Part shown: piece by piece, positions 1-64,000 of the stretch
Layout of the letters: every line of letters starts with the position of its first letter
How positions within the stretch are numbered: the first letter of the stretch is position 1
Translations under genes and position numbers: made by a program
Assembly (NCBI GenBank): GCA_965203805.1
Contig: OZ241917.1
Span: forward strand, 96,001 to 160,000
DNA length: 64,000 nucleotides
Reading direction: 5' to 3'
Source: Candidatus Latescibacterota bacterium
GTDB taxonomy: Bacteria > Latescibacterota > UBA2968 > GCA-2709665
The notes under the pieces: generated by a model
What the model was told of the DNA's origin: nothing
What the model saw: only the letters and a program-made list of their open reading frames with translations
Database searches by the model: none

Positions 1-1461
1 GAGGATGGCGATCGCATGTTGGATTCCCATGATTCCCAGGGCCCACGTTCTGATCGCGGTAAGTGGTGAGATCAGGGCGGCCCCGCCGTTGGCCCGGCGC
101 CGCGTGACCGCGATGAGCAGCGCAACGACGGAACCGAGGATGGCGGACAGGAACAGCACCCGCGGGTTGTCCGCGTTGGAGAAACATTCGGTCCAATAGG
201 AGAAACTGACGAGGGAATTCTTGAGTCGGACCGGCCGGACGCCGGCGTGGTTCCAGGTGTCCACGGCCATACCGAAGACGACGGCGAACACAACGACCAG
301 AACGGGCACGGCGGCGGCCCACCAGGCGGGTTGAACGCCGCCCGCCGCTTTCACGTCCGCGCCTCGGCGCCCCGTCAGGGGAACGGCGCCGGGCCGAAGC
401 ACCCGGCCGGTCGACCGCGCGCGGCGTTCGGCCCTGTACATGGTCCCGTAGTCCCGTTGGAACCACGACGACGTGGCGACGAACAATAGCGTAAACAGGC
501 AGTAGAATCGGACGGGAAGCGCATGGAAGAAGAGCTGATATCCGGAGACACCCGTCCCGAGATCTTGCATGAGGTCTCCGAACAGTCCGACTTCGAAGCC
601 GATCCAGGTGCTGATCACCGCCACGCCCGCAACCGGCGCCGCGGTGGAATCGACGATGTACGCAAGCTTTTCGCGGGAGATCCGGAACCGGTCCGTCGTG
701 GGCCGCAGCGTCGTGCCGACCACGATCGTGTTGGCGTAGTCATCGAAGAATATCGCCAGGCCCATGAGAAACGCGGCAAACCGCGTGGACCTGGCGCTTT
801 CGGCTCTGGCGGCCAGGACCGCGGCGATGCCGGCGTTTCCCCCGGCGAGCGTGGTTACTCGTACCATGCCGATCAGCGCCGCCGTAAAGCCGAGAATGTA
901 AAGCTGGAAGGACGATCTCAGCGGGGTCCAGACGTAATCTACGGCCGCCTTTTCAAGGGCGGCGAAGGGGAGTCCGTACAGTGGAGCGTCAACGGCGGTA
1001 AGCAGGCCGCCTGAGAATACGGCAAGCGCGAGCCCCAAGAGCACGCGACCGCTGATCACAGCCACAAGAATGGCCGCGATCGGTGGAAACAGACTCCAGC
1101 CGTCGACGGGCTTCAGGCGGACCTGCCGATGCACTGCTGCGGTCGCGGCGGTCAGGATCAAACCGTCGCGTTCTTCCCGGCAGGTCACTGTGATTGGGAG
1201 TGAATCGGTCTCGGGGGTTGTTCTCCGCCGGTCCACCTGGTCGAAAGCGGCGCGACAGCGCGTGTCCTGGTTTTCCGCAAGGCGCCACGGGCCGTCGCCC
1301 ACGGCTTTCGCCAGTTCGGGCAGTTCGGTCACGATCTGCTGACGAATGACGCGGTCCCGGTTTTTCGGCAGCACAGCTGCGAAAACGGCCGAAAGCGTCA
1401 GTGCGGCAAGAATCCGCGCTACTGTATAAGTCCTTTTTCCTGCTGCCGTTTTCGGATTCAT
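1..1461 (-). CDS. Na+/H+ antiporter NhaC-family membrane protein (partial, runs off left edge)
   Basis: Not in the ORF track because no stop lies in the window; manual translation from ATG 1461 (MNPKTAAG...) gives GLAIFFDDYANTIVVGTTLRPTTDRFRISREKLAYIVDSTAAP, an NhaC-family signature; same frame is open at base 1. Confidence 0.85.
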   Translation of the reverse strand, partial: MNPKTAAGKRTYTVARILAALTLSAVFAAVLPKNRDRVIRQQIVTELPELAKAVGDGPWRLAENQDTRCRAAFDQVDRRRTTPETDSLPITVTCREERDGLILTAATAAVHRQVRLKPVDGWSLFPPIAAILVAVISGRVLLGLALAVFSGGLLTAVDAPLYGLPFAALEKAAVDYVWTPLRSSFQLYILGFTAALIGMVRVTTLAGGNAGIAAVLAARAESARSTRFAAFLMGLAIFFDDYANTIVVGTTLRPTTDRFRISREKLAYIVDSTAAPVAGVAVISTWIGFEVGLFGDLMQDLGTGVSGYQLFFHALPVRFYCLFTLLFVATSSWFQRDYGTMYRAERRARSTGRVLRPGAVPLTGRRGADVKAAGGVQPAWWAAAVPVLVVVFAVVFGMAVDTWNHAGVRPVRLKNSLVSFSYWTECFSNADNPRVLFLSAILGSVVALLIAVTRRRANGGAALISPLTAIRTWALGIMGIQHAIAIL

Positions 1462-1638
1462 CAGTCGCCTGTCGTTTCTGAGGGTTCGCGAAAAGAGATT
1501 GCGGCGGAGATTCCGGCCCCGGGGATGCACTCATTGGAAAAAGACGTTTCCAATCGGACGATAGCGTCCTATCTTTAAGGTTATCCGCGCCGACGCCCGG
1601 GGTTGGCCGGCGGCGGATACGGCGGGCCGACGCCAATT

Positions 1639-2454
1639 ATGCGATCGAGGAAGGGCGCCGTGGTGCATCGAATTAAAGAACGAACCAACGAAATCCTGGA
1701 TAAGGCGCAGGCGGGCGACCGGACGAGCCGACTGATCGACCTGTTCATCATGGGGCTGATCGTCCTGAACGTCGTGGCGGTCATCCTCGAGACGGTCGAG
1801 GCCGTCCTCGTGTCGTACGGGTGGCTGTTCGAAGTGTTCGACGCCTTTTCGGTGGGTGTGTTTACCATCGAATACCTGATGCGGTTGTGGTCATGTACCG
1901 CCGATGATCGATTTGCCAGGCCCGTACGGGGTCGATTGCGTTATTTCTTTACGCCGCTGGCGCTGGTGGACCTGATCGCGATCCTGCCGTTCTACCTGCC
2001 TCTGGTAACCACCGTCGACCTCCGTGTATTGAGGGCCATGCGGCTGTTGCGGTTGTTCAAGCTCGGACGGTATTCCACCTCGTTGCAGACCCTCGCCAAC
2101 GTGTTGCGGAAGCATAGCGGCGAACTGCTGGTCACCCTGTTCGTTCTGCTGATCATGTTGGTGATCGCGTCTACGCTGATGTACTTTGCGGAAAACAGCG
2201 CCCAGCCCCACGCTTTCTCCAGCATTCCGTCGTCAATGTGGTGGGGCATCGTGACGCTTACGACGGTGGGATACGGAGACACGTACCCTGTGACGGGCGT
2301 GGGAAAGGTGCTCGGCGCGGTAATCGCGCTTCTGGGTATCGGGATGTTCGCCCTCCCGGCCGGCATCCTGGGTTCGGGTTTCGCGGAAGAGATCGACCGG
2401 CGCAAGAAGGAAGGCGGCATCTGTCCGCACTGTGGGCGTGAAATGGAAGAGTGA
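1639..2454 (+). CDS. Voltage-gated-type K+ channel / ion transporter (6TM)
   Basis: S4-like LRVLRAMRLLRLFKLGR, selectivity filter TTVGYGD, C-terminal CPHCG; start could be GTG at 1660/1663. Confidence 0.9.
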   Translation: MRSRKGAVVHRIKERTNEILDKAQAGDRTSRLIDLFIMGLIVLNVVAVILETVEAVLVSYGWLFEVFDAFSVGVFTIEYLMRLWSCTADDRFARPVRGRLRYFFTPLALVDLIAILPFYLPLVTTVDLRVLRAMRLLRLFKLGRYSTSLQTLANVLRKHSGELLVTLFVLLIMLVIASTLMYFAENSAQPHAFSSIPSSMWWGIVTLTTVGYGDTYPVTGVGKVLGAVIALLGIGMFALPAGILGSGFAEEIDRRKKEGGICPHCGREMEE

Positions 2455-2495
2455 TCCGGCGTTTGTCCGGACGAACCAGCAAAGGAGCGACACGG

Positions 2496-3293
2496 ATGGA
2501 ATTGACGGTTGGATGTACGACGCGGCCTTACGGCCAACTGAGTTACAGCGAAGCGTACAGCCGGATTGCCGAGGCCGGTTATTCGGACGTGGCTGTATTT
2601 GCCAATGACGGGCAGGTTCCGGTGGGACCGGACAGCTCTCCCGCAGAGGTTACGGGCGTGCGCGACGCGGCGGAAGCCGCCGGCGTCGTTCCGTCGATGC
2701 TCATCGGCGGCACCCGGCTGGGCGAGGGCCTCCACGCGGCGGTGGACGACTACAAGCGACTGATCGACAACGCGGCCGCGCTGGGCGCGACCTGGCTGCT
2801 GGATTGCGGTACGAGCAACGAAGCCCACTTCGACGACTATTTCGAGCTGATGCGGCAGGCCGCGCCCCACGCTCACGAGGTCGGTGTGAACATAACCATG
2901 AAACCCCACGGGGGGATCAGCCTCACGGTATCGCACCTGCTTGCGGCCAACCGGGACGTGAACCACGCGGCGTTCGGTATCTGTTTCGATCCGGGAAATA
3001 TCATCTACTATACAAAGGGTGACCTGCGGCCCGAGACGGACGTGTCGGAAGTGGCGCCGGTGGTGACGACGGGGATCATCAAGGACTGTTCGGTGATCGA
3101 CGGGGCGCCGGACGTGATGGTGACGCCGGGCGACGGACTCGTGGATTTCCATTCGGTGCTGTCCGGACTGGTCGGCGGCGGATTCGGCGGGCCGCTCTAC
3201 GTGGAATGCGTGGGAGGCAAGGAGCCGGACGAGGTGGACAGGGACGTGGCGTTTACACGAGGTTACGTGGAGGGGATCCTGTCCGGGCTGTAG
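2496..3293 (+). CDS. Sugar phosphate isomerase/epimerase (xylose isomerase-like TIM barrel)
   Basis: FDPGN, KD and PGDGLVDF...LYVE motifs; AAAGGAG RBS before ATG 2496. Confidence 0.75.
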   Translation: MELTVGCTTRPYGQLSYSEAYSRIAEAGYSDVAVFANDGQVPVGPDSSPAEVTGVRDAAEAAGVVPSMLIGGTRLGEGLHAAVDDYKRLIDNAAALGATWLLDCGTSNEAHFDDYFELMRQAAPHAHEVGVNITMKPHGGISLTVSHLLAANRDVNHAAFGICFDPGNIIYYTKGDLRPETDVSEVAPVVTTGIIKDCSVIDGAPDVMVTPGDGLVDFHSVLSGLVGGGFGGPLYVECVGGKEPDEVDRDVAFTRGYVEGILSGL

Positions 3294-3309
3294 CGCTGCC
3301 TCGGACGGT

Positions 3310-3693
3310 TCAGGCCAGCACCGCGGTGACTTCGATTTCAACCTGCGCCCCGGCAGGGAGGGCAACCACCTGTACACAGCTCCGTCCGGGCGGGTCGGTC
3401 GGGAAGTATCCCGCGTATACGGCGTTCATTTCGGCGAATTCCGAAATATCCGTCATGTAGACAACCGTCCGCACCACGTGCTCCATCGTCGCGCCGGCCG
3501 CGTCCAGGATCGCCACGACGTTGTCGAGCGTCTGCCGGGTTTCCGCAGCAATGCCGCCGCCGACGATTTCGCCGGTTGCGGGGTCGATGCCCTTTTCGCC
3601 GGCCACAAAGATCAACTCGCCGGTTTTGATGGCCTGCGAATAGGGACCCACGGGAAGCGCTGCCTTATCGGTGGTGATCACCTCTTTTTTCAT
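3310..3693 (-). CDS. RidA/YjgF/UK114 family enamine deaminase
   Basis: GPYSQA, MNAVYAGYF, PPGRSCV, LPAGAQVEIE motifs. Confidence 0.9.
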   Translation of the reverse strand: MKKEVITTDKAALPVGPYSQAIKTGELIFVAGEKGIDPATGEIVGGGIAAETRQTLDNVVAILDAAGATMEHVVRTVVYMTDISEFAEMNAVYAGYFPTDPPGRSCVQVVALPAGAQVEIEVTAVLA

Positions 3694-3709
3694 GACGCGA
3701 TATCTCCAT

Positions 3710-3850
3710 TTAATCTCGATCCGTCATTTTTCGGGGACGTTAGTTCGAGAATATACAAGTGGATAAAGGCGATTTGACATTGGATTTCCAGGAACCTTCA
3801 GGTCACTGGACGCGAACGGAAAAAATGCGCTTCCGGACGACGTTTTCGGC
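3710..3850 (-). mobile_element. MITE-like dispersed repeat family A, diverged inverted copy
   Basis: Reverse complement aligns with 8202-8402 and 18334-18532 (core TTTTTTCCGTTC.CGTCCAGTGACCTGAAGG...AACGTCCCCGAA). Confidence 0.75.
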
Positions 3851-4266
3851 GCGGTGAGCAAATAACTGCAGGGTCACCGCGTTACGACACACGCCGCTTT
3901 GTACGGATGCTTTTTGTGCCCAATTTTTCGGGTTCCTTTTTTCGAATTGAGGTTATTACGGGGAGCACCGTATTGTTTACATCCTCCCACTCTTCTTTGG
4001 TTGGATCTGGATGTCGACTATTTGCTGCTCCTGAAAATAAATGGAAGCTGACAACTGCTCTTCCTGACCACTGACCACTGTCCACTATTTACTGCTCCTG
4101 GTAATAATTATTCGGGACGTACAGTGTAAGTGGTGAGAAGGTGGTAGACACTTTCACGGTCGTGGTCGTTCTTGATAACGTCTGGAACCCGGATTGTCAA
4201 GGAGAACCCCCACTCGGCCGGCGGAGACATTTGTCGCGCCGGTGAGCGGAACGAGGGAATGCGCGT

Positions 4267-4692
4267 ATGGGTATCGAATCTCGTGACGTCAGACGACTGG
4301 AGTTGCCAAGTTGCGTAGAGTCGCTTCATGAGGTGGTCGACGCCGCGGCACAGGTCACGGCCGATCTGGCGATGAGCGAGGATGCCTGCGACGAGGTGGC
4401 GATCGCGCTGACGGAGGCCGTCAACAACGCTATTTTCCACGGCAACGGGGGGGTGCGGGAGCGTTCGTTCACCGTCGAATTCGCAGTTTCAGACGGGATG
4501 TTGCGCATCGCGGTCCGGGACCAGGGGCCCGGATTCGACCCGGCCGGCGTTCCGGACCCGCTTGCAGAGGAGAACCTGTTGAATCCGTCCGGACGCGGCC
4601 TGCTGATGATGCGCGCCATGGTGGACGACGTCGCACACCAGTTTTTCGAGACCGGGACCCAGGTGGTTCTTTGTAAACGCATCGCATCCTGA
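4267..4692 (+). CDS. Anti-sigma factor Ser/Thr kinase (RsbW-like, HATPase_c)
   Basis: EAVNNAIFHGN, DQGPGFD and GRGLLMM motifs. Confidence 0.85.
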   Translation: MGIESRDVRRLELPSCVESLHEVVDAAAQVTADLAMSEDACDEVAIALTEAVNNAIFHGNGGVRERSFTVEFAVSDGMLRIAVRDQGPGFDPAGVPDPLAEENLLNPSGRGLLMMRAMVDDVAHQFFETGTQVVLCKRIAS

Positions 4693-4709
4693 CCGCCGGA
4701 GAGAGCGCT

Positions 4710-5783
4710 ATGCGAATCGAAAGGATCGAGACCGTATTGCTTGCGTGTCCATGGGGGCCGGCCGAGCGTGGAGTGACGCGGACGTGGCCCCTTCATTATG
4801 TCAGGGCCGACAACGGGCTCGTAGGTATCGGGAGAGGTGGCAACGCGGAATTGATCGAACGTGAATTCGCGCCGCTGCTCGTTGGCGAAGACCCGCGCCG
4901 CCCGGCGCTGCTCTGGCAGCGGATGTACGATCACGCGTGGCGCTTTCGCGGGCCCGGCCGGGCCGCGATGGGGACGATCGGCGCCCTGGACGTGGCGATC
5001 TGGGACCTGTACGGCAGGGCCTGCGGCGAGCCGGTCTGGCGGTTGCTGGGCGGGTTCCGGAACCGGGTGACCGCGTACGCGGACGGAATCGGCTACGAGC
5101 ATCAGAACGCGGAAGAGGTTGCCGCCCTGGTCAGGAAACACGCGGACCTCGGATTCAAGGCCGTGAAGTTCCATCTGTCGGATGACGATCGCGAACTCGC
5201 GTTCGATAAGGTCCGGCTGTCGCGCGAGGCACTGGGCGGTGGTCCGAGGCTGATGATCGACATCCACCGGATGTGGGAGGGGAAGACGGCCGCGGAAATG
5301 GCGCGCCGGTTCGAACCCTACAACCTGTATTGGATCGAGGAGCCCGTACGGGGCGACGACGAAGCGGCGCATATGCGAATGGTCCGCGAGGCGACGAGCG
5401 CGCTGGTCGCCGGCGGCGAGAGCGAAGGAACACTCTACGGGACCCGCCACCTGATCGAAGAGGGCGGGCTCCAGGTGGTGCAGTCGGATATCATCGGCGG
5501 CGGCGGGTTTACGGGACTGACGCGGATGGCTGCGCTGGCCGAGGCGCACCACGTGTACGTGGCGCCGCACGGAGCGTCGTTTCCGGAGATCAACTGCCAC
5601 CTGGTCGCCGCGGTCCCCAACGGGCTGATGGTCTCCGCCTGCCCGCCCACCGAGCCGTACCAGATCTGGTCGAAACTCTACGATCCTCCCTTCCCAATCA
5701 TCGATGGGGAGATCCATATGGGAGACGAACCCGGCCTCGGCCTCACCGTCGATGAGGATTTCGTGGAAGCACATCGGGTGTGA
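4710..5783 (+). CDS. Mandelate racemase/muconate lactonizing enzyme family (enolase superfamily)
   Basis: ALDVAIWDLYG, WIEEP, AGGE and PGLG motifs. Confidence 0.9.
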   Translation: MRIERIETVLLACPWGPAERGVTRTWPLHYVRADNGLVGIGRGGNAELIEREFAPLLVGEDPRRPALLWQRMYDHAWRFRGPGRAAMGTIGALDVAIWDLYGRACGEPVWRLLGGFRNRVTAYADGIGYEHQNAEEVAALVRKHADLGFKAVKFHLSDDDRELAFDKVRLSREALGGGPRLMIDIHRMWEGKTAAEMARRFEPYNLYWIEEPVRGDDEAAHMRMVREATSALVAGGESEGTLYGTRHLIEEGGLQVVQSDIIGGGGFTGLTRMAALAEAHHVYVAPHGASFPEINCHLVAAVPNGLMVSACPPTEPYQIWSKLYDPPFPIIDGEIHMGDEPGLGLTVDEDFVEAHRV

Positions 5784-5821
5784 CAATGCTCCCGCTTTGG
5801 GAAGACCCTGGTGGAAAATGG

Positions 5822-6061
5822 ATGAAGCGAAAGGTGACACCAAAACTCCAGACGGCTCATGATGTTTGGCCCAGACTGACGCCTGTCGTCTTCGTCCCTC
5901 ACGCGGAGACCGAATATCAACGGCTTGTAACTGTTTTGGACGAATTGATCGACGTGGTCGGCGAGGATGACGGCCATCCCCTGGCGTCACTCATGGAAGT
6001 CATCGGCGTGCTGATCGAAAAGTATGAAGACGAAAACGTCCCGGAGTTGATGGAAATTTAG
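5822..6061 (+). CDS. HigA-like antitoxin N-terminal-domain protein (no HTH, no toxin)
   Basis: EYQRLVTVLDELID...HPLASLMEVIGVLIEKYE resembles the HigA N-terminal region; start uncertain. Confidence 0.6.
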   Translation: MKRKVTPKLQTAHDVWPRLTPVVFVPHAETEYQRLVTVLDELIDVVGEDDGHPLASLMEVIGVLIEKYEDENVPELMEI

Positions 6062-6225
6062 CCGTTGGTTGGCGGCAAGATCGGAAGTGGCGAATTCTCG
6101 ACGTTGAAATTTCGGAGTGAGTTTGCCGATACATTCTGCGGCGTCCATCGCCGTGGACGAGTATCCGTTCAGATCGTGTCGTCTCTGGAGGTCGGGGCGT
6201 CGCAGCAATAATCGTGAGTAAGGAC

Positions 6226-6441
6226 ATGAGCCGGTATCTGATCGTCATCGAAGTCTCGGAAACCGGGTTTTCGGCATATTCTCCCGATCTACCAGGATGC
6301 GTGTCCACCGGCGCCACGAGGCAGGAAGTGGAAGCGAACATGAAGGAGGCAATGGAATTCCACCTCGATGGAATGAAACAGGAACGCTTTCCGATTCCCG
6401 AACCAACCTCGGATTCGATGTACGTTGAGATTGCATCATAG
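6226..6441 (+). CDS. HicB-family antitoxin (orphan)
   Basis: YLIVIE..GFSAYSPDLPGCVSTGATRQE..NMKEAMEFHL; AAGGA RBS. Confidence 0.85.
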   Translation: MSRYLIVIEVSETGFSAYSPDLPGCVSTGATRQEVEANMKEAMEFHLDGMKQERFPIPEPTSDSMYVEIAS

Positions 6442-6493
6442 GTTCATTTTGCTGTGTACTCCACCTGGCGTTCATTACAATCGGGTCTGCGAA

Positions 6494-6694
6494 ATGTCGA
6501 GAATAACGGAGATACAGCGAGCAATCATGGATCTTCCAGAATCTGATTATCTTGAATTAAGACAATGGTTTAATGAATTGGACTGGACGAAATGGGACCG
6601 ACAGATTGAAGCAGATTCAAGAGCAGGCAAGTTGGACTTCTTGATTTCAGAAGCCCTCGATGAGAAGGAAAAGGGTCGACTCAAGAAAATCTAG
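6494..6694 (+). CDS. Small hypothetical protein, putative antitoxin
   Basis: 66 aa with WDRQIEADSRAGKLDFL motif, which I recall from small proteins encoded upstream of RelE/ParE-like toxins. Confidence 0.6.
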   Translation: MSRITEIQRAIMDLPESDYLELRQWFNELDWTKWDRQIEADSRAGKLDFLISEALDEKEKGRLKKI

Positions 6695-6728
6695 ATGCAT
6701 CGGACAGACACCACGCTTCAAACGCTGA
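6695..6728 (+). pseudogene. Remnant of a RelE/ParE-like toxin N-terminus
   Basis: ATG directly after the upstream stop reads MHRT, then after a 1-nt shift TPRFKR-stop. Confidence 0.35.
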
Positions 6729-6743
6729 TAGAAGGAGCGCGGT

Positions 6744-7028
6744 ATGCTGCGCGACTTGGTTTATGCGACCTACCAGGGTGGCTGTCGAATAAAACTGGAG
6801 TTCGATGACGGCCGGCGGGGTACCGTCGACTTCTCGAAATACCTGGAGAGGCGAGGTGTATTCGAGCAATTCCGGAATCTCGAGTTCTTTCGGAATTTCA
6901 CCGTTAACGAAGAGCTTGGAGTACTTACGTGGGGAAACGAAATTGACATCGCACCGGAGACTCTGTATGCAGTGGCGACGGGTACCCGGCTTCCTCGTTG
7001 GATGAATCCTGACCGAGGTAAACAATAG
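6744..7028 (+). CDS. DUF2442 domain protein (putative antitoxin, DUF4160 partner absent)
   Basis: IKLEFDDG...VDF...LTWGNEIDIAPETLY pattern; AAGGAG RBS. Confidence 0.8.
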   Translation: MLRDLVYATYQGGCRIKLEFDDGRRGTVDFSKYLERRGVFEQFRNLEFFRNFTVNEELGVLTWGNEIDIAPETLYAVATGTRLPRWMNPDRGKQ

Positions 7029-7134
7029 GCCTACGCTCCGACCACAAAACGCTCATCTTTCGGTGAATGGACGCAAAACCGCCTGACAACGTGGACAACG
7101 ATCGAGACATTCATCTAAGTTGGAAGGGATCCTG

Positions 7135-7332
7135 GTGCCGCCGAAGGTGAGGGAATTGGTCGCAGAACTCGTGCGGGCTGGATTTGTGGATAGGGGCGGC
7201 AAGGGTAACCACAGGAACTTTGTACACCCGAACCTTAATAGACCGGTAACTATCTCGGGTAATTCGGGTGACGACGCCAGGCATTACCAGATTCGTGCCG
7301 TACGATTGGCAATCGAGGAGTCAGACAAATGA
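7135..7332 (+). CDS. hicA: HicA-family mRNA interferase toxin
   Basis: KVRELVAELVRAGF..GGKGNHRNFVHP; overlaps downstream hicB by 4 nt. Confidence 0.85.
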   Translation: MPPKVRELVAELVRAGFVDRGGKGNHRNFVHPNLNRPVTISGNSGDDARHYQIRAVRLAIEESDK

Positions 7333-7553
7333 AAGCCAGCGCCAGGTACGCAAAGATTGTCGAATGGTCGGAGGAGGACGGATGTTATGTCGGAAGCGCG
7401 CCCGGTCTGATCTACGGTGGCTGCCACGGAGACGATGAACGGGCTGTCTTCGATCACCTTTGCCAGATTGTCGAGGAGGCGATCGCAATATACCGGAAGG
7501 ACGGGAAGCCTCTGCCCCCCGCGACGTCGACCGTCGAATTGGCAGGCCGTTGA
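7329..7553 (+). CDS. hicB: HicB-family antitoxin
   Basis: IVEWSEEDGCYVGSAPGL...CHGDDE...GKPLP; coupled to hicA. Confidence 0.85.
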   Translation: MKASARYAKIVEWSEEDGCYVGSAPGLIYGGCHGDDERAVFDHLCQIVEEAIAIYRKDGKPLPPATSTVELAGR

Positions 7554-7638
7554 GACACGAATATGCGCTCCGTGAAAGAGATTTTCCCCAACATCCTTTT
7601 GAAATCGACCTGAGATCAACGATGCGGAGTCTTCGCAA

Positions 7639-8199
7639 ATGAGGCGACCCGGCCAGTTGGAGCGCGCTGAATTGAGCGAGGAGCAGGCGCGCATTTACGA
7701 TGCGATCCTTGAGTCGCGGGGCAGTATCGCGGGGCCGTTCGGCGTCTGGCTGCACAGCCCCGAATTGGCTGACCGCGCCCAGAGCCTGGGCGAATTCGTA
7801 CGCTACCGGACGAGCATGGCGCCGAGACTCAGCGAACTGGCCATCCTCGTAACGGCGCGATTCTGGGACTGCCAGGTGGAGTGGTCCCTGCACGAACCGT
7901 TCGCCGTCGATAGCGGATTGAGTCAGGATATCATCGACGCGGTCCGGCACGGACGGGCGCCCGATTTCGGCCGCGACGATGAACGCGCCGTTTTCGACTA
8001 CGTCAGCGAATTGCTTGGGAAGCACGTTGTTCTGGATGGCGTATTCAACGCGGCGCAGAAAGCGCTCGGTAAGACCGGCGTTGTAGAACTCACGGGGATC
8101 GTCGGCTATTACAGCTTGGTGGCGCAGACCCTGAATGCGTTTCAGGTCCCGGTTCCGAAGGGTTGCACGCCAACGCTTGTTGACTGCACCACATTCTGA
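7639..8199 (+). CDS. Carboxymuconolactone decarboxylase (AhpD/CMD) family protein
   Basis: GPFGVWLHSPEL...ELAILVTARFW..VEWSLH, VELTGIVGYY. Confidence 0.85.
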   Translation: MRRPGQLERAELSEEQARIYDAILESRGSIAGPFGVWLHSPELADRAQSLGEFVRYRTSMAPRLSELAILVTARFWDCQVEWSLHEPFAVDSGLSQDIIDAVRHGRAPDFGRDDERAVFDYVSELLGKHVVLDGVFNAAQKALGKTGVVELTGIVGYYSLVAQTLNAFQVPVPKGCTPTLVDCTTF

Positions 8200-8201
8200 C
8201 G

Positions 8202-8402
8202 TTAGCCTTAATGCGACAAAATCAGCAACGCGGCGTCACGACAAGACGTTTCGAATTGAGCCGAAAAAGGTCGTTCCGGAAGGACATTTTTTCCGTTCAC
8301 GTCCAGTGACCTGAAGGATCATAGAAATCAGCAGTTAAATCACCTTTATTCACTTGCACATATTCGAATTAATGTCCCCGAATAATGACGAATCAAGGTT
8401 AA
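8202..8402 (+). mobile_element. MITE-like dispersed repeat family A, full-length (~200 bp)
   Basis: Near-identical to 18334-18532; imperfect terminal inverted repeat TTAGCCTTAA...TCAAGGTTAA; no transposase ORF. Confidence 0.8.
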
Positions 8403-8624
8403 ATGCCGGAGAAGCAGATATCAGATTGTAATTTCGACCGCGCCTCCCGCCGGAACGAAGCAGACGCCACTGGAAGGATCGAACTTTCTGATACTGCATT
8501 GTTGAGTGAACCCTCACTCGCTGACGACTGGAATCGTCCGGAAGAGGATGCCGCATGGGCACACCTGCAAGGGGGGTAGTCGGCTTCGTGTCGATTCACC
8601 GCTGTCCAGGGCAGAAACAGAATT

Positions 8625-8875
8625 CCCTTTGTGTTTTTGTGCCTTTTGTGGCAAATGCCTTTGTCGCGCTTTTTGGTTTTTCCTCGTTCTCTCGTGCTAA
8701 TATCGTGCCTTTCGTGTGTTTCGTAGTTTCTGATGTTGGTTTTCTCGCGCCTTTGTCGTGTTTTTCGGTTTCGTGCTTTTTTCGCGTTTTTTCGTGTATT
8801 TCGTAGTTTTCGATGTTCGTTTTCTCGCGCTTTTTGGTTTTCATCCTGTCCCATCCTGTCTATCCATGTAAGTTT
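8625..8875 (+). repeat. Degenerate T-rich array of ~80-bp units built from 9-bp-period modules
   Basis: TCGCGC anchors at 8664, 8745, 8825; TTTGTG x3, TTCGTG x3 and ATCCTG-ATCCTG-ATCCATG modules; homologous to 38040-38240 and 38585-38675. Confidence 0.7.
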
Positions 8876-8902
8876 CTTTTTTTTCTCAATTAATAAGGCC
8901 TG

Positions 8903-10138
8903 TTGGAGATTCATATCTTTCGCATCGCGTCAATCCGGAATATCAAGAACCCGAACCTCCGCCCGCGGTTACGCGCCGCGGGGCTGGTGTTGCCGCTGAT
9001 GGCCTTTGTCGGTTTCACCTTTGTCGCGCCGCTTGCGACGATGCTCGTTCGGAGCGTGTACGATCCCGTAGTCGCCGATGCCCTGCCGCAAACGCTTCGC
9101 CTGTTGAACGAATGGGACCGTAGGGGCCCTCCCGCTGAGGCCGTCTATGAGTCGGCTGCGCGTGAACTGGTCAAGGCGCGCGAAAACCGCACCCTCGGTA
9201 AGATCGCCAGCCGCGTCAACAGGGTCAGGAGCGGGCTGCGCAGCGTGTTGACAAAGAGCGCGCGCCGCCTCCGCCGCGTTGACAGCGGGCCGTGGCGCGA
9301 CGCCATGATCGGCATCGACTCCGCCTGGGCGGAAACGGGGACCTGGCATGCCATCCGGAGCGCCGGGGAGCGATACACCGCACGACACTATCTGAATGCC
9401 CTCGACCTTCAAAGCCTGCCCGACGGCGCCGTCGGACGTCAGCCGGAGGAACGCCGCATCTATCTCCCGCTGCTGTGGCGGACCCTCTGGGTGAGCCTCA
9501 GTATCACGGCGCTGTGCCTGCTGCTCGGCTACCCGATCGCGCACCTGATCGCCCACGCGCCCCCGCGGGTTGGCAATTTGCTTCTGATTCTTGTGCTGGT
9601 CCCCTTCTGGACGTCGCTGCTTGTGCGGACCACGTCCTGGATTGTGCTGTTGCAGACGCAGGGCGTACTCAACGACCTGCTCGTGGCGCTGGGTCTGATC
9701 GGCGACGACGGCCGGCTGGCCATGATATACAACATGACCGGCACGCTGGTGGCAATGACCCACGTGCTGCTTCCCTTTATGATTCTCCCGCTCTATTCGA
9801 TCATGCGCGCCATCCCGCCAATCCAGATGAGCGCGGCGGCCTCGCTTGGCGCAAACCCCTTCCAGGCATTCCGGCGCGTGTACTGGCCGCAGACCCTGCC
9901 GGGCGTGAGCGCGGGATCGCTCCTGGTGTTCATTCTGGCCATCGGTTACTATATCACCCCCGCGCTGGTGGGCGGGAGCAGCGGGCAGCTCATTTCCAAC
10001 ATGATCGCGTTCCACATGCAGACCTCGCTCAACTGGGGTCTCGCAGCGGCGCTCGGCGGCATCCTTCTGGCATGTGTGGGCGCACTTTATCTGCTCTACG
10101 ACCGCATGGTGGGTATCGAGCGAATGAGGCTGGGCTGA
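8903..10138 (+). CDS. Polyamine-type ABC transporter permease (PotB-like, extended periplasmic loop)
   Basis: LVPFWTSLLVRT, AAASLGA, ITPALVGG; TTG start uncertain. Confidence 0.85.
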   Translation: MEIHIFRIASIRNIKNPNLRPRLRAAGLVLPLMAFVGFTFVAPLATMLVRSVYDPVVADALPQTLRLLNEWDRRGPPAEAVYESAARELVKARENRTLGKIASRVNRVRSGLRSVLTKSARRLRRVDSGPWRDAMIGIDSAWAETGTWHAIRSAGERYTARHYLNALDLQSLPDGAVGRQPEERRIYLPLLWRTLWVSLSITALCLLLGYPIAHLIAHAPPRVGNLLLILVLVPFWTSLLVRTTSWIVLLQTQGVLNDLLVALGLIGDDGRLAMIYNMTGTLVAMTHVLLPFMILPLYSIMRAIPPIQMSAAASLGANPFQAFRRVYWPQTLPGVSAGSLLVFILAIGYYITPALVGGSSGQLISNMIAFHMQTSLNWGLAAALGGILLACVGALYLLYDRMVGIERMRLG

Positions 10139-10139
10139 G

Positions 10140-10964
10140 GTGGCGGCTTCGGGAACACAGGAACGTACGGGACGTTTCATCTACGTTGGCTTCTGCGCGT
10201 TCGTGTTTCTCTTCCTCGTCGCGCCGATTCTGGTGATTGTGCCGTTGAGCTTCAACGCGCAGCCCTACTTCACCTTTACCGAGGGCATGCTGCGCCTGGA
10301 CGCGGACGCGTATTCGTTGCGCTGGTATCGGCAGATCGTCGAGAACGAGGTATGGACGCGCGCGCTCATCAACAGCCTGGTTGTCGGCATCGCTTCCACG
10401 GTGCTGGCGACCGGATTCGGAACGCTCGCGGCGATGGGGCTGTCCAGCCCGGCCATGCCCGGCCGGCGCTGGGCGATGGGCCTGCTCATCTCGCCCATGG
10501 TGACCCCGGTGATTATCGCGGCGGCGGGGATGTTCTTCTTCTATTCGAACCTTGGCCTCGCCCAGACCCACGTCGGTCTGATTCTGGCCCACGCCGCGCT
10601 TGGAACGCCGTTCGTGGTGATTACGGTGACCGCCACGCTGTCCGCTTTCGACACCAATCTGACCCGCGCCGCAGCCAGTCTTGGCGCGGGACCCGTGCGT
10701 GTCTTTCGTCGCGTCCAGCTGCCGCTGATCGCGCCCGGCGTGATTTCGGGGGCGCTCTTCGCCTTCGCCACGTCCTTCGATGAAGTGGTCGTGGTGTTGT
10801 TCATGGCCGCCATCGAGCAACGTACGATTCCACGCCAGATGTGGGCCGGTATCCGCGAGCAGATCAGCCCCACCATCCTGGCGGTGGCGACGTTTCTGAT
10901 TGTCTTTGCCGTCCTGCTGCTGTTTACGGTTGAATGGATGCGAAGGCGTACCGCTGCGAGATAA
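10140..10964 (+). CDS. Polyamine-type ABC transporter permease (PotC-like)
   Basis: AAASLGA loop and FATSFDEVV motif. Confidence 0.9.
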   Translation: MAASGTQERTGRFIYVGFCAFVFLFLVAPILVIVPLSFNAQPYFTFTEGMLRLDADAYSLRWYRQIVENEVWTRALINSLVVGIASTVLATGFGTLAAMGLSSPAMPGRRWAMGLLISPMVTPVIIAAAGMFFFYSNLGLAQTHVGLILAHAALGTPFVVITVTATLSAFDTNLTRAAASLGAGPVRVFRRVQLPLIAPGVISGALFAFATSFDEVVVVLFMAAIEQRTIPRQMWAGIREQISPTILAVATFLIVFAVLLLFTVEWMRRRTAAR

Positions 10965-11052
10965 GCTGCCGGCGAAACGCATCCGCCCCAATATCGACGC
11001 AATTGGAAAACAATCAGCCAATCAACCGAATCCGGGATCCATAGGCGCTTCG

Positions 11053-12162
11053 ATGCAAGAAAACAAAAATGTGCACGTCGAGTTCGAGGGCGTCAGCAAG
11101 AGCTTCGACGGACGCACCCTGGTCGTCGACAATCTCGATCTGAGCGTCCGAAAGGGCGAATTCCTGACCATGCTCGGGCCGTCCGGGTCGGGCAAGACCA
11201 CGTGCCTGATGATGCTGGCCGGTTTCGAAACGCCGACGTCAGGCGCCATCCGCATCAACGGGCGTTCCGTGCATGAAATGCCCCCGCGCAAACGCGGGAT
11301 CGGCATGGTCTTTCAGAATTACGCGCTTTTTCCACACATGACGGTCGGCCGCAACCTCGCCTTTCCGCTGGAGGTGCGGGGACTGGACGCAGCGCAATGC
11401 AGGGAACGTGTGGCGCGCGCCCTGCATCTGGTACGCCTGGACGGACTCGAGGACCGGCGACCCGGCCAGCTTTCCGGCGGCCAGCAGCAACGCGTGGCCA
11501 TCGCGCGCGCGCTGGTCTTCGAGCCCGATCTGGTTCTGATGGACGAACCCCTGGGCGCGCTCGACCGGCGCCTTCGAGAGGAAATGCAGTACGAAATCCG
11601 GCGCATCCACAAGAGCCTCGGCGTCACCGTGGTGTACGTGACGCACGATCAGGAAGAAGCCATGGTCATGTCGGACCGGATTGCCGTACTGCGGGGCGGA
11701 GACATCGAGCAGGTGGCCGAGCCGGAGGTTCTCTACGAGGAGCCGGAACGCTCTTTTGTCGCCCGCTTTATCGGGGAAAACAACCGACTCCATGGCCGCG
11801 TGCGGAGCGTCGACGGGGACATCTGCGAAGTCGAGACGGGCGGTCAGGTCGTCAGCGCGCTTCGCGTTGCGCCGTGCCGTTCGGGCGACGCCACCACGCT
11901 TTCGATCCGGCCGGAACGGGTCGCCATCTCGCCCGAACCCGGCCTGTACACGAACGAACTCGACGCGAGAATCGAGGATATCACGTTTCTGGGCGACCAC
12001 CTGCGGGTTCGCGTGAGCGTTTGCGGGCGCACTGATTTTATCGCGAAAATTCCAAATATCGTCGGACACGGCGCCATGCTGGTGGGTGACGAGATCCGGA
12101 TCGGCTGGACACCGACGGATTGCCGGGTATTGGACCCGGATGACGAGGAGAATACAACATGA
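11053..12162 (+). CDS. Polyamine-type ABC transporter ATP-binding protein (PotA-like)
   Basis: [28 protein letters not shown]. Confidence 0.92.
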
Positions 12163-13259
12163 AGGACGTTCGGAGGAAGATCGCGCGTATCACGTCGTTG
12201 ATGGGATTGTCGATGCTGACAGCGACCGCCGCCGTCGCCGCAGACCGCCCGCTGACGGTGGTGTCGTGGGGCGGTTCGTACGCGCGCGCCTGCGTCAAGG
12301 GCTACCACGAACAGTTTACCGCCGACACGGGCATCAAAATCAACCTCGAAGACTACAACGGCGGTCTGGCGCAGATCCGCGCGCAGGTGGACGTGGGCAA
12401 CGTCTTCTGGGACGTGGTCGACCTGGAGATTCCCGACCTCGTGCGGGGCTGCGACGAGGGTCTGCTTGAACCCGTCGCCGTGGGTACGCTTGCCCCAGGG
12501 GCCGACGGCACGCCCGCGGCGGAGGACTTTGTTCAGGGAACGGTGACGGACTGCGGACCGGCCACGATCTTCTACTCGACAGTCTACGCTTACAACAAGG
12601 AAAACATAAAGGGTGACAAACCGGCCGCGATCGCCGACTTCTTCGATCTGGAGAAATTTCCCGGGCGCCGGGGCATGCGCCGTTCTCCATTGGTGAACCT
12701 GGAATTCGCGCTGATGGCGGACGGCGTATCGGTCGACTCCGTCTACGCGATCCTGGATACGCCGGCCGGCGTGGACCGCGCCTTCCGAAAGCTGGACACG
12801 ATCAAGGAGCACATCGTATGGTGGGAAGCCGGGGCGCAGCCGCCGCAGATGCTGGCCGATGGGGAGGTGACGATGAGCACCGCCTACAACGGGCGCATCT
12901 TCAACGCGCAGGTACTGGAGGACCAGCCCTTCGTGGTGGTGTGGGACGGTCAGGTCCTGGACACCGGCGGGCTGGGCATTGTCGCGGGAACACCCAACCT
13001 CGAAACGGCGCGGAAGTTTGTCAAATTCGCCACGAGCGCGCAGGCCATCGCCGGCGTGGGCCGCTATATTTCCTACGGCCCGACGCGACGCTCCGCGATG
13101 CCGCTGATCTCGACGCACGCCGAAAAAGGCGTGGATATGAATCCGCACATGCCCACCAGCCCTCAGAACGTGAAGCGCGCCCTGCACAACGACTGGGAGT
13201 GGTGGAGCGATCACCTGGATGAAATGAACGAGCGCTTCAGCGCCTGGCTGGCGCGGTAG
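12159..13259 (+). CDS. ABC transporter substrate-binding protein (PotD/PotF-like)
   Basis: Signal peptide, LTVVSWGGSY, DFFDLEKFPGRRG, MLADGEV. Confidence 0.9.
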   Translation: MKDVRRKIARITSLMGLSMLTATAAVAADRPLTVVSWGGSYARACVKGYHEQFTADTGIKINLEDYNGGLAQIRAQVDVGNVFWDVVDLEIPDLVRGCDEGLLEPVAVGTLAPGADGTPAAEDFVQGTVTDCGPATIFYSTVYAYNKENIKGDKPAAIADFFDLEKFPGRRGMRRSPLVNLEFALMADGVSVDSVYAILDTPAGVDRAFRKLDTIKEHIVWWEAGAQPPQMLADGEVTMSTAYNGRIFNAQVLEDQPFVVVWDGQVLDTGGLGIVAGTPNLETARKFVKFATSAQAIAGVGRYISYGPTRRSAMPLISTHAEKGVDMNPHMPTSPQNVKRALHNDWEWWSDHLDEMNERFSAWLAR

Positions 13260-13390
13260 CGGCGGGGAAGTCCACGGAGTGGTTTGGAAAGAGGTGGCAG
13301 GCGATCGACTAACCTTACTCACTGGTCTTGCATAGACGACAACGTAGACCATTCGATCCATCGGGCAGAATCAGAGACGATAATTGAGGA

Positions 13391-13419
13391 TTGCGATAAT
13401 ATAGCTATTTAGTTATATT
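13391..13419 (+). promoter_or_regulatory. Sigma70-type promoter with overlapping palindromic operator for the TA operon
   Basis: TTGCGA-17-TATATT; inverted repeat AATATAGCTA-TT-TAGTTATATT (13398-13419). Confidence 0.6.
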
Positions 13420-13425
13420 CAAGAT

Positions 13426-13806
13426 ATGGATCCGGAGAACAAGGTCCTGAGAAAAATCCGATGGGTAGGAGATTCCCGAGCGCGTGTCCAACAGTTTCCT
13501 CGCCAGGCCCGCAAAGATATCGGACATGCGTTATACCTTGTGCAAACCGGCAAATCGCCAAAGTCTGCACGGCGAATGAAGGGCCTGGAGTCCGGGGTGT
13601 TTGAGGTTGTCAGTGATCATGCGACAAATGCGTACCGGGCCGTGTACGCGGTCAAGATCGGCGAATTCATCTATCTGCTGCACGCATTCCAGAAGAAATC
13701 TAAAAGAGGGATTGCAACTCCCAAATACGAAGTCGAGTTGATCAGAAGACGGTTGCGGCGGGCTAGAGAATTCGCGAAACAGGAGGCTGAAGACGATGGG
13801 CGATGA
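13426..13806 (+). CDS. RelE/HigB-like (Gp49-like) toxin
   Basis: GVFEV...AYRAVYAVK...IYLLHAFQKKSKRGIATPK. Confidence 0.85.
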   Translation: MDPENKVLRKIRWVGDSRARVQQFPRQARKDIGHALYLVQTGKSPKSARRMKGLESGVFEVVSDHATNAYRAVYAVKIGEFIYLLHAFQKKSKRGIATPKYEVELIRRRLRRAREFAKQEAEDDGR

Positions 13807-14122
13807 CATTGAGGTTGAAGAGGGCAGCGGCAACGTCTTTACAGACCTCGGCTTTGGTGATGAGGAAGCCAGAGAGGAACTGCTCAAAGCAGAACTCGGC
13901 GCGGAAATATTCCGGATTCTGGAACATCGCAGGCTGACTCAGACGAAAGCAGCGAGAATCATGGGGGTCAAACAACCGGAGATCTCCCGGCTTAAGAGCG
14001 GAAAGTTTTCCTATTACAGCGTCGAACGGCTGATGCGGTTCCTCGAGCGTCTCAATTGCGAGGTGCGCATTCATATCGATTGGCCGGAGCGCGAGGGCGT
14101 CACGAAGGTCATTGCAATTTAG
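13796..14122 (+). CDS. XRE-family HTH antitoxin
   Basis: GSGNVFTDLG, LTQTKAARIMGVKQPEISRL, YSVERLMRFL; overlaps the toxin gene. Confidence 0.85.
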   Translation: MGDDIEVEEGSGNVFTDLGFGDEEAREELLKAELGAEIFRILEHRRLTQTKAARIMGVKQPEISRLKSGKFSYYSVERLMRFLERLNCEVRIHIDWPEREGVTKVIAI

Positions 14123-14249
14123 GGGAAGTGCTATAATGCCAATGCTGCGATGTGGCAGGTGTTTGTCCTGCCCATCCATGTATGTTCCGGTTTCTGAATA
14201 AAAAAACGGCGAAATGTGCTATGCATTTCGACTGCAATAATCAGGTGAA

Positions 14250-15839
14250 GTGATGAATAACGCGAGTTCGGACGTACTCGGGGAGCGGGCGGGCCGACGC
14301 AAGCTGCCCATCGGTATTCAGACCTTTCGCAGAATTCGGGAGGAGAACTTCTATTACGTCGACAAAACAGCATACATTCGACGAATGGTGGACGAAGGCA
14401 CGCACTATTTCCTGTCACGGCCACGTCGTTTTGGCAAAAGCCTCTTTCTGGATACGTTGAAGGAACTGTTTGAAGGTAACGAGGCGCTGTTCGAAGGACT
14501 CGACGTCCACGATTATTGGGATTGGTCCGTTACCTATCCCGTGATAAGGCTGAGCTTTGGCAGCGGCAACTTCAAAGAGCCGGGCTACCTGCATACGAAC
14601 CTCATGGCGCAGCTGGACGCTGTCGAACGCCGGGCCGGTCTCGCACGGGAGTACGCGACCGGCCCGGAACGGTTCAGCCGTCTCGCCGAAGCGCTGCACG
14701 ATCGTGCCGGACAGCCCGTGGCCATATTGGTCGATGAATACGACAAGCCGATTCTGGACGCGCTTGAGGCGCCGGAGGTCGCGCGCGCCAACCGAGACTA
14801 CCTGCGTGGCCTGTACACGTCGATCAAGGACAGCGACGCTTACGTCAAGTTCACCTTCCTCGCCGGCGTCAGCAAGTTCACAAAGGTAAGCCTGTTCTCC
14901 GGCCTGAATAATCTCAGGGACATTACCCTGGATGCCCGCTATTCGGCCGTATGCGGCTATTCGGAGGCAGATCTGGACTCCGTGTTTGCGCCGGAACTGC
15001 CGGGGCTGGAACGGGAAACGGTGCGCGACTGGTACAACGGTTACAGCTGGCTGGGTGACGAAAGAGTCTATAACCCTTTCGATATTCTCATGCTCTTCGA
15101 CAAGCGCCGATACGACGCGTATTGGTTCGAGACGGGGACGCCGACGTTCCTGGTCGAGACCTTGTTCAATCGCCGCGTCAGCTCGCTGGAACTCGACGAG
15201 ATGGTGGGCAGCAGCGACCTGCTTTCGACCTTCGACGTGGACGAAATGGCAACCGAGGCCCTGCTGTTCCAGACCGGCTACCTGACCGTTACGGACGAAG
15301 AGAACCTGGGTGGTGAACCGCTTTACCTGCTGGGTTATCCCAACCGGGAGGTGCGCCAGAGTCTCAACCGAAGTCTCCTTCGGTACCTGGTCAAGAACCC
15401 GTCCCGCCAGATGGCAAACAGCGTCCAACTGTACCGGCTGCTTGAGGCGAATGACTTCGAGGGGCTGAAGACGTTGTTCCACGCTTTCTTCGCCAGTATT
15501 CCCTACGAGTGGTACACCAAAAACGACGTTGCTGATTACGAGGGTTACTACGCGAGCGTTTTCTATTCCTATTTCGCGGCATCGGGCCTTGACGTCAAGG
15601 TAGAGGACAGCAGCAGCCACGGCCGTCTCGACATGGCGGTATTATTCAACGGCAACGTGTACCTGTTCGAATTCAAAGTCGTGGAGATGGCGCCCGAAGG
15701 CGCGGCGATGGCGCAATTGGAGGCGCGGCGTTACGCCGACAAGTACCGCTCCCGATCCGAGCCCATTCACCTGATTGCGGTTGAGTTCAGCCGGGAGACC
15801 CGAAACATCGCGGCGTTCGACGTGGCGAGCGTGCCGTAG
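14250..15839 (+). CDS. AAA-ATPase-like protein with C-terminal PD-(D/E)XK nuclease domain
   Basis: LPIGIQTF, YYVDKT, SRPRRFGKS (P-loop), LVDEYDKP, GRLDM...LFEFK. Confidence 0.9.
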   Translation: MMNNASSDVLGERAGRRKLPIGIQTFRRIREENFYYVDKTAYIRRMVDEGTHYFLSRPRRFGKSLFLDTLKELFEGNEALFEGLDVHDYWDWSVTYPVIRLSFGSGNFKEPGYLHTNLMAQLDAVERRAGLAREYATGPERFSRLAEALHDRAGQPVAILVDEYDKPILDALEAPEVARANRDYLRGLYTSIKDSDAYVKFTFLAGVSKFTKVSLFSGLNNLRDITLDARYSAVCGYSEADLDSVFAPELPGLERETVRDWYNGYSWLGDERVYNPFDILMLFDKRRYDAYWFETGTPTFLVETLFNRRVSSLELDEMVGSSDLLSTFDVDEMATEALLFQTGYLTVTDEENLGGEPLYLLGYPNREVRQSLNRSLLRYLVKNPSRQMANSVQLYRLLEANDFEGLKTLFHAFFASIPYEWYTKNDVADYEGYYASVFYSYFAASGLDVKVEDSSSHGRLDMAVLFNGNVYLFEFKVVEMAPEGAAMAQLEARRYADKYRSRSEPIHLIAVEFSRETRNIAAFDVASVP

Positions 15840-16035
15840 CAGCCCGTTGTTGGAGTTGCTCTGCATGCGAGGCCGAGCCATTGTGACCGAAGACAAGGTG
15901 CGCGCCCGAGCCGCTGGCGGAGCCTGCTGGGGAGACAGGGGTGAATTGTGTGTCGAAGGGCCCCGGCGCATGCGGTATCTCGAGAATCAAGCACGTGAAG
16001 AGACTCGTATCACGAGTCGATGAGGCGGATACGCT

Positions 16036-17235
16036 ATGCCGAGTGACCGAAAACTGAGAATCGCCCAGGTGGGTTGCGGCAGCCGGGGCCGGGCCGTACG
16101 GCTTCGCGCGATCCTAATGATGTCGGACGTGTTCGAGCTGGCCGCGGTATGTGACGTGGATGCGGACAAGGCGAAGGCGGTCGGCGCCGAATACGGTGTC
16201 CCAGGCTATTCCCGGGTCCAGGACCTGGCGGCGAATGAGGCGCTGGACATCGCGGCGGTTAGCACACCCGGCGATTCGCACCACGCGATCGGCGCGTATC
16301 TGGCCGAGCGGGGCGTGAATCTCATCGTGGAGACGCCGATTTCACCCGCGCTGCAGACTGCGGACGTGCTCATACGGGCGGTCGAAAGCGGCGGGGTGAA
16401 GCTGGAGGTGGCCGAGCAGTTCTGCCGCGAACCCATGCATCTGATGAAACGCATGGCGATCGAGGCCGGGTTCATTGGGGATGTACTGAGGGTATTCTCC
16501 CTGTTTCAGACGGGAGGCTATCATATCGTGAGCAATGTACGCTCGATGGTGTGCGATTCGGAGGCCGTGCGGGTCACCGGCCTTACGATGGATTCGCCGA
16601 TTCCCAGGGTAAATATCAGCGAGATCCGGCAGTATGAATCGGAAGCCTGGACGATGGACCTGATCGAGTTCGCGAACGGGGCGTTGGCCGTCATGTCCTA
16701 TTCATCCATGTATCACGGCCGGGCGCTCGGACGAAAGAGCAAGACGTTGTTCCAGGTGGACGGTACCACAGGGACCATTGTGGAAGACGACCTGCATTGG
16801 ACCACCGAAGCTCAGCGCCTGAGCGGCGGGCGAGCCACCGTCTGTCCGGTCAGGACGGAAACACGGGAAATGGACGGGATGCAGGTGCTGGACCGGATGG
16901 TGGTCGATACCGACCCTCCTCTGGTCTGGGAGAATCCCTGGCCCCAATACAGGACGTCTCCGCGCGGGCTGGCGATCGTGGAAGAGATGGACAGTATCGC
17001 AAGGGCGGTGCTGGACGACGTGCCAACGCGATACGACGGGCGCCGCGCCCGGAAGGACATCGAGATCGAACTGGCGGTGGCGGAGTCCGGCCGACTTGGG
17101 CGCAGACCGGTGGACCTCCCGCTCCGGCAAACCACGGCGCGGGAGACGAGGTTTCTGGAGAATTTCGCGCGGGAATACGCCTGCGATCCCTTCGACGTGG
17201 AAGCGTGCGTCGACATATTCTTTCCGAAGAGGTAA
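16036..17235 (+). CDS. Gfo/Idh/MocA family oxidoreductase
   Basis: IAQVGCGSRG Rossmann start, STPGDSH, IVETPI. Confidence 0.8.
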   Translation: MPSDRKLRIAQVGCGSRGRAVRLRAILMMSDVFELAAVCDVDADKAKAVGAEYGVPGYSRVQDLAANEALDIAAVSTPGDSHHAIGAYLAERGVNLIVETPISPALQTADVLIRAVESGGVKLEVAEQFCREPMHLMKRMAIEAGFIGDVLRVFSLFQTGGYHIVSNVRSMVCDSEAVRVTGLTMDSPIPRVNISEIRQYESEAWTMDLIEFANGALAVMSYSSMYHGRALGRKSKTLFQVDGTTGTIVEDDLHWTTEAQRLSGGRATVCPVRTETREMDGMQVLDRMVVDTDPPLVWENPWPQYRTSPRGLAIVEEMDSIARAVLDDVPTRYDGRRARKDIEIELAVAESGRLGRRPVDLPLRQTTARETRFLENFAREYACDPFDVEACVDIFFPKR

Positions 17236-17275
17236 TGGAATTCGGCCGGATACGCGAGACCGGGAGAAATCGGAC

Positions 17276-18337
17276 ATGGGGAAGGGTCGCACGTTCGAAT
17301 CCGAGGTAAGCGCGCTGCGTGACAGCAGGACCGGCGCGACCATCCGTCAGATGACGGATCATCCCTCCATCAATCACAATCTGTACTTTTCGAACCCGTC
17401 GTGGACGCCGGACGGAAACACCATCGTGTTTACCTCGTACCGCTCGGGGAAGCCCGATCTCTTCAAGATGGACGAGGCCAGCGGTTCGATGACGCAGCTG
17501 ACCGATACTGAAGGGTTCGGGGGATTCGCCGCCTGCCCGTCGAGAGACGGAAGCAGGGTGTTCTACAATGCACGCGGACAGGTACGCGCGGTGGACCTCG
17601 CCTCACTGAAGGAATCGGTCCTCGCCGACTTCGGAAGCGGCAGCGCGGGTGGGTGCAGTCTTTCGTCGGACGGCGCGCGCCTGGTCACCTCCCTGCAGCG
17701 GGACGGAGCATCCGCGGTGGTCTCCGTGGAAACCGACGGGTCCGGATTCCGCGTCGTTCGTGAACCGCCACGAGCCGTCGGCCATGTTCAGGTCTGCCCG
17801 GCAGACCCGGACCTTATACTGTATTCCAGCGACGTGAATCAGCGCATGTGGGAGGTCAGGATCGACGGCAGCGGCGAACGGGCGCTTTTCGTGCACGACA
17901 AATCGGTGTGGATTACGCACGAGACGTTTCTCGGACACTCCGATAGCGTCATGTTCGTACATTGGCCCTTCGCGCTGAGGGCGATCAGGGTGGGTGCGCA
18001 CGAAGACCGGACCATCGCTTCATTCAATGTCTGGCATCCTTCGCCGCGCCAGGATGGATCCCTCATTGTGTGCGACACCACCTGTCCGGATATCGGACTG
18101 CAACTGATCGATCCGGATACCGGGGCCCACGACACGCTCTGCTATCCGGCCAGCTCCAACGGAGGCGCCCAGTGGGCGGAGACGATCCCCGCGGATGATG
18201 ACAAAACGACGCCTGAAACGTACGGTCCGCAGTGGTCTCATCCTCACCCGTCGTTCAGTCCGGACGGAAAACGGGTGATCTATACCTCTGATCGAACCGG
18301 CACGAGCCAGATTTACGTGGCGGATGTTCCGGATTAG
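17276..18337 (+). CDS. Oligogalacturonate lyase-family / TolB-like beta-propeller protein
   Basis: TGATIRQMT, HNLYF..PSWTPDG, ITHETF, SHPHPSFSPDG. Confidence 0.75.
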   Translation: MGKGRTFESEVSALRDSRTGATIRQMTDHPSINHNLYFSNPSWTPDGNTIVFTSYRSGKPDLFKMDEASGSMTQLTDTEGFGGFAACPSRDGSRVFYNARGQVRAVDLASLKESVLADFGSGSAGGCSLSSDGARLVTSLQRDGASAVVSVETDGSGFRVVREPPRAVGHVQVCPADPDLILYSSDVNQRMWEVRIDGSGERALFVHDKSVWITHETFLGHSDSVMFVHWPFALRAIRVGAHEDRTIASFNVWHPSPRQDGSLIVCDTTCPDIGLQLIDPDTGAHDTLCYPASSNGGAQWAETIPADDDKTTPETYGPQWSHPHPSFSPDGKRVIYTSDRTGTSQIYVADVPD

Positions 18338-18532
18338 CCTTAACGCGACAAAATCAGCAGCGCGGCGTCGCGACGAAACCTTTCGAATTGGGCCGAAAAG
18401 GTCGTCCGGAGGGACATTTTTTCCGTTCACGTCCAGTGACCTGAAGGATCATGGAAATCAGCAGTTAAATCGCCTTTATTCACTTGCACATTTTCGAATT
18501 AACGTCCCCGAATAATGACGAATCAAGGTTAA
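18334..18532 (+). mobile_element. MITE-like dispersed repeat family A, full-length; left end overlaps the upstream TAG stop
   Basis: Near-identical to 8202-8402. Confidence 0.8.
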
Positions 18533-18571
18533 TGCTCACCGTACGGCGTAGCCAAATATCGGAGTGACACC

Positions 18572-18946
18572 ATGCCGGCGCCCGGCGAGTGGGCAATTAC
18601 GGCAACCCGTCCTGTATTGATCGTGTCGGACGTCGACCGCGCACTGGCGTTCTACGGGCGGATCGGCTTCGAACAGGAATTCCGCAACGACGTTGTATAC
18701 GCCGTGGTTCGCATGGGCGCGTTCTCCGTCCATCTCGGTACCAGAATGGATCCGGTCGGCCAGGGGGTGTCGCAGGCGGTGATCGAAATGCGTGGCGTCG
18801 ACGCCTATTATGCTTTCTGTATCGAGCAGGGGGTGAGGATTCATCGTGAAATACAGGACCGCTTCTACGGCTTGCGGGATTTTCAGTTGACCGACCCGGA
18901 CGGCAACGTCATTACCTTCGGAGAGCGCGTGCCTTCGGGGGGATGA
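18572..18946 (+). CDS. VOC/glyoxalase/bleomycin-resistance family protein
   Basis: VSDVDRALAFY..IGF, YGLRDFQLTDPDGNVITF. Confidence 0.85.
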   Translation: MPAPGEWAITATRPVLIVSDVDRALAFYGRIGFEQEFRNDVVYAVVRMGAFSVHLGTRMDPVGQGVSQAVIEMRGVDAYYAFCIEQGVRIHREIQDRFYGLRDFQLTDPDGNVITFGERVPSGG

Positions 18947-19021
18947 GGCCGGTGGGTGTGAACTGCATGAGAGCGCCTGCGGCGCCGGTGTCGCGTTAGT
19001 GCCGTTTGAACCAGAAAATGC

Positions 19022-19050
19022 TTGACTCCGTGTGTGCAAACCGTTAGATT
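19022..19050 (+). promoter_or_regulatory. Putative sigma70 promoter for the MoxR/Bat operon
   Basis: TTGACT-17-TAGATT. Confidence 0.4.
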
Positions 19051-19262
19051 TTCGTGCCGCCTTGCGTCGGATTATCCTCAATAAAATAAAGAAGATATAG
19101 ATTTCCGTACCATCTGGTGACCAGGATTCGCGCGGCGCGTTCGAGCGCTTCCGAAGGACGCCGTCCCGAAACCCGGTCACTGAATCTGAACCGGGCATTG
19201 AAAATCACGGAACCGGGACTCGGTTGAAGTGTATTTCTATTAATAAGGAGAGGACATCCAGA

Positions 19263-19748
19263 ATGATCCGGTGGACATGGGTTCTGGGCATCGCGCTTCT
19301 CGTCGGATGCGGCCGCGAATCCGCGGATGAGCTTTTCGCAAAAGGGGAAGCGGCAACTCACAAAGAGGCGACCTATCCGGAGGCAGAGGCGTATCTCAAG
19401 AAATTCCTGGACTACTATCCTGACGATCCGAGGGCGGACCTGGTCCTGCACGCGCTGGCTCGCGTGCTGCTGAATCGACACAAATTCGACGAGGCAATCG
19501 GATCCTACGAGACGCTGGTATCGCGATTCCCGGAGAGCCGATACGCTGACCAGGCGCAGTTCATGATCGGGTACGCCTACGATCTCCAGGGGAAATATCA
19601 ACAAGCCCGAGAGGCTTATCAGAAAGTTATCGAGTTGTTCCCGAAGTCGGAATTGTTCGACGATGCCGCTGTTTCCATCAGGAATCTGGGGAAGCCGCCC
19701 GAAGAGTGGTTTCCCGTCGATTCGACCTCCGCCACAAGCGTAAACTGA
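19263..19748 (+). CDS. TPR lipoprotein (BamD/YfiO-like repeats)
   Basis: Lipobox LVGC; repeats YP.D..AD / FPES.YAD / FPKS. Confidence 0.75.
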   Translation: MIRWTWVLGIALLVGCGRESADELFAKGEAATHKEATYPEAEAYLKKFLDYYPDDPRADLVLHALARVLLNRHKFDEAIGSYETLVSRFPESRYADQAQFMIGYAYDLQGKYQQAREAYQKVIELFPKSELFDDAAVSIRNLGKPPEEWFPVDSTSATSVN

Positions 19749-19944
19749 ACCGGGAACGGGTATGTGTTTCGACAGAGGCCGGTACAAGATCCCTGTCGAC
19801 GCGTCCCGATCCGACGCGTATCTCCGTTTCAGGCTGTCACCCCGTTCTTGAAGCCATGATTTGTCGACCTTCCACCAGCACAGCGCAGCCGGACGGTATC
19901 GGTGCACAAGGAAACCGTCCGGTGTTCTTTTTTGGGACGCATCG

Positions 19945-20940
19945 ATGATGATCGCCGCCGAAATCCAGCAGCTGAACGATGAAGTGGAACGGGAGAGCGC
20001 TTTCGTCCGGCGCCTCACGGGCGAAATGGGCCGTGTGATCGTGGGCCAGGAGCCCATGGTGGAACGCCTGCTGATCGGGTTGCTGTGCAACGGCCACGTG
20101 TTGCTCGAAGGCGTGCCCGGCCTGGCGAAGACATTAACCGTCACCACGCTTGCAAGCGCTATCCAGGCGTCGTTCAGCCGAATTCAGTTCACTCCCGATC
20201 TGTTGCCCGCGGACCTGATCGGTACGATGATCTACAACCAGGCCACCGGCGAATTTGCACCGAAGAAAGGTCCGGTCTTCGCGCAACTCGTTCTCGCCGA
20301 CGAAGTGAACCGGGCGCCGGCCAAGGTGCAGAGCGCCATGCTCGAGGCGATGCAGGAGCGGCAGGTCACCATCGGCGACCAGACCTTCCGCATGGACGAT
20401 CCGTTTCTGGTGCTGGCCACACAGAATCCAATCGAACAGGAGGGAACCTATCCGCTGCCGGAGGCACAGGTGGACCGGTTCATGATGAAAGTTCGCGTCA
20501 CCTACCCGCGGAGGGAAGAGGAGCGGGCGATTATCGACCGGATGGAGGGCGGGGAAGCCCCGGCCGCAAACCCCGTGGTCCGGCCCGAAGATATCATTCG
20601 CGCGCGAGGGGTGGTAAACCGTGTGTACGTCGACGACAAGATCAAGGACTACATCGTGAACCTTATGCTGGCAACCCGCGATCCGGCGGCATTCGGGATT
20701 CAGGATCTCAATGCGCTGATCGAATACGGGTGTTCGCCGCGGGGCTCTATTTTCCTGACGCGCGCGGCCAAGGCCCACGCCTTTCTGCGGCGGAGGGGCT
20801 ACGTGACGCCGGAAGACGTAAAGGCCGTGGGCGTGGACGTTCTTCGTCACCGGGTGATCGTAACCTACGAAGCGGAAGCCGAAGAGGTCGATTCGGAGGA
20901 AATCGTCCGTCGGATTTTCGATCATGTCGAGGTACCCTGA
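19945..20940 (+). CDS. MoxR-family AAA+ ATPase
   Basis: EGVPGLAKT, RIQFTPDLLPAD, DEVNRAPAKVQS, ATQNPIEQEGTYPLPEAQVDRF. Confidence 0.95.
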   Translation: MMIAAEIQQLNDEVERESAFVRRLTGEMGRVIVGQEPMVERLLIGLLCNGHVLLEGVPGLAKTLTVTTLASAIQASFSRIQFTPDLLPADLIGTMIYNQATGEFAPKKGPVFAQLVLADEVNRAPAKVQSAMLEAMQERQVTIGDQTFRMDDPFLVLATQNPIEQEGTYPLPEAQVDRFMMKVRVTYPRREEERAIIDRMEGGEAPAANPVVRPEDIIRARGVVNRVYVDDKIKDYIVNLMLATRDPAAFGIQDLNALIEYGCSPRGSIFLTRAAKAHAFLRRRGYVTPEDVKAVGVDVLRHRVIVTYEAEAEEVDSEEIVRRIFDHVEVP

Positions 20941-20944
20941 CACG

Positions 20945-21826
20945 ATGATTCCCGCCGAGATACTCAGGAAGGTGAGGCGCATCGAACTGCGCACGAGGCA
21001 TCTGGTCGACACGGTGTTCTCGGGAGAATACCATTCCGTCTTCAAAGGGCAGGGCATGGCGTTTGCCGAAGTGCGTGAATACCAGGTGGGAGACGATATC
21101 CGATCGATAGACTGGAACGTCACCGCCCGGATGGGACATCCCTTCGTCAAGGTGTACGATGAAGAACGCGAACTGACGGTGATGTTGATGGTAGACGCCA
21201 GCGCGTCCGGTGATTTCGGGACGGTCTCGCAGATGAAGGGCGAAATCGGCGTCGAGATCTGCGCCTTGCTGGCGTTTTCGGCAATACAGAACAACGATCG
21301 GGTGGGGCTGATTATCTTCACGGACGACGTAGAGGCGTTTATACCGCCCAAAAAGGGCAGAAAGCACGTGTTGCGGGTAATTCGGGAACTGCTGTACTTC
21401 CGGCCCAGCCGGCGGGGAACGGACATCGGTGCGGCCCTGGACACCCTCAACCGGATCAACAAACGGAAGAGCGTGGTGTTTCTTGTGTCCGATTTTCTGG
21501 CTTCCGGTTACGAAGCGGCGCTCCGGGTGTCGTGCAGACGGCATGATCTGATCGCGGTCGTGCTTCAGGATCCGCGGGAACGTGAATTGCCCGACGTCGG
21601 CCTCGTCGAAGTGGAGGACGCGGAAACCGGCAGGGAGATGCTGGTGGATACCTCCGACCGGGAGTTTCGGTATCTTTTCAGGCAGCTGAACGACAAGGCG
21701 GAGGAGCGGCGGGATCAGCTGTTCCGTTCCGTTGGTCTCGACCGCGTGGACATTCATACGGAAGCGTCCTACGCGGATGCGTTGATGCGGTTCTTCCGGA
21801 AACGGGCGCAGCAGATCGCGGCATAG
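20945..21826 (+). CDS. DUF58 domain protein
   Basis: FAEVREYQVGDDIRSIDWNVTAR, EERE, SDF. Confidence 0.92.
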   Translation: MIPAEILRKVRRIELRTRHLVDTVFSGEYHSVFKGQGMAFAEVREYQVGDDIRSIDWNVTARMGHPFVKVYDEERELTVMLMVDASASGDFGTVSQMKGEIGVEICALLAFSAIQNNDRVGLIIFTDDVEAFIPPKKGRKHVLRVIRELLYFRPSRRGTDIGAALDTLNRINKRKSVVFLVSDFLASGYEAALRVSCRRHDLIAVVLQDPRERELPDVGLVEVEDAETGREMLVDTSDREFRYLFRQLNDKAEERRDQLFRSVGLDRVDIHTEASYADALMRFFRKRAQQIAA

Positions 21827-21869
21827 CTGTCCGGATGGGCTATTTCAGCGGGCTGATCGGGAGGCGCGT

Positions 21870-22805
21870 GTGATCGAGGTTGATCATCTGACCAAACAAT
21901 ATGGATCGCTGGTAGCGGTCAAGGACCTCACCTTCAGCGTGGAAAAGGGAGAGGTCGTCGGATTTCTCGGACCGAACGGCGCGGGCAAGACCACCACCAT
22001 GCGCATCCTGACGTGTTTTCAGCCGGCCACGCTGGGCACCGCCCGGGTGGCCGGCTTCGACGTATTCCACGAACCGATGGAGGTCAAGAGGCGAATCGGG
22101 TACCTGCCGGAACACCCGCCGCTATACAGGGACATGTACGTGAGGTCGTACCTGGATTTCGTGGCGCAGATCAAGCGGGTGCCGTCGCGGCATCGCGGGT
22201 CCCGGGTGGACGACGCGATGGAACGATGCGGGATCACGGACCGGGCGAAGCAACTCATCGGCCAACTCTCCAAGGGATATCGTCAGCGGGTCGGCATCGC
22301 TCAGGCCATCCTGCACGATCCGGACGTCATTATCCTGGATGAACCCACCATCGGGCTGGATCCCAACCAGATCCAGGAGATTCGCCGGGTGATCCGCGGC
22401 CTGGGACGGGAACACACGGTGATTCTGAGCACGCACATTCTGCCCGAGGTCGAAAAGACCTGCGATCGCGTGATCATCATCAACAGGGGTCGGATCGCGG
22501 CCGTGGATACGCCGGAAAACCTGACCGCGGGCGCGTCGGGCAACCGGCGGTATTACGTGGCGGTATCGGGCGACCTGGAAGCTGCCGCCGGCGCCATCCG
22601 GGAGGTTGCGGGCGTGGTGGACGTCAGGAGGGCAGACGACAACCAGGCGTTGGAGATCGAAGCGTCCGGTGAAGCCGACATGCGCCCGTCGATTGCAGCG
22701 ATGCTCGTAGAACGCGGCCTGGGGCTGGTGGAGTTGAGATCGATAACGGCCGGATTGGAGGACATCTTCCGCGAATTGACAAGACACGAGGAGGCAGGCT
22801 CCTGA
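21870..22805 (+). CDS. ABC-2 transporter ATP-binding protein (GldA-like)
   Basis: GPNGAGKTT, LSKGYRQRVG, LDEPTIGLDP. Confidence 0.9.
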   Translation: MIEVDHLTKQYGSLVAVKDLTFSVEKGEVVGFLGPNGAGKTTTMRILTCFQPATLGTARVAGFDVFHEPMEVKRRIGYLPEHPPLYRDMYVRSYLDFVAQIKRVPSRHRGSRVDDAMERCGITDRAKQLIGQLSKGYRQRVGIAQAILHDPDVIILDEPTIGLDPNQIQEIRRVIRGLGREHTVILSTHILPEVEKTCDRVIIINRGRIAAVDTPENLTAGASGNRRYYVAVSGDLEAAAGAIREVAGVVDVRRADDNQALEIEASGEADMRPSIAAMLVERGLGLVELRSITAGLEDIFRELTRHEEAGS

Positions 22806-23581
22806 TGGGAAATATCGCCGCGATTTTCTGGAAAGAGATGCGTTCCTATTTCGGCTCGCCGATCGCCTACGTGGTGGCGACCGGTTTCCTGTTGATGATG
22901 GGATATCTCTTCCAGAACGAAGTCGTCGAATTTCGCGCAAAATGCCTGAATTACTCATTTCAGCATCAGGAGCACGGCGTGGATGCGCCAAACGTGAACG
23001 AGGACGTTGTGTTCCACTTCTTCCTCAGCCAGTGCCTCGTCTGGCTGGTGGTGACGCCGATGCTGACGATGCGGCTGTTCGCGGAGGAGAGGGGCTCCGG
23101 GACGATCGAACTTCTGATGACATCGCCCCTGACCACGTGGCAGGTCATTCTCGGTAAATTCGCCGCCTGTCTCGGTCTGTACGTCATTATTGAACTGCTG
23201 CTGCTTTCGCTGATCTTCGTCGTGTCGTTCTACGGCGATCTGAATTGGGGCCGGGTGCTGTCCGCCTGTGTCGCGATACTGCTGCTGGGAGGTTCGTTCA
23301 TCAGTGTGGGCATACTGGCCTCCTCGCTGACCGACAAACAGATTGTCGCGGTCGTCATCGCATTTGTCCTCCTGCTTCTCCTCTTCGTGGTGCGGTATTC
23401 GCCCGAGCTTATTGGACGCGAATGGGCAACCGTTCTCTTCTACCTCTCGTTGATCGATCACACGAGGGATATGGCGCGGGGCGTAATCGACAGCAGCGAC
23501 GTGGTCTTTTTCCTCACCTTTACGTTTTTTTTCCTGTTCCTGACGCACACCGCGCTTGAGTCGCGCCGCTGGAGGCGATAG
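22805..23581 (+). CDS. ABC-2 permease (GldF-like)
   Basis: KEMRSYFGSPIAY, TMRLFAEERGSGTIELLMTSP. Confidence 0.88.
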   Translation: MGNIAAIFWKEMRSYFGSPIAYVVATGFLLMMGYLFQNEVVEFRAKCLNYSFQHQEHGVDAPNVNEDVVFHFFLSQCLVWLVVTPMLTMRLFAEERGSGTIELLMTSPLTTWQVILGKFAACLGLYVIIELLLLSLIFVVSFYGDLNWGRVLSACVAILLLGGSFISVGILASSLTDKQIVAVVIAFVLLLLLFVVRYSPELIGREWATVLFYLSLIDHTRDMARGVIDSSDVVFFLTFTFFFLFLTHTALESRRWRR

Positions 23582-23584
23582 ACA

Positions 23585-24955
23585 ATGATCGGTTTTTTCG
23601 GTACCCGCCTGGTCAGATACGGTACGAGTACCCTGGTTGCCGTCCTCGCCGTGCTTGCGATTCTGGTTGCGGTCAATTTCCTCGCCACGCGCTATCACCA
23701 CCGGATCGACGTTACGGAGGGCGGAATGCACAGCCTCTCCGACCAGACCGCCACATTGCTGGATTCCCTGTCGACGGATGTGCACGTGCTGGCGTTTTTT
23801 CACGAAACCGACCCCGAAGCGGCCGAATTCAATGAGAGGCTTGAAACCTATGCCTATCATTCAGAACGATTTACCTTTGCCATGGTCGATCCCGCGGTCC
23901 ATCCCGGCGAAGCACGGCGATACAGGGTGGTCAAGCCGCGAATTTCGGTGGTGACGTCGGAAGGGCGGGAAGAGCGGATTTCGGGAGCCGAGGAGAATCA
24001 CCTGACCAATGCGGTGGCCAAGGTCGTCCGGGAACGCGGGAAAACCGTCTATTTCTCGGCCGGACACGGAGAACGGACGCTGAAGGCCCCGGAAGGCGAT
24101 TTCATTCGCGTCGGGCAGTCATTGCGGGAGGCCGGGTACGGGGTTCGGGATACGCTGGTTCTGGATGCCGGCAAGGGCGTCCCGGCGGATTGCGATCTGT
24201 TGATCGTGGCCGGGCCGACGGCCGCATTTTCCAGTATCGAAACCGATTCTATTCGCAACTTTCTTGCCGGAGGGGGATCCGCGTTGTTTTTGCTCGACCC
24301 GGGCGGCGAGACAGGTCTGGAGTCGCTGCTGGCGGGATGGGGCATCCAGGTCAACAACGACTACGTCCTGGGTTGGGGCCCGGGCGATCCCTCCATGCCG
24401 GGATCGGTCTGGTACGCACGACATCCGGTATCGGAAAAACACCGCAACCGCAATTTGAGGACATTTTACAGGCTTGCGCGTTCCGTATCCAGCATCGAAA
24501 ACGCAACCGGAATGCAGGTCCACGAGCTGGTAACAACCCATCCGCGAGACAGCTGGCGGGAAGAGAAACTGCCCGATGTGTCGCCGGTCTTCGATCCGGG
24601 AGTGGACCTGCCGGGTCCGGCGACGGTTGCCGTCGCCGTGCTCGACAGGCCGAAGTACCGACGGCATGCGTCTTCCGACGTCGGGTTGCGCCACACCCGG
24701 ATCGTCGTTTTTGGGGACTCCGATTTCGCTGGCAACGAGTTCTTCGACACCGTGGGCAACGGCGACCTGTTCATGAATGCGGTGAGCTGGCTGATGGAGG
24801 AGGGGGACCTGATCTCGATCCGACCCAAAATGTGGGCATTCAGGGGCGTCGTGATGACGGCCGAAGACCTCATGTGGCTTTCATGGCTTTCCGTTGTGAT
24901 CCTACCGGCGATACCGGTCGTCGTCGGGATCGGCGTCTGGCGCAGGCGGCGTTGA
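23585..24955 (+). CDS. GldG-like ABC transporter auxiliary protein
   Basis: RIDVT...SLS.QT, VYFSAGHGE, LIVAGP, GDSDF..N, N.DLFMNAVSWL, C-terminal TM. Confidence 0.85.
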   Translation: MIGFFGTRLVRYGTSTLVAVLAVLAILVAVNFLATRYHHRIDVTEGGMHSLSDQTATLLDSLSTDVHVLAFFHETDPEAAEFNERLETYAYHSERFTFAMVDPAVHPGEARRYRVVKPRISVVTSEGREERISGAEENHLTNAVAKVVRERGKTVYFSAGHGERTLKAPEGDFIRVGQSLREAGYGVRDTLVLDAGKGVPADCDLLIVAGPTAAFSSIETDSIRNFLAGGGSALFLLDPGGETGLESLLAGWGIQVNNDYVLGWGPGDPSMPGSVWYARHPVSEKHRNRNLRTFYRLARSVSSIENATGMQVHELVTTHPRDSWREEKLPDVSPVFDPGVDLPGPATVAVAVLDRPKYRRHASSDVGLRHTRIVVFGDSDFAGNEFFDTVGNGDLFMNAVSWLMEEGDLISIRPKMWAFRGVVMTAEDLMWLSWLSVVILPAIPVVVGIGVWRRRR

Positions 24956-25004
24956 CGGCCGGCGGCGACTCACCCGGAACGGAGAAGCCGGGCAGGCATT
25001 TTTC

Positions 25005-26435
25005 ATGAGTCTAAGGACAACAGGTGTTCTGGTGCTGCTTCTGGCTGCGCTCGTCGGTTTTGTCTATTTCTACGAAATCCGGGGCGCGGACGAACGTTAT
25101 ATGGCACGGACCATGGCAGGGCGTCTGCTGCGTCTGGAAGCAGACGCGGTCAACGGGCTGACGGTTCAACGGGGCGACACGACCATCGTCATTGAAAGAT
25201 CGGAAGACGGGTGGAGGATCCTGCGGCCGGTCGCCACCGGCGGCGACGACGGCGAGATCACGGGATTGATCCGTACGTTACAGACGATGGATCTTGAGCG
25301 CGTGGTCGCGGACAGCCTCCGAATCGCGCGAGGGCAAGCCCGTCTTTCGGATTTCGGCCTCGACAGGCCGAATCTGGTACTCGTTATAGAGCAGGTGGAC
25401 CGGGTAGATTCCCTCTTCTGGGGAGACCGGAGTCCGACCGGCCGTTATGGCTACGTCAGATGGTCGGTACATCCGGGCATTCTCGCGGTCGCCGCCCCGT
25501 TCCGGATGAGATTGGAGAAAGGGCTGTTGCGACTGCGTGACAGGCGCGTTGCGGATTTCGACCCGGAAACCGTGCGCAAAATCGAGATTGCCAGGGGGGA
25601 TGCCAGAGTCATCGTAGAGAAGCTTGCGGAAGCATGGCGCATGACGTATCCGGTAGACGACCGCACCGACAGCGACGAGGTCCAAAAGCTGATTCAACGG
25701 CTGTACACCGCCGAATTCACGCGTGTGATCGCTGAAGGGCCCGGGGAAGCCGGCGATTACGGCCTGGAAAATCCAACGCTGACGGTTGCGGTTTTCGATG
25801 GCCGCGACGAGCGGAAGAAGACCGTAAGGATCGGACGCCGAATGGACGCGAGCCGGTTTCCTCCGTTTTTCGCGGCTTTTTCCGCCCGCCCGATGGTATT
25901 TCTGGTCGATTCGACCCTGGTCGCCGATCTGAGTAAGACGGCTTCTGATCTGAGATTCAAGCGTATCTTTGCGTTCGACACCGCCGGAGTCGACCGGTTG
26001 AAGCTGGCGTATCGGGACCGGGCGGTGGAATGTGTCAGAGATCAACGCGGCGAAGGCTGGCAGGTGCTGCAGCCGAAGCTGCATATCGTCCTGGAACACC
26101 GCGTTCGACATCTCTTTCGCACCATCGAACTGCTCGAAGCCGAAGAATTCGTCGCGGAAGCGCTGACAACACCGGAGGCATTCGGTTTCGACCGCCCGGC
26201 ACTGGAGATCACCGCCTGGCGCGGTGACGCGGTGGCGCAGAAATTAAGTGTCGGCGAAAGGAATGGCAACGTTTACGCCCGGGGACATCAGCGTCCCCAG
26301 ATCGTCAGGATCGATCCCAAGACTCTGACGAGACTTAAGCTCGAACTCATCCCGGTGAAACCTGACGTGGTTCAACCCGATACCGTACGGCTGGGCGTAC
26401 GGAAGGCAATCAACGGAATATGGCCCGCGTCCTGA
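25005..26435 (+). CDS. DUF4340 repeat protein
   Basis: N-terminal TM; three repeats with FGLDRP/YGLENP/FGFDRP; usual neighbour of Gld-like ABC genes. Confidence 0.75.
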   Translation: MSLRTTGVLVLLLAALVGFVYFYEIRGADERYMARTMAGRLLRLEADAVNGLTVQRGDTTIVIERSEDGWRILRPVATGGDDGEITGLIRTLQTMDLERVVADSLRIARGQARLSDFGLDRPNLVLVIEQVDRVDSLFWGDRSPTGRYGYVRWSVHPGILAVAAPFRMRLEKGLLRLRDRRVADFDPETVRKIEIARGDARVIVEKLAEAWRMTYPVDDRTDSDEVQKLIQRLYTAEFTRVIAEGPGEAGDYGLENPTLTVAVFDGRDERKKTVRIGRRMDASRFPPFFAAFSARPMVFLVDSTLVADLSKTASDLRFKRIFAFDTAGVDRLKLAYRDRAVECVRDQRGEGWQVLQPKLHIVLEHRVRHLFRTIELLEAEEFVAEALTTPEAFGFDRPALEITAWRGDAVAQKLSVGERNGNVYARGHQRPQIVRIDPKTLTRLKLELIPVKPDVVQPDTVRLGVRKAINGIWPAS

Positions 26436-27376
26436 TATCGGTGTGGATTGCTGCCTGCGGCCTCTCGATCTCATCTCCCGGCGCCCGCGCCGAAGTTCTG
26501 TTCGATGCGGCCGTCAACCGGGACACGCTTACGGTCGGCGATCCCGTACTTCTGAATGTGCGGATTCTTCGTGAATCGGGAGATGCCGTCGCATTGATGC
26601 AGAACGAGGGATTCCTCGCGCCGTTCGAGGTGCGCCGCCGGGTGCCGCCCGCGGTTCGGGAGATTCCCGACGGACGGGTGGAGGAGACACTCGCCTTCGA
26701 ACTTGCCGTGTATCGGCCGGGTGCGGTCGAAGTGCCCTCACTGGTGCTTCAGGTACGGACGGCCGAAGGCGACTCCGGCCTGATTACCACGGGGCCGATA
26801 CCGGTTGTGGTACGTAGCGTCAGACCGCTGGGAATGACGGATATCCGGGATGTGAAGCCTCCGGTCGACATCGATGCCAGCATACCGGCGTGGTTCTGGA
26901 TCGCCCTGGCCGTACTGATTGGCCTTGTGGCCGCTGTCCTGTGGTACTGGAATCGGCGTCGCCGGAAATCGGAGGTTGATCCGCCGCGGCCGCCGGTTGT
27001 CTGGCCCGATGAAATCGCAAAGATCCTTCGTATGCAACTCGTGGAAAACGGGTCGCTGAAGCGGTATTACAGTCTGCTTTCAGAGGTGATGCGCCGCTAC
27101 CTTGAGGATCGGGTCCGGGTGGATGCCATGGAGTGTACCACGCACGAACTTGTGCGGGACCTCAGACGTGTACGGGTCGGGGAAGCGGAGGTATCCGCGC
27201 TCGAGCGGCTGTTGTCGGAGGCGGACCTGGTCAAGTTTGCAAAGTTCAGGCCTCGCGATGACGTCGCGTTGAAGGCCGCCGATTCGGTGTTGGATCTGAT
27301 GCGGCGGATGGACGAGCAGGTCCAGGCGGTTGAAGACGATTCAGTGGTCGCGGCGCCCGCGGAAGCCACGGCATGA
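26420..27376 (+). CDS. Bat-operon membrane protein (Ig-like domain + TM + helical domain)
   Basis: TVGDPV, DIRDVKPP, TM, YYSLLSEVMRRYLE, ADLVKFAK. Confidence 0.7.
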   Translation: MARVLISVWIAACGLSISSPGARAEVLFDAAVNRDTLTVGDPVLLNVRILRESGDAVALMQNEGFLAPFEVRRRVPPAVREIPDGRVEETLAFELAVYRPGAVEVPSLVLQVRTAEGDSGLITTGPIPVVVRSVRPLGMTDIRDVKPPVDIDASIPAWFWIALAVLIGLVAAVLWYWNRRRRKSEVDPPRPPVVWPDEIAKILRMQLVENGSLKRYYSLLSEVMRRYLEDRVRVDAMECTTHELVRDLRRVRVGEAEVSALERLLSEADLVKFAKFRPRDDVALKAADSVLDLMRRMDEQVQAVEDDSVVAAPAEATA

Positions 27377-28359
27377 TTGAATTCAAGAATCCGGAATGGC
27401 TGATCGCGCTTGTTTTCGTGCCGTTGCTGATCTACCGGTACGTACGCCGGCAGCGGCAGAAGCAGGGCAGCATCCGTTTTCCGGACCTGGGTGTCATCGG
27501 ACAGATTCCGCCTTCGGTCGTGCTGAAGTTTCGACACGGTCTCATTGCGCTTCGCTGTCTGGCGCTGATCCTGCTGATTGTGGCGCTGGCGCGTCCGCGT
27601 TCCGGGCGCGAGGGAAGAGAAATCCTGACCCGTGGGATCGATATCGTACTCGCCCTGGACGTGTCGGGCAGCATGGCGCACAAGGACCTGGACCAGCAGC
27701 GAAAGTCCCGGCTGCAGGTCAGCAAGGAAGTCGTGACCCAGTTCGTGCGGGGGCGGGTCAACGACCGGCTGGGACTCGTCGTCTTTGCGGGCGAGAGCTA
27801 CACGCAGTGTCCGCTCACCCTCGACTACGGCATATTCCTGAGTTTTCTGAATGAGGTGCGGCTCGCGGAAGATTCCTGGGACGGCACGGCAATCGGGACC
27901 GGCATCGTTACGGCGGTAAACCGTTTGCGCCGGTCGGAAGCGAAGAGCCGCGTCATTATCCTGTTGACGGATGGTGTGAACAACAAGGGGGAAGTGGACC
28001 CCGTTACGGCCGCCCGCGCCGCCAGGGCGGTAGGCATACGAATTTACACCATCGGAGCGGGAAGCGACGGGGTGATCGTGACGGGCCAGGGCCTGCTCCG
28101 GCAGCGGGTTCGGGTGGAGATCGACGAAGAGACCCTCCGGAAAGTCGCCGATATCACGGGCGGCCGGTACTTCCGGGCGACCAGCGAAGAGAAGCTTGAG
28201 GAGATCTATCGCGCCATCGGTGAGATGGAGAAAACGGAAATCAAGACACGCGACTACGTGGATTACTCCGAATTGTTCACGTATTTCCTCTGGCCGGGTC
28301 TGGTTCTGCTCGGCGTCGAACTGATGCTTGCCAACACGCGGTTTCGGAGGATACCCTGA
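27373..28359 (+). CDS. batA: BatA-like VWA domain protein
   Basis: ALARP, MIDAS DVSGS, PLTLDY, GTAIG, LLTDG, TGGRYFRA. Confidence 0.88.
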   Translation: MIEFKNPEWLIALVFVPLLIYRYVRRQRQKQGSIRFPDLGVIGQIPPSVVLKFRHGLIALRCLALILLIVALARPRSGREGREILTRGIDIVLALDVSGSMAHKDLDQQRKSRLQVSKEVVTQFVRGRVNDRLGLVVFAGESYTQCPLTLDYGIFLSFLNEVRLAEDSWDGTAIGTGIVTAVNRLRRSEAKSRVIILLTDGVNNKGEVDPVTAARAARAVGIRIYTIGAGSDGVIVTGQGLLRQRVRVEIDEETLRKVADITGGRYFRATSEEKLEEIYRAIGEMEKTEIKTRDYVDYSELFTYFLWPGLVLLGVELMLANTRFRRIP

Positions 28360-28360
28360 A

Positions 28361-29383
28361 ATGCGTTTTGGCGACGTTCAGGCGTTCTGGTTCCTGTTCT
28401 TCGTGCCGGCGGCCGTCCTGTTTTTCGTGATCGCCTACCGAGAGAAAAGGCGGGCCCTCGCGCGATTCGGGAGTCCGGAACTGATGCGCAAACTGACCGC
28501 TGCCACGAGCTGGAAGCGGCAGTGGTTGAAGGCGGCGTTGACGGTTGTCGGGCTCTTCTTTGTGGTCATTGCGCTGGCGCAGCCCAGGTACGGGATGCGG
28601 CTGGAACTCCTGCATCGCAAGGGCGTCGACGTCATGGTTGCCCTGGACACGTCGCTGAGCATGCTCGCGGAAGACATCCGGCCCAATCGGCTGACGCGCG
28701 CGCTGTTTGAGATCGAGTCCTTTATCGACCGGCTCGAAGGCGACAGGATCGGCCTGGTCGCGTTCGCGGGCCGCAGCTTTACCCTCTGCCCGCTCACCCT
28801 GGACTATGGCGCAGCGAAGCTGTTTCTGGATTCGATCGACACGGATATCATTCCGGTGAAGGGTACGGCCATTGCCGAGGCCGTTCGCGCAGCGACCCGG
28901 GCATTCGGAAGCGAAGAACGCAAGTACAAGGTCCTCGTGCTGATTACGGATGGAGAGGACCACGCCGAGGATCCGGTGGAGGCCGCTGAGGCCGCGGCGG
29001 AAGCCGGGGTGCGTATATTTGCGGTGGGCGTCGGGACGCCGGGCGGCGAGTTGATTCCGGTAAAGCGGAACGGACGGACCGAGTATCTGAAAGACGGCCG
29101 GGGCAACTACGTCAAGTCGCGCCTGGACGAGGCAAGCCTGCAACAGGTGGCGGGGGTGACGGACGGGGTTTACATACGGTCGCAGGCGGGAGGCGTCGGT
29201 ATGGACAGGGTAACCCACGAAATCTCGCAGATGGAGAAGAAGGAACTGGGTTCCCGGAAATTCACGCAATACAAACACCGGTACCAGTGGCCGCTGGCCG
29301 TCGCGGTCGTCTGCTTTGTCAGCGAAGCGTGGTTGTCGGATCGCAGACGGGTGCGAACACAGTGGCGCGGGCGGTTCCAGTAA
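28361..29383 (+). CDS. batB: BatB-like VWA domain protein
   Basis: ALAQP, DTSLSMLAEDIRPNRL, ITDGEDH, YQWPL. Confidence 0.88.
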   Translation: MRFGDVQAFWFLFFVPAAVLFFVIAYREKRRALARFGSPELMRKLTAATSWKRQWLKAALTVVGLFFVVIALAQPRYGMRLELLHRKGVDVMVALDTSLSMLAEDIRPNRLTRALFEIESFIDRLEGDRIGLVAFAGRSFTLCPLTLDYGAAKLFLDSIDTDIIPVKGTAIAEAVRAATRAFGSEERKYKVLVLITDGEDHAEDPVEAAEAAAEAGVRIFAVGVGTPGGELIPVKRNGRTEYLKDGRGNYVKSRLDEASLQQVAGVTDGVYIRSQAGGVGMDRVTHEISQMEKKELGSRKFTQYKHRYQWPLAVAVVCFVSEAWLSDRRRVRTQWRGRFQ

Positions 29384-29419
29384 ATGCCACGACACAGAAA
29401 ATCCCGGGGAGTCTGCGCC

Positions 29420-30229
29420 ATGCGCCGATATCTGGTCGGCCTCGCCGTCATACCGCTTCTGGGATTCACGTTTCTGGATCCTGCTGCGGACAGGAACCGG
29501 CAGGGCAACCGACTGTTTCACGAAGGCAAGTTCGACGAAGCGCTTGAGTACTACCGTAAGGCCCAGGTGGAAAAACCCGAAGCGCCCGAGCTCAGGTTCA
29601 ATGCCGGTGACGCCTATTTCAAGAAGAACGCCTTTCAGGATGCACTTCAGGAGTTCGGGCACGCGCTGAAGAGCCGCGACCCCTCCCTTCTCTCTCGCGC
29701 CTATTACAATCTGGGCAATGTCCATGTACGCCAGCAGAACCTGCAGCAGGCGGTCGAGGCCTACAAGCGCTCATTGTCGATAACGCCGGACGATCTGGAT
29801 GCGAAGGTGAATCTGGAATGGGTTCTGGAGAAAGTCAGGGAGCAGGAGAAGAATCAGAACCAGGAGCAACAGAAGAACCGGGAGGACGGTCAGGAGCAGA
29901 AAGAGGAGGAGAAGGAACAGAATAACGAGGACCCGAACGTCGAAGCGAACCGGGAACAGCCCCCGGAACGGCCGAACCCGGAACAGGATGGGAATCGCGA
30001 TCGGCAGGAGGGGGAAAGACAGAACGATCCGCAGGAGGACCTGGGCCCGCAGAACGACCCCTCAGGGGGGCAGACCGGGAATCGCCAGGAACGCCAGTCG
30101 GCGTCCGGGGAGCTTGGCCGGGAAGAGGCCGAACGCCTGCTGGATGCGATGAAAGACAGGGAGACGAAATCCCAGAAGTACCGCCGGCTGCGTGTATACG
30201 GAAAAAAATACAAGGGAAACGAGTGGTAG
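29420..30229 (+). CDS. batC: BatC-like TPR protein with Q/E-rich linker
   Basis: YYNLGN TPRs, DAKVNLE, Q/E/N-rich tail ending EAERLLDA...EW. Confidence 0.8.
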   Translation: MRRYLVGLAVIPLLGFTFLDPAADRNRQGNRLFHEGKFDEALEYYRKAQVEKPEAPELRFNAGDAYFKKNAFQDALQEFGHALKSRDPSLLSRAYYNLGNVHVRQQNLQQAVEAYKRSLSITPDDLDAKVNLEWVLEKVREQEKNQNQEQQKNREDGQEQKEEEKEQNNEDPNVEANREQPPERPNPEQDGNRDRQEGERQNDPQEDLGPQNDPSGGQTGNRQERQSASGELGREEAERLLDAMKDRETKSQKYRRLRVYGKKYKGNEW

Positions 30230-30231
30230 GT

Positions 30232-32052
30232 ATGACACGAAAGCCCGTGTGTGTTGTTGTGTTCGCTCTTCTGGTCTCGTGGAGTGCGGCGCATGGCGAA
30301 ACGCCGCGTCTCGAAGTGTCGGTGGACCGGACACGCGTGGAAGTGGGGGATCAGGTCAGGCTTACGGTGACGTTGACGGCCAACGGCGACGTCCCCGCGC
30401 CGGAACTGCCGGTTCCTGACGGACTCGACGTGATCGGGCGTTCGTCGTATGCGACCCAGGAGCTCAATATTACGAACGGCCGCGTCGTAACGACGCGCAA
30501 CAACTCGTACGAATATTCCCTTCGGGCGACGCGCGACGGCAGCTTCCTGATCGGGCCGGCGTACGTGATGTACGAGGGCAGGCGACACGAGTCCTCAACG
30601 GTTCGGATAGACGTCGTGAAGCGCGGCAGCCGGCCGCGAACCCGTCCTGGGCCGGGACAGTCCCGCGGCGGTCCCGATGCGGGGGAATTATCGGAGGAGG
30701 ACCTGTTCGTTACCGCGGCGGTGGACAAGGAAAGGGTGTACGTGGGAGAGCAGGTAACCGTTACTTATATGCTTTATACACGCCGGACACTGCGGAATAT
30801 CGGCTACGGCCGCCTGCCTGCCTATACCGGCTTCTGGTCGGAGACCCTGTTCGACGCGCAGCGCGCCAGTTTTGACCGGGAGGTCTACAACGGCCGCGAG
30901 TACCACGTCATGCGGTTGAAGACGATGGCATTGTTTCCCACCGCGTCCGGAGAACCGGCCCTTGACGAACTTGAAGTCGTCTGCCAGGTACAGGACCGCA
31001 CGCGGCGCAGGAATCTGCTCGATATGGACGATTTCTTCGGTTTCGGCAACAGCCGTGAAGTTCGCGCACGAACCGCGCGGGTGAAGATTGACGTCTCCCC
31101 GCTGCCCGGTGGCGCTCCACCCGGGTTTCTCGGCGCGGTGGGCAGGTTCGACATGTCGATTGAGGCAAGTCCCTTGTCCGTGGAGGCCGGTGATCCCATC
31201 GCGGTGAAGGTGAACGTGCGCGGTACCGGTAATATGAACGGCGTGGGCGAGCCCGTTCGTCCGTCCGGAAACGCATTCAAGTTCTACGACCCGAAGGCAA
31301 CGATAAACGCGGGAAACACGAACGGTCGCATCGGGGGCGAAAAGACGTTCGAATACGTCGCGATTCCCGACCGCGCGGGCAACGCGAGAATCGGCCCGTT
31401 CGTATTGCCCTATTTCGACCCGGAGACAAATCGTTACCATACCGCACGAACACGGGAGGTTTCGGTAACCGTGAAGCCAGGCAGGCAGCAGGCCGCTCCG
31501 GGACCCGTGTTGAGCCGGAAAGAGATCGAGAGGATCGGACAGGATATCCGGCACCTGAAACCGGACCTGGAGTATCTGGAAGAACACGGCATGCAGCTGT
31601 ACAGGAATACCTGGTTCTGGGCGATTCAATCCGTGCCCGTTCTCGGTTTGCTCGGGATCGTCGCATTTAAACGCCAGCGGGACCGGCTCATGGGCGATGA
31701 AGCCTACGCCCGAAGGCGCCGCTCCGGTTCGGAGGCCAGGAGGCGCCTGATGCGGGCCCGGGCGCGGCTCGACGAAGAGGACGACGTGGCGTTTTTTGTT
31801 GAAATCGATCGGGCGCTGGCCCAATTCCTTGCGGATCGGCTGAATCTGCCGGTCGCGGGCATGACCCGCGAGTCCGCCGCGCAGGCGCTTCGCGAGAAGG
31901 AGGTGCCGGATTCCATTGTGTCCGAAGCGCGGGATGTCTTCCTGCGTTGCGACTACGCACGATTCGCCTCGGTCCGGATTCCCGAGCAGGAACGGAAGGA
32001 ACTCTTTGACGCGGCGGCGGCATTGATCGATGCCCTGGGAGCCAGGATATGA
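30232..32052 (+). CDS. batD: BatD-family protein
   Basis: SVDRT.V..GD, VDK..VYVGEQ, GAVGRF, V.G.GN, YFDP, C-terminal TM; start 30223 or 30232. Confidence 0.85.
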   Translation: MTRKPVCVVVFALLVSWSAAHGETPRLEVSVDRTRVEVGDQVRLTVTLTANGDVPAPELPVPDGLDVIGRSSYATQELNITNGRVVTTRNNSYEYSLRATRDGSFLIGPAYVMYEGRRHESSTVRIDVVKRGSRPRTRPGPGQSRGGPDAGELSEEDLFVTAAVDKERVYVGEQVTVTYMLYTRRTLRNIGYGRLPAYTGFWSETLFDAQRASFDREVYNGREYHVMRLKTMALFPTASGEPALDELEVVCQVQDRTRRRNLLDMDDFFGFGNSREVRARTARVKIDVSPLPGGAPPGFLGAVGRFDMSIEASPLSVEAGDPIAVKVNVRGTGNMNGVGEPVRPSGNAFKFYDPKATINAGNTNGRIGGEKTFEYVAIPDRAGNARIGPFVLPYFDPETNRYHTARTREVSVTVKPGRQQAAPGPVLSRKEIERIGQDIRHLKPDLEYLEEHGMQLYRNTWFWAIQSVPVLGLLGIVAFKRQRDRLMGDEAYARRRRSGSEARRRLMRARARLDEEDDVAFFVEIDRALAQFLADRLNLPVAGMTRESAAQALREKEVPDSIVSEARDVFLRCDYARFASVRIPEQERKELFDAAAALIDALGARI

Positions 32053-32876
32053 CGTGCCTGCGCGCGCCGTCCGTCCGGCTGCGGAGGCGTCGCCGGGCGT
32101 CGGAAACCGGCGCCTCCTCCGCGGGTCCGGTTGCATGGGCGGCAGTGGCCGTGCTTCTGCTTGCCGGCAGCGCCCGCGGCGCCGGGACCGGCGCGCATGG
32201 GTATAATGAGGCGAATGCTCTTTACAGGCAGGGCGAATTCAGGAAGGCGGCGGGTCGGTACGAAGAAGTGGTGTCGCAGGGTGTGCGGAACGGCAACGTT
32301 TTTTTCAATCTGGGCAATGCCTGGTTCAAGGCCGGCGAAATCGGCCAGGCCATTCTGGCCTATGAGCGGGCCCTGAAGCTGATGCCGGGCGATGAAGACG
32401 TGCTCTCGAACCTGCGCTTTGTGAACGCCCACAAAGAAGACAAGAGTCCCGAAGAAGACGTCAATCTTCCAACCCGCCTGCTGTCGTCCGCTTACCGCGT
32501 GCTGAGCGCCAATGTACTGGCCGTTTTGAGCAGCATCAGCCTGTTTTTGATGTCGGCGGCCGCCGTTCTGTGGCTGTATTCGATTCCTCGCCGTTCGCTA
32601 TCGATCGGGCTGCTCGTGCTGGCAGGGGTGGGATTGTGCGGTTCAGGCTCTCTGCTGACGTACAGGGTCTATAACGAGACCTCGGCTTCAGAAGCGATTG
32701 TTCTGGCGGACGAGGTACAGGGACGAAGCGGCCCCGGGAACGACTATCTGCTCGTATTCACGATCCATGAGGGTACGAAGGTGGCCGTCGAACGGCTGGA
32801 AAGCCGCTGGTATCTGGTGCGACTGCCAAACGGGATCGGCGGGTGGGTGCCGGGGGAGACGGTGGAGAGAATCTGA
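32049..32876 (+). CDS. batE: BatE-like TPR + SH3 protein
   Basis: FNLGNAWFK..IGQAILAYERA, SGP, HEGTKV, GWVP; true start may be further downstream. Confidence 0.8.
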   Translation: MTCLRAPSVRLRRRRRASETGASSAGPVAWAAVAVLLLAGSARGAGTGAHGYNEANALYRQGEFRKAAGRYEEVVSQGVRNGNVFFNLGNAWFKAGEIGQAILAYERALKLMPGDEDVLSNLRFVNAHKEDKSPEEDVNLPTRLLSSAYRVLSANVLAVLSSISLFLMSAAAVLWLYSIPRRSLSIGLLVLAGVGLCGSGSLLTYRVYNETSASEAIVLADEVQGRSGPGNDYLLVFTIHEGTKVAVERLESRWYLVRLPNGIGGWVPGETVERI

Positions 32877-32987
32877 AGTGCGCATCGCTCGTTCACAAGG
32901 CGGCGGTGCGCTCGATGCGGGCCGTCATGAACAGAAACGACCCGTTTTCCGAAACGTGTCTGTATCTCATTTGAACCAGGGGTCTGC

Positions 32988-34334
32988 ATGAGGCCTTATA
33001 GCGCCTGGTTTCGGTGTTTCAGAGGATGCGGCGGTCGTTATCCGCTCACGCAGATCATCTATGCGTGTCCGAAGTGCGGCGGTCTGCTCGAGGTGCGCCA
33101 CGATGTGGAAGCGCTGCGCGCCAGTTCCCCGAATTATTGGCGCCGGCTGTTCGATAGCAGGTATATGCGCACGCAATGGCCGTACGGCAGCTCGGTCTGG
33201 GGCAAGAAGGAAATGGTCTGCCCCGTCGTGGACGACGACAACGTGGTATCGATGTATGAAGGGGGAAGCAATCTGTTCTGGGCGGAGCGCCTGGGACGCG
33301 AGATAGGTGTGGAGGACCTGTGGGTCAAGCAATGCGGAAACAGCCACACCGGCTCGTTCAAGGATCTGGGAATGACGGTGCTGGTGTCGATGGTAAAGCA
33401 GATGGTCGCGGAGGGCCAGCGCATCCCGGCTGCCGCGTGCGCCTCGACCGGAGATACGTCGGCGGCGCTGGCCGCATATTGCGCGCACGCGGGCATACAG
33501 GCGGTGGTGTTCCTGCCACGTGACAAGGTCTCCACGGCCCAGCTGGTGCAGCCGATGTCCAACAATGCGCTCGTACTGAGCCTGGATACGGACTTTGACG
33601 GGTGTATGAAACTCGTTCAGGAGATATGCCACACGGAGAACATCTACCTGGCCAACTCGATGAATTCGCTTCGCGTGGAGGGCCAGAAAACCGTCAGCGT
33701 GGAGTTGCTCCAGCAGTTCGATTGGGACCTGCCGCAATGGATCGTGGTTCCCGGTGGCAACCTGGGAAACGTCAGCGCATTGGGCAAGGGGTTCAGCGAG
33801 TTACGGGAGATGGGTCTGATCGATCGCGTGCCTCGAATCGCGGTTGCCCAGAGCGCGCGGGCGAATCCGCTTTACCGGAGCTACCGCAACGGCTTCGATG
33901 TCTTCGAACCGCAGACGGCCGGAACGACCCTGGCCAGCGCCATCCAGATCGGGGATCCGGTCAGTACCGAAAAGGCGATCCGGACCCTGAAGAGCATCGG
34001 CGGCGTGGTTGAGCAGGCAACGGACCAGGAACTGGCGGATGCGGCGGCGCGGGCGGATCGAACCGGGTTGTTTGCATGTCCGCATACGGGAGTGGCCTTT
34101 GCGGCGCTTTTCAAGCTGGTGGAACGAGGCGTCATTCGAAAAGATGAGCGGGTTGTGGTCATATCCACCGCCCACGGACTGAAGTTCGCCGAGTTCAAGA
34201 TCGGGTACCATCAGGCGCAACTGGCGTCGTTCGACGTCGACCCGACCTATGCGAATCTGCCCGTGGAACTGCCGGCGGAATACGGACCGGTTCGGGACCG
34301 GATCTTTCGCACGCTTGATCTGAACGGCGGTTGA
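32988..34334 (+). CDS. thrC: Threonine synthase (plant-like subfamily)
   Basis: [27 protein letters not shown] (PLP lysine), [30 protein letters not shown]. Confidence 0.93.
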
Positions 34335-34359
34335 CAGGGATGTGAGAATTGGTTACATT
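34331..34359 (+). promoter_or_regulatory. Sigma70 promoter for the riboswitch-metB transcript
   Basis: TTGACA-17-TACATT overlapping the thrC stop. Confidence 0.7.
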
Positions 34360-34376
34360 GGTTGGCCATGTTCAGC

Positions 34377-34428
34377 GTAGTGGTGATTTGAGGCATATTG
34401 CAGCCACTATAAAGAAATCGCTAAAAAG
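34377..34428 (+). promoter_or_regulatory. SAM-II (SAM-alpha) riboswitch aptamer
   Basis: GTAGTGG-TGATTTG...TTGCAG-CCACTAT-AAAGAAATCGCTAAAAAG fits the SAM-II pattern (P1 stem, UGAUUU, UUGCA, 3' GCUAAA); lies upstream of a methionine-pathway gene. Confidence 0.85.
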
Positions 34429-34493
34429 CTCATGACCGGATCGACGTTTGCGTATTCAGGTTCTCTGGGGCTTTTTAGCTTCAGTTTTTTTTT
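34420..34493 (+). terminator. Terminator-like hairpin + U-tract in the metB leader (putative expression platform)
   Basis: GCTAAAAAGCTC (34420-31) pairs with GGGCTTTTTAGC (34468-79); T9 at 34485-93. Confidence 0.5.
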
Positions 34494-34512
34494 GTGGGTA
34501 CCGGAGGAGGCG

Positions 34513-35706
34513 ATGAAAAAAAGCCCATCGACTGATGGCGCCTGCAGTTCCACCCGTGCGGTCCACGCCGGCGAAAAGGGTGGGCATTGGGGCCATTCTC
34601 TCACGGTCCCGATCGCGCAAACGTCGACCTACGTATTCGAGAATACGGAGGCCGTGGACGATTTCGTGTCCGGGCGATCCCCCCGCCTCGATTACGGGCG
34701 CTACGGTAACCCGACACAGCAGATTGCGGAACGAAAGCTGGCTGAGATTGAGGGAGCCGATGCGGCGCTGTTGTTTTCGTCCGGCATGAGCGCCGTGACA
34801 ACGACGCTTCTTGGCATGTTGTCCACGGGTCACCACGCCGTGATTGCCGACGACTGTTATCGAAAGACCGCTCAATTCTGCGAACAGGTTCTGAGGAAGT
34901 TCGGAATCGCCACAACCTTCGTACCCGCGGGCGACTATGAGCGGCTGGCTTCGGCCATGCAGGAGAATACGAGGGTCGTAATTGCGGAATCTCCGACCAA
35001 CCCGCACCTGAACGTGATGGATCTGGAGAGGGTGGTTCCAATCGCAAAGGCGAACCGTGCGAAGGTCGTTATAGACAGCACGTTTGCCACACCGTTCAAC
35101 CAGCGTCCCCTCGAGTTCGGCGTCGACCTGGTCATTCACAGCGCAACCAAGTACCTGGGGGGCCATAACGACCTGATTGCAGGCGCCGTACTCGGCCCCG
35201 AGCCACTGGTATCGGCTATAAAGGACTATCGAGGAATCCTGGGCGGGGTGATCGACCCCCACTGTACCTATCTGCTGATCAGAGGCATCAAGACATTTCC
35301 GTTACGGATGGCGCGCCAGAACGAAACGGCGCTGGCGCTCGCCCGCTTTCTGGAGGGGAACGTCAAGGTGCGCCAGGTCTACTATCCCGGACTGGAGAGC
35401 CACCCGCACCACGGGGTCGCGCGGGAGCAGATGCATGGGTACGGCGGCGTGGTGAGTTTCGACCTCGATGCGGACCTGGGCGGAACCATGGCGTTCCTGG
35501 ATCGCCTGAAGGTTCCGTGCATCGGGGCCAGCCTGGGCGGCGTGGAGAGCATCGTATCCCATCCGTCAACCATTTCCTACTATGAGATGGCGCGGGAAGA
35601 CAGAGTCGCCGTTGGAATCAAGGACGAATTGGTGCGCTATTCCGTCGGTGTCGAGGACGCGAAAGACCTGATCGAGGACGTGGAACGGGCCCTCGAGACC
35701 ATTTAA
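34513..35706 (+). CDS. metB: Cystathionine gamma-synthase (plant-like)
   Basis: YGRYGNPT, SGM, DCYRKT, ESPTNP, SATKYLGGHND; GGAGGAGG RBS. Confidence 0.85.
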   Translation: MKKSPSTDGACSSTRAVHAGEKGGHWGHSLTVPIAQTSTYVFENTEAVDDFVSGRSPRLDYGRYGNPTQQIAERKLAEIEGADAALLFSSGMSAVTTTLLGMLSTGHHAVIADDCYRKTAQFCEQVLRKFGIATTFVPAGDYERLASAMQENTRVVIAESPTNPHLNVMDLERVVPIAKANRAKVVIDSTFATPFNQRPLEFGVDLVIHSATKYLGGHNDLIAGAVLGPEPLVSAIKDYRGILGGVIDPHCTYLLIRGIKTFPLRMARQNETALALARFLEGNVKVRQVYYPGLESHPHHGVAREQMHGYGGVVSFDLDADLGGTMAFLDRLKVPCIGASLGGVESIVSHPSTISYYEMAREDRVAVGIKDELVRYSVGVEDAKDLIEDVERALETI

Positions 35707-35726
35707 CGAGACAAGGGAGCGAGGCC

Positions 35727-36506
35727 GTGGTGACGCGGCCCTTCGAATGTATGTTCGGTCCGTTCCTCATGTTCGCATTGCGGGCGCCGTTACAGGACGT
35801 GCGGTGGCGGCAGAAGATCCTGGTGGGGGGGTTGCTGTCCCTTCTGCCGAGTCTGGCGCTGCTGCTCGCCGTTTTTATGGCGCTTGGGAAAGTCACCATG
35901 TTGCTGGCGCCCGTCGCGGTGGTATTCTTCTTTTTTCCGACGCTCGTTTCCTGGGGGTATATATATCGGGTCTTTGTCGACGCGTTGAACGGAATGGAAT
36001 TCCGGCAACTGCCCGATTGGGGCGCATGGAAGCAGTACGCGGGCGTGGGGGTGCGGCTGGGCGTTATCTTTTTCGGATATCTGTTTCTGGCCGGTCTGGG
36101 CGCGCTTGCCGTGATGGCGGTTCTGGGACTGGTACCGCCGGGAAAGGATCCGACCCGGCTAAGCGCGGTCACAATGCTTGTTATCGCTGCCGCGATGCTG
36201 CTCTACGGGCTCCTGCCCGTGGTATTCGCGCGGTTTGCAGCCGAGCGCAAGATATGGGCTTCATTCGATCCTGGCGCAATCCTGTCGGACATTCGGCGGG
36301 TGATTCGGGGCGGGCGGTATACACAGGCGTGTCTTGCGTTCTATCTCGCTTACGGATTGCTGCTCTTCCTGAACTTGCTGCTGGGCGCCGTGCCGCCAGT
36401 GGCGATGTTTATCGGTTCGATTGGCTCGTTTTACCTGATGGTGGTTTTTGCCTGGGTATTCGGATGGCTGATCGGGAATCGGGGTGCGGAGCGTTCAGAC
36501 CGGTAA
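35727..36506 (+). CDS. Membrane protein, DUF4013-like
   Basis: Multi-TM; WRQKILVGGLL...GY..R...LPDW pattern; start uncertain. Confidence 0.6.
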   Translation: MVTRPFECMFGPFLMFALRAPLQDVRWRQKILVGGLLSLLPSLALLLAVFMALGKVTMLLAPVAVVFFFFPTLVSWGYIYRVFVDALNGMEFRQLPDWGAWKQYAGVGVRLGVIFFGYLFLAGLGALAVMAVLGLVPPGKDPTRLSAVTMLVIAAAMLLYGLLPVVFARFAAERKIWASFDPGAILSDIRRVIRGGRYTQACLAFYLAYGLLLFLNLLLGAVPPVAMFIGSIGSFYLMVVFAWVFGWLIGNRGAERSDR

Positions 36507-36560
36507 CGCCGTCTGTCGGCCGTCCCGGTTTCGAGTGTGACCGGACTTCGCGGACTGCCA

Positions 36561-36728
36561 GTGTTCTGTCCCGGAAATAAGTTGCCTGAATTCGGCCGTG
36601 GGAAAGCGGCAATTATCTAAAGGCGGTGAGACGGGAGAGTTGAGACGGGATGAATCGGCCTGCCTGCAGCTCAGGGCACTGCGCAGGCAGGCGGAAGAAT
36701 GGTGAGGTATTTATGGGTCAGGACACTA
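36561..36728 (-). mobile_element. MITE family B, inverted copy
   Basis: Ends GTGTTCTGTCCC...GGGTCAGGACAC-TA; ends homologous to 55558-55723. Confidence 0.8.
36659..36691. repeat. 33-bp palindromic micro-element (CCTGCCTGC...GCAGGCAGG) nested in MITE B
   Basis: Absent from the homologous site of the 55.6-kb copy. Confidence 0.7.
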
Positions 36729-37640
36729 GACCTGCGCCCACGCGGCGTCGAGAACCCTCTTGGCGTTGGCGATGACGATTTCGGGTGATTCTCCCTCCAT
36801 CGGAGAAACTTCGAAGCTGAGAATCGGGCGTTTCTCAGGATCCAGAAAGCCGATGTCGAGCAGTTCACTGAGGAATTCAACGGCTTCGGGAATGTCGTTC
36901 TCGCCGTCTTCGCAACCGAATCGGGGGTGGTTGTCCCCGTATGCCGGATGATTGGGGTTTCGCATTACGCAGTTGCCGATATGGGCATGAACCAGGTGGT
37001 CGCGTGCGATTCGCAGTGCATATTCCGAGGTTTCACCCTGAAGGGGGAAATGACTCAGGTCCAGCATCAATCCGAAGTTCGGGTACTCCCGCCTTACCCT
37101 GGAAGAAACTTCGACTGCCAGCGCATTCGGGCCGACGAGACAGTGCTTGCCGAAGGGCACCCGGTCGAACGTTTCGAGTACGATGTTCATGTTCCTGCCG
37201 GCCGCTTCTTCGCATAGGCGATAGAGAGAGTCGACCAGCAGGTCCACGCCCCGCTCGCGGGCTCCCGGACCGGGATCGATGCCTGAAAGCAGGGCAACCC
37301 CCGGAGCGCCGAGTGCTTCGGCCTGCCCGATGCCTGCGATGACCGCGTCCACCGCGCCGAGCCTGTGGCCCTCGTCGTCGGCGTTGATGTTCAGGTTGCC
37401 GCCAAGAAGAATCGGTTGGGCGCCGAAGGCCACGTCCATATGGGCGGCCTGCAGCAGTTCGGCGGCTTCCGCACGTACCTTTTCGTCCTTCATATGGGTG
37501 ACTTCCACCGCCTGGAAATAGGGATCGAGCGCGATCCTTTCCAGTGTCTCAACAATCGGCCCTTCACCGCCGATACAGGATTTGTACGCCATAAAATGTA
37601 CAATGCCGATTCGAGCGTAGTTCTGAATAGGTTCGGTCAC
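36726..37640 (-). CDS. Sugar phosphate isomerase/epimerase (TIM barrel)
   Basis: IVLETFD, LMLDLSH, HAHIGN, DNHPRFG, SFEV; GTG start with AGGAAAGGAG RBS. Confidence 0.8.
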   Translation of the reverse strand: MTEPIQNYARIGIVHFMAYKSCIGGEGPIVETLERIALDPYFQAVEVTHMKDEKVRAEAAELLQAAHMDVAFGAQPILLGGNLNINADDEGHRLGAVDAVIAGIGQAEALGAPGVALLSGIDPGPGARERGVDLLVDSLYRLCEEAAGRNMNIVLETFDRVPFGKHCLVGPNALAVEVSSRVRREYPNFGLMLDLSHFPLQGETSEYALRIARDHLVHAHIGNCVMRNPNHPAYGDNHPRFGCEDGENDIPEAVEFLSELLDIGFLDPEKRPILSFEVSPMEGESPEIVIANAKRVLDAAWAQV

Positions 37641-37856
37641 AACAACGACTCCTTTCCTGCCTCGCGATTTCGCTGGTCCGAAACGTGAGGCAAGCGATCT
37701 GGCAAACGGGCATGCGAGGCCGACTCCCTTCAGCCGGGACGCGGCGGGCAATTGGCTCGGTCGAATTACCCGGGAAGCGTCGGCGCTGGAGGAATGGCGG
37801 GGCCAAAAATACGCATTCATGCCGGTTTTGTCAAACGGCAATTCGCACTTTTCCGC

Positions 37857-37885
37857 TTGACTTCAGGGGCGCCGGTCTGTATTTT
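37857..37885 (+). promoter_or_regulatory. Putative tRNA-Tyr promoter
   Basis: TTGACT-17-TATTTT. Confidence 0.45.
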
Positions 37886-37909
37886 TTCTGCTTCGATTGC
37901 ACGGCACGT

Positions 37910-37995
37910 GGGGAGGTACCCAAGCGGTCAACGGGGGCAGACTGTAAATCTGTTGGCTGACGCCTTCGGTGGTTCGAATCCGCCCCTCCCCACCA
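37910..37995 (+). tRNA. tRNA-Tyr (GTA)
   Basis: GGGGAGG/CCTCCCC acceptor stem, CTGTAAA anticodon loop, long variable arm, GGTTCGAATCC, encoded CCA. Confidence 0.95.
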
Positions 37996-38011
37996 TTTCC
38001 CGGGCCCCGCG

Positions 38012-38041
38012 CCCCTCCTCAAACGGAGGGGTTTTTATTTT
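38012..38041 (+). terminator. Intrinsic terminator after tRNA-Tyr
   Basis: CCCTCC-TCAAAC-GGAGGG hairpin followed by a T-rich tract. Confidence 0.65.
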
Positions 38042-38240
38042 CTGTCGCGCTTATCGGTTTTCTATCCCGTTCCTCCTGTCCACCCATGTCAATTGCAGTA
38101 GGTGAAAATGACTGCAAAAGACGCCAAACATGGATACACAGGATAGGCAGGATGAAAAGCAAAATTCGGAAAAAACTAACCTTAATTCGTAAAAAGACAA
38201 CCGAAAAATCGGCCACAAAAAGCACAAAAGACACAAAGGG
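38042..38240. repeat. Inverted pair of ATCCTG/ATCCATG modules plus a CACAAA x3 module
   Basis: CCTGTCCACCCATG (+) faces CATGGATACACAGGATAGGCAGGATG; GCCACAAAAAGCACAAAAGACACAAAGGG is close to the reverse complement of 8625-8652. Confidence 0.65.
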
Positions 38241-38263
38241 CACGGCTGCGAAACGGCGTGTAG

Positions 38264-38397
38264 AGGTCGTCCAAAGGCATGTATTCTCGGTTCACGTCCA
38301 GTGACCTGAAGGTTCCTGAAAATCCGACGTCAAATCGCCTTAATTCACCTGCGTTTATTCGAATTCACGTTCCCTGAGAACCACGAATCACGGCCAA
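38264..38397 (+). mobile_element. MITE-like family A, diverged partial copy
   Basis: GTTCACGTCCAGTGACCTGAAGG...AAATCGCCTT..TTCAC...GAATT.ACGT.CC...ACGAATCA. Confidence 0.7.
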
Positions 38398-38584
38398 AAC
38401 CTGAGATATCCGTGAAAACCGGTGGGTTTGTTGCCAAATCGGTTGATTATCAATAACATTAGCGGAGAATATATCGAAAACCATGAAGCGTCCGGAATCG
38501 TTTTGGCTCGCGTTATATTGGGTTTCAGGGTGTTCGTTGTGTTGGCGTGCGGTCCTATGGTGAGTCGATTCCCTGCCGTTACTG

Positions 38585-38675
38585 GTTTCGTCTCGCTTTT
38601 CGTGTTTTTCGTGTGTTTCGTAGTTTCTGATTTTCGTTTTGTCGCGCTTTCCGGTTTTCATCCTGTCCATCCATG
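38585..38675 (+). repeat. T-rich repeat unit forming the 5' exon of the group II intron
   Basis: ~90 bp homologous to 8779-8868, ending ATCCATG. Confidence 0.7.
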
Positions 38676-39460
38676 GTGCGCCGTGAAAAGGCGCGGAACT
38701 CCAGTGGGTGAGAGTCCCACCCGACAAATGTTGCTGCAGTCGGTAGCAACCGGAGCGGGGGTGAAGGTAACGACATCTCCGAAGCCTCCGGTGTAAAGGG
38801 TCGCAAGGCGACTCGGCGAGTATGCGGGCCGAAACGTGCAGTGAACGCTGAGCAGGCCTCGAAAAAGGTAATGCGGGAGCCGACCCGCCCATGGATCGGG
38901 GAAGGCCGCCGTCGTTGGAAAAAGAGAGCAACGCGCGCATCCAACGGTCCCGCCTGCCTGTCCGAGGGACGCAGGCAGGCCGGGGTAATGGCGAAGGCAC
39001 GTATACAAGGAGATCCGACGCAACACGGGAAGCCCCAGCGGTGGTGTATAGACACCAACCGGACGCCCGTGAGGGACAGGTCGGGCCGTATGGGGTGGCG
39101 GACAGGCTCGTAGTACCCGTGAAGCCGGGTAATGCCGGTGGAGGGAAGGGGCCTGACTTCGGATGTGCTTGTGAAGGGGACAACGGTCGGGAGAGTGGCG
39201 CAAGCCTATTACCTCCTCTAAAAGTAGATGAGGCGACTCCAGAGCAAGCTTGGGCTTCAGGTGAAGCTGTCCGGGCAGTGCGGGCAGCGTGTGCCTGAAG
39301 GCGACGTCCGTCGGAGAGCCGGATGCGGGAAAACCGCACGTCCGGTTCGATGAGCGGGATGTGGAAACGGAGCACGGAGCGGCTATTGAGGCACCGCCAG
39401 ACGAAAGGGGCGGAAACAGATAGGCCACTCCTAAACCACCGCGCCACATCTCGACTCTAC
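38676..39460 (+). mobile_element. ORF-less group II intron (785 nt)
   Basis: 5' GTGCG; domain V GAGCCGGATGCGGGAAAACCGCACGTCCGGTTC (39316-39348, AGC triad); domain VI ending CGACTCTAC; EBS1 CATGGAT (38890-96) complementary to IBS1 ATCCATG (38669-75); no RT ORF. Confidence 0.92.
38953..38979. repeat. 27-bp palindromic micro-element (CCTGCCTG...CAGGCAGG) inside intron domain I
   Basis: Same arms as 36659-36691 and same CCG^CCG flank. Confidence 0.6.
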
Positions 39461-39521
39461 TAAATTCCGTTTTGAGAATTGACGGGATGAAGTTTGCGAG
39501 CGCGATTATTGACAAAAATTC

Positions 39522-39550
39522 TTGACATCCATACCTATATATTATAACTT
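39522..39550 (+). promoter_or_regulatory. Putative promoter for tRNA-Gly/Thr-rpmG
   Basis: TTGACA at 39522 (a second at 39509) with AT-rich TATAAC/TAACTT -10 region. Confidence 0.5.
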
Positions 39551-39621
39551 GTTAAGTCTGGAAACTTTCAGGGCCGGCATTCTTGCGTGTACGACCCGCA
39601 GATCGTCGTTTCCTGTTCTGC

Positions 39622-39698
39622 GCGGGAATAGCTCAGTTGGCTAGAGCGTCAGCCTTCCAAGCTGAATGTCGCGGGTTCGAGTCCCGTTTCCCGCTCCA
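39622..39698 (+). tRNA. tRNA-Gly (TCC)
   Basis: GCGGGAA acceptor, CTTCCAA loop, GGTTCGAGTCC, CCA. Confidence 0.95.
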
Positions 39699-39752
39699 AT
39701 TTCCTGCGGGCTGCGTTATCAGCCCTTTTCTGTCGTGCAGACGGGGTACAGG

Positions 39753-39828
39753 GCCCATGTAGCTCAGTCGGTAGAGCACCTCCTTGGTAAGGAGGAGGTC
39801 ACCGGTTCGAGTCCGGTCGTGGGCTCCA
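39753..39828 (+). tRNA. tRNA-Thr (GGT)
   Basis: GCCCATG acceptor, TTGGTAA loop, CCA. Confidence 0.95.
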
Positions 39829-39850
39829 GAACAACGTCCGGTCCCCATCC

Positions 39851-40003
39851 ATGCCCAGAGATCTGATTACATTGGCCTGCGCCGATTGTGCGCGCCGGAA
39901 TTATACGACGAACAAGAACCGGCGATTACACCCGGACCGCGTCGAATTCAAGAAATACTGCAGGTTCTGTCGCAAGCATACCCTGCACCGGGAGACTCGC
40001 TGA
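39851..40003 (+). CDS. rpmG: 50S ribosomal protein L33 (Zn-ribbon form)
   Basis: Manual translation [50 protein letters not shown]. Confidence 0.95.
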
Positions 40004-40033
40004 GATTCAGGATTCACTGCAGATTTTGGGGTT

Positions 40034-40109
40034 AGGGCAGTAGCTCAATTGGTAGAGCACCGGTCTCCAAAACCGGTGGTTGCGGGTTCGATTCCTGCCT
40101 GCCCTGCCA
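40034..40109 (+). tRNA. tRNA-Trp (CCA)
   Basis: AGGGCAG acceptor, CTCCAAA loop, located before secE. Confidence 0.95.
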
Positions 40110-40272
40110 TTTTCCTCCGAAACAGACACCTGACCCGCGCCTGAGTTCCGCTGGAAATTGCAGGAGCCGGGTTTCTCTTACGAATCCCCATCTGCCTTTG
40201 TCGACTGTGGCATACGCGAGCCCGCGTTTGGGCTGTTTCAGGTGTTGGGGCGTTTTTCTGGCGGTATACCCG

Positions 40273-40458
40273 ATGTTCACGAAAGTGGCGCAGTTCATAA
40301 AAGACGTCCAGCTGGAAATGGGCAAGGTGACCTGGCCGACCCGTGACGAGCTGATCGCCTCGACAACGATTGTGCTGGTGGTTTCGCTCGCGCTTTCCGT
40401 GTTCATCTTCGCCGTCGACTTCGTGCTTTCGCTGGTTCGCAGATTTGTAATGAGCTGA
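40273..40458 (+). CDS. secE: Preprotein translocase subunit SecE
   Basis: EMGKVTWPTRDEL plus one TM. Confidence 0.92.
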   Translation: MFTKVAQFIKDVQLEMGKVTWPTRDELIASTTIVLVVSLALSVFIFAVDFVLSLVRRFVMS

Positions 40459-40493
40459 CGGCCTCCGGCTTTCCATACAGAGAGTGATACACC

Positions 40494-41033
40494 ATGGCAA
40501 TGCGCTGGTACGTCGTGCATACCTATTCAGGACACGAAAACAAAGTGCGTACCTATCTCGAGAGTGCCAAGGAAGGCACTGAGGTTGCGGAGAGGATCAA
40601 CCGGGTCGTCGTACCTACCGAAGAGGTTGTCGAGATGAAGGATGGACGGAAGACAACCTCCTTCAGGAAATTTCTGCCCAGTTACATTCTTGTCGAGATG
40701 GAAATGGACAAGGAGACCATGCACTTCGTTACGAATGTGCCTGGTGTCACGAGCTTCGTCGGGCCTGGGAAGCGCCCCCAGCCGCTTCACGAAAAAGAGG
40801 TGGAACACGTGCTGGGTCACGTCGACCGGCGTCAGGTTCAGGACGATCAGGAAATCCCCTATCAGGTCGGAGACCGTGTTAAAGTGATCGACGGCCCCTT
40901 CAGCGAATTCATCGGGATGGTCGACGTCGTGAACCCGGAGAAGAGAAAGATCAAGGTGATGGTGAGTATCTTCGGAAGGAACACCCCAGTGGAACTGGAC
41001 GTCCTGCAGGTTGAAGAGGCCATGGAAGGGTAG
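40494..41033 (+). CDS. nusG: Transcription factor NusG
   Basis: [27 protein letters not shown]. Confidence 0.97.
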
Positions 41034-41037
41034 CGTA

Positions 41038-41463
41038 ATGGCAAAGAAGATTATGACAACCATCAAACTGCAGATTCCGGCGGGCCAGGCGTCCCCGACG
41101 CCGCCTGTCGGTCCGGCGCTTGGCCAGCACGGGGTCAACATCATGGAATTCTGCCAGGCGTTCAACGCACAGACCAAAGACAAGCAGGGTCTGATCGTCC
41201 CGGCGGTCATTACCGTGTTTACCGACCGCAGTTTCTCGTTTATTACAAAAAGCCCGCCGGCCGCGGTGTTGCTGAAAAGGGCCGCGGGACTCGAGAAGGG
41301 ATCGCCCGAATCCAACCGGACCAAGGTCGGCAGTGTCAATCGGGATCAGGTTCGGGAGATCGCCGAGATGAAAATGGAAGATCTGAATGCGAGCAGTGTG
41401 GACACCGCCGTGCGCATGATCGAAGGAACGGCGCGCAGCGCCGGGATCACGGTTGAGGATTAG
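41038..41463 (+). CDS. rplK: 50S ribosomal protein L11
   Basis: [18 protein letters not shown]. Confidence 0.97.
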
Positions 41464-41476
41464 GAGGCAACTCATC

Positions 41477-42175
41477 ATGGCTGGGCGCAACGGGAGACGT
41501 TTCAAGACGGCGCTTTCTCAAATTGACCGGCGCGCGCAATATTCAATCGAGGATGCCGTATCGCTGTTGAAAGACATGCCGGCGCCGAAATTCGATCAGA
41601 CGGTCGAAATGGCCATCCGCCTGGGCGTGGATCCGCGCCAGGCCGACCAGCAGATCCGGGGTACGGTGATGTTGCCCCACGGGCTTGGAAAAACGATCCG
41701 CGTGGTCGTGTTCGCCAAAGGCGAACAGGCGGCCGCAGCCGAGGGCGCCGGGGCGGATATCGTGGGCGCGGACGATCTGGCCGAACGCATCAACGGGGGT
41801 TGGACCGACTTCGACGTAGCCATCGCGGCGCCGGACATGATGAGGGTTGTCGGACGTTTGGGGAGAATACTCGGGCCCCGCGGGCTGATGCCCAATCCCA
41901 AGAGCGGCACGGTCACGCCGGACGTGGCGCGGGCGGTGGCGGAGGCCAAAGCCGGTCGCGTGGAGTATCGGGTCGATCGGAACGGCAACGTCCACGCGCC
42001 CGTGGGCAGGGTCTCGTTCGAAAAGAACCGATTGGTTGAGAATGTCCGAACGCTTTTCGATACGATTCTGCGCGCGCGTCCTTCCTCTGCAAAGGGGCAA
42101 TATGTCCGGTCGGTTACCCTGGCGACCACGATGGGCCCGGGTGTCCGTATCGATCGGTCCAGTGCGGCCAGCTGA
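41477..42175 (+). CDS. rplA: 50S ribosomal protein L1
   Basis: LGPRGLMPNPKSGTVT. Confidence 0.97.
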   Translation: MAGRNGRRFKTALSQIDRRAQYSIEDAVSLLKDMPAPKFDQTVEMAIRLGVDPRQADQQIRGTVMLPHGLGKTIRVVVFAKGEQAAAAEGAGADIVGADDLAERINGGWTDFDVAIAAPDMMRVVGRLGRILGPRGLMPNPKSGTVTPDVARAVAEAKAGRVEYRVDRNGNVHAPVGRVSFEKNRLVENVRTLFDTILRARPSSAKGQYVRSVTLATTMGPGVRIDRSSAAS

Positions 42176-42207
42176 CGGGGAGTGTACCCGCAACGGAAGG
42201 GAACAGG

Positions 42208-42744
42208 ATGCCAACGGCTGGAAAAATCAGTGCGGTCGAGGAACTGACCCAACTTATGAGCAGGTCCCAGGGATTCTGTCTGGCCGATTTTACCGGTCTC
42301 GATGTTCCGGAGGTCACTCGGCTCCGTAAACGGCTGCGCGACGAGGATATAACCTACAAGGTCGTCAAGAATCGCCTGGCGTTGATTGCGGTAAAAAACG
42401 CGGGGATTCAGGGTCTGGAAGAGGTGTTGCAGGGTCCAACCGGTCTGGCCAGTTCGGAAACCGATCCGGTCGCGGCGGTGAGGCTGCTTCACGAGTTTGC
42501 CCAGGAGTCGAACGGCCTCCCAAGGGTCAAGGGCGGCTTTGCGGACGGACGGGTCTATCGGGAAGATCAGCTGGAGGCGCTTGCCAGACTGCCGTCAAGG
42601 GAAGTGCTGTTGGGGCAGGTGGTCTCGTCGGTCCAGAGTCCGTTGAGCGGGCTGGTATTCTGTCTGGGCGGCATGCTGCAGAACCTCGTTCTGATTCTGA
42701 ACGAAATTGCCAAGAAGAAGGGTGAGGCCGGTGTGGTTGACTGA
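42208..42744 (+). CDS. rplJ: 50S ribosomal protein L10
   Basis: [14 protein letters not shown]; synteny. Confidence 0.95.
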
Positions 42745-42803
42745 GCATTCCGGGTCACCTAAAACCGTTTCAATCATCAGGACAAGACGTATGGAGGAGA
42801 TCC

Positions 42804-43184
42804 ATGGCAATCACAGATATTATCGATGAAATCGAAAAGCTCTCCGTTCTTGAACTGGCCGAGTTGGTTAAGGCGCTCGAGGATAAATTCGGCGTGAGCG
42901 CCCAGGCGATGGTTGCCGCACCGGCGGCCGGCGCCGTCGCCGTCGCCGATGGAGAGGCGGAGGAAGAGGAACAGACGGAATTCGACGTGGTTTTGAGCGC
43001 CATCGGCGACAAGAAAATTCAGGTCATCAAGGTGGTACGCAGCGTCACCAGTCTGGGCTTGAAAGAAGCCAAGGAACTCGTCGACGGTGCGCCTCGCAGC
43101 GTGAAGGAGGGCGTTTCCAAGGAGGAGGCCGACCAGATCAAGGCCGAGTTGGAGGAGGTTGGAGCCGTGGTTGAAATCAAATAG
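42804..43184 (+). CDS. rplL: 50S ribosomal protein L7/L12
   Basis: [20 protein letters not shown]. Confidence 0.97.
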
Positions 43185-43238
43185 ACTCGCTTCATAGCAT
43201 TCCTGCCTTCAAACAATGGTCGATTTCACCGGAGGAGC

Positions 43239-46200
43239 GTGATCATCTTGGCGAAAAATGGACTTATAGACAGGAAGTCTTACGGAAAAATCGCTTCAGC
43301 CATCGAAATGCCGAATCTTCTGGACATCCAGATTGATTCCTACAATTGGTTCTTGCAGCAGGACGTACCGCCTGGCGAACGCGGAAAACAGGGCCTCCAG
43401 GCGGTTTTCCATAGTATCTTTCCGATCAGCGACGTCCACAGGCTTTTCTCACTCGAGTTCGTCGACTATTCCATTGGCACACCCAAGTACGACGTGGGTG
43501 AATGCCTGGAGCGAGGAACAACATACGCGGTTCCGCTGCGCGCCACGTTAAGGCTGATTTCCCGCGAAAAGCAGGACAACAAGGAGTTCCGGATCAAGGA
43601 TATCGTGGAGCAGACGGTATTCCTGGGCGAACTGCCGCTGATGACCGACGAAGGCACGTTTATCGTCAACGGTTCGGAGCGGGTGATCGTAAGCCAGCTG
43701 CACAGGTCTCCCGGCGTCTTTTTCGACGAAACCATTCACCCCAATGGAAAGCGGCTCTATTCCGCGCGGATAATACCGTACAAGGGCGCCTGGCTGGAGT
43801 TCAGCCTGGACATAAACGATATCATGTACGTGCATATAGACAGGAAACGGAAGTTGCCGTTTACCACGTTTTTGCGCGCCCTGGGTTTCAGTCGGAACGA
43901 AGAAATTCTAAGCCTGTTTCACGAGAACACGACAGCCCGGGTCGACGAAGATCTGGTCGGCGCCGTTGCGATGGAGGACGTGGTCGACAAGAAGTCCGGC
44001 GAAGTTATCGTCGAGTCCCGCCAGACGATAACGGAAGAACACCTGGAGGCGCTGAAGGGCGCCGGGATCAACCGGCTGACCGTACTCGACGTAAATGCCG
44101 ACAACGATGGCGGCGTGATTGCCAATACCCTTCTGAAAGATCCTTGCGACAACGAAGAAGAGGCGCTCTCACGAATCTACAACCTGCTTCGTCCGGGCGA
44201 TCCGCCAAATCTGGAGACGGCGCGCGGTCTGCTTGAGCGACAGTTCTTCAGCCCCAAGCGTTATCAGCTGGGCGAAGTCGGGCGTTATCGCCTGAATCAG
44301 CGGCTGAATCTCAACATTCCACTGGAATTCACCACCCTGTGTATCGAGGATTTTCACAGGGTCATCCAATATCTGCTGGTCCTGTTCAAGGGCGAAGGCT
44401 ATACGGACGACATCGACCATCTCGGCAATCGGCGTATCCGGACCGTGGGCGAGCTCCTGTCCTACCACTTTTCAACCGGCCTGGTGCGCATGGCCAGGAC
44501 GATCAGAGAGCGGATGAGTCTCAGGGATACCGAGCAGATTACACCACAGGATCTGGTCAATGCGAGGACCGTCTCGACCGTCGTTCAGGCGTTCTTCGGC
44601 AGCAGCCAACTGTCTCAGTTCCTTCAGCAGACCAATCCGCTGGATGAGCTGTCGCACAAGCGGCGGCTCTCGGCGCTGGGTCCCGGCGGCCTGACGCGTG
44701 ACAGGGCCGGCTTCGAGGTGCGTGACGTCCACCATACCCACTACGGGCGGATTTGCCCCATCGAAACGCCGGAAGGTCCCAATATCGGCCTGATCGCCAA
44801 CATTTCCACGTACGCGAAGATAAACGCCCTCGGATTTCTGGAAACGCCGTACCGGGTTGTTAAAGACGGAAGGGTGACTTCGGAGATCAAGTATCTGTCC
44901 GCGGACGAGGAAGACAAACACACCATCGCCCAGGCCAATGCGATGCTCGACACCGACGGGAGATTCCAGGATCCCGCGGTGCAGGCCCGCCGGCGTGGCG
45001 ATTTTCCCCTCGTAGCGCCTTCGGAAATTGATTATATGGACGTCTCGCCCTGCCAGCTGGTCAGTACGGCGGCGTCCCTGATTCCGTTTCTGGAGCACGA
45101 CGATGCCAACCGCGCCCTGATGGGCTCGAATATGCAACGACAGGCCGTGCCGCTGCTTCGGACGGAAGCGCCGTTCGTCGGTACCGGTATGGAACACGCG
45201 GTTGCCGTGGATTCCAAGGCGGTCGTAACCGCGAGGACCCCCGGAACGGTCACCTACGTGAGTGCGGACAAGATCGTGGTGAAGCGTCGAAAGGGCCCCA
45301 ACGTCGAAATGATCGATCTGTTCGACGAAGACATCTACAGGCTTATCAAATTCAAACGGTCGAACCAGGATTTCTGCATCAGTCAGAAGCCGCTCGTGAG
45401 GGTAGGCGACAAGGTTGGAGCCGGCGATCTCCTGGCGGACGGCTGCGCCACGGACCGGGGGGACCTCGCCCTCGGAGCAAACGTGCTATGCGCGTTCATG
45501 TCGTGGAACGGGTACAATTTCGAAGATGCGATCATCGTATCCGAGCGGCTGTTGAAGAAAGATATCTTCACCTCGATATCCATAGAGGAATTCGAGCTCC
45601 AGGTGCGCGACACCAAGCGGGGTGTGGAGGAGATAACGAGGGAGATTCCGAACGTCAGCGAACAGGCGGTGCGCAACCTGGATGAGCAGGGCATCGTCCG
45701 GTCCGGCGCCGAGGTGACTTCCGGCGATATCCTCGTAGGCAAAGTCACTCCCAAGGGAGAAACCGAACTGTCTCCCGAAGAACGCCTCCTGCGCGCAATA
45801 TTCGGAGAGAAGGCGGGAGACGTCAGAGATGCGTCTTTAAAGGCGCCGTCCGGAATGGACGGGGTTGTCATGGACCGGAAGGTCTTTTCGCGTAAAGACA
45901 GAGAAAAGACCCGAAAGGCCGATAAAGAGAAAACAGCCACTGTCAAGAAACGGATCCAGGAGAAAGTCAAAGCGATAAAGTCCAGCCGGGACGAACAGGT
46001 GGCGGCGCAGCTGCGGGGGAGAAAGCTGAAGCTGTTGCGGCATACCGAAGACGGCTCTGTCGCGGCCCGTTCCGGAAGGGTATTCGATGAGAAGCTGGCG
46101 GAAAAGCTCGACCTGGACGTCGTTCGGCCGGACGACGCATGGGTCGACGATGCCGGCGTCGACCGAAAGGTCGGCCGCATCATGGAACTGGCGGAGATGC

Positions 46201-47015
46201 TGATCCGCGCCGCGGAAGACGAGCTGGAGCGGGAACTGGAAAAAATCGCACGGGGCGATGAGCTTCCGCCGGGAATCGTTCAGCTCGTCAAAGTGTACAT
46301 CGCCCGAAAGCGCAAGCTGATGGTCGGCGACAAGATGGCCGGACGCCATGGCAACAAGGGAGTCGTTTCGATCATCGTACCTGAAGAGGATATGCCTTAT
46401 CTTCCCGACGGCACCCCGATCGACATCATCCTCAACCCGCTGGGTGTGCCGTCACGCATGAATCTGGGGCAGATTCTCGAGACCCATCTCGGATGGGCCG
46501 CCCAGGCGCTGGATCTCCACGTCGCCACGCCCGTTTTCGACGGCGCTACGCTCGAGGACATCAAATCGGCGCTGGGCCGGGCCCGATTGCCCGAAACCGG
46601 AAAAACCGTGTTGTACGACGGCAAGACGGGAAAACCCTTCGACAAGGAAGTTATGGTCGGTTTCATCTATATGTTGAAACTGTCACACCTGGTCAGCGAC
46701 AAAATCCATGCCCGTTCCATCGGACCCTATTCGCTGGTGACGCAACAGCCCCTTGGCGGAAAGGCGCAATTCGGCGGCCAGCGGTTCGGCGAAATGGAGG
46801 TCTGGGCGCTCGAGGCCTACGGCGCCGCGTATATGCTGCAGGAGATGCTGACCGTCAAGTCCGATGACGTTGCAGGACGTTCAAAGATCTACGAAGCGAT
46901 CGTAAAGGGCGAAAATCCGCCCGAACCGGGGGTTCCTGAATCCTTCAACGTGCTGGTGAAGGAATTGCAGAGCCTGTGTCTGGACGTGGTTCTGGAGAAC
47001 GGCCAGGGCGGGTGA
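43239..47015 (+). CDS. rpoB: RNA polymerase beta subunit
   Basis: [38 protein letters not shown]; start 43239 or 43248. Confidence 0.98.
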
Positions 47016-47073
47016 CATCTTTCAGCTGGGTCATCTTCTTTAAAATTCCGATCGCAAAAAGGGGGTAAGGCCC

Positions 47074-50000
47074 GTGGCGGACATCAACACTTCCAAGCGC
47101 CCCACAGAGTTCAATTCGATCCGTATTCAGCTGGCTTCTCCGGAAACGATCCGGGGCTGGTCCCGCGGTGAGGTGACCAAGCCGGAAACCATCAACTACC
47201 GCTCGTTCAAGCCGGAACGCGACGGTCTCTTCTGTGAACGCATCTTCGGTCCGGTCAAAGATTGGGAATGCAGCTGCGGCAAATACAAGAGGATTCGCTA
47301 CCGGGGCGTGGTCTGCGACCGGTGCGGCGTCGAAGTCACCCAGTCGAAGGTGCGACGCGAGCGTCTGGGTCATATCGAACTTGCGGTGCCGGTTACGCAT
47401 ATCTGGTTCTTCAAGTCGCTGCCTTCCCGCATGGGCTATCTGCTGGACATTACCATTCGCAATCTGGAACGGATCATCTATTACGAATCTTATGTCGTGT
47501 TGGATCCCGGCGACGCGCCCGATCTGAAGTATAAGGACCTTCTCTCCGAAGACGAGGCATTTGAACTTGAAGCGAAGGGGTACAACTTTACTGCGGACAT
47601 GGGCGCTGTCGCGCTCAGAAAGCTGCTCAGCGAAATTGACGTTGAGGAACTTTCCGCCGAGTTGCGCACCCAGGCGCGCATGGAAACCTCCGTTCAACGT
47701 AAACAGGAGGCATTGAAACGGCTCAAGGTGGTCGAGGCGTTTCGGCAGTCCGACAATCACCCGTCCTGGATGATTCTTGACGTCGTTCCCGTGATTCCAC
47801 CTGACCTTCGACCGTTGGTCCCTCTGGAGGGCGGCAGGTTTGCCACGTCGGATCTGAACGATCTTTACCGGCGGGTCATCAACCGGAACAACAGGTTGAA
47901 GAAACTGATCGAAATCAAGGCGCCTGAAGTGATCCTCCGCAACGAGAAACGCATGCTTCAGGAGGCTGTCGACGCGCTCTTCGACAATGGCCGCAGGTCT
48001 CGCGCGGTGCGCGGAGACGGCAACCGTTCCCTGAAGTCGCTCTCCGATCTCCTGAAGGGCAAACAGGGTCGCTTCCGCCAGAATCTCCTCGGCAAGCGGG
48101 TGGACTATTCCGGCCGATCGGTAATCGTCGTCGACCCCAATCTCAGGCTGCATCAATGCGGGCTTCCGAAGCATATGGCGCTTGAACTTTTCAAGCCGTT
48201 TATCATCAAGAAACTGGAAGAGCGTGGATTGGTCCAGACCGTGAAAAGCGCAAAAAAGCTGGTCGAGCGCGAACGGGTCGAAGTGTGGGACATTCTCGAA
48301 GACATCATTCAGGATCACTACGTCCTGCTGAACCGTGCGCCCACGCTGCACCGGCTGGGCATCCAGGCGTTCCAGCCCGTGCTTGTGGAAGGAAAGGCGA
48401 TTCGCATTCATCCGCTGGTGTGCGCGGCGTTCAATGCGGACTTCGACGGCGACCAGATGGCCGTCCACGTTCCCCTGTCTTTCGAGGCGCAGATCGAAGC
48501 CCGAATCCTCATCATGTCCGCGAACAACATGCTCAAGCCCGCAGACGGATCGGCCGTGATCGTGCACAACCCGCAGGACATCGCCATGGGCTGTTATTAT
48601 CTGACCAAAATCGTCCAGCAGCCCGACGGGAAGCAACTTAAGGCGTTCGGCAGCCCCAACGAAGCGTTGATTGCGCACGATTACGGCAAGATCGACCTTC
48701 ACGAAGCAATCCGTGTCCGGGTCGAAGGCGAGTTGCTCACGACCACCGTAGGCCAGGTGATTTTCAACGAGATCCTGCCGGATGGGATGCCCTTTATCAA
48801 TCAGATGGTGGACAAGCCGGTAATACAGAAAGTAACCACCGACGTCCATCGGCGATTCGGCAATCGGGCAACCGTGGAATTTGCCGACGGCCTGAAGCGC
48901 CTGGGTTACGACTACGCCACCCAGTCGGGCGTGACCGTCTCGATGGACGACGTCGTGGTTCCGCCCAGGAAACAGGAACTCATCGACAGGGCCAAGGGTG
49001 AGGTCGATCGAATCCAGCAACAGCACGGCCACGGCGTCATCACCGAGGGCGAGCGATACAACAAGGTCATCGACGTCTGGCAGCACACCACGAACAATAT
49101 CGCCGAAATGATGAACGAGGCCCTGGAGCATTCCGAGGCGGGTTTCAACTCCATCTATATTATGAAGGACTCCGGCGCTCGCGGCAGCGACGATCAGGTG
49201 AAACAGCTGGGCGGCATGCGCGGGCTGATGAACAAACCCCAGAAGAAGCTCACCGGAGCGATCGGTGAAATCATCGAGACGCCCATCGTTGCCTCCTTTA
49301 AAGAGGGTCTCTCGGTACTCGAGTACTTCATATCCACGCACGGGGCAAGAAAGGGGCTGGCCGATACGGCGCTGAAAACCGCCGAGGCAGGGTACCTTAC
49401 CCGCCGTATGGTGGACGTGGCGCAGGACGGCGTGATCAACGAAGGCGACTGCGGCACCATCATGGGCATTGAACTCGAAGCGCTCAAAGAGGGCGAGGAA
49501 GTGGTCGAACCCCTGGCGGATCGCATCGTCGGCCGAACCCTGTTGGAGGATGTTTACGATCCCATTGGAGGCGAGATCATCGTGGAGAGCGGTAAGCTGC
49601 TCGACGAGGCAACCGCCGCCAGAATCGCCGATGCTGGTGTGGAACGGGTGAATGTGCGGTCGGTACTGACGTGCGAGGCCCGGCGGGGCATCTGCGCCAA
49701 GTGCTATGGTCGTAATCTCGCCACCGGGAGGCTCGTCGATATCGGCGAGGCAGTCGGCGTGATTGCCGCACAGAGCGTCGGCGAGCCCGGCACTCAGCTC
49801 ACGCTCCGTACCTTCCATATCGGCGGCACATCCAGCCGAATCGCGGAGCAGGCCGAAATCGTGGCCAAGCGGGCCGGCGTGGTGCGGTTCATCAACATCG
49901 ACTGCGTTACCCGCAGCGACGGACAGCGCATCGCGGTCGGCAGGAACGGCGAGTTCGAGGTACAGGACGATCAGGGACGTCCCCGGGGCGGTCACTATTA

Positions 50001-51162
50001 TGTGCCATACGGCGCCGTGTTGAAAGTCGAGCACGAGCAGACGGTGGACGAGAGCCAGGTCCTGTATGAATGGGATCCCTACAACAATATAATTGTCTCC
50101 AACCGGCCGGGTGTCGTCGAATTCGTCGACCTCGTCGAAGGGATAACCTACCGCGAAGAGGCCGATGAGACCACGGGTCTGGCGGCACAGGTGGTCACCG
50201 AGCACCGCGACCGTACGCTCTCTCCGCGGATTCGCATTGTCGACGCCGAGGACAATGAAGTCGGCCATTACATTATTCCCGTAGGCGCTCGTCTCGTGGT
50301 GCACGACAAGGACCGGATCGGCGCCGGCGATACCCTGGCGAAGATCCCGCGCGAGCGCAGCAAGACGCGGGACATCACCGGCGGGCTGCCCCGCGTCGCG
50401 GAACTCTTCGAGGCGCGGCGCCCCAAGGATCCCGCCGTGGTCACGGAAATCGACGGTACAGTCAGTTTCGGAGGACTCGTTCGGGGTTCCAGGACCGTGA
50501 TTGTCACGTCCGACGACGGAGAAGAGCGGAAATATACGATTCCCTATGGAAAACACCTCCGGGTCCAGGAGAACGACCGGGTGCAGGCCGGCGAACAGCT
50601 TTCCGAAGGATCGGTGAATCCGCACGATATCCTGCAGATTCAGGGTATTCAGGCGGTGCAGGAATATCTGGTAAACGAGATCCAGGCCGTGTATCGCATG
50701 CAGGGTGTCCGGATCAACGACAAGCATATCGAATGCATTGTTCGCCAGATGCTGCAAAAGGTCCAGGTTACGGATCCAGGCGATACCAATTTCCTGGAAG
50801 GAGAAACGGTAGACCGCTTCCGCTTCCGCGACGAAAACGACAAGGTGATTGCCGAAGGCGGCGATCCGGCCACGTTCCATCCGGTGTTGCTGGGCATTAC
50901 AAGGGCCTCGCTGATGACCGACAGCTTTATTTCAGCCGCGTCGTTCCAGGAGACCACGCGCGTCTTGACGGAGGCATCCGTTCAGGGCAAGATGGACGGC
51001 CTGCTCGGATTAAAGGAAAACGTGATTATAGGGCACCTGATTCCAGCCGGTACCGGTTCGGAACGGTATCGCGAGGTCCAGGCGGTGTCTCTGGAGAAGG
51101 ATGCCGAGGAGGCCCCCGACGAGGGGCTCGAAAACGTCGGCCTTCCACCGATAAATGCTTGA
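47074..51162 (+). CDS. rpoC: RNA polymerase beta' subunit
   Basis: NADFDGDQM catalytic motif. Confidence 0.98.
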
Positions 51163-51187
51163 CAAGTGGGCTTCAAATTGGTATAAT
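51159..51187 (+). promoter_or_regulatory. Consensus sigma70 promoter of the str operon
   Basis: TTGACA-17-TATAAT overlapping the rpoC stop. Confidence 0.85.
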
Positions 51188-51266
51188 GCGAGTCTATGGC
51201 CGAATTTGGCCGCGAACGGCAAACTCGACCGCACAGGTCCGGATGTGAACCATACAGGAGGTTGTT

Positions 51267-51638
51267 TTGCCCACCATCAACCAGCTGGTGCGCAAAGGGC
51301 GTAAGTTAAAGGCGAAGCGGTCGTCCGCCCCGGCATTGCGGGCATGTCCGCAGAAGCGGGGCGTCTGTACGAGGGTGTATACCACAACCCCCAAGAAACC
51401 GAACTCGGCTCTGCGTAAGGTTGCCCGCGTCCGCCTGACGAACGGGATGGAGGTCACAGCTTATATCCCTGGCGAAGGCCATAACCTTCAGGAACACTCA
51501 GTTGTGCTCATCCGGGGTGGCCGTGTACGGGATCTGCCGTCGGTCCGTTACCATATTGTCCGCGGCGTTCTGGACACGACCGGAGTCTCCGACCGAAAGC
51601 AGGGTCGGTCCAAATACGGTGCCAAGACACCTCAATAG
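51267..51638 (+). CDS. rpsL: 30S ribosomal protein S12
   Basis: [10 protein letters not shown]; TTG start. Confidence 0.98.
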
Positions 51639-51726
51639 GATTTGCGGGTTTTATGTAAGGGTTTGTTTCGGGGGATTACGCTGGAGTCGGCAGCAAACGG
51701 TGTGTCCCCCTTGTTTTGAGGGCGTT

Positions 51727-52194
51727 ATGAGAAAAAGGCGGGCCGAGAAGAGAGCGCTTTCACCCGATCCCAAGTACGGCAGCGTTCTGGTGACGCAGTT
51801 CGTAAACAGCCTGTTTCGGAAGGGCAAGAAGAGCATTGGCGAGAAGATACTGTATCGCGCACTGGACCTGATCGCCGAACGGTCGGACAAGACTGGTCTG
51901 GAAGTCTTCGAGCAGGCGGTCGAAAACGCCAAGCCGATCATTCAGGTGAAATCCCGGCGCGTGGGCGGCACGACCTACCAGGTGCCGGTGGAAGTACGGT
52001 CGGATGAGCGGCTCTCTCTATCGATAGGCTGGCTGATTACGTTCGCACGCGGGCGCGGCGAGAAAACCATGTCACAGAGGCTCGCGGGTGAATTGACGGA
52101 CGCGGCAAGCGGCCGCGGTCGGGCGATGCAGCGAAGAGAAGAAACACACCGCATGGCCGAGGCAAACCGTGCGTTCGCACACTATCGTTGGTAG
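51727..52194 (+). CDS. rpsG: 30S ribosomal protein S7
   Basis: SRRVGGTTYQVPVEV, MAEANRAFAHYRW. Confidence 0.97.
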   Translation: MRKRRAEKRALSPDPKYGSVLVTQFVNSLFRKGKKSIGEKILYRALDLIAERSDKTGLEVFEQAVENAKPIIQVKSRRVGGTTYQVPVEVRSDERLSLSIGWLITFARGRGEKTMSQRLAGELTDAASGRGRAMQRREETHRMAEANRAFAHYRW

Positions 52195-52200
52195 ACGAAT

Positions 52201-54270
52201 ATGTCACGTAGAGAACAACTGGAACGGATTCGCAACATCGGTATCATGGCGCATATCGATGCGGGTAAGACCACAACCAGCGAGCGGATTCTGTACTATA
52301 CAGGTCGGCTGCATCGCATGGGTGAGGTGCACGACGGCGCGGCGACAATGGACTGGATGGACCAGGAACGGGAGCGGGGAATCACCATCACGTCGGCTGC
52401 GACCACCTGTTTCTGGGACGGACACCGGATCAACATCATCGATACGCCCGGACACGTGGACTTTACGGCCGAGGTAGAGCGGTCACTCAGGGTTCTGGAC
52501 GGGGTTATCGGGATCTTTTGTGCCGTCGGCGGCGTGGAACCGCAATCGGAAACCGTCTGGCGGCAGGCGGATAAATACAGGGTACCCCGGATCGCCTTCG
52601 TCAACAAGATGGACAGGACGGGCGCCGACTTCTTCCGCGTACTTGAAATGATGAGGGAACGGCTGGCTTCGAATTTCGTGCCGGTGCAGATTCCCGTGGG
52701 CGCGGGCGAGTTATTCACCGGATTGATCGATCTGGTGAAGATGAAAATGGTTTCCTATCAGGAAGACACGCTGGGCACGGTCTTTACCGAAAGTGAAATT
52801 CCCCACGACCTGATGGACCGTGCGCAGTCCTATCGCGAGCAGATGCTCGAGGCGGTCTCGGATTTCGACGATTCGCTGATGGAGAAATTCCTTGAGGGCG
52901 AGCACATTGCCGAAGAAGAAATCCGGCAGGCGCTTCGTCTGGCAACCATCAATGTTCACGCCGTTCCCGTATTCTGCGGATCGGCTTTCAAGAACAAGGG
53001 TGTCCAGCGCTTGCTCGACGGCGTTCTGGACTATCTCCCTTCGCCCCTGGACGTTCCGGCGGTAGACGGGTTCGATCCGGATTCGGGCGTGGAGGTTACC
53101 CGGGCGCCTTCTCATGACGAACCGTTTTCAGCGCTTGCATTCAAAGTGAAGACCGATCCTTATGTGGGGCATCTGACCTATTTCAGGGTTTATTCGGGTT
53201 GTCTGAAAACCGGGTCGTACGTAAGGAATTCCAACAAGGGGAAACGGGAACGAATCGGCCGGGTTCTCCAGATGCACGCCAACAAGCGCGAGGAAATCGA
53301 TGAGGTCGTTACCGGAGAAATCGCAGCCGCCGTGGGATTGAAAGCGACGGCAACGGGGGAGACGCTCTGCGATATCGATCATCCGGTGATTCTGGAGTCG
53401 ATGGACTTCGCGAAACCGGTCGTGTCCGTGGCCATCGAGCCCAGGACAAAGGCCGACCAGGATCAGCTGGGGACGGCGCTGCGAAAGCTGTCCGAAGAGG
53501 ACCCCACGTTTCATGTCTCCACAGACGAAGACACCGGGCAGACGATCATTTCGGGTATGGGAGAACTGCACCTGGAGATCATCGTCGACCGCTTGATGCG
53601 GGAATTCCGTGTTGCCGCCAATGTGGGCAAGCCGCAGGTGACCTTTAAAGAGGCGATTCGCGAGACGGTGAAAGTCGAGGGGCGGTTCGTGCGGCAGACG
53701 GGCGGAAGGGGGCAATGGGGCCATGTCTGGCTGGAGATGGGGCCGAGCGAGCCGGGAAGCGGCCTTGTATTTGAGAACAAGGTCGTGGGAGGGTCCGTTC
53801 CGACCGAATATATCTCTGCTGTCAGGCAGGGTGTTCGGGAGGCCATGCAGTCCGGCGTTCTGGCCGGATACCCGGTGGAAGACGTAAAGGTTGTGCTTTA
53901 CGACGGATCGCACCACGACGTCGATTCTTCAGAGGTGGCGTTTAAGGTGGCCGCATCCATGGCGTTTAAAGACGGCGCCCGAAAAGCGGATCCGTACCTG
54001 ATGGAACCCCTGATGGATGTTGAGGTCGTCGTACCCGAAGAGTATATGGGCGATGTCATGGGCGATCTGAATGCCCGGCGCGGACACATCGTGGGCATTG
54101 TGAACCGTCCGGATGCCCAGGTGATCACGGCAATGGTCCCGCTAACCGAGATGTTCGGCTACGCCACGCGACTGCGTTCCCTGACCCAGGGGCGCGCGAT
54201 CTATTCAATGGAATTTTCAAGGTTCCAGGAAATTCCCAAAGCGCTTGCGCAGGAACTTACCGATAACTAG
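52201..54270 (+). CDS. fusA: Elongation factor G
   Basis: [24 protein letters not shown]. Confidence 0.98.
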
Positions 54271-54363
54271 CGATCGGGACGCCCGTTCCACGTTCACGGC
54301 GGGCAACCACAAGAGCCCAACAAATAGATTTGCGGGACGTTTTTTGCACAGGAGGAAGGTCAT

Positions 54364-55557
<1,194 letters not shown>

Positions 55558-55560
<3 letters not shown>

Positions 55561-55723
55561 TGTTCTGTCCCAAAAATACCTCACCATTCTTCCGCCGATT
55601 CATCCCGTCTCGCGGCGTTCCCTTCGCTCGCCGACCTGGCCAGGTCGCCTGCGCTCTGGCGCCTTGCGAGCCGGGCGACTCGACGGCCGAATTTAGGCAA
55701 CTTATTTCCGGGACAGAACACTA
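55558..55723 (+). mobile_element. MITE family B between tuf and rpsJ
   Basis: Perfect inverted ends TA-GTGTTCTGTCCC...GGGACAGAACAC-TA; homologous to 36561-36728. Confidence 0.85.
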
Positions 55724-55741
55724 GGTCCGACGGAGGGGCAG

Positions 55742-56050
55742 GTGCCAGCACAAAAAATTCGAATTCGGCTGAAGGCTTACGATCATTTCGCCCTTGATCG
55801 GTCCGTCGACGAGATCGTTCGAACAGCGAAACGGACAGGGGCCCTGATTTCCGGCCCCATTCCATTGCCCACCAAGCGTTCATTGTACACGGTCCTTCGG
55901 GGCCCGAATATCGACAAGAAATCGCGGGAGCAGTTCGAGACCCGGGTACATAAGCGCTTGATCGACATTCACAACTCGACGCCTCAGACGGTAGATGCAT
56001 TGATGAAATTGGATCTGCCGGCGGGGATCGACATCGAAATCAAGGCGTAG
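55742..56050 (+). CDS. rpsJ: 30S ribosomal protein S10
   Basis: [23 protein letters not shown]. Confidence 0.97.
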
Positions 56051-56054
56051 TGAC

Positions 56055-56681
56055 GTGTTGGGATTGATCGGAAAGAAAATCGGGATGACCCAGGCCTACG
56101 ACCAGGACGACAACCTGGTCCCCATAACCGTGGTTGAGGCGGGGCCATGTCCGGTTGTACAGGTCAAGGAAGACGGATCGGATGGATACCGCGCCTTGAA
56201 GCTCGGCTTCGGCGTGACTTCAGAGCGGCGGCTTACTCGGCCGCACCTGGGCATTCTCAAGGATTCCGGCGCAGGCCCACTCCGCGTACTGAAGGAGTTC
56301 CGGGTAGCCGACACGTCGGAATTCGCGGTCGGCCAGATTCTCGATTCCGGTATATTCGAGCCCGGAGAATACGTCTCGGTAACCGGACGTACCAAAGGCA
56401 AGGGCTTTCAGGGCGGGGTCAAGAGGCACCATTTCAAGGGCGGTCCGAAAACACACGGGCAGTCCGACCGGCATCGGGCGCCCGGATCCATCGGTCAGAG
56501 TTCAGATCCCTCCCGGGTGTTCAAGGGGATGCGAATGGCGGGCCATATGGGCAATCGCCGGGAAACCGTGAAAGGGCTGAAGGTTGTCCGGGTGGACGCG
56601 GCGCGCAACCTGTTGCTGCTCAAAGGCGCGGTGCCCGGGCCCAACGGCGGCATCGTCAAGGTGCAGAAGCAGCGCAATTAA
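56055..56681 (+). CDS. rplC: 50S ribosomal protein L3
   Basis: GKKIGMTQ, KGKGFQG, RAPGSIG. Confidence 0.97.
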   Translation: MLGLIGKKIGMTQAYDQDDNLVPITVVEAGPCPVVQVKEDGSDGYRALKLGFGVTSERRLTRPHLGILKDSGAGPLRVLKEFRVADTSEFAVGQILDSGIFEPGEYVSVTGRTKGKGFQGGVKRHHFKGGPKTHGQSDRHRAPGSIGQSSDPSRVFKGMRMAGHMGNRRETVKGLKVVRVDAARNLLLLKGAVPGPNGGIVKVQKQRN

Positions 56682-56698
56682 CGGGAACCAATATTGAT

Positions 56699-57331
56699 AT
56701 GGCGTCAGTTGAGGTAACGAACCTCGAGGGCGAGGTCGTGGGAAGCGTCGACCTCCCGGAGACGATCTTCGGAATCGATCCGTCCCACCATGCCATTTAT
56801 CATACGGTCAAGATGTATCTGACCAATCAGCGCCAGGGCAACGCACACGCCAAGACCCGTGCGGAAGTCCGGCGCAGCAAGCGGAAGATGTACAGGCAAA
56901 AGGGAACCGGACGAGCGAGAGCCGGCACCGCGTCGTCCCCGATTCGGGTCGGCGGCGGGGTCGCTCACGGCCCCAGACCGCGGGAGCTGAGCGAGCGCGT
57001 CCCCAGGAAGGTGCGGCGCCTGGCGCTGAAGTCGGCGTTTTCACTGAAGGCTCCGGTCGGAGCGATCAAGGTGGTTGAAGACTTTACGTTCGATGCGCCC
57101 CGGACGAAGCGGATGGCGGGGATGACACAGGCCATCGAAGTGGACGATCGAAAGGTCCTGCTGCTCACGCCGGAAGCGGCGCCGAATATCCTGAAGTCAT
57201 GCCGGAACTTGTCCAACGTCCGGGTGGTGCCGGTCGCTCAGGTATCGACATACGATGTCGTCAACGCCGACGCGGTCGTCTTCACCCAGGAAGCCCTGGG
57301 AAGGCTGCAGTCCATCTGGGGGTCGGCATGA
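56699..57331 (+). CDS. rplD: 50S ribosomal protein L4
   Basis: RQKGTGRARAG, GGGVAHGP. Confidence 0.96.
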   Translation: MASVEVTNLEGEVVGSVDLPETIFGIDPSHHAIYHTVKMYLTNQRQGNAHAKTRAEVRRSKRKMYRQKGTGRARAGTASSPIRVGGGVAHGPRPRELSERVPRKVRRLALKSAFSLKAPVGAIKVVEDFTFDAPRTKRMAGMTQAIEVDDRKVLLLTPEAAPNILKSCRNLSNVRVVPVAQVSTYDVVNADAVVFTQEALGRLQSIWGSA

Positions 57332-57621
57332 AAAAAGACTTCAGAGAGATCATCCGAAGACCGCTGATCACGGAACGGGCTTCTGAGCTGCAGGAAGATC
57401 ACAACAAATTCGTGTTTGAAGTTCGGGTCGATGCCAACAAGCTGGAGATCAAAAGGGCCGCTGAAGCGATGTTCAATGTACGGGTGCTGAATGTCAATAC
57501 GTCTACCGTATCTGGAAAGCTGAAGAGAATGGGGCGGTTTCAGGGCCGTCGCGCCAGTTGGAAGAAGGCGATCATCACGCTTGCGGCTGGCGACGTCATT
57601 GACTTTTTTGGAGAATCCTGA
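57328..57621 (+). CDS. rplW: 50S ribosomal protein L23
   Basis: PLITE, ANKLEIK, WKKAIITL. Confidence 0.96.
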   Translation: MKKDFREIIRRPLITERASELQEDHNKFVFEVRVDANKLEIKRAAEAMFNVRVLNVNTSTVSGKLKRMGRFQGRRASWKKAIITLAAGDVIDFFGES

Positions 57622-57624
57622 TCG

Positions 57625-58455
57625 ATGCCTGTAAAAACGTTCCGACCGTTTACGCCCTCTCTGCGGTTCAAAACCGTCTCCTCGTTTGAGGAAATCACCC
57701 GTTCCGACCCCGAGAAGTCCCTGGTCGAGGCGAACAGGAAGAGCGGTGGCCGTAACAACATGGGCCGCATTACGAGCCGTCGTCGCGGCGGAGGCCATCG
57801 CCGGCACTACCGTATCATCGATTTCAAACGCAACAAACGAGGTGTTCCGGCAACGGTGAGGTCGATTGAATACGATCCGAATCGCTCAGCGCGAATTGCA
57901 CTGCTCCACTATGCCGACGGTGAGAAGCGGTATATTCTGGCGCCCGTGGGGCTGAACGTTGGCGTCCAGGTGGTATCCGGACCCGAGGCCGATGTGCGGC
58001 CCGGCAATGCGCTGCCTCTGGAGAACATCCCGCAGGGAACCCATGTTCACAACGTCGAATTACAGCCCGGCAAGGGAGGGCAGTTGGGCCGGTCGGCAGG
58101 ATCTGAAATCCAGATCATGGCCAAAGAAGGCAAGTTCGCGCAACTCCGCCTGCCTTCGGGCGAGGTGCGGCTTGTCCCGGTCACGTGTTACGCCACGGTG
58201 GGTCAGGTGGGGAATCAGGAGCACGAGAACGTCGTTCTGGGTAAGGCGGGGCGAGCCAGGTGGCTGGGGAGACGGCCGTCGGTGAGGGGCGTGGCGATGA
58301 ATCCTATCGATCACCCGCATGGCGGCGGAGAGGGACGCGCATCGGGCGGCGGGCATCCGGTAACGCCCTGGGGGGTGCCTACGAAGGGATACAAGACGAG
58401 AAAACGCAAGAAACAGTCCAACAAGCTTATCGTAAGAAGACAGAACCAGAGATAG
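57625..58455 (+). CDS. rplB: 50S ribosomal protein L2
   Basis: [21 protein letters not shown]. Confidence 0.98.
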
Positions 58456-58476
58456 ATTTCCCCAGGCGAGGATTGA

Positions 58477-58764
58477 ATGGCACGGTCGCTCAAGAAAGGG
58501 CCCTACATCGACGCGGGTCTTCTGACGAAGATCGAGGGAATGAATAAGACGGGCAACAAGCGCGTGATTCAGACGTGGGCCCGCCGTTCGACCATTTCTC
58601 CCGAATTTGTGGGTCATACGCTCGCGGTGCACAACGGGAACAAGTTCATCCCCGTGTACATTACTGAAAACATGGTGGGCCACAAGCTGGGTGAATTTGC
58701 CCCTACAAGGACGTTTCGCGGACATTCGGGAAGCCTTACCGAGCGATCGACCGGGCTGAAATAG
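58477..58764 (+). CDS. rpsS: 30S ribosomal protein S19
   Basis: [18 protein letters not shown]. Confidence 0.97.
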
Positions 58765-58869
58765 TTCAGAAAACCCGTTCAGGCCGACGTCCGCTTGTCG
58801 ATGTTCGGCTTCGGGCCGGATGCAGCCCGGATGGATATTCTCAACGGGCTGTTCGGGTAAGGAAGGGAT

Positions 58870-59214
58870 TTGATGACGGCCAGGGCAGTCACCAGATATG
58901 TCAGGATTTCGCCCCGAAAAGCGCGTCAGGTGGTGGATCTTGTGCGCGGGAAAGGGGTTGAAGAAGCGTTTCATATCCTTCAGTTTACGCCCAAGAAGGC
59001 GGCCCGGATCGTAGAACGCACGTTGCGGTCGGCAGTAGCCAACGCCGCCAACAACGAGGCGTCCACGGTTCGGGAAGAAGACCTTTATGTTCAGGAAGCG
59101 TTCGTGAACGGCGCCATCGCGATGCGTCGCATTCGCCCCATGCCGCGTGGCGCCGCGGGATTTATTCGAAAGCGCTGCAGCCATATCACGCTGGTCGTAT
59201 CGGACGACGATTAG
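58870..59214 (+). CDS. rplV: 50S ribosomal protein L22
   Basis: [18 protein letters not shown]. Confidence 0.96.
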
Positions 59215-59232
59215 TCGTCGGGAGGATTACTC

Positions 59233-59889
59233 TTGGGTCAGAAAACACATCCAACCGGATTCCGACTGGGCATTGTAAAAGACTGGCGTTCCCGCTGGTT
59301 TGCCGGCAACGATTTTGCCGATCTGCTGAAGGAAGACCTGATGCTGCGACGTTACATCCACAGCAGACTCCAACGTGCGAGCGTGTCTCAGATCGAGATT
59401 GAACGCGCGCCGAAACGGGTGACCATTTCGGTGCATACCGCGCGTCCGGGTATCGTGATCGGCCGCAAAGGGCAGGAAGTGGACAAGCTCAGGGACGAAT
59501 TGAAACATATTACCGGCAAAGAGATTTATATAAATATCCAGGAAATCAAGCGTCCGGAACTGAATGCGCAACTGGTCGCAGACAACATCGCGCGCCAGCT
59601 GGAGCAGAGAGTTTCGTTCCGTCGGGCGATGAAAAAAGCGATTGCTTCGGCGATGCGCATGGGTGCAGACGGCATCAAGATTGTATGTGGCGGACGTCTG
59701 GGCGGTGCGGAGATGGCGCGGATCGAAAAATCGGAACCCGCCGGCAGAGTGCCGCTGCATACGCTCAGGGCTGATATAGACTATGCCACGTCCACCGCCT
59801 TTACAACTTCAGGTACGGTGGGGGTCAAGGTGTGGGTGTGCCATGGAGAGGTCGTGGATCGTGGCGCTCCGGGAGGGCCGGGTCAGTAA
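59233..59889 (+). CDS. rpsC: 30S ribosomal protein S3
   Basis: [23 protein letters not shown]. Confidence 0.97.
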
Positions 59890-59920
59890 GCCGAACCGGG
59901 TTTCGTAAGGATATGACTCG

Positions 59921-60340
59921 ATGTTAATGCCTAAGAGGGTCAAGTGGCGAAAACAGCAGCGCGGCCGCATGCGCGGCATGGCGCACCGGGGCAGCAGAAT
60001 CGCATTCGGGGAATTTGCGCTTCAGGCGCTCGAGCCGGCCTGGATAACCAGCCGGCAGATCGAAGCGGCGCGAGTGGCCATAACGCGCGCACTCGGCCGT
60101 GGAGGCAAGGTGTGGATCCGTCTGTTTCCCGACAAACCGGTTACCATTAAACCCGCCGAGACCCGGATGGGCAAGGGTAAAGGGAATCCGGAATACTGGG
60201 TGGCCGTCGTCAAACCGGGCAGGATTATGTTCGAAATCGATGGCGTCGAGCGGGAGAGCGCGCGGGAGGCCATGCGAAAGGCTGGCCACAAGATGCCCAT
60301 CAAGACCCGGTTTATCGAACGCGGAGAGAGTGAAGAATGA
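59921..60340 (+). CDS. rplP: 50S ribosomal protein L16
   Basis: [15 protein letters not shown]. Confidence 0.97.
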
Positions 60341-60570
60341 AAGCCAGCGAGATTCGTCAGATGACACCGGGCGAGGTTGACGAGTTGTTGGTCGACAGGC
60401 TTGAGGAGTTGTCCAATTTGAGAATTCAGCTTGTCACGCAGCAGCTCGACAATCCGCTTCAGGTCAAGTCCGTCCGACGGGATATCGCCCGGATCAGAAC
60501 GGTACAGCGGGAGCGCGCAGAGGAATCGAACGCTGCAACCGGCGGCTCCCGGGGATCGGAAGGAACTTAA
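60337..60570 (+). CDS. rpmC: 50S ribosomal protein L29
   Basis: [14 protein letters not shown]. Confidence 0.93.
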
Positions 60571-60573
60571 GCC

Positions 60574-60840
60574 ATGGCACAAACCGCCGCGCGCGGCCGT
60601 CGCAAGACCCTTGTGGGCCGGGTGCTGAGCAATCAGGCCAACAAGACAATCGTCGTGGAAGTCACCTGGCGCACCCCCCATCCGCTTTACGGCAAGGTGG
60701 TGCGGCGCCGTTCGAAATTTGCCGCGCACGACGAAAATAACTCGGCAAATACCGGCGACACCGTATTGATTTGCGAAACCCGCCCGATCAGCAAGACCAA
60801 ACGATGGCGTCTGGCCGAGATTCTGGAAAAGGTTCAATAG
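60574..60840 (+). CDS. rpsQ: 30S ribosomal protein S17
   Basis: [23 protein letters not shown]. Confidence 0.96.
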
Positions 60841-60852
60841 GAGTATTGCAGG

Positions 60853-61221
60853 ATGGTTACGGAGCAGACGGTATTGAACTGCGCCGACAACAGCGGCGCC
60901 CGCAAGGTGATGTGCTTCCGGGTGCTGGGCGGTTCACGGAGAAGATACGCCGGTCTCGGCGATACGATCGTAGTCGCCGTGAAAGATGCCCAGCCCAACA
61001 GTGCCGTGAAAAAGGGAGAAGTTGCGCGGGCGGTTATTGTTCGGACCAGGAAGGAGGCGCGGCGCTCCGACGGTTCTTACATCCGGTTCGACGACAATGC
61101 CGCAGTGCTGATCAATGCGGAGGGCGAACCGCGGGCAACGCGCATCTTCGGACCGGTTGCGCGGGAACTGCGCGACAGGCGATTCATGCGAATTGTGTCT
61201 TTGGCGGCCGAAGTGGTCTGA
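60853..61221 (+). CDS. rplN: 50S ribosomal protein L14
   Basis: [25 protein letters not shown]. Confidence 0.97.
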
Positions 61222-61245
61222 CGTTTCCGCAGCGAGGGGAGTCGA

Positions 61246-61578
61246 GTGGTGAAAGTTCATGTGCGCAAGGGAGATCAGGTCGAGGTCATCGGCGGGGTGG
61301 ATGCAGGGAGGAGAGGTCGCGTTCTGAAGGTTTTTCCCAGGAAAGCGCGGGCGCTGGTGGAGGGCATCAACTTCATAAAGCGGCATACCCGCCCCGGCCC
61401 CAAGAACCAGCAGGGCGGAATTATCGAAAAAGAGGCGCCTGTGCATATTTCCAGGCTGATGTTGATCGATCCTCAAACCGACGAGCCCACCCGGATTCGC
61501 CGGAAGAGACTGGAGAACGGCGAACGGATACGGCTCGCGATCAAGAGTGGCGAACAGATTTCCGAAGCGAGTTCATAA
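61246..61578 (+). CDS. rplX: 50S ribosomal protein L24
   Basis: KGDQV, VEGIN, EAPVHIS. Confidence 0.96.
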
Positions 61579-61589
61579 GAGAGGGTTGA

Positions 61590-62144
61590 ATGGCTGCGCG
61601 GCTCCGAGAAATGTACAACAATGAGATCGTCCCGGCGATGGTCTCTCATTTCGTCTACAAGAACAGGATGCAGGTGCCAAGGCTCGAGAAGGTTGTCATG
61701 AACATGGGTCTGGGAGAGGCCGTCCAGAACCCGAAGGCGATCGACAGCGCCATTGCCGACCTGTCAACCATTTCGGGACAGCGACCTTCCATTCGCCGGG
61801 CCAAGAAGTCGGTCTCGAATTTCAAACTGCGCGAGGGCATGCCCGTCGGGTGCGCCGTTACGCTCCGACGCGATCGGATGTACGAATTCCTCGATCGTTT
61901 CTTCACCTTTGCCATACCCCGCACGCGCGACTTCAGAGGGTTGTCTCCCAATTCCTTCGACGGCCGTGGGAATTATACTGTGGGTGTCCGGGAGCAGATT
62001 ATCTTTCCGGAGATCAACTATGACCAGATTGACCAGATCCGTGGACTGGACGTGACCATCGTAACCACGGCCCGGACGGACGAAGAGGCATTTGAGTTGC
62101 TCAAGCGTTTTGGCATGCCGTTCCAGGCTGCCGAGGCGGCCTGA
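61590..62144 (+). CDS. rplE: 50S ribosomal protein L5
   Basis: [23 protein letters not shown]. Confidence 0.97.
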
Positions 62145-62166
62145 TTTCAAGAAAGCGAGCGTACTT

Positions 62167-62352
62167 GTGGCAAAAAAGACGTTGATTGTCAAGGCAAACA
62201 AGGAACCGAAGTTTGCCGTTCGCCGTTATAATCGTTGCCATCGTTGCGGACGCCCCAGGGGCTACATGAGGCAGTTCGGGATCTGCAGGATCTGCTTCAG
62301 AGAATTGGCGTTGCTGGGTGAGATTCCAGGGGTCGCGAAGGCGAGTTGGTAG
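62167..62352 (+). CDS. rpsN: 30S ribosomal protein S14 (Zn-binding type Z)
   Basis: RCHRCGRPR...GICRICFRE, 61 aa. Confidence 0.96.
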
Positions 62353-62383
62353 CAGTTGTGGCAGACAGGAGGCTGTAGACGCT

Positions 62384-62782
62384 ATGAGTATGAGCGATCC
62401 GGTTGCGGACATGCTGACCCGTATTCGGAATGCGGCCCGTGCAGGGCACCGCAAGGTAGACATTCCGGGTTCCCGGACAAAAGCTGAAATTGCCCGGATT
62501 ATGAAGACGAAGGGGTTTATCCACAATTACGCGTCCGTGGAAGACAACAGGCAGGGCTACATCCGGCTGTATCTCAGGTACAGCACGGACGACGAGAGCG
62601 CTATACAGGGATTGGAACGCATCAGCCGGCCGGGGCTGCGCCGGTACGTAGGAGCCGGCGAAATCCCCAGGGTACTCAACGGTCTCGGCGTGGCTGTACT
62701 GTCCACGTCGCGGGGAATTCTCACGGACAGCGAGGCTCGCACGGCCGGGGTCGGCGGCGAAGTCCTCTGCCACCTCTGGTAA
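62384..62782 (+). CDS. rpsH: 30S ribosomal protein S8
   Basis: DPVADMLTRIRNA, SRPGLRRY, STSRG. Confidence 0.97.
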   Translation: MSMSDPVADMLTRIRNAARAGHRKVDIPGSRTKAEIARIMKTKGFIHNYASVEDNRQGYIRLYLRYSTDDESAIQGLERISRPGLRRYVGAGEIPRVLNGLGVAVLSTSRGILTDSEARTAGVGGEVLCHLW

Positions 62783-62797
62783 ACGGGAGGATTCAAG

Positions 62798-63364
62798 GTG
62801 TCACGCGTTGGAAAACAACCGATTCCCGTTCCGGATGGGGTTCAGGTACGGATTGGACCGGACGGCGTGCAGGTGAAGGGGAGCAGGGGAGAGTTGACGG
62901 TACGGATTCATCCGTTAACGCAGCTGTGCCAGGAAGACGGATCGCTGCGTGTCACCGTTGAGGATGTTCACGACAGGGAGTCGAAGGCGGTATGGGGTCT
63001 GACCCGGGCATTGCTCGCCAACGCGGTCGAAGGCGTGCGCAATGGATTTGAAAAACGGCTGGTTGTCGTGGGAGTGGGGTATCGCGCGGAAATGAAGGGC
63101 AGGAATCTGGATTTGCAGGTCGGATTCAGCCATCCCGTGATAATAGAGCCCCTTGACGGCGTGGAGATGAGCATTGAGGCGGCCCCCGCCGAAATTGAAA
63201 CGGCTCAGGCGTCGATTGTCGTCCGGGGAGCAGATAAGGAACGGGTGGGACAGTTGGCCGCCGATATTCGAAAAGTCCGTCCCCCGGAGCCATACAAGGG
63301 TAAAGGGATCAGATACTTTAACGAGTACGTACGTCGCAAGGCCGGCAAGGCCGCTGTAACGTAA
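62798..63364 (+). CDS. rplF: 50S ribosomal protein L6
   Basis: SRVGKQP, GVGYRA, PEPYKGKGIRY. Confidence 0.97.
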   Translation: MSRVGKQPIPVPDGVQVRIGPDGVQVKGSRGELTVRIHPLTQLCQEDGSLRVTVEDVHDRESKAVWGLTRALLANAVEGVRNGFEKRLVVVGVGYRAEMKGRNLDLQVGFSHPVIIEPLDGVEMSIEAAPAEIETAQASIVVRGADKERVGQLAADIRKVRPPEPYKGKGIRYFNEYVRRKAGKAAVT

Positions 63365-63391
63365 CCTTAAGGACCCACGGAGCGGATTTTC

Positions 63392-63760
63392 ATGGCAAAC
63401 CCACAGATTCAGAAGGCCAACCTTCGACGTCGGCGCCGATTGCGAATCCGGAAGAAGATTCGCGGTACTCCCGGAAGGCCCCGGTTGGCGGTGAGCAGGA
63501 GCCTGAACCACATTGAGGCGCAGCTGATCGACGACACGACGGGTCGATCCCTTCTCGGGCTCTCAAGCAATTCCCGTGAAATCCGCGATACGCTCTCGGG
63601 CAACAAGAGCGAGAAGGGGCGTGCGGTGGGGCGTGCGGTGGCACTGAAAGCGCTCGAGGCCGGCATCAAAACCGTTGTATTCGATCGGGGCGGCCGCCTG
63701 TACCACGGCCGGATCAAGGCGTTGGCCGACGGCGCCCGCGAAGGCGGATTGTTGTTTTAG
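63392..63760 (+). CDS. rplR: 50S ribosomal protein L18
   Basis: RPRLAV, VFDRGG, YHGRIKA. Confidence 0.97.
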
Positions 63761-63792
63761 GCTGGTTGCAGGAATCATTAAGGAGTATGCAT

Positions 63793-64000
63793 TTGAGACG
63801 TATAGACCCTTCGGGATTGGACCTGACTGAAATCGTCATCAACAACAGCCTCAAGCGGGTTTCCCACGTGCGCAAGGGAGGACGTCGCTTTGCCTTCAAC
63901 GTGATGGTGGTCGTCGGCGACCGGCAGGGACACGTTGGCGCCGGAATGGGCAAGGCGGGAGAGGTGGCCGAAGCCATCCGCAAAGCCACCGAAAACGCAA
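63793..64000 (+). CDS. rpsE: 30S ribosomal protein S5 (partial, runs off right edge)
   Basis: Manual translation ...[44 protein letters not shown]; start 63787 or 63793. Confidence 0.93.

Follow-up and report, generated by a model that had tools for sequence, protein, structure and literature searches.

Linked plant-like threonine synthase and cystathionine gamma-synthase genes separated by a SAM-II riboswitch in a Latescibacterota bacterium

A plant-like thrC-CGS gene pair

The window analyzed here is a 64,000-nucleotide stretch (positions 96,001 to 160,000 of the forward strand of contig OZ241917.1, assembly GCA_965203805.1) of a Candidatus Latescibacterota bacterium whose genome, a complete single contig of 5.87 Mb (99.81% by marker genes), was also searched. 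On its forward strand lie thrC (positions 32988 to 34334), encoding a plant-type threonine synthase (TS) of 448 residues, and downstream of it a gene (34513 to 35706) for a 397-residue homologue of plant cystathionine gamma-synthase (CGS). An initial annotation had proposed such a plant-like pair in this bacterium, and the pair is real: the open reading frames (ORFs), motifs, riboswitch and plant similarity were all found, and the motifs it quoted for ThrC, together with YGRYGNPT and DCYRKT of CGS, are present in the translations where it placed them.

ThrC belongs to the threonine synthase family (TIGR00260, 216.8 bits against a cut-off of 167.1) and has a PALP domain (194.1 bits) with the PLP-lysine motif HTGSFKD. 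Among solved structures, the Arabidopsis TS 1e5x matches residues 3 to 440 with 571.4 bits (E value, 1.3e-170), while the next-best solved TS scores 182.5 bits. The N-terminal domain of plant TS is present; the other solved TS align from residue 77 onward only. Identity to four plant TS fragments is 54 to 62%. Within the N-terminal region, four cysteines in a zinc-ribbon-like arrangement (C10, C14, C27 and C30, encoded at 33015 to 33077, + strand) are kept in all 29 aligned rows that possess this N terminus and may bind a metal. Plant TS rows have no Cys at these four columns.

The CGS homologue consists of a full-length Cys/Met-metabolism PLP domain (PF01053, 432.7 bits, residues 15 to 396), in which the PLP-lysine stretch HSATKYLGGH matches HSATKFLGGH of tobacco CGS. 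The tobacco enzyme (1i41/1qgn) is its best match among solved structures (392.7 bits; E value, 1.7e-116), followed by methionine gamma-lyases (312.4 bits at most), and E. coli MetB scores 250.4 bits. Identity to two plant CGS is 46 to 47%. None of the NCBIfam equivalog cut-offs is reached, the best being NF006097 (391.4 against 600); the model for E. coli-type MetB, an O-succinylhomoserine (thiol)-lyase, gives 313.5 against 504.55 (TIGR02080). All protein queries with CGS started at 34510 and so carried one extra residue. The DCYRKT motif (34852 to 34869), in which the PLP-stacking Tyr is followed by Arg-Lys, corresponds to the plant pattern, both plant rows (P0291 and P0292) reading DCYRKTR. 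E. coli MetB has DCYGG here, and Tyr-Gly-Gly is also found in the genome's own PF01053 paralogue and in homologues fused to MetX, to Hom or to PALP proteins other than TS. In the tobacco CGS structure, the residues after the PLP-stacking Tyr reportedly take part in phosphate binding.

The bacterial protein comprises the catalytic domain only: the N-terminal regulatory extension that includes the MTO1 region is absent from its 397 residues, which align from residue 15, and in the plant rows the domain starts at residues 137 to 148. Its start is most likely ATG 34513, behind the Shine-Dalgarno sequence GGAGGAGG (34503 to 34510). The initial annotation implied an ORF start at 34432, which we rejected; this position sits within the aptamer described below, translation from it would run through the terminator, the closest database homologues are 397 residues long, and the indels in the leaders vary in length.

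RNA-library contigs from two studies overlap portions of thrC and of CGS; two contigs, X18 (34336 to 34625) and X19 (34353 to 34859), run from the leader into CGS. Since DNA carry-over is possible, these contigs are weak evidence of expression; transcript starts, ends and levels cannot be read from them, and the stretches they leave uncovered are no evidence either way.

A SAM-II leader ahead of the CGS gene

The spacer between the two genes contains a SAM-II riboswitch aptamer (RF00521, SAM_alpha) at positions 34370 to 34445 (+ strand), scoring 48.9 bits where the gathering score is 36. The riboswitch had been claimed from inspection of the letters and is thus confirmed, placed between thrC and CGS. 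All six close relatives (L014 to L019) have a SAM-II element at the same place (39.7 to 46.2 bits). It is the only SAM-II element, and the only SAM riboswitch, found in the genome; it lies between the two genes and can act only on that for CGS.

The aptamer is preceded by a sigma-70-like candidate promoter, TTGACA-17-TACATT (34331 to 34359), with a -35 box overlapping the thrC stop codon (34332 to 34334). With 10 of 12 consensus positions matched, it is the sole such site between 32700 and 35900 (shuffled sequences average 0.8); TTGACA and TACATT-like boxes line up among the leaders of the relatives. Downstream of the aptamer comes an intrinsic-terminator-like hairpin (34465 to 34484) with a run of nine T (34485 to 34493). 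A hairpin with a T-run occurs at the matching place in 7/7 aligned leaders; terminator-like sites in the whole region are not in excess (three, compared with a shuffle mean of 2.8). In the ligand-free fold, the centroid structure is a predicted 12-bp antiterminator that pairs 34420-34431, in the 3' strand of the aptamer, with 34468-34479. The complement, C-TTTT(T)-[AG]-GC, is found within the terminator loop in all seven aligned leaders, and the aptamer strand is invariant, so covariation is not countable for this pairing. In this order of bacteria, the spacer appears equipped with a promoter of its own, an aptamer and a terminator.

SAM-II elements of the same family occupy the same type of position in methionine-gene leaders of Proteobacteria; the host phylum here is Latescibacterota. 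The usual SAM-II mode is direct masking of the ribosome-binding site, whereas the expression platform predicted here is a terminator with a loop complementary to the 3' strand of the aptamer. As modeled, without SAM this strand would pair with the terminator loop region and transcription would continue; with SAM, it would be held in the pseudoknot, the terminator would form, and CGS expression would fall.

Phylogenetic relationship to the plant enzymes

In a quick tree, CGS falls in a clade with the two plant CGS rows, apart from 10 Tyr-Gly-Gly outgroup rows, with 98% SH-aLRT support. These two rows are both over-long gene models, and the plant rows of the trees in general are database proteins, with several gene models partial or too long; the solved plant chains were left out. 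That CGS sides with its plant counterparts and not with MetB, MetC or MetZ, as had been anticipated, nor with MetY or the lyases, is borne out by the structure scores and, relative to the Tyr-Gly-Gly rows, by the tree. The phylogeny proposed as a check placed the plant sequences of TS as well as CGS inside bacterial clades, in which each is nested. All computational tests set beforehand as able to refute the initial annotation came out in its favor.

Plant-CGS likeness or membership of the clade does not by itself fix the substrate, because the clade also includes members with Tyr-Lys or Tyr-Gly instead of Tyr-Arg, and these co-occur with MetX or MetA in 12/12 genomes. For one Tyr-Lys member tobacco CGS is still the best match (370 versus 356 bits).

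Linkage and fusion of TS and CGS across phyla

The pathway had been presented as that of a single bacterium. The pair stands, but it is not a single-bacterium curiosity: it occurs in Latescibacterota, in Methylomirabilota, in fusions from proteins named as Nitrospirota, and in others. Of 80 related loci, 30, belonging to several phyla, have a plant-type thrC (63 to 89% identity) immediately 5' of the CGS gene, mostly at a spacing of 0 to 76 nt. Apparent fusions within these loci were discarded, the long stop-to-stop frames being high-GC artifacts with thrC and CGS in different frames; real TS-CGS fusions come from the search of longer proteins only. There, 64 of the 120 proteins listed are TS-CGS fusions of about 848 residues, with a TS portion 62 to 68% identical to ThrC of the window. 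Among the listed proteins, the residues after the PLP-stacking Tyr follow the fusion partner: Tyr-Arg in 64/64 TS-fused domains, and Tyr-Gly-Gly in 11/11 fused to MetX, 8/8 fused to Hom and 10/10 fused to other PALP proteins. The second basic residue is variable (YRM, YRD and YRQ were all seen), and one locus, L075, has an adjacent thrC yet Tyr-Lys.

Homoserine activation and the proposed branch point

Plant CGS uses O-phosphohomoserine (OPH) and competes for it with SAM-activated TS, whereas typical bacteria use acylated homoserine. The initial annotation had called for a check of the genome for metA and metX. Neither was found in the complete genome: there is no match to TIGR01001 (metA) and just a 20-bit match to TIGR01392 (metX). 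thrB is present, with 283 bits against a cut-off of 168, and is the only homoserine-activating enzyme found. Searches of the genome for another type of homoserine kinase, HomK (TIGR02535), and for another route to homocysteine, DUF39/HcyBio (PF01837), also found nothing. The gene pair, the SAM switch and the absence of the usual homoserine-activation genes suggest that methionine is made from OPH, as in plants.

We therefore consider that thrC and CGS are probably a bacterial version of the plant OPH branch point. ThrB, encoded elsewhere in the genome, would make OPH from homoserine, and the plant-type TS would convert OPH to threonine. CGS would instead exchange the phosphate of OPH for sulfur, most likely from cysteine, yielding cystathionine in what would be the committed step toward homocysteine, methionine and SAM. 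When SAM accumulates and CGS expression falls through the predicted switch, OPH would therefore go to threonine; ThrC may, in addition, be activated by SAM like its plant counterparts. Our search of the open-access literature found no description of a bacterial CGS that uses OPH, and no enzyme assay was found for any bacterial member.

Alternative routes to homocysteine

The enzyme might instead act as an OPH sulfhydrylase, taking up sulfide directly and producing homocysteine in one step, with neither cystathionine nor a beta-lyase. PF01053 enzymes often accept thiols and sulfide alike, and a clear MetC (cystathionine beta-lyase) was not found in the genome. Besides CGS, the only real PF01053 gene is C1:4213749-4214867, which reaches no curated cut-off and scores best with methionine gamma-lyase models. 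This paralogue could nevertheless serve as the beta-lyase (the best such model gives 309 bits, under its cut-off), and the nearest characterized relative of CGS forms cystathionine, so that we regard direct sulfhydrylation as unlikely, though worth keeping in view.

It is more doubtful that homocysteine arises mainly by another OPH-dependent route, with the CGS-like gene secondary or serving some other purpose. The GapMind 2026 preprint and PMC12172450, both citing Hasebe et al. 2024, refer to a MetM/MetO thiocarboxylate route from OPH to homocysteine in Streptomyces. This route relies on a homologue of threonine synthase together with a sulfur carrier, in place of a PF01053 enzyme; like the route proposed here, it is bacterial and leads from OPH to homocysteine. 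The genome has four ThrC-family genes, three of them beyond the plant-type thrC, and each of five complete relatives has three to four, so one of the extra genes could encode a MetM-type homocysteine synthase. The one paralogue inspected, at L096, is a confident threonine synthase (NF006050, 605 bits against 303), and no sulfur-carrier-like gene lies beside it, the neighboring ORF of 129 residues being without a Pfam match. CGS, moreover, is under the sole SAM riboswitch found in the genome, as expected of a committed methionine step.

A further reading, which we judge improbable, is that CGS uses acylated homoserine supplied by an acyltransferase outside the MetA and MetX models, and that its adjacency to thrC is a mere co-location of aspartate-family genes. 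The distribution of acyltransferases speaks on both sides. Of 38 genomes with a Tyr-Arg enzyme, 13 also carry MetX- or MetA-like genes, namely 7 of 25 with adjacent thrC (two above 300 bits) and 6 of 13 where thrC is not adjacent; such genes accompany the Tyr-Arg enzyme in 6 of the 10 inspected genomes of family f3 (350 to 430 bits). The Tyr-Lys and Tyr-Gly relatives in the clade, for their part, evidently live with a supply of acyl-homoserine; the f9 loci are of this type, with MetX or MetA in 5/5. Against this reading, neither metA nor metX was found here, and the window's own order, where CGS is present in 32 of 35 sampled genomes, lacks MetX in 35/35 and MetA in 34/35, the sole MetA-bearing genome being without CGS. 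The converse is seen in family f7, with MetX in 5/5 genomes and CGS in 0/5. The motifs, too, differ without exception between the listed TS-fused and MetX-fused domains. Raw Fisher tests of the lack of acyltransferases against thrC adjacency and against the motif give p values of 0.004 and 8.6e-5, but these are inflated by kinship, because on the tree adjacency changes just twice and the motif once; an independent-pairs test of the same associations yields one or two independent contrasts and has no power.

Lastly, a catabolic lyase (methionine gamma-lyase or cystathionine gamma-lyase) is very hard to credit, for although methionine gamma-lyases are the second-best matches (TIGR01328, 382 bits, under its cut-off; solved lyases, 312 bits), a SAM-II aptamer with a terminator behind it suits SAM-off control of a methionine-synthesis gene, and the gene has thrC as its neighbor or fusion partner and falls in the plant CGS clade.

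Comparison with known systems

The closest solved relatives of both proteins over their full catalytic length are those of the plant OPH branch point (Arabidopsis TS1, 1e5x, 2c2b and 2c2g; tobacco CGS, 1qgn and 1i41). The probable bacterial branch point shares with it the DCYRKT motif, ThrB as the only homoserine-activating enzyme found, and a SAM-dependent down-regulation, here predicted, that bears on CGS only. The means of feedback differ: plants rely on the MTO1 region in the CGS mRNA and nascent peptide, and the bacterium would rely on the SAM-II riboswitch with its predicted terminator, a substitution that the initial annotation had foreseen. Unlike in plants, the bacterial CGS is without the N-terminal extension, the bacterial TS keeps its four N-terminal cysteines, and the two genes are adjacent or, in other phyla, fused. 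With enterobacterial transsulfuration (MetA, MetB [1cs1] and MetC, via O-succinylhomoserine), the common ground is the PF01053 fold and gamma-replacement chemistry; CGS, however, scores 250 bits with MetB versus 393 with the plant enzyme, the genome has no MetA, and Tyr-Arg-Lys stands where the MetX-fused homologues have Tyr-Gly-Gly.

Implications

PMC3518814 reports both plant enzymes, TS and CGS, to be of non-cyanobacterial origin. A broader scenario, which we offer tentatively and hold to be possible rather than probable, is that OPH transsulfuration is a widespread, unrecognized bacterial methionine pathway (in Latescibacterota, Methylomirabilota, bacteria with the Nitrospirota-type fusions and others), in which TS and CGS, kept linked or fused, act together as one valve at the branch point and SAM activates TS as it does in plants. 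Both plant enzymes would then descend from a linked bacterial pair of this kind, and plants would have lost the zinc-ribbon cysteines of TS and exchanged the riboswitch for the MTO1 mechanism.

If OPH is truly used, the route to methionine that is taught as peculiar to plants would turn out to be common in bacteria, and its recognition would close the gap that metA and metX seem to leave when auxotrophy is predicted from the genomes of several uncultured phyla. There would also be a simple sequence marker of substrate class in the residues after the PLP-stacking Tyr, Tyr-Arg as opposed to Tyr-Gly-Gly, Tyr-Lys or Tyr-Gly. The natural TS-CGS fusions would unite two enzymes competing for one substrate, an unusual kind of fusion. 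Plant biochemists would gain easily expressed bacterial relatives of the SAM-regulated TS/CGS pair, and the origin of the plant pathway would become testable.

A plant-type threonine synthase and cystathionine gamma-synthase pair

The plant-type threonine synthase (TS) gene thrC (32988 to 34334, forward strand; 448 aa) is followed on the same strand by an ORF for a Cys/Met-metabolism PLP enzyme, a plant-like cystathionine gamma-synthase (CGS) homologue (34432 to 35706). The ATG at 34432 was rejected as the CGS start, its position falling within a riboswitch aptamer (see below). The likely start is the ATG at 34513, which is preceded by a putative ribosome-binding sequence, GGAGGAGG (34503 to 34510), and gives a protein of 397 aa, as long as its nearest homologues in the databases. 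All protein motifs quoted in the initial annotation are present in the ORF translations, with DCYRKT at 34852 to 34869. An ORF run upstream of thrC (28328 to 32876), coding for von Willebrand-type and TPR-repeat proteins as well as a large membrane protein, resembles by eye a BatA-BatD-like aerotolerance operon.

In a search of all solved structures, ThrC matched Arabidopsis threonine synthase with 571.4 bits over residues 3 to 440, whereas the next-best enzymes, which are bacterial, reached at most 182.5 bits in alignments beginning only at residue 77. The same search gave CGS 392.7 bits against tobacco cystathionine gamma-synthase, versus at most 312.4 bits against methionine gamma-lyases and 250.4 bits against Escherichia coli MetB; CGS passed none of the NCBIfam equivalog cut-offs. 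Quick maximum-likelihood trees with SH-aLRT support bore out the proposed grouping with the plant enzymes. Plant CGS was represented by domains embedded in over-long Hibiscus and Brassica gene models (46 to 47% identity to the window CGS; motif DCYRKTR), and plant TS by partial sequences of Bidens, Populus, Pteridium, and Chara, with one further row labelled Prorocentrum. A 53-row clade containing the window CGS and both plant rows was split from 10 rows with the motif Tyr-Gly-Gly (classes are named from the PLP-stacking Tyr onward) at 98% support, the sister group of the plant rows (96%) consisting of three bacterial rows, of which one carries the label Geobacter and another Spirochaetaceae. 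The plant TS rows formed a single group (100%) nested in the bacterial plant-type clade, with a place among the bacterial subgroups that is not fixed. Four N-terminal cysteines are kept in all 29 bacterial TS rows having an N terminus and are absent from the plant rows, a distribution that fits their being the ancestral bacterial state.

Judged from such comparisons, likeness to plant CGS is necessary for the proposal of O-phosphohomoserine use but not sufficient, because proteins from MetX-bearing genomes also match the tobacco enzyme best, i.e., a Tyr-Lys protein (370 versus 356 bits) and a Tyr-Arg protein from a Chloroflexota genome (386 versus 321 bits).

Conservation and fusion of the pair

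Among 80 loci encoding CGS relatives (49 to 91% identity), there are 30 in which a plant-type thrC (63 to 89% identity) immediately precedes the CGS gene in the same orientation, mostly at a distance of -37 to +76 nt. These linked pairs are labelled Latescibacterota, Methylomirabilota/Rokubacteria, Binatia, and "Deltaproteobacteria." The sole exception in motif among the 30 is locus L075 (4001 to 5173), where CGS carries Tyr-Lys-Lys beside a thrC of 63% identity. In a search among longer proteins, 64 of the 120 matches listed joined PALP to PF01053 in proteins of about 848 aa, and some of these carry the name Nitrospira or Nitrospirota. In all 64 of these listed fusions the TS part was 62 to 68% identical to the window ThrC and the CGS motif was Tyr-Arg (63 YRQT, 1 YRRT). 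Fusions to MetX-like alpha/beta-hydrolases (11/11), homoserine dehydrogenase (8/8), and non-TS PALP domains (10/10) among the matches listed all had Tyr-Gly-Gly. Two database proteins join Tyr-Arg CGS domains to other partners, a flavin-oxidoreductase-like region in P0289 (995 aa) and a radical-SAM domain in P0290 (730 aa).

Pathway genes and acyltransferases

The window genome is a single contig of 5.87 Mb (completeness, 99.81%), and its closest relatives bear the name Latescibacterota. As the initial annotation would predict, it gave no match to metA (TIGR01001) and only a 20-bit match to metX (TIGR01392), while thrB is present (283 bits; cut-off, 168). Neither the alternative kinase HomK nor the DUF39 route was found in it. 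Besides CGS there is one other real PF01053 gene, encoding a 379-aa protein with DCLYGGT; it passed no cut-off and its best matches are lyases, so a cystathionine beta-lyase is not securely identified. Direct sulfhydrylation of O-phosphohomoserine is one of the two main alternatives to the plant-like route. The other is a MetM-like parallel route. Three more ThrC-family genes lie at C1:574119-575096, 371207-372151, and 2921748-2922725 (L096, L097, and L098), each with an N-terminal CxxC...CxxC motif, and five complete relatives carry three or four such genes each. L096 is assigned with confidence to another threonine synthase subtype (NF006050, 605 bits versus 303), and thus the plant-type TS is not the sole candidate threonine synthase; the other two pass no subtype cut-off. 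One paralogue could be a MetM-type homocysteine synthase. No full-length MetH was found in the genome. Separate genes for MetH-like cobalamin-binding, pterin-binding, and homocysteine-methyltransferase domains are clustered at C1:5038280-5044931, and about 10 more homocysteine S-methyltransferase-like domains occur at nine or more sites elsewhere in the genome.

MetA and MetX were searched in 50 of the 80 genomes with CGS relatives. The 25 with Tyr-Arg and adjacent thrC had no MetA; MetX scored >300 bits in 2, 150 to 250 bits in 5, and <105 bits or nothing in 18. Tyr-Arg without adjacent thrC (13 genomes) was accompanied by MetA in 3, MetX in 3, and neither in 7, and Tyr-Lys or Tyr-Gly by MetX or MetA in 12/12. 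Across 100 genomes of the phylum, the window's order had CGS (at least 74% identity) in 32/35, MetX in 0/35, and MetA in 1/35, a genome without CGS. Family f7 had MetX in 5/5 genomes and CGS in none of the 5, and family f9 had MetX in 10/13, with Tyr-Gly and no thrC alongside at the 5 loci examined. Thus, CGS and acyltransferases are strongly complementary within the window's order, but not universally so. Some family f3 genomes carry both: all 10 loci examined are Tyr-Arg with adjacent thrC, and 6 of those genomes (L113-L118; G095, G114, G117, G131, G132, and G140) have a MetX-like gene of 350 to 430 bits, compared with 440 to 480 bits for f7/f9 MetX. This gene may encode a MetX subtype that acts on a different substrate, or it may serve a second methionine route. 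Because the tree shows no more than one or two independent changes, the association is weaker than the raw Fisher values (0.004 and 8.6e-5) suggest.

A SAM-II leader between the two genes

The 178-nt spacer between thrC and CGS is a peculiarity of the window's order. The riboswitch claimed in it is indeed there, a SAM-II aptamer (SAM_alpha, RF00521) at 34370 to 34445 on the forward strand, with a score of 48.9 bits (gathering score, 36). It is present in 6/6 close loci (L014-L019) and in none of 10 more distant thrC-CGS loci scanned, and is the sole SAM-II found in the window genome, with 150 of 725 candidates scored; control genomes gave no match. A predicted sigma-70-like promoter (TTGACA-17-TACATT; 34331 to 34359, forward strand) overlaps the thrC stop codon and aligns in relatives. 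Downstream of the aptamer, a predicted terminator-like hairpin (34465 to 34484, same strand) is followed by nine T. In the predicted ligand-free centroid fold, the aptamer's conserved 3' strand (34420 to 34431) pairs with 34468 to 34479, which covers the 5' arm and loop of the terminator and the beginning of its 3' arm, so that antiterminator pairing and terminator are mutually exclusive. The hairpin and T-run, with the complement of GCUAAAAAG in the loop, recur in 7/7 aligned leaders; because the aptamer 3' strand does not vary, covariation can give no support for the switching mechanism. We infer from this modeling SAM-dependent termination: bound SAM would hold the 3' strand in the pseudoknot, the terminator would form, and CGS transcription would halt, with read-through from thrC also cut off.

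RNA-library contigs from two studies cover portions of thrC and CGS; they show no ends and may stem from DNA carry-over. Two of them, X18 (34336 to 34625, 3 differences) and X19 (34353 to 34859, from a relative), run across the leader and into the CGS gene. DNA nearly identical to 32988 to 35706 occurs in public runs of several studies, with labels for sponge, coral, and marine metagenomes; the organism may live in association with marine invertebrates.

Group II intron parts lie between two tRNA genes at 37993 to 39621 (Rfam domains D1-D4, 38702 to 38839; V/VI, 39314 to 39460). These tRNAs are 1,629 nt apart in the window and 297 nt apart in the 91%-identical relative L014; therefore about 1.3 kb was inserted in the window genome's tRNA cluster, apparently an intron that lacks a reverse-transcriptase ORF.

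Comparison with the plant branch point

A passage in Reyes-Prieto and Moustafa (2012; PMC3518814) places plant TS and CGS among the enzymes whose origin is not cyanobacterial. The GapMind 2026 preprint, in the passages matching the search terms, includes MetM/MetO from O-phosphohomoserine among bacterial routes and makes no mention of a CGS-based one. Searches of open-access full text turned up no account of O-phosphohomoserine use by a bacterial CGS.

The bacterial system would operate as the plant branch point does, the two having both enzyme lineages in common and, as predicted for the bacterium, a CGS expression lowered by SAM. They differ in the feedback device, a riboswitch in the bacterium versus MTO1 in plants. 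In contrast to the plant enzymes, bacterial CGS is devoid of an N-terminal extension and bacterial TS has a zinc-ribbon-like motif, and the bacterial genes are linked or fused. The reading of the initial annotation, that methionine is made from O-phosphohomoserine as in plants with a SAM-II riboswitch in the role of MTO1, is favored by every in silico test available, and we consider it reasonably probable that this organism carries out O-phosphohomoserine-dependent transsulfuration under riboswitch control.

What the first reader, a model, noticed from the sequence alone, without database searches (positions are those of the whole stretch)
38676..39460. ORF-less group II intron that appears to home into a dispersed short-repeat family
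Seen: boundaries, DV and DVI look intact. The EBS1 loop (CCCG-CCCATGGAT-CGGG) pairs 7/7 with the exon end ATCCATG, which is the terminal module of the repeat family at 8.6-8.9 kb and 38.0-38.7 kb. DIV holds only ~100 nt of apparent IEP remnant. A candidate EBS2 (GCAGG, ~38852) could pair with exon CCTGT. Established: ORF-less bacterial introns can borrow RT/maturase in trans, and some introns target terminators, attC sites or IS elements. Inference: a non-autonomous retroelement using a multi-copy intergenic repeat as a renewable safe harbour, i.e. a repeat-intron partnership.
Basis: partly seen in the sequence, partly recalled or inferred. Interest (0 to 1): 0.85.

Follow-up and report, generated by a model that had tools for sequence, protein, structure and literature searches.

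The report
Stranded ORF-less group II intron
This is a real self-splicing-type intron that has lost its own reverse transcriptase gene and sits in a short repeat it is built to recognise, but this genome no longer holds the enzyme that would let it move.

Summary
Window 38676-39460 is a 785-nt ORF-less group II intron. Rfam matches both ends, DV and a bulged-A DVI are intact, and a metagenome DNA contig carries the same locus with exactly these 785 nt absent.

The EBS1 loop pairs 7/7 with ATCCATG. Across 61 parsed insertion loci in the genus, 13 EBS1 variants track their 5' exons and a single EBS3 base tracks the first 3'-exon base in 58 of 61. That makes it a IIB-type intron.

Its lineage does home into the ATCCTGTNN-ATCCATG|T repeat: 18 of 22 loci lie in it. 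About 70 empty sites exist in this genome, and the repeat is genus-wide, also in a genome where no intron was found.

Full-length parents, about 1.98 kb with a 441-aa RT/maturase that has no endonuclease domain, carry the same EBS1 and sit in the same repeat in two sister genomes.

Three corrections:
A better candidate lies at 38863-38871.
- The "IEP remnant" is only the ribosome-binding/start region plus the DIV 3' end.
- This genome encodes no group II RT, so its six ORF-less copies and three fragments look stranded.

It parallels the Thermosynechococcus ORF-less introns: a good new member of a known kind.

The parts
38586..38675 (+). 5' exon: T-rich repeat module ending in ATCCTGTCC-ATCCATG. 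IBS1 = 38669-38675. Candidate IBS2 = 38658-38664.
   Evidence: Repeat families. 77 strict genome copies and the conservation profile. Pairing.
38676..39460 (+). ORF-less (deleted-ORF) IIB-type group II intron, 785 nt, GTGCG...CTAC
   Evidence: Rfam. Copy comparison. Empty-site contig joining 38675 to 39461.
38702..38839 (+). 5' part of domain I matched by Rfam group-II-D1D4-4
   Evidence: 101.8 bits, full model 1-138.
38852..38856 (+). An invariant structural segment, not an exon-binding site.
   Evidence: 65 of 72 copies keep GCAGG with unrelated exons.
38863..38871 (+). Candidate EBS2 (AAAAGGTAA), single-stranded, just 5' of the EBS1 hairpin
   Evidence: The segment varies between lineages (GGT, GGGT, CGTT, CTGT, CTGC, AGCT, AGCC, GGC). 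It pairs with exon about -17..-10. Own 5.27 against cross 4.12 pairs with one bulge allowed; 3.72 against 2.91 ungapped. Modest support.
38888..38896 (+). EBS1 loop CCCATGGAT. CATGGAT (38890-38896) pairs with ATCCATG.
   Evidence: 7/7 here. 13 EBS1 types covary with their exons.
38953..38979 (+). 27-nt palindrome (CCTGCCTG...CAGGCAGG) inserted in domain I, 9 nt before EBS3
   Evidence: Absent from 35 of 36 other distinct ribozyme sequences. 135 such palindromes in the genome. A contig of X6 lacks exactly these 27 nt.
38988..38988 (+). EBS3 (A in GGGGTA-A-TGGCG), pairs with T39461
   Evidence: paired in 58 of 61 loci (A-T 37, T-A 8, C-G 6, G-C 4, G.T 3).
39081..39081 (+). Private T at a column that is C in all 36 other distinct ribozyme sequences
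   Evidence: Laid contigs read C here (table 3).
39155..39309 (+). DIV segment specific to ORF-less copies. It keeps the SD-like GGGAGAGTGG (39189-39198), the start-codon position (GCA at 39200-39202 where parents have ATG), about 5 further codons, and the last ~35 nt before DV.
   Evidence: The same DIV occurs in ORF-less copies of G000, G001, G003, G007, G008 and G011.
39316..39348 (+). Domain V (GAGC... with a 2-nt bulge)
39352..39457 (+). Domain VI: basal helix with bulged A39454 and a conserved distal extension of about 80 nt
   Evidence: 98% identical to the ORF+ parent over intron 635-785.
39461..39485 (+). 3' exon: IBS3 T39461 and the fading tail of the repeat (TAAATTCCGTTTT..)
   Evidence: +1 is T in 96% of 77 sites. 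Conservation reaches about +15.
8853..8869 (+). Empty site of the same kind (ATCCTGTCTATCCATG|T) elsewhere in the window
8386..8402 (-). Empty homing site of the sister ORF-less subfamily B (TTAACCTTGATTCGTCA|TT..), inside a ~130-bp module with ~73 copies
   Evidence: 20 empty perfect sites; three occupied TTCGTCA|GTGCG junctions.

Best explanation
The feature is a non-autonomous, deleted-ORF, IIB-type group II intron. It belongs to a family that is spread through one genus whose sister genomes' records are titled 'Candidatus Latescibacterota'.

How it got here (inferred from established group II biology plus the covariation shown here):
1. The excised intron RNA reverse-spliced into DNA at ...ATCCTGTCC-ATCCATG|T.
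2. It was guided by EBS1 (7 bp), EBS3 (1 bp) and probably an EBS2 at 38863-38871.
3. It was copied into DNA by a 441-aa RT/maturase without an endonuclease domain. That enzyme was supplied in trans by full-length sister introns of about 1.98 kb. The retained DIVa-like start region would be the enzyme's docking site.

Different lineages of the family have retargeted by changing EBS1/EBS2/EBS3, each to a different dispersed repeat. This lineage uses the ATCCATG repeat as a gene-free landing pad.

In this genome the RT-encoding copies are gone. The six ORF-less copies and three fragments are therefore stranded. They can at most splice, which is untested, and they are beginning to decay.
For: SHOWN
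- Intron identity and exact ends.
- EBS1-IBS1 pairing: 7/7 in 38, 6/7 in 11, 5/7 in 9 and 4/7 or fewer in 3 of 61 parsed loci, over 13 EBS1 types. Own exon 6.34 against 3.66 pairs for exons of other types.
- EBS3-IBS3 is paired in 58 of 61 loci, with all four bases used at EBS3.
- 18 of 22 loci with EBS1 CCCATGGAT lie in the repeat: 11 of 11 ORF+ and 7 of 11 ORF-less.
- Parents encode a 441-aa protein with RVT_1 + GIIM and TIGR04416 at 356.9 bits (cut-off 300).
- ORF-less copies of six genomes share one DIV.
- Own genome, one contig, 99.81% complete:
  - GIIM: 0 hits.
  - RVT_1 and TIGR04416 hit only one ORF, which is Drt8-like (1.3e-159).
  - tblastn with the genus IEP finds nothing at E <= 1.
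  - RF00029 finds only the six ORF-less copies.
- Decay: copy B3 lacks the EBS1 hairpin. Three loci are 179-264-nt 5' fragments. The window copy has a private change at an invariant column.
- Recent mobility: A1, A2 and A3 lie at three unrelated loci and differ at 0-2 positions. All carry the same 27-nt palindrome, so the insertion-bearing RNA was still mobile.
- An empty-site allele exists in a related population.
Against: - No RNA evidence for splicing or a lariat. The exon-exon joint seen in RNA library X6 also stands in DNA run X4 of the same sample. It therefore reflects an empty allele.
- Absence of a helper rests on one consensus metagenome-type assembly. Plasmids, or minority alleles that carry an ORF+ copy, would not be seen.
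- Three near-identical copies argue that mobility stopped only recently, if it stopped at all.
- EBS2 support is modest.
- The docking role of the retained DIV start region is inferred by analogy, not tested.
- The copy at genome 5624622 (A2) sits at a 5/7 site outside the repeat. Three ORF-less copies in G001 are also outside it. Repeat targeting is therefore a preference set by pairing, not an absolute rule.
Confidence: 0.8

Rival explanations
1. The ORF-less copies in this organism are still mobile. The helper could be an RT that the assembly does not show (a plasmid, a minority ORF+ allele, a co-resident strain). Less likely, it is a non-cognate RT such as the resident Drt8-like enzyme.
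For: - A2 and A3 are identical and A1 differs at 2 positions, at three unrelated loci that include one ectopic 5/7 site.
- The ribozyme departs from 417 conserved columns only by a tolerated palindrome and one base.
- ORF+ forms circulate in related communities: a 1526-nt contig in RNA library X16 has 1376 letters in place of 39155-39309.
Against: - Four independent searches find no group II RT in a one-contig, 99.81%-complete genome.
- Only 2 of about 72 perfect sites are occupied here. In genomes that have the RT the figures are about 9 of 47 (G001) and 7 of 29 (G008).
- Fragments and an internally deleted copy show decay.
- No case is known to me of a defence-type RT mobilising a group II intron (recalled).
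Confidence: 0.14
2. The copies spread as DNA, by segmental duplication, by recombination between repeats, or by riding on a mobile repeat element, and not by retrohoming.
For: - The host repeat is itself multi-copy and mosaic.
- D1-D3 phylogeny shows exchange between ORF+ and ORF-less copies.
Against: - Identity between copies starts and stops exactly at the intron ends, and the flanks differ.
- Each EBS1/EBS3 variant matches its own flanks.
- The empty allele lacks precisely 785 nt.
- A2 is outside any repeat.
Confidence: 0.02
3. The ORF-less RNA has been kept for a host or ribozyme function of its own, for example as a DNA-cutting ribozyme like the ORF-less IIC 'HYER' RNAs, or as a regulator of the downstream tRNA operon.
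For: - ORF-less copies persist without an RT in G000, and no RT was found with this query in G006 and G007.
- The core is well conserved.
- The intron lies on the same strand as tRNA-Tyr and tRNA-Gly, between them.
Against: - Copy sites are not conserved between genomes.
- The locus exists without the intron in a relative.
- Copies decay.
- The RNA is IIB-type, not IIC.
- Nothing links it to expression of a neighbouring gene.
Confidence: 0.04

Closest known systems
Thermosynechococcus elongatus TeI3/TeI4 intron family (Mohr, Ghanem & Lambowitz 2010, PMC2882425; passages read)
   Same: - One ORF deletion in DIV gave an ORF-less lineage that then multiplied.
- Remnants of the ORF ends and the DIVa region are kept.
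- The family split into groups with different EBS sequences and good EBS/IBS pairing at their sites.
- Proteins of ORF+ relatives act in trans.
   Different: - Those are CL/IIB1 introns whose protein has an En domain; here the protein is 441 aa without one.
- The hosts are in different phyla.
- Their targets are other introns, IS elements and scattered sites. Here they are short dispersed intergenic repeats with tens of empty copies.
- Here D1-D3 of ORF-less and ORF+ copies intermix on the tree.
- This particular genome has lost every RT donor.
- Their supplementary figures were not available to me.
RmInt1 and relatives in Sinorhizobium meliloti (PMC4615759 and PMC5894124, abstracts from the search listing; target details recalled)
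   Same: [quoted passage not shown]
- High copy number is reached by homing into a multi-copy mobile sequence.
- Related introns diverge in target specificity.
   Different: - RmInt1 homes into an insertion sequence (recalled), not a ~60-nt intergenic motif.
- Our protein is at most about 34% identical to the matches listed from the plasmid collection other than one Planctomyces record. That collection counts 100 Sinorhizobium records (40 of at least 5000 records listed).
- Class membership was not established.
C.te.I1 of Clostridium tetani, the 'sole known' bacterial ORF-less intron in a genome without an IEP (Zimmerly & Semper 2015, PMC4424553; passages read)
   Same: ORF-less group II intron(s) in a genome with no related RT gene.
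   Different: - The review presents C.te.I1 as one independent ORF-less intron.
- Here there are six copies plus fragments, of a family whose RT-encoding parents are present in sister species. The orphan state is therefore recent and secondary.
Class C (IIC) introns behind terminators and attC sites, and ORF-less IIC 'HYER' ribozymes (the former recalled; the latter from a passage of bioRxiv 10.1101/2024.08.31.610620)
   Same: Use of abundant, gene-free, repeated DNA features as landing sites. ORF-less forms exist.
   Different: - IIC introns read a DNA hairpin plus a short IBS1/3 and have a shortened DV (recalled).
- This intron has a full DV, and its EBS1 and EBS3 covary with the target sequence (EBS2 is only a candidate). 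It reads sequence, not a hairpin.

Membership tests
Group II intron ribozyme | Conserved 5' GUGYG and 3' AY ends, six-domain layout | tested here: met
   GTGCG at 38676 and ..CTAC at 39460. Rfam D1D4-4 and Intron_gpII are both above their cut-offs.
Group II intron ribozyme | Domain V of about 34 nt with an AGC triad and a 2-nt bulge | tested here: met
   39316-39348. 13 DV pairs; some change on both sides across 21 sequences.
Group II intron ribozyme | Domain VI with a bulged branch-point A 7-8 nt from the 3' splice site | tested here: met
   A39454 is unpaired between a 10-bp and a 3-bp helix.
Group II intron ribozyme | Actual splicing or lariat formation | not testable with these tools
   The only exon-exon joint seen also stands in DNA.
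Subgroup IIB-type target recognition | EBS3-IBS3 pair with the first 3'-exon base | tested here: met
   58 of 61 loci paired, with four EBS3 bases.
Subgroup IIB-type target recognition | EBS1-IBS1 pairing with the last 6-7 exon bases | tested here: met
   13 types; own 6.34 against cross 3.66 of 7.
Subgroup IIB-type target recognition | EBS2-IBS2 pairing | tested here: inconclusive
The candidate at 38863-38871 scores modestly above cross-lineage controls.
Subgroup IIC (class C) | Shortened DV, no EBS2, insertion behind a DNA hairpin | tested here: not met
   DV is full length. Sites are defined by sequence that covaries with EBS1/3.
Autonomous mobile group II intron | RT/maturase ORF in domain IV | tested here: not met
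   No RT-like remnant in the intron (tblastn best E = 2.6). The + strand ORFs that overlap the intron are at most 135 aa, and the longest starts upstream of it.
ORF-less intron mobilised in trans (Thermosynechococcus type) | Related RT-encoding intron in the same genome | tested here: not met
   None in G000. Met in G001, G003, G008 and G011, which hold both forms.
ORF-less intron mobilised in trans (Thermosynechococcus type) | One shared deletion, with ORF-end and DIVa remnants | tested here: met
   The same DIV occurs in six genomes. The SD/start region and the 3' end are alignable to parents.
Named bacterial class (A-F, CL, ML) | Placement of IEP and RNA among reference introns | tested here: inconclusive
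   The best solved relatives are IIC-type RTs, only at 1e-53 and 1e-50. Listed plasmid matches are at most about 34% identical, apart from one Planctomyces record at 62%. No labelled reference set was at hand.

The most novel reading that the evidence does not exclude
[quoted passage not shown] The signs are three near-identical copies, one of them at an ectopic 5/7 site, and a core that is untouched apart from a tolerated palindrome. This would mean mobilisation by a non-cognate enzyme, such as the resident Drt8-like defence RT. Alternatively the protein would come from neighbouring cells in the coral- and marine-labelled communities where these sequences occur.
Probability: 0.08. Interest if true: 0.8.

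Novelty: new member of a known kind. Interest (0 to 1): 0.45.

Why it matters
- It gives a clean natural data set for how group II introns retarget: 64 insertion loci, 13 EBS1 types and four EBS3 bases within one genus.
- It shows an ORF-less lineage that outlived its RT donors in at least one complete genome. A 2015 review called that state almost unknown in bacteria.
- Short host repeats, and not only IS elements, terminators or attC sites, can serve as renewable gene-free landing pads.
- The family is compact (about 730-820 nt) and its recognition rules can be read directly from the sequences. That makes it a candidate for ordinary targetron-type tests.
- It does not change the accepted mechanism.

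Tried and rejected
- Repeat as a small gene. The strand opposite the repeat begins ATG GAT GGA CAG. I tested whether it encodes a small protein. Open lengths vary from 2 to more than 100 codons with no conserved frame, so I rejected this.
- Repeat as the inverted end of a transposon or MITE. Facing pairs exist (for example window 38129 and 38675). However, conservation runs about 15 nt past the insertion point, and I found no transposase-bearing master copy. Left open.
- My first regular expression for the repeat was wrong and returned only chance hits. It was replaced.
- Two further 'exon + GTGCG' strings, at genome 4819635 and 1748666, are chance matches and not introns.
- Class assignment by solved structures and by plasmid records was uninformative.
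- RNA evidence for splicing. RNA-library contigs cover the intron, and one joins the exons. The same joint stands in a DNA run of the same sample, so it says nothing about splicing. Depths come from contigs and multi-copy sequence and were not interpreted.
- Literature. Searches for group II introns with Latescibacteria (2 papers that only co-mention the terms), with REP elements (5 papers listed, of which I saw only titles and abstract openings; none is about a group II intron in a repeat) and with intergenic repeats found no description of this family. I claim absence from print only for those searches.

Full report
WHAT IS THERE

Window 38676-39460 is a group II intron.
- Rfam places group-II-D1D4-4 at 38702-38839 (101.8 bits, cut-off 49). 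It places the DV/DVI family Intron_gpII at 39314-39460 (46.9 bits, cut-off 40).
- The sequence starts GTGCG and ends CTAC.
- Folding the last 161 nt gives a DV hairpin with a 2-nt bulge (39316-39348). It also gives a DVI (39352-39457) whose basal helix leaves A39454 unpaired, 7 nt from the 3' end (z = -4.45, none of 200 shuffles folds as well).
- I aligned the window's 3' end with twenty relatives taken from several phyla. In that alignment 19 of 38 predicted pairs keep pairing through changes on both sides. The long distal part of DVI is conserved, so it is a family trait.
- The + strand ORFs that overlap the intron are at most 135 aa. Neither they nor any other frame resembles an RT.

THE ENDS ARE EXACT

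The genome is one contig of 5.87 Mb, 99.81% complete. It holds six copies that are alike from the first to the last intron base and unlike outside:
- three of 785 nt that differ at 0-2 positions (A1 = window, A2, A3);
- three at 87-90% identity (B1-B3);
- in addition, three 5' fragments of 179-264 nt.

A 267-nt contig of DNA run X4 consists of 77 letters ending at 38675 followed directly by 190 letters from 39461 into tRNA-Gly. The stretch laid after the joint shows 14 other letters. A relative therefore has this very locus without the 785 nt. The same joint appears in RNA library X6 from the same sample. Because it exists as DNA, it is no evidence for splicing.

PARENTS AND RELATIVES

- The intron DNA matches 17 of 41 related genomes, the window's own among them. 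That is 13 of 14 in the genus, 16 of 21 in the family and 0 of 19 in the neighbouring family.
- In G001, G003, G008, G011 and G013, intron positions 1-479 and 635-785 lie about 1.4 kb apart. These are full-length introns of 1948-2003 nt with a 441-aa ORF in DIV.
- The protein has RVT_1 and GIIM domains and passes TIGR04416 (356.9 bits, cut-off 300). It ends after the maturase region, so it has no endonuclease domain.
- Records of these sister genomes are titled 'Candidatus Latescibacterota'. Proteins 60-70% identical occur in Planctomycetota, Acidobacteriota and others.

TARGET RECOGNITION

I compared 64 distinct insertion loci from the genus, of which 61 could be parsed.
- EBS1. The nine-base loop after GAGCCGACCCG comes in 13 versions, and each fits its own 5' exon:

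| EBS1 loop | 5' exon end | Where |
|---|---|---|
| CCCATGGAT | ATCCATG | G000, G001, G008 |
| TCTGACGAT | TTCGTCA | G000 subfamily B |
| ATTGTCAGC | GCTGACA | G001 |
| GCTTGCGAA | TTCGCAA | G003 |
| CCTTTCGAA | TTCGAAA | G007 |
| CCTGAATTT | AATTCA | G001, G011, G013 |

  Pairing is 7/7 in 38 loci, 6/7 in 11, 5/7 in 9 and lower in 3. The mean is 6.34 with the own exon and 3.66 with exons of other types.
- EBS3. One base in GGGGTA-N-TGGCG (A38988 here) pairs with the first 3'-exon base in 58 of 61 loci (A-T 37, T-A 8, C-G 6, G-C 4, G.T 3). This is the EBS3-IBS3 contact of IIB-type introns.
- EBS2. The single-stranded stretch just before the EBS1 hairpin (38863-38871, AAAAGGTAA) does vary between lineages. 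It can pair with exon positions about -17 to -10, often with one bulged exon base. It scores 5.27 against 4.12 pairs when one bulge is allowed and 3.72 against 2.91 ungapped. I treat it as a candidate.

THE REPEAT

- Copies in this genome. The strict motif ATCCTG-N-(1-3 N)-ATCCATG occurs 77 times. The next base is T in 96% of sites. Conservation runs from about -50 (a T-rich stretch, then one to three 9-nt units ATCCTGTYC) to about +15. By other patterns there are 71 empty and 2 occupied sites, or 70 empty sites with 0 for the reversed control.
- Spread in the genus. The motif is present in all 13 other genomes of the genus that were searched, at 9 to 93 copies. That includes G009 with 28 copies and no intron match. 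The repeat therefore does not depend on the intron.
- Occupancy by this lineage. Of the 22 loci whose intron carries CCCATGGAT, 18 lie in this motif: 11 of 11 ORF+ copies (G008, G001) and 7 of 11 ORF-less copies. The four outside, among them A2 at a 5/7 site just past a stop codon on the other strand, look like ectopic events.
- Other lineages use other repeats. Subfamily B and the G003 copies sit in a ~130-bp module with about 73 copies here, which has 20 empty perfect sites. One of those empty sites is in the window at 8386-8402 on the minus strand. Five G001 copies share yet another flank.
- What the repeat does for the cell is unknown. It is not a conserved ORF.

DOMAIN IV

- ORF-less copies from G000, G001, G003, G007, G008 and G011 share one DIV, 216-219 nt from the D3 anchor to DV. 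That points to a single deletion.
- Against the parents, the first part stays alignable through the Shine-Dalgarno-like GGGAGAGTGG (39189-39198). It continues through the start-codon position (GCA where parents have ATG) and about five codons. The last ~35 nt before DV also align. The middle ~70 nt do not.
- At protein level nothing is detectable.
- The retained start region corresponds to what is the RT's main docking site in well-studied introns. That role is an inference for this intron.
- A tree of D1-D3 does not separate ORF-less from ORF+ copies. It needs 4 changes, and at least 2 are forced by well-supported branches. The G003/G007 ORF-less copies group with the G003 ORF+ copies at 97/98. 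The two forms have therefore exchanged segments.

NO HELPER IN THIS GENOME

- GIIM gives no hit.
- RVT_1 and TIGR04416 hit one ORF only, at 72 bits against a cut-off of 300. That 522-aa protein is Drt8-like (1.3e-159).
- tblastn with the G008 protein finds nothing at E <= 1.
- RF00029 finds only the six ORF-less copies.
- With the same protein as query, full-length RT genes at 86-100% identity were found in G001, G003, G008, G011 and G013, and only pieces in G012. None was found in G000, G002, G005, G006, G007, G009, G010 or G014.
- Occupancy of the ATCCATG sites is about 2 of 72 here. It is about 9 of 47 in G001 and 7 of 29 in G008. This is a small sample of related genomes, so it is only suggestive.
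- Decay is visible. B3 has lost the EBS1 hairpin, and three loci are fragments.
- The window copy differs from 417 columns that are at least 95% conserved in 36 other distinct ribozyme sequences in two ways only: a 27-nt palindrome (38953-38979) and one base (T39081, C in all others).
- A1, A2 and A3 all carry the palindrome at three different loci. The RNA therefore moved after acquiring it.

COMPARISON AND VERDICT

- The closest parallel is the Thermosynechococcus family. There, one DIV deletion gave ORF-less introns that kept the ORF ends and DIVa, diversified in their EBS sequences, and are moved by relatives' proteins.
- A 2015 review states that bacterial ORF-less introns are rare. It says they nearly always sit beside related RT-encoding introns, with one known exception. 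The present genome is a second kind of exception, reached by recent loss.
- Homing into multi-copy, gene-free DNA is a known strategy. The use of a ~60-nt host repeat with tens of empty sites, and of different repeats by sister lineages, is a nice variation but not a new mechanism.

I rate this a new member of a known kind, with moderate interest.

CAVEATS

- The assembly is a consensus and may miss plasmids or minority alleles.
- The related genomes are kin and not independent.
- All read evidence comes from contigs.
- The intron class was not named.
- One key paper (Simon et al. 2008) was not held.
- Supplements were closed.

Noticed in passing
window 38953-38979; 135 places genome-wide: A family of 27-36-nt perfect palindromes (CCTGCCTG...CAGGCAGG), 135 copies in the genome. 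They have inserted at three different places inside intron copies. One contig of run X6 lacks exactly the 27 nt at this site. Short matches also occur in two other genera of the family.
   Followed up: partly
window 8270-8402 and 38280-38400: A repeat module of about 130 bp with about 73 copies. It carries the homing site of the sister ORF-less subfamily B on the minus strand. The window holds an empty site at 8386-8402.
   Followed up: partly
L174:2900-10700 (G000:C1:5765900-5773700): About 8 kb with few long ORFs, packed with the ATCCTGT..ATCCATG motif in both orientations. It includes tandem units of 135-138 nt and two identical 264-nt units. The listing shows several motif copies within a few kb in G004, G006, G010 and G001 as well; those stretches were not examined. 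Nature unknown.
   Followed up: partly
window 34370-34445 (+): Rfam SAM_alpha riboswitch match (48.9 bits, cut-off 36). The family is named for Alphaproteobacteria, but this genome's relatives are titled Latescibacterota.
   Followed up: no
L014:733-2301 (-) (G000:C1, about 1.679-1.681 Mb): The genome's only reverse transcriptase ORF (522 aa) matches the defence family Drt8 (1.3e-159). It is not a group II intron protein.
   Followed up: partly
loci L050-L117 (D1-D3 tree): ORF-less and ORF+ introns intermix in the D1-D3 phylogeny, although all ORF-less copies share one DIV. This implies recombination or template switching between the two forms.
   Followed up: partly
window 37910-40109: A tRNA-Tyr, Gly, Thr, Trp cluster. 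The Tyr-Gly spacer is swollen to 1.6 kb by a terminator, repeat modules and the intron. A relative's contig has the same junction without the intron.
   Followed up: partly
window 39155-39309, run X16: A 1526-nt contig from an RNA library carries 1376 other letters in place of the ORF-less DIV segment. This is the RT-encoding form of the family, and it is present in a marine community library.
   Followed up: no
window 39081: The window copy has T where its two twins and all 36 other distinct family ribozymes have C. The effect on folding was not assessed.
   Followed up: no
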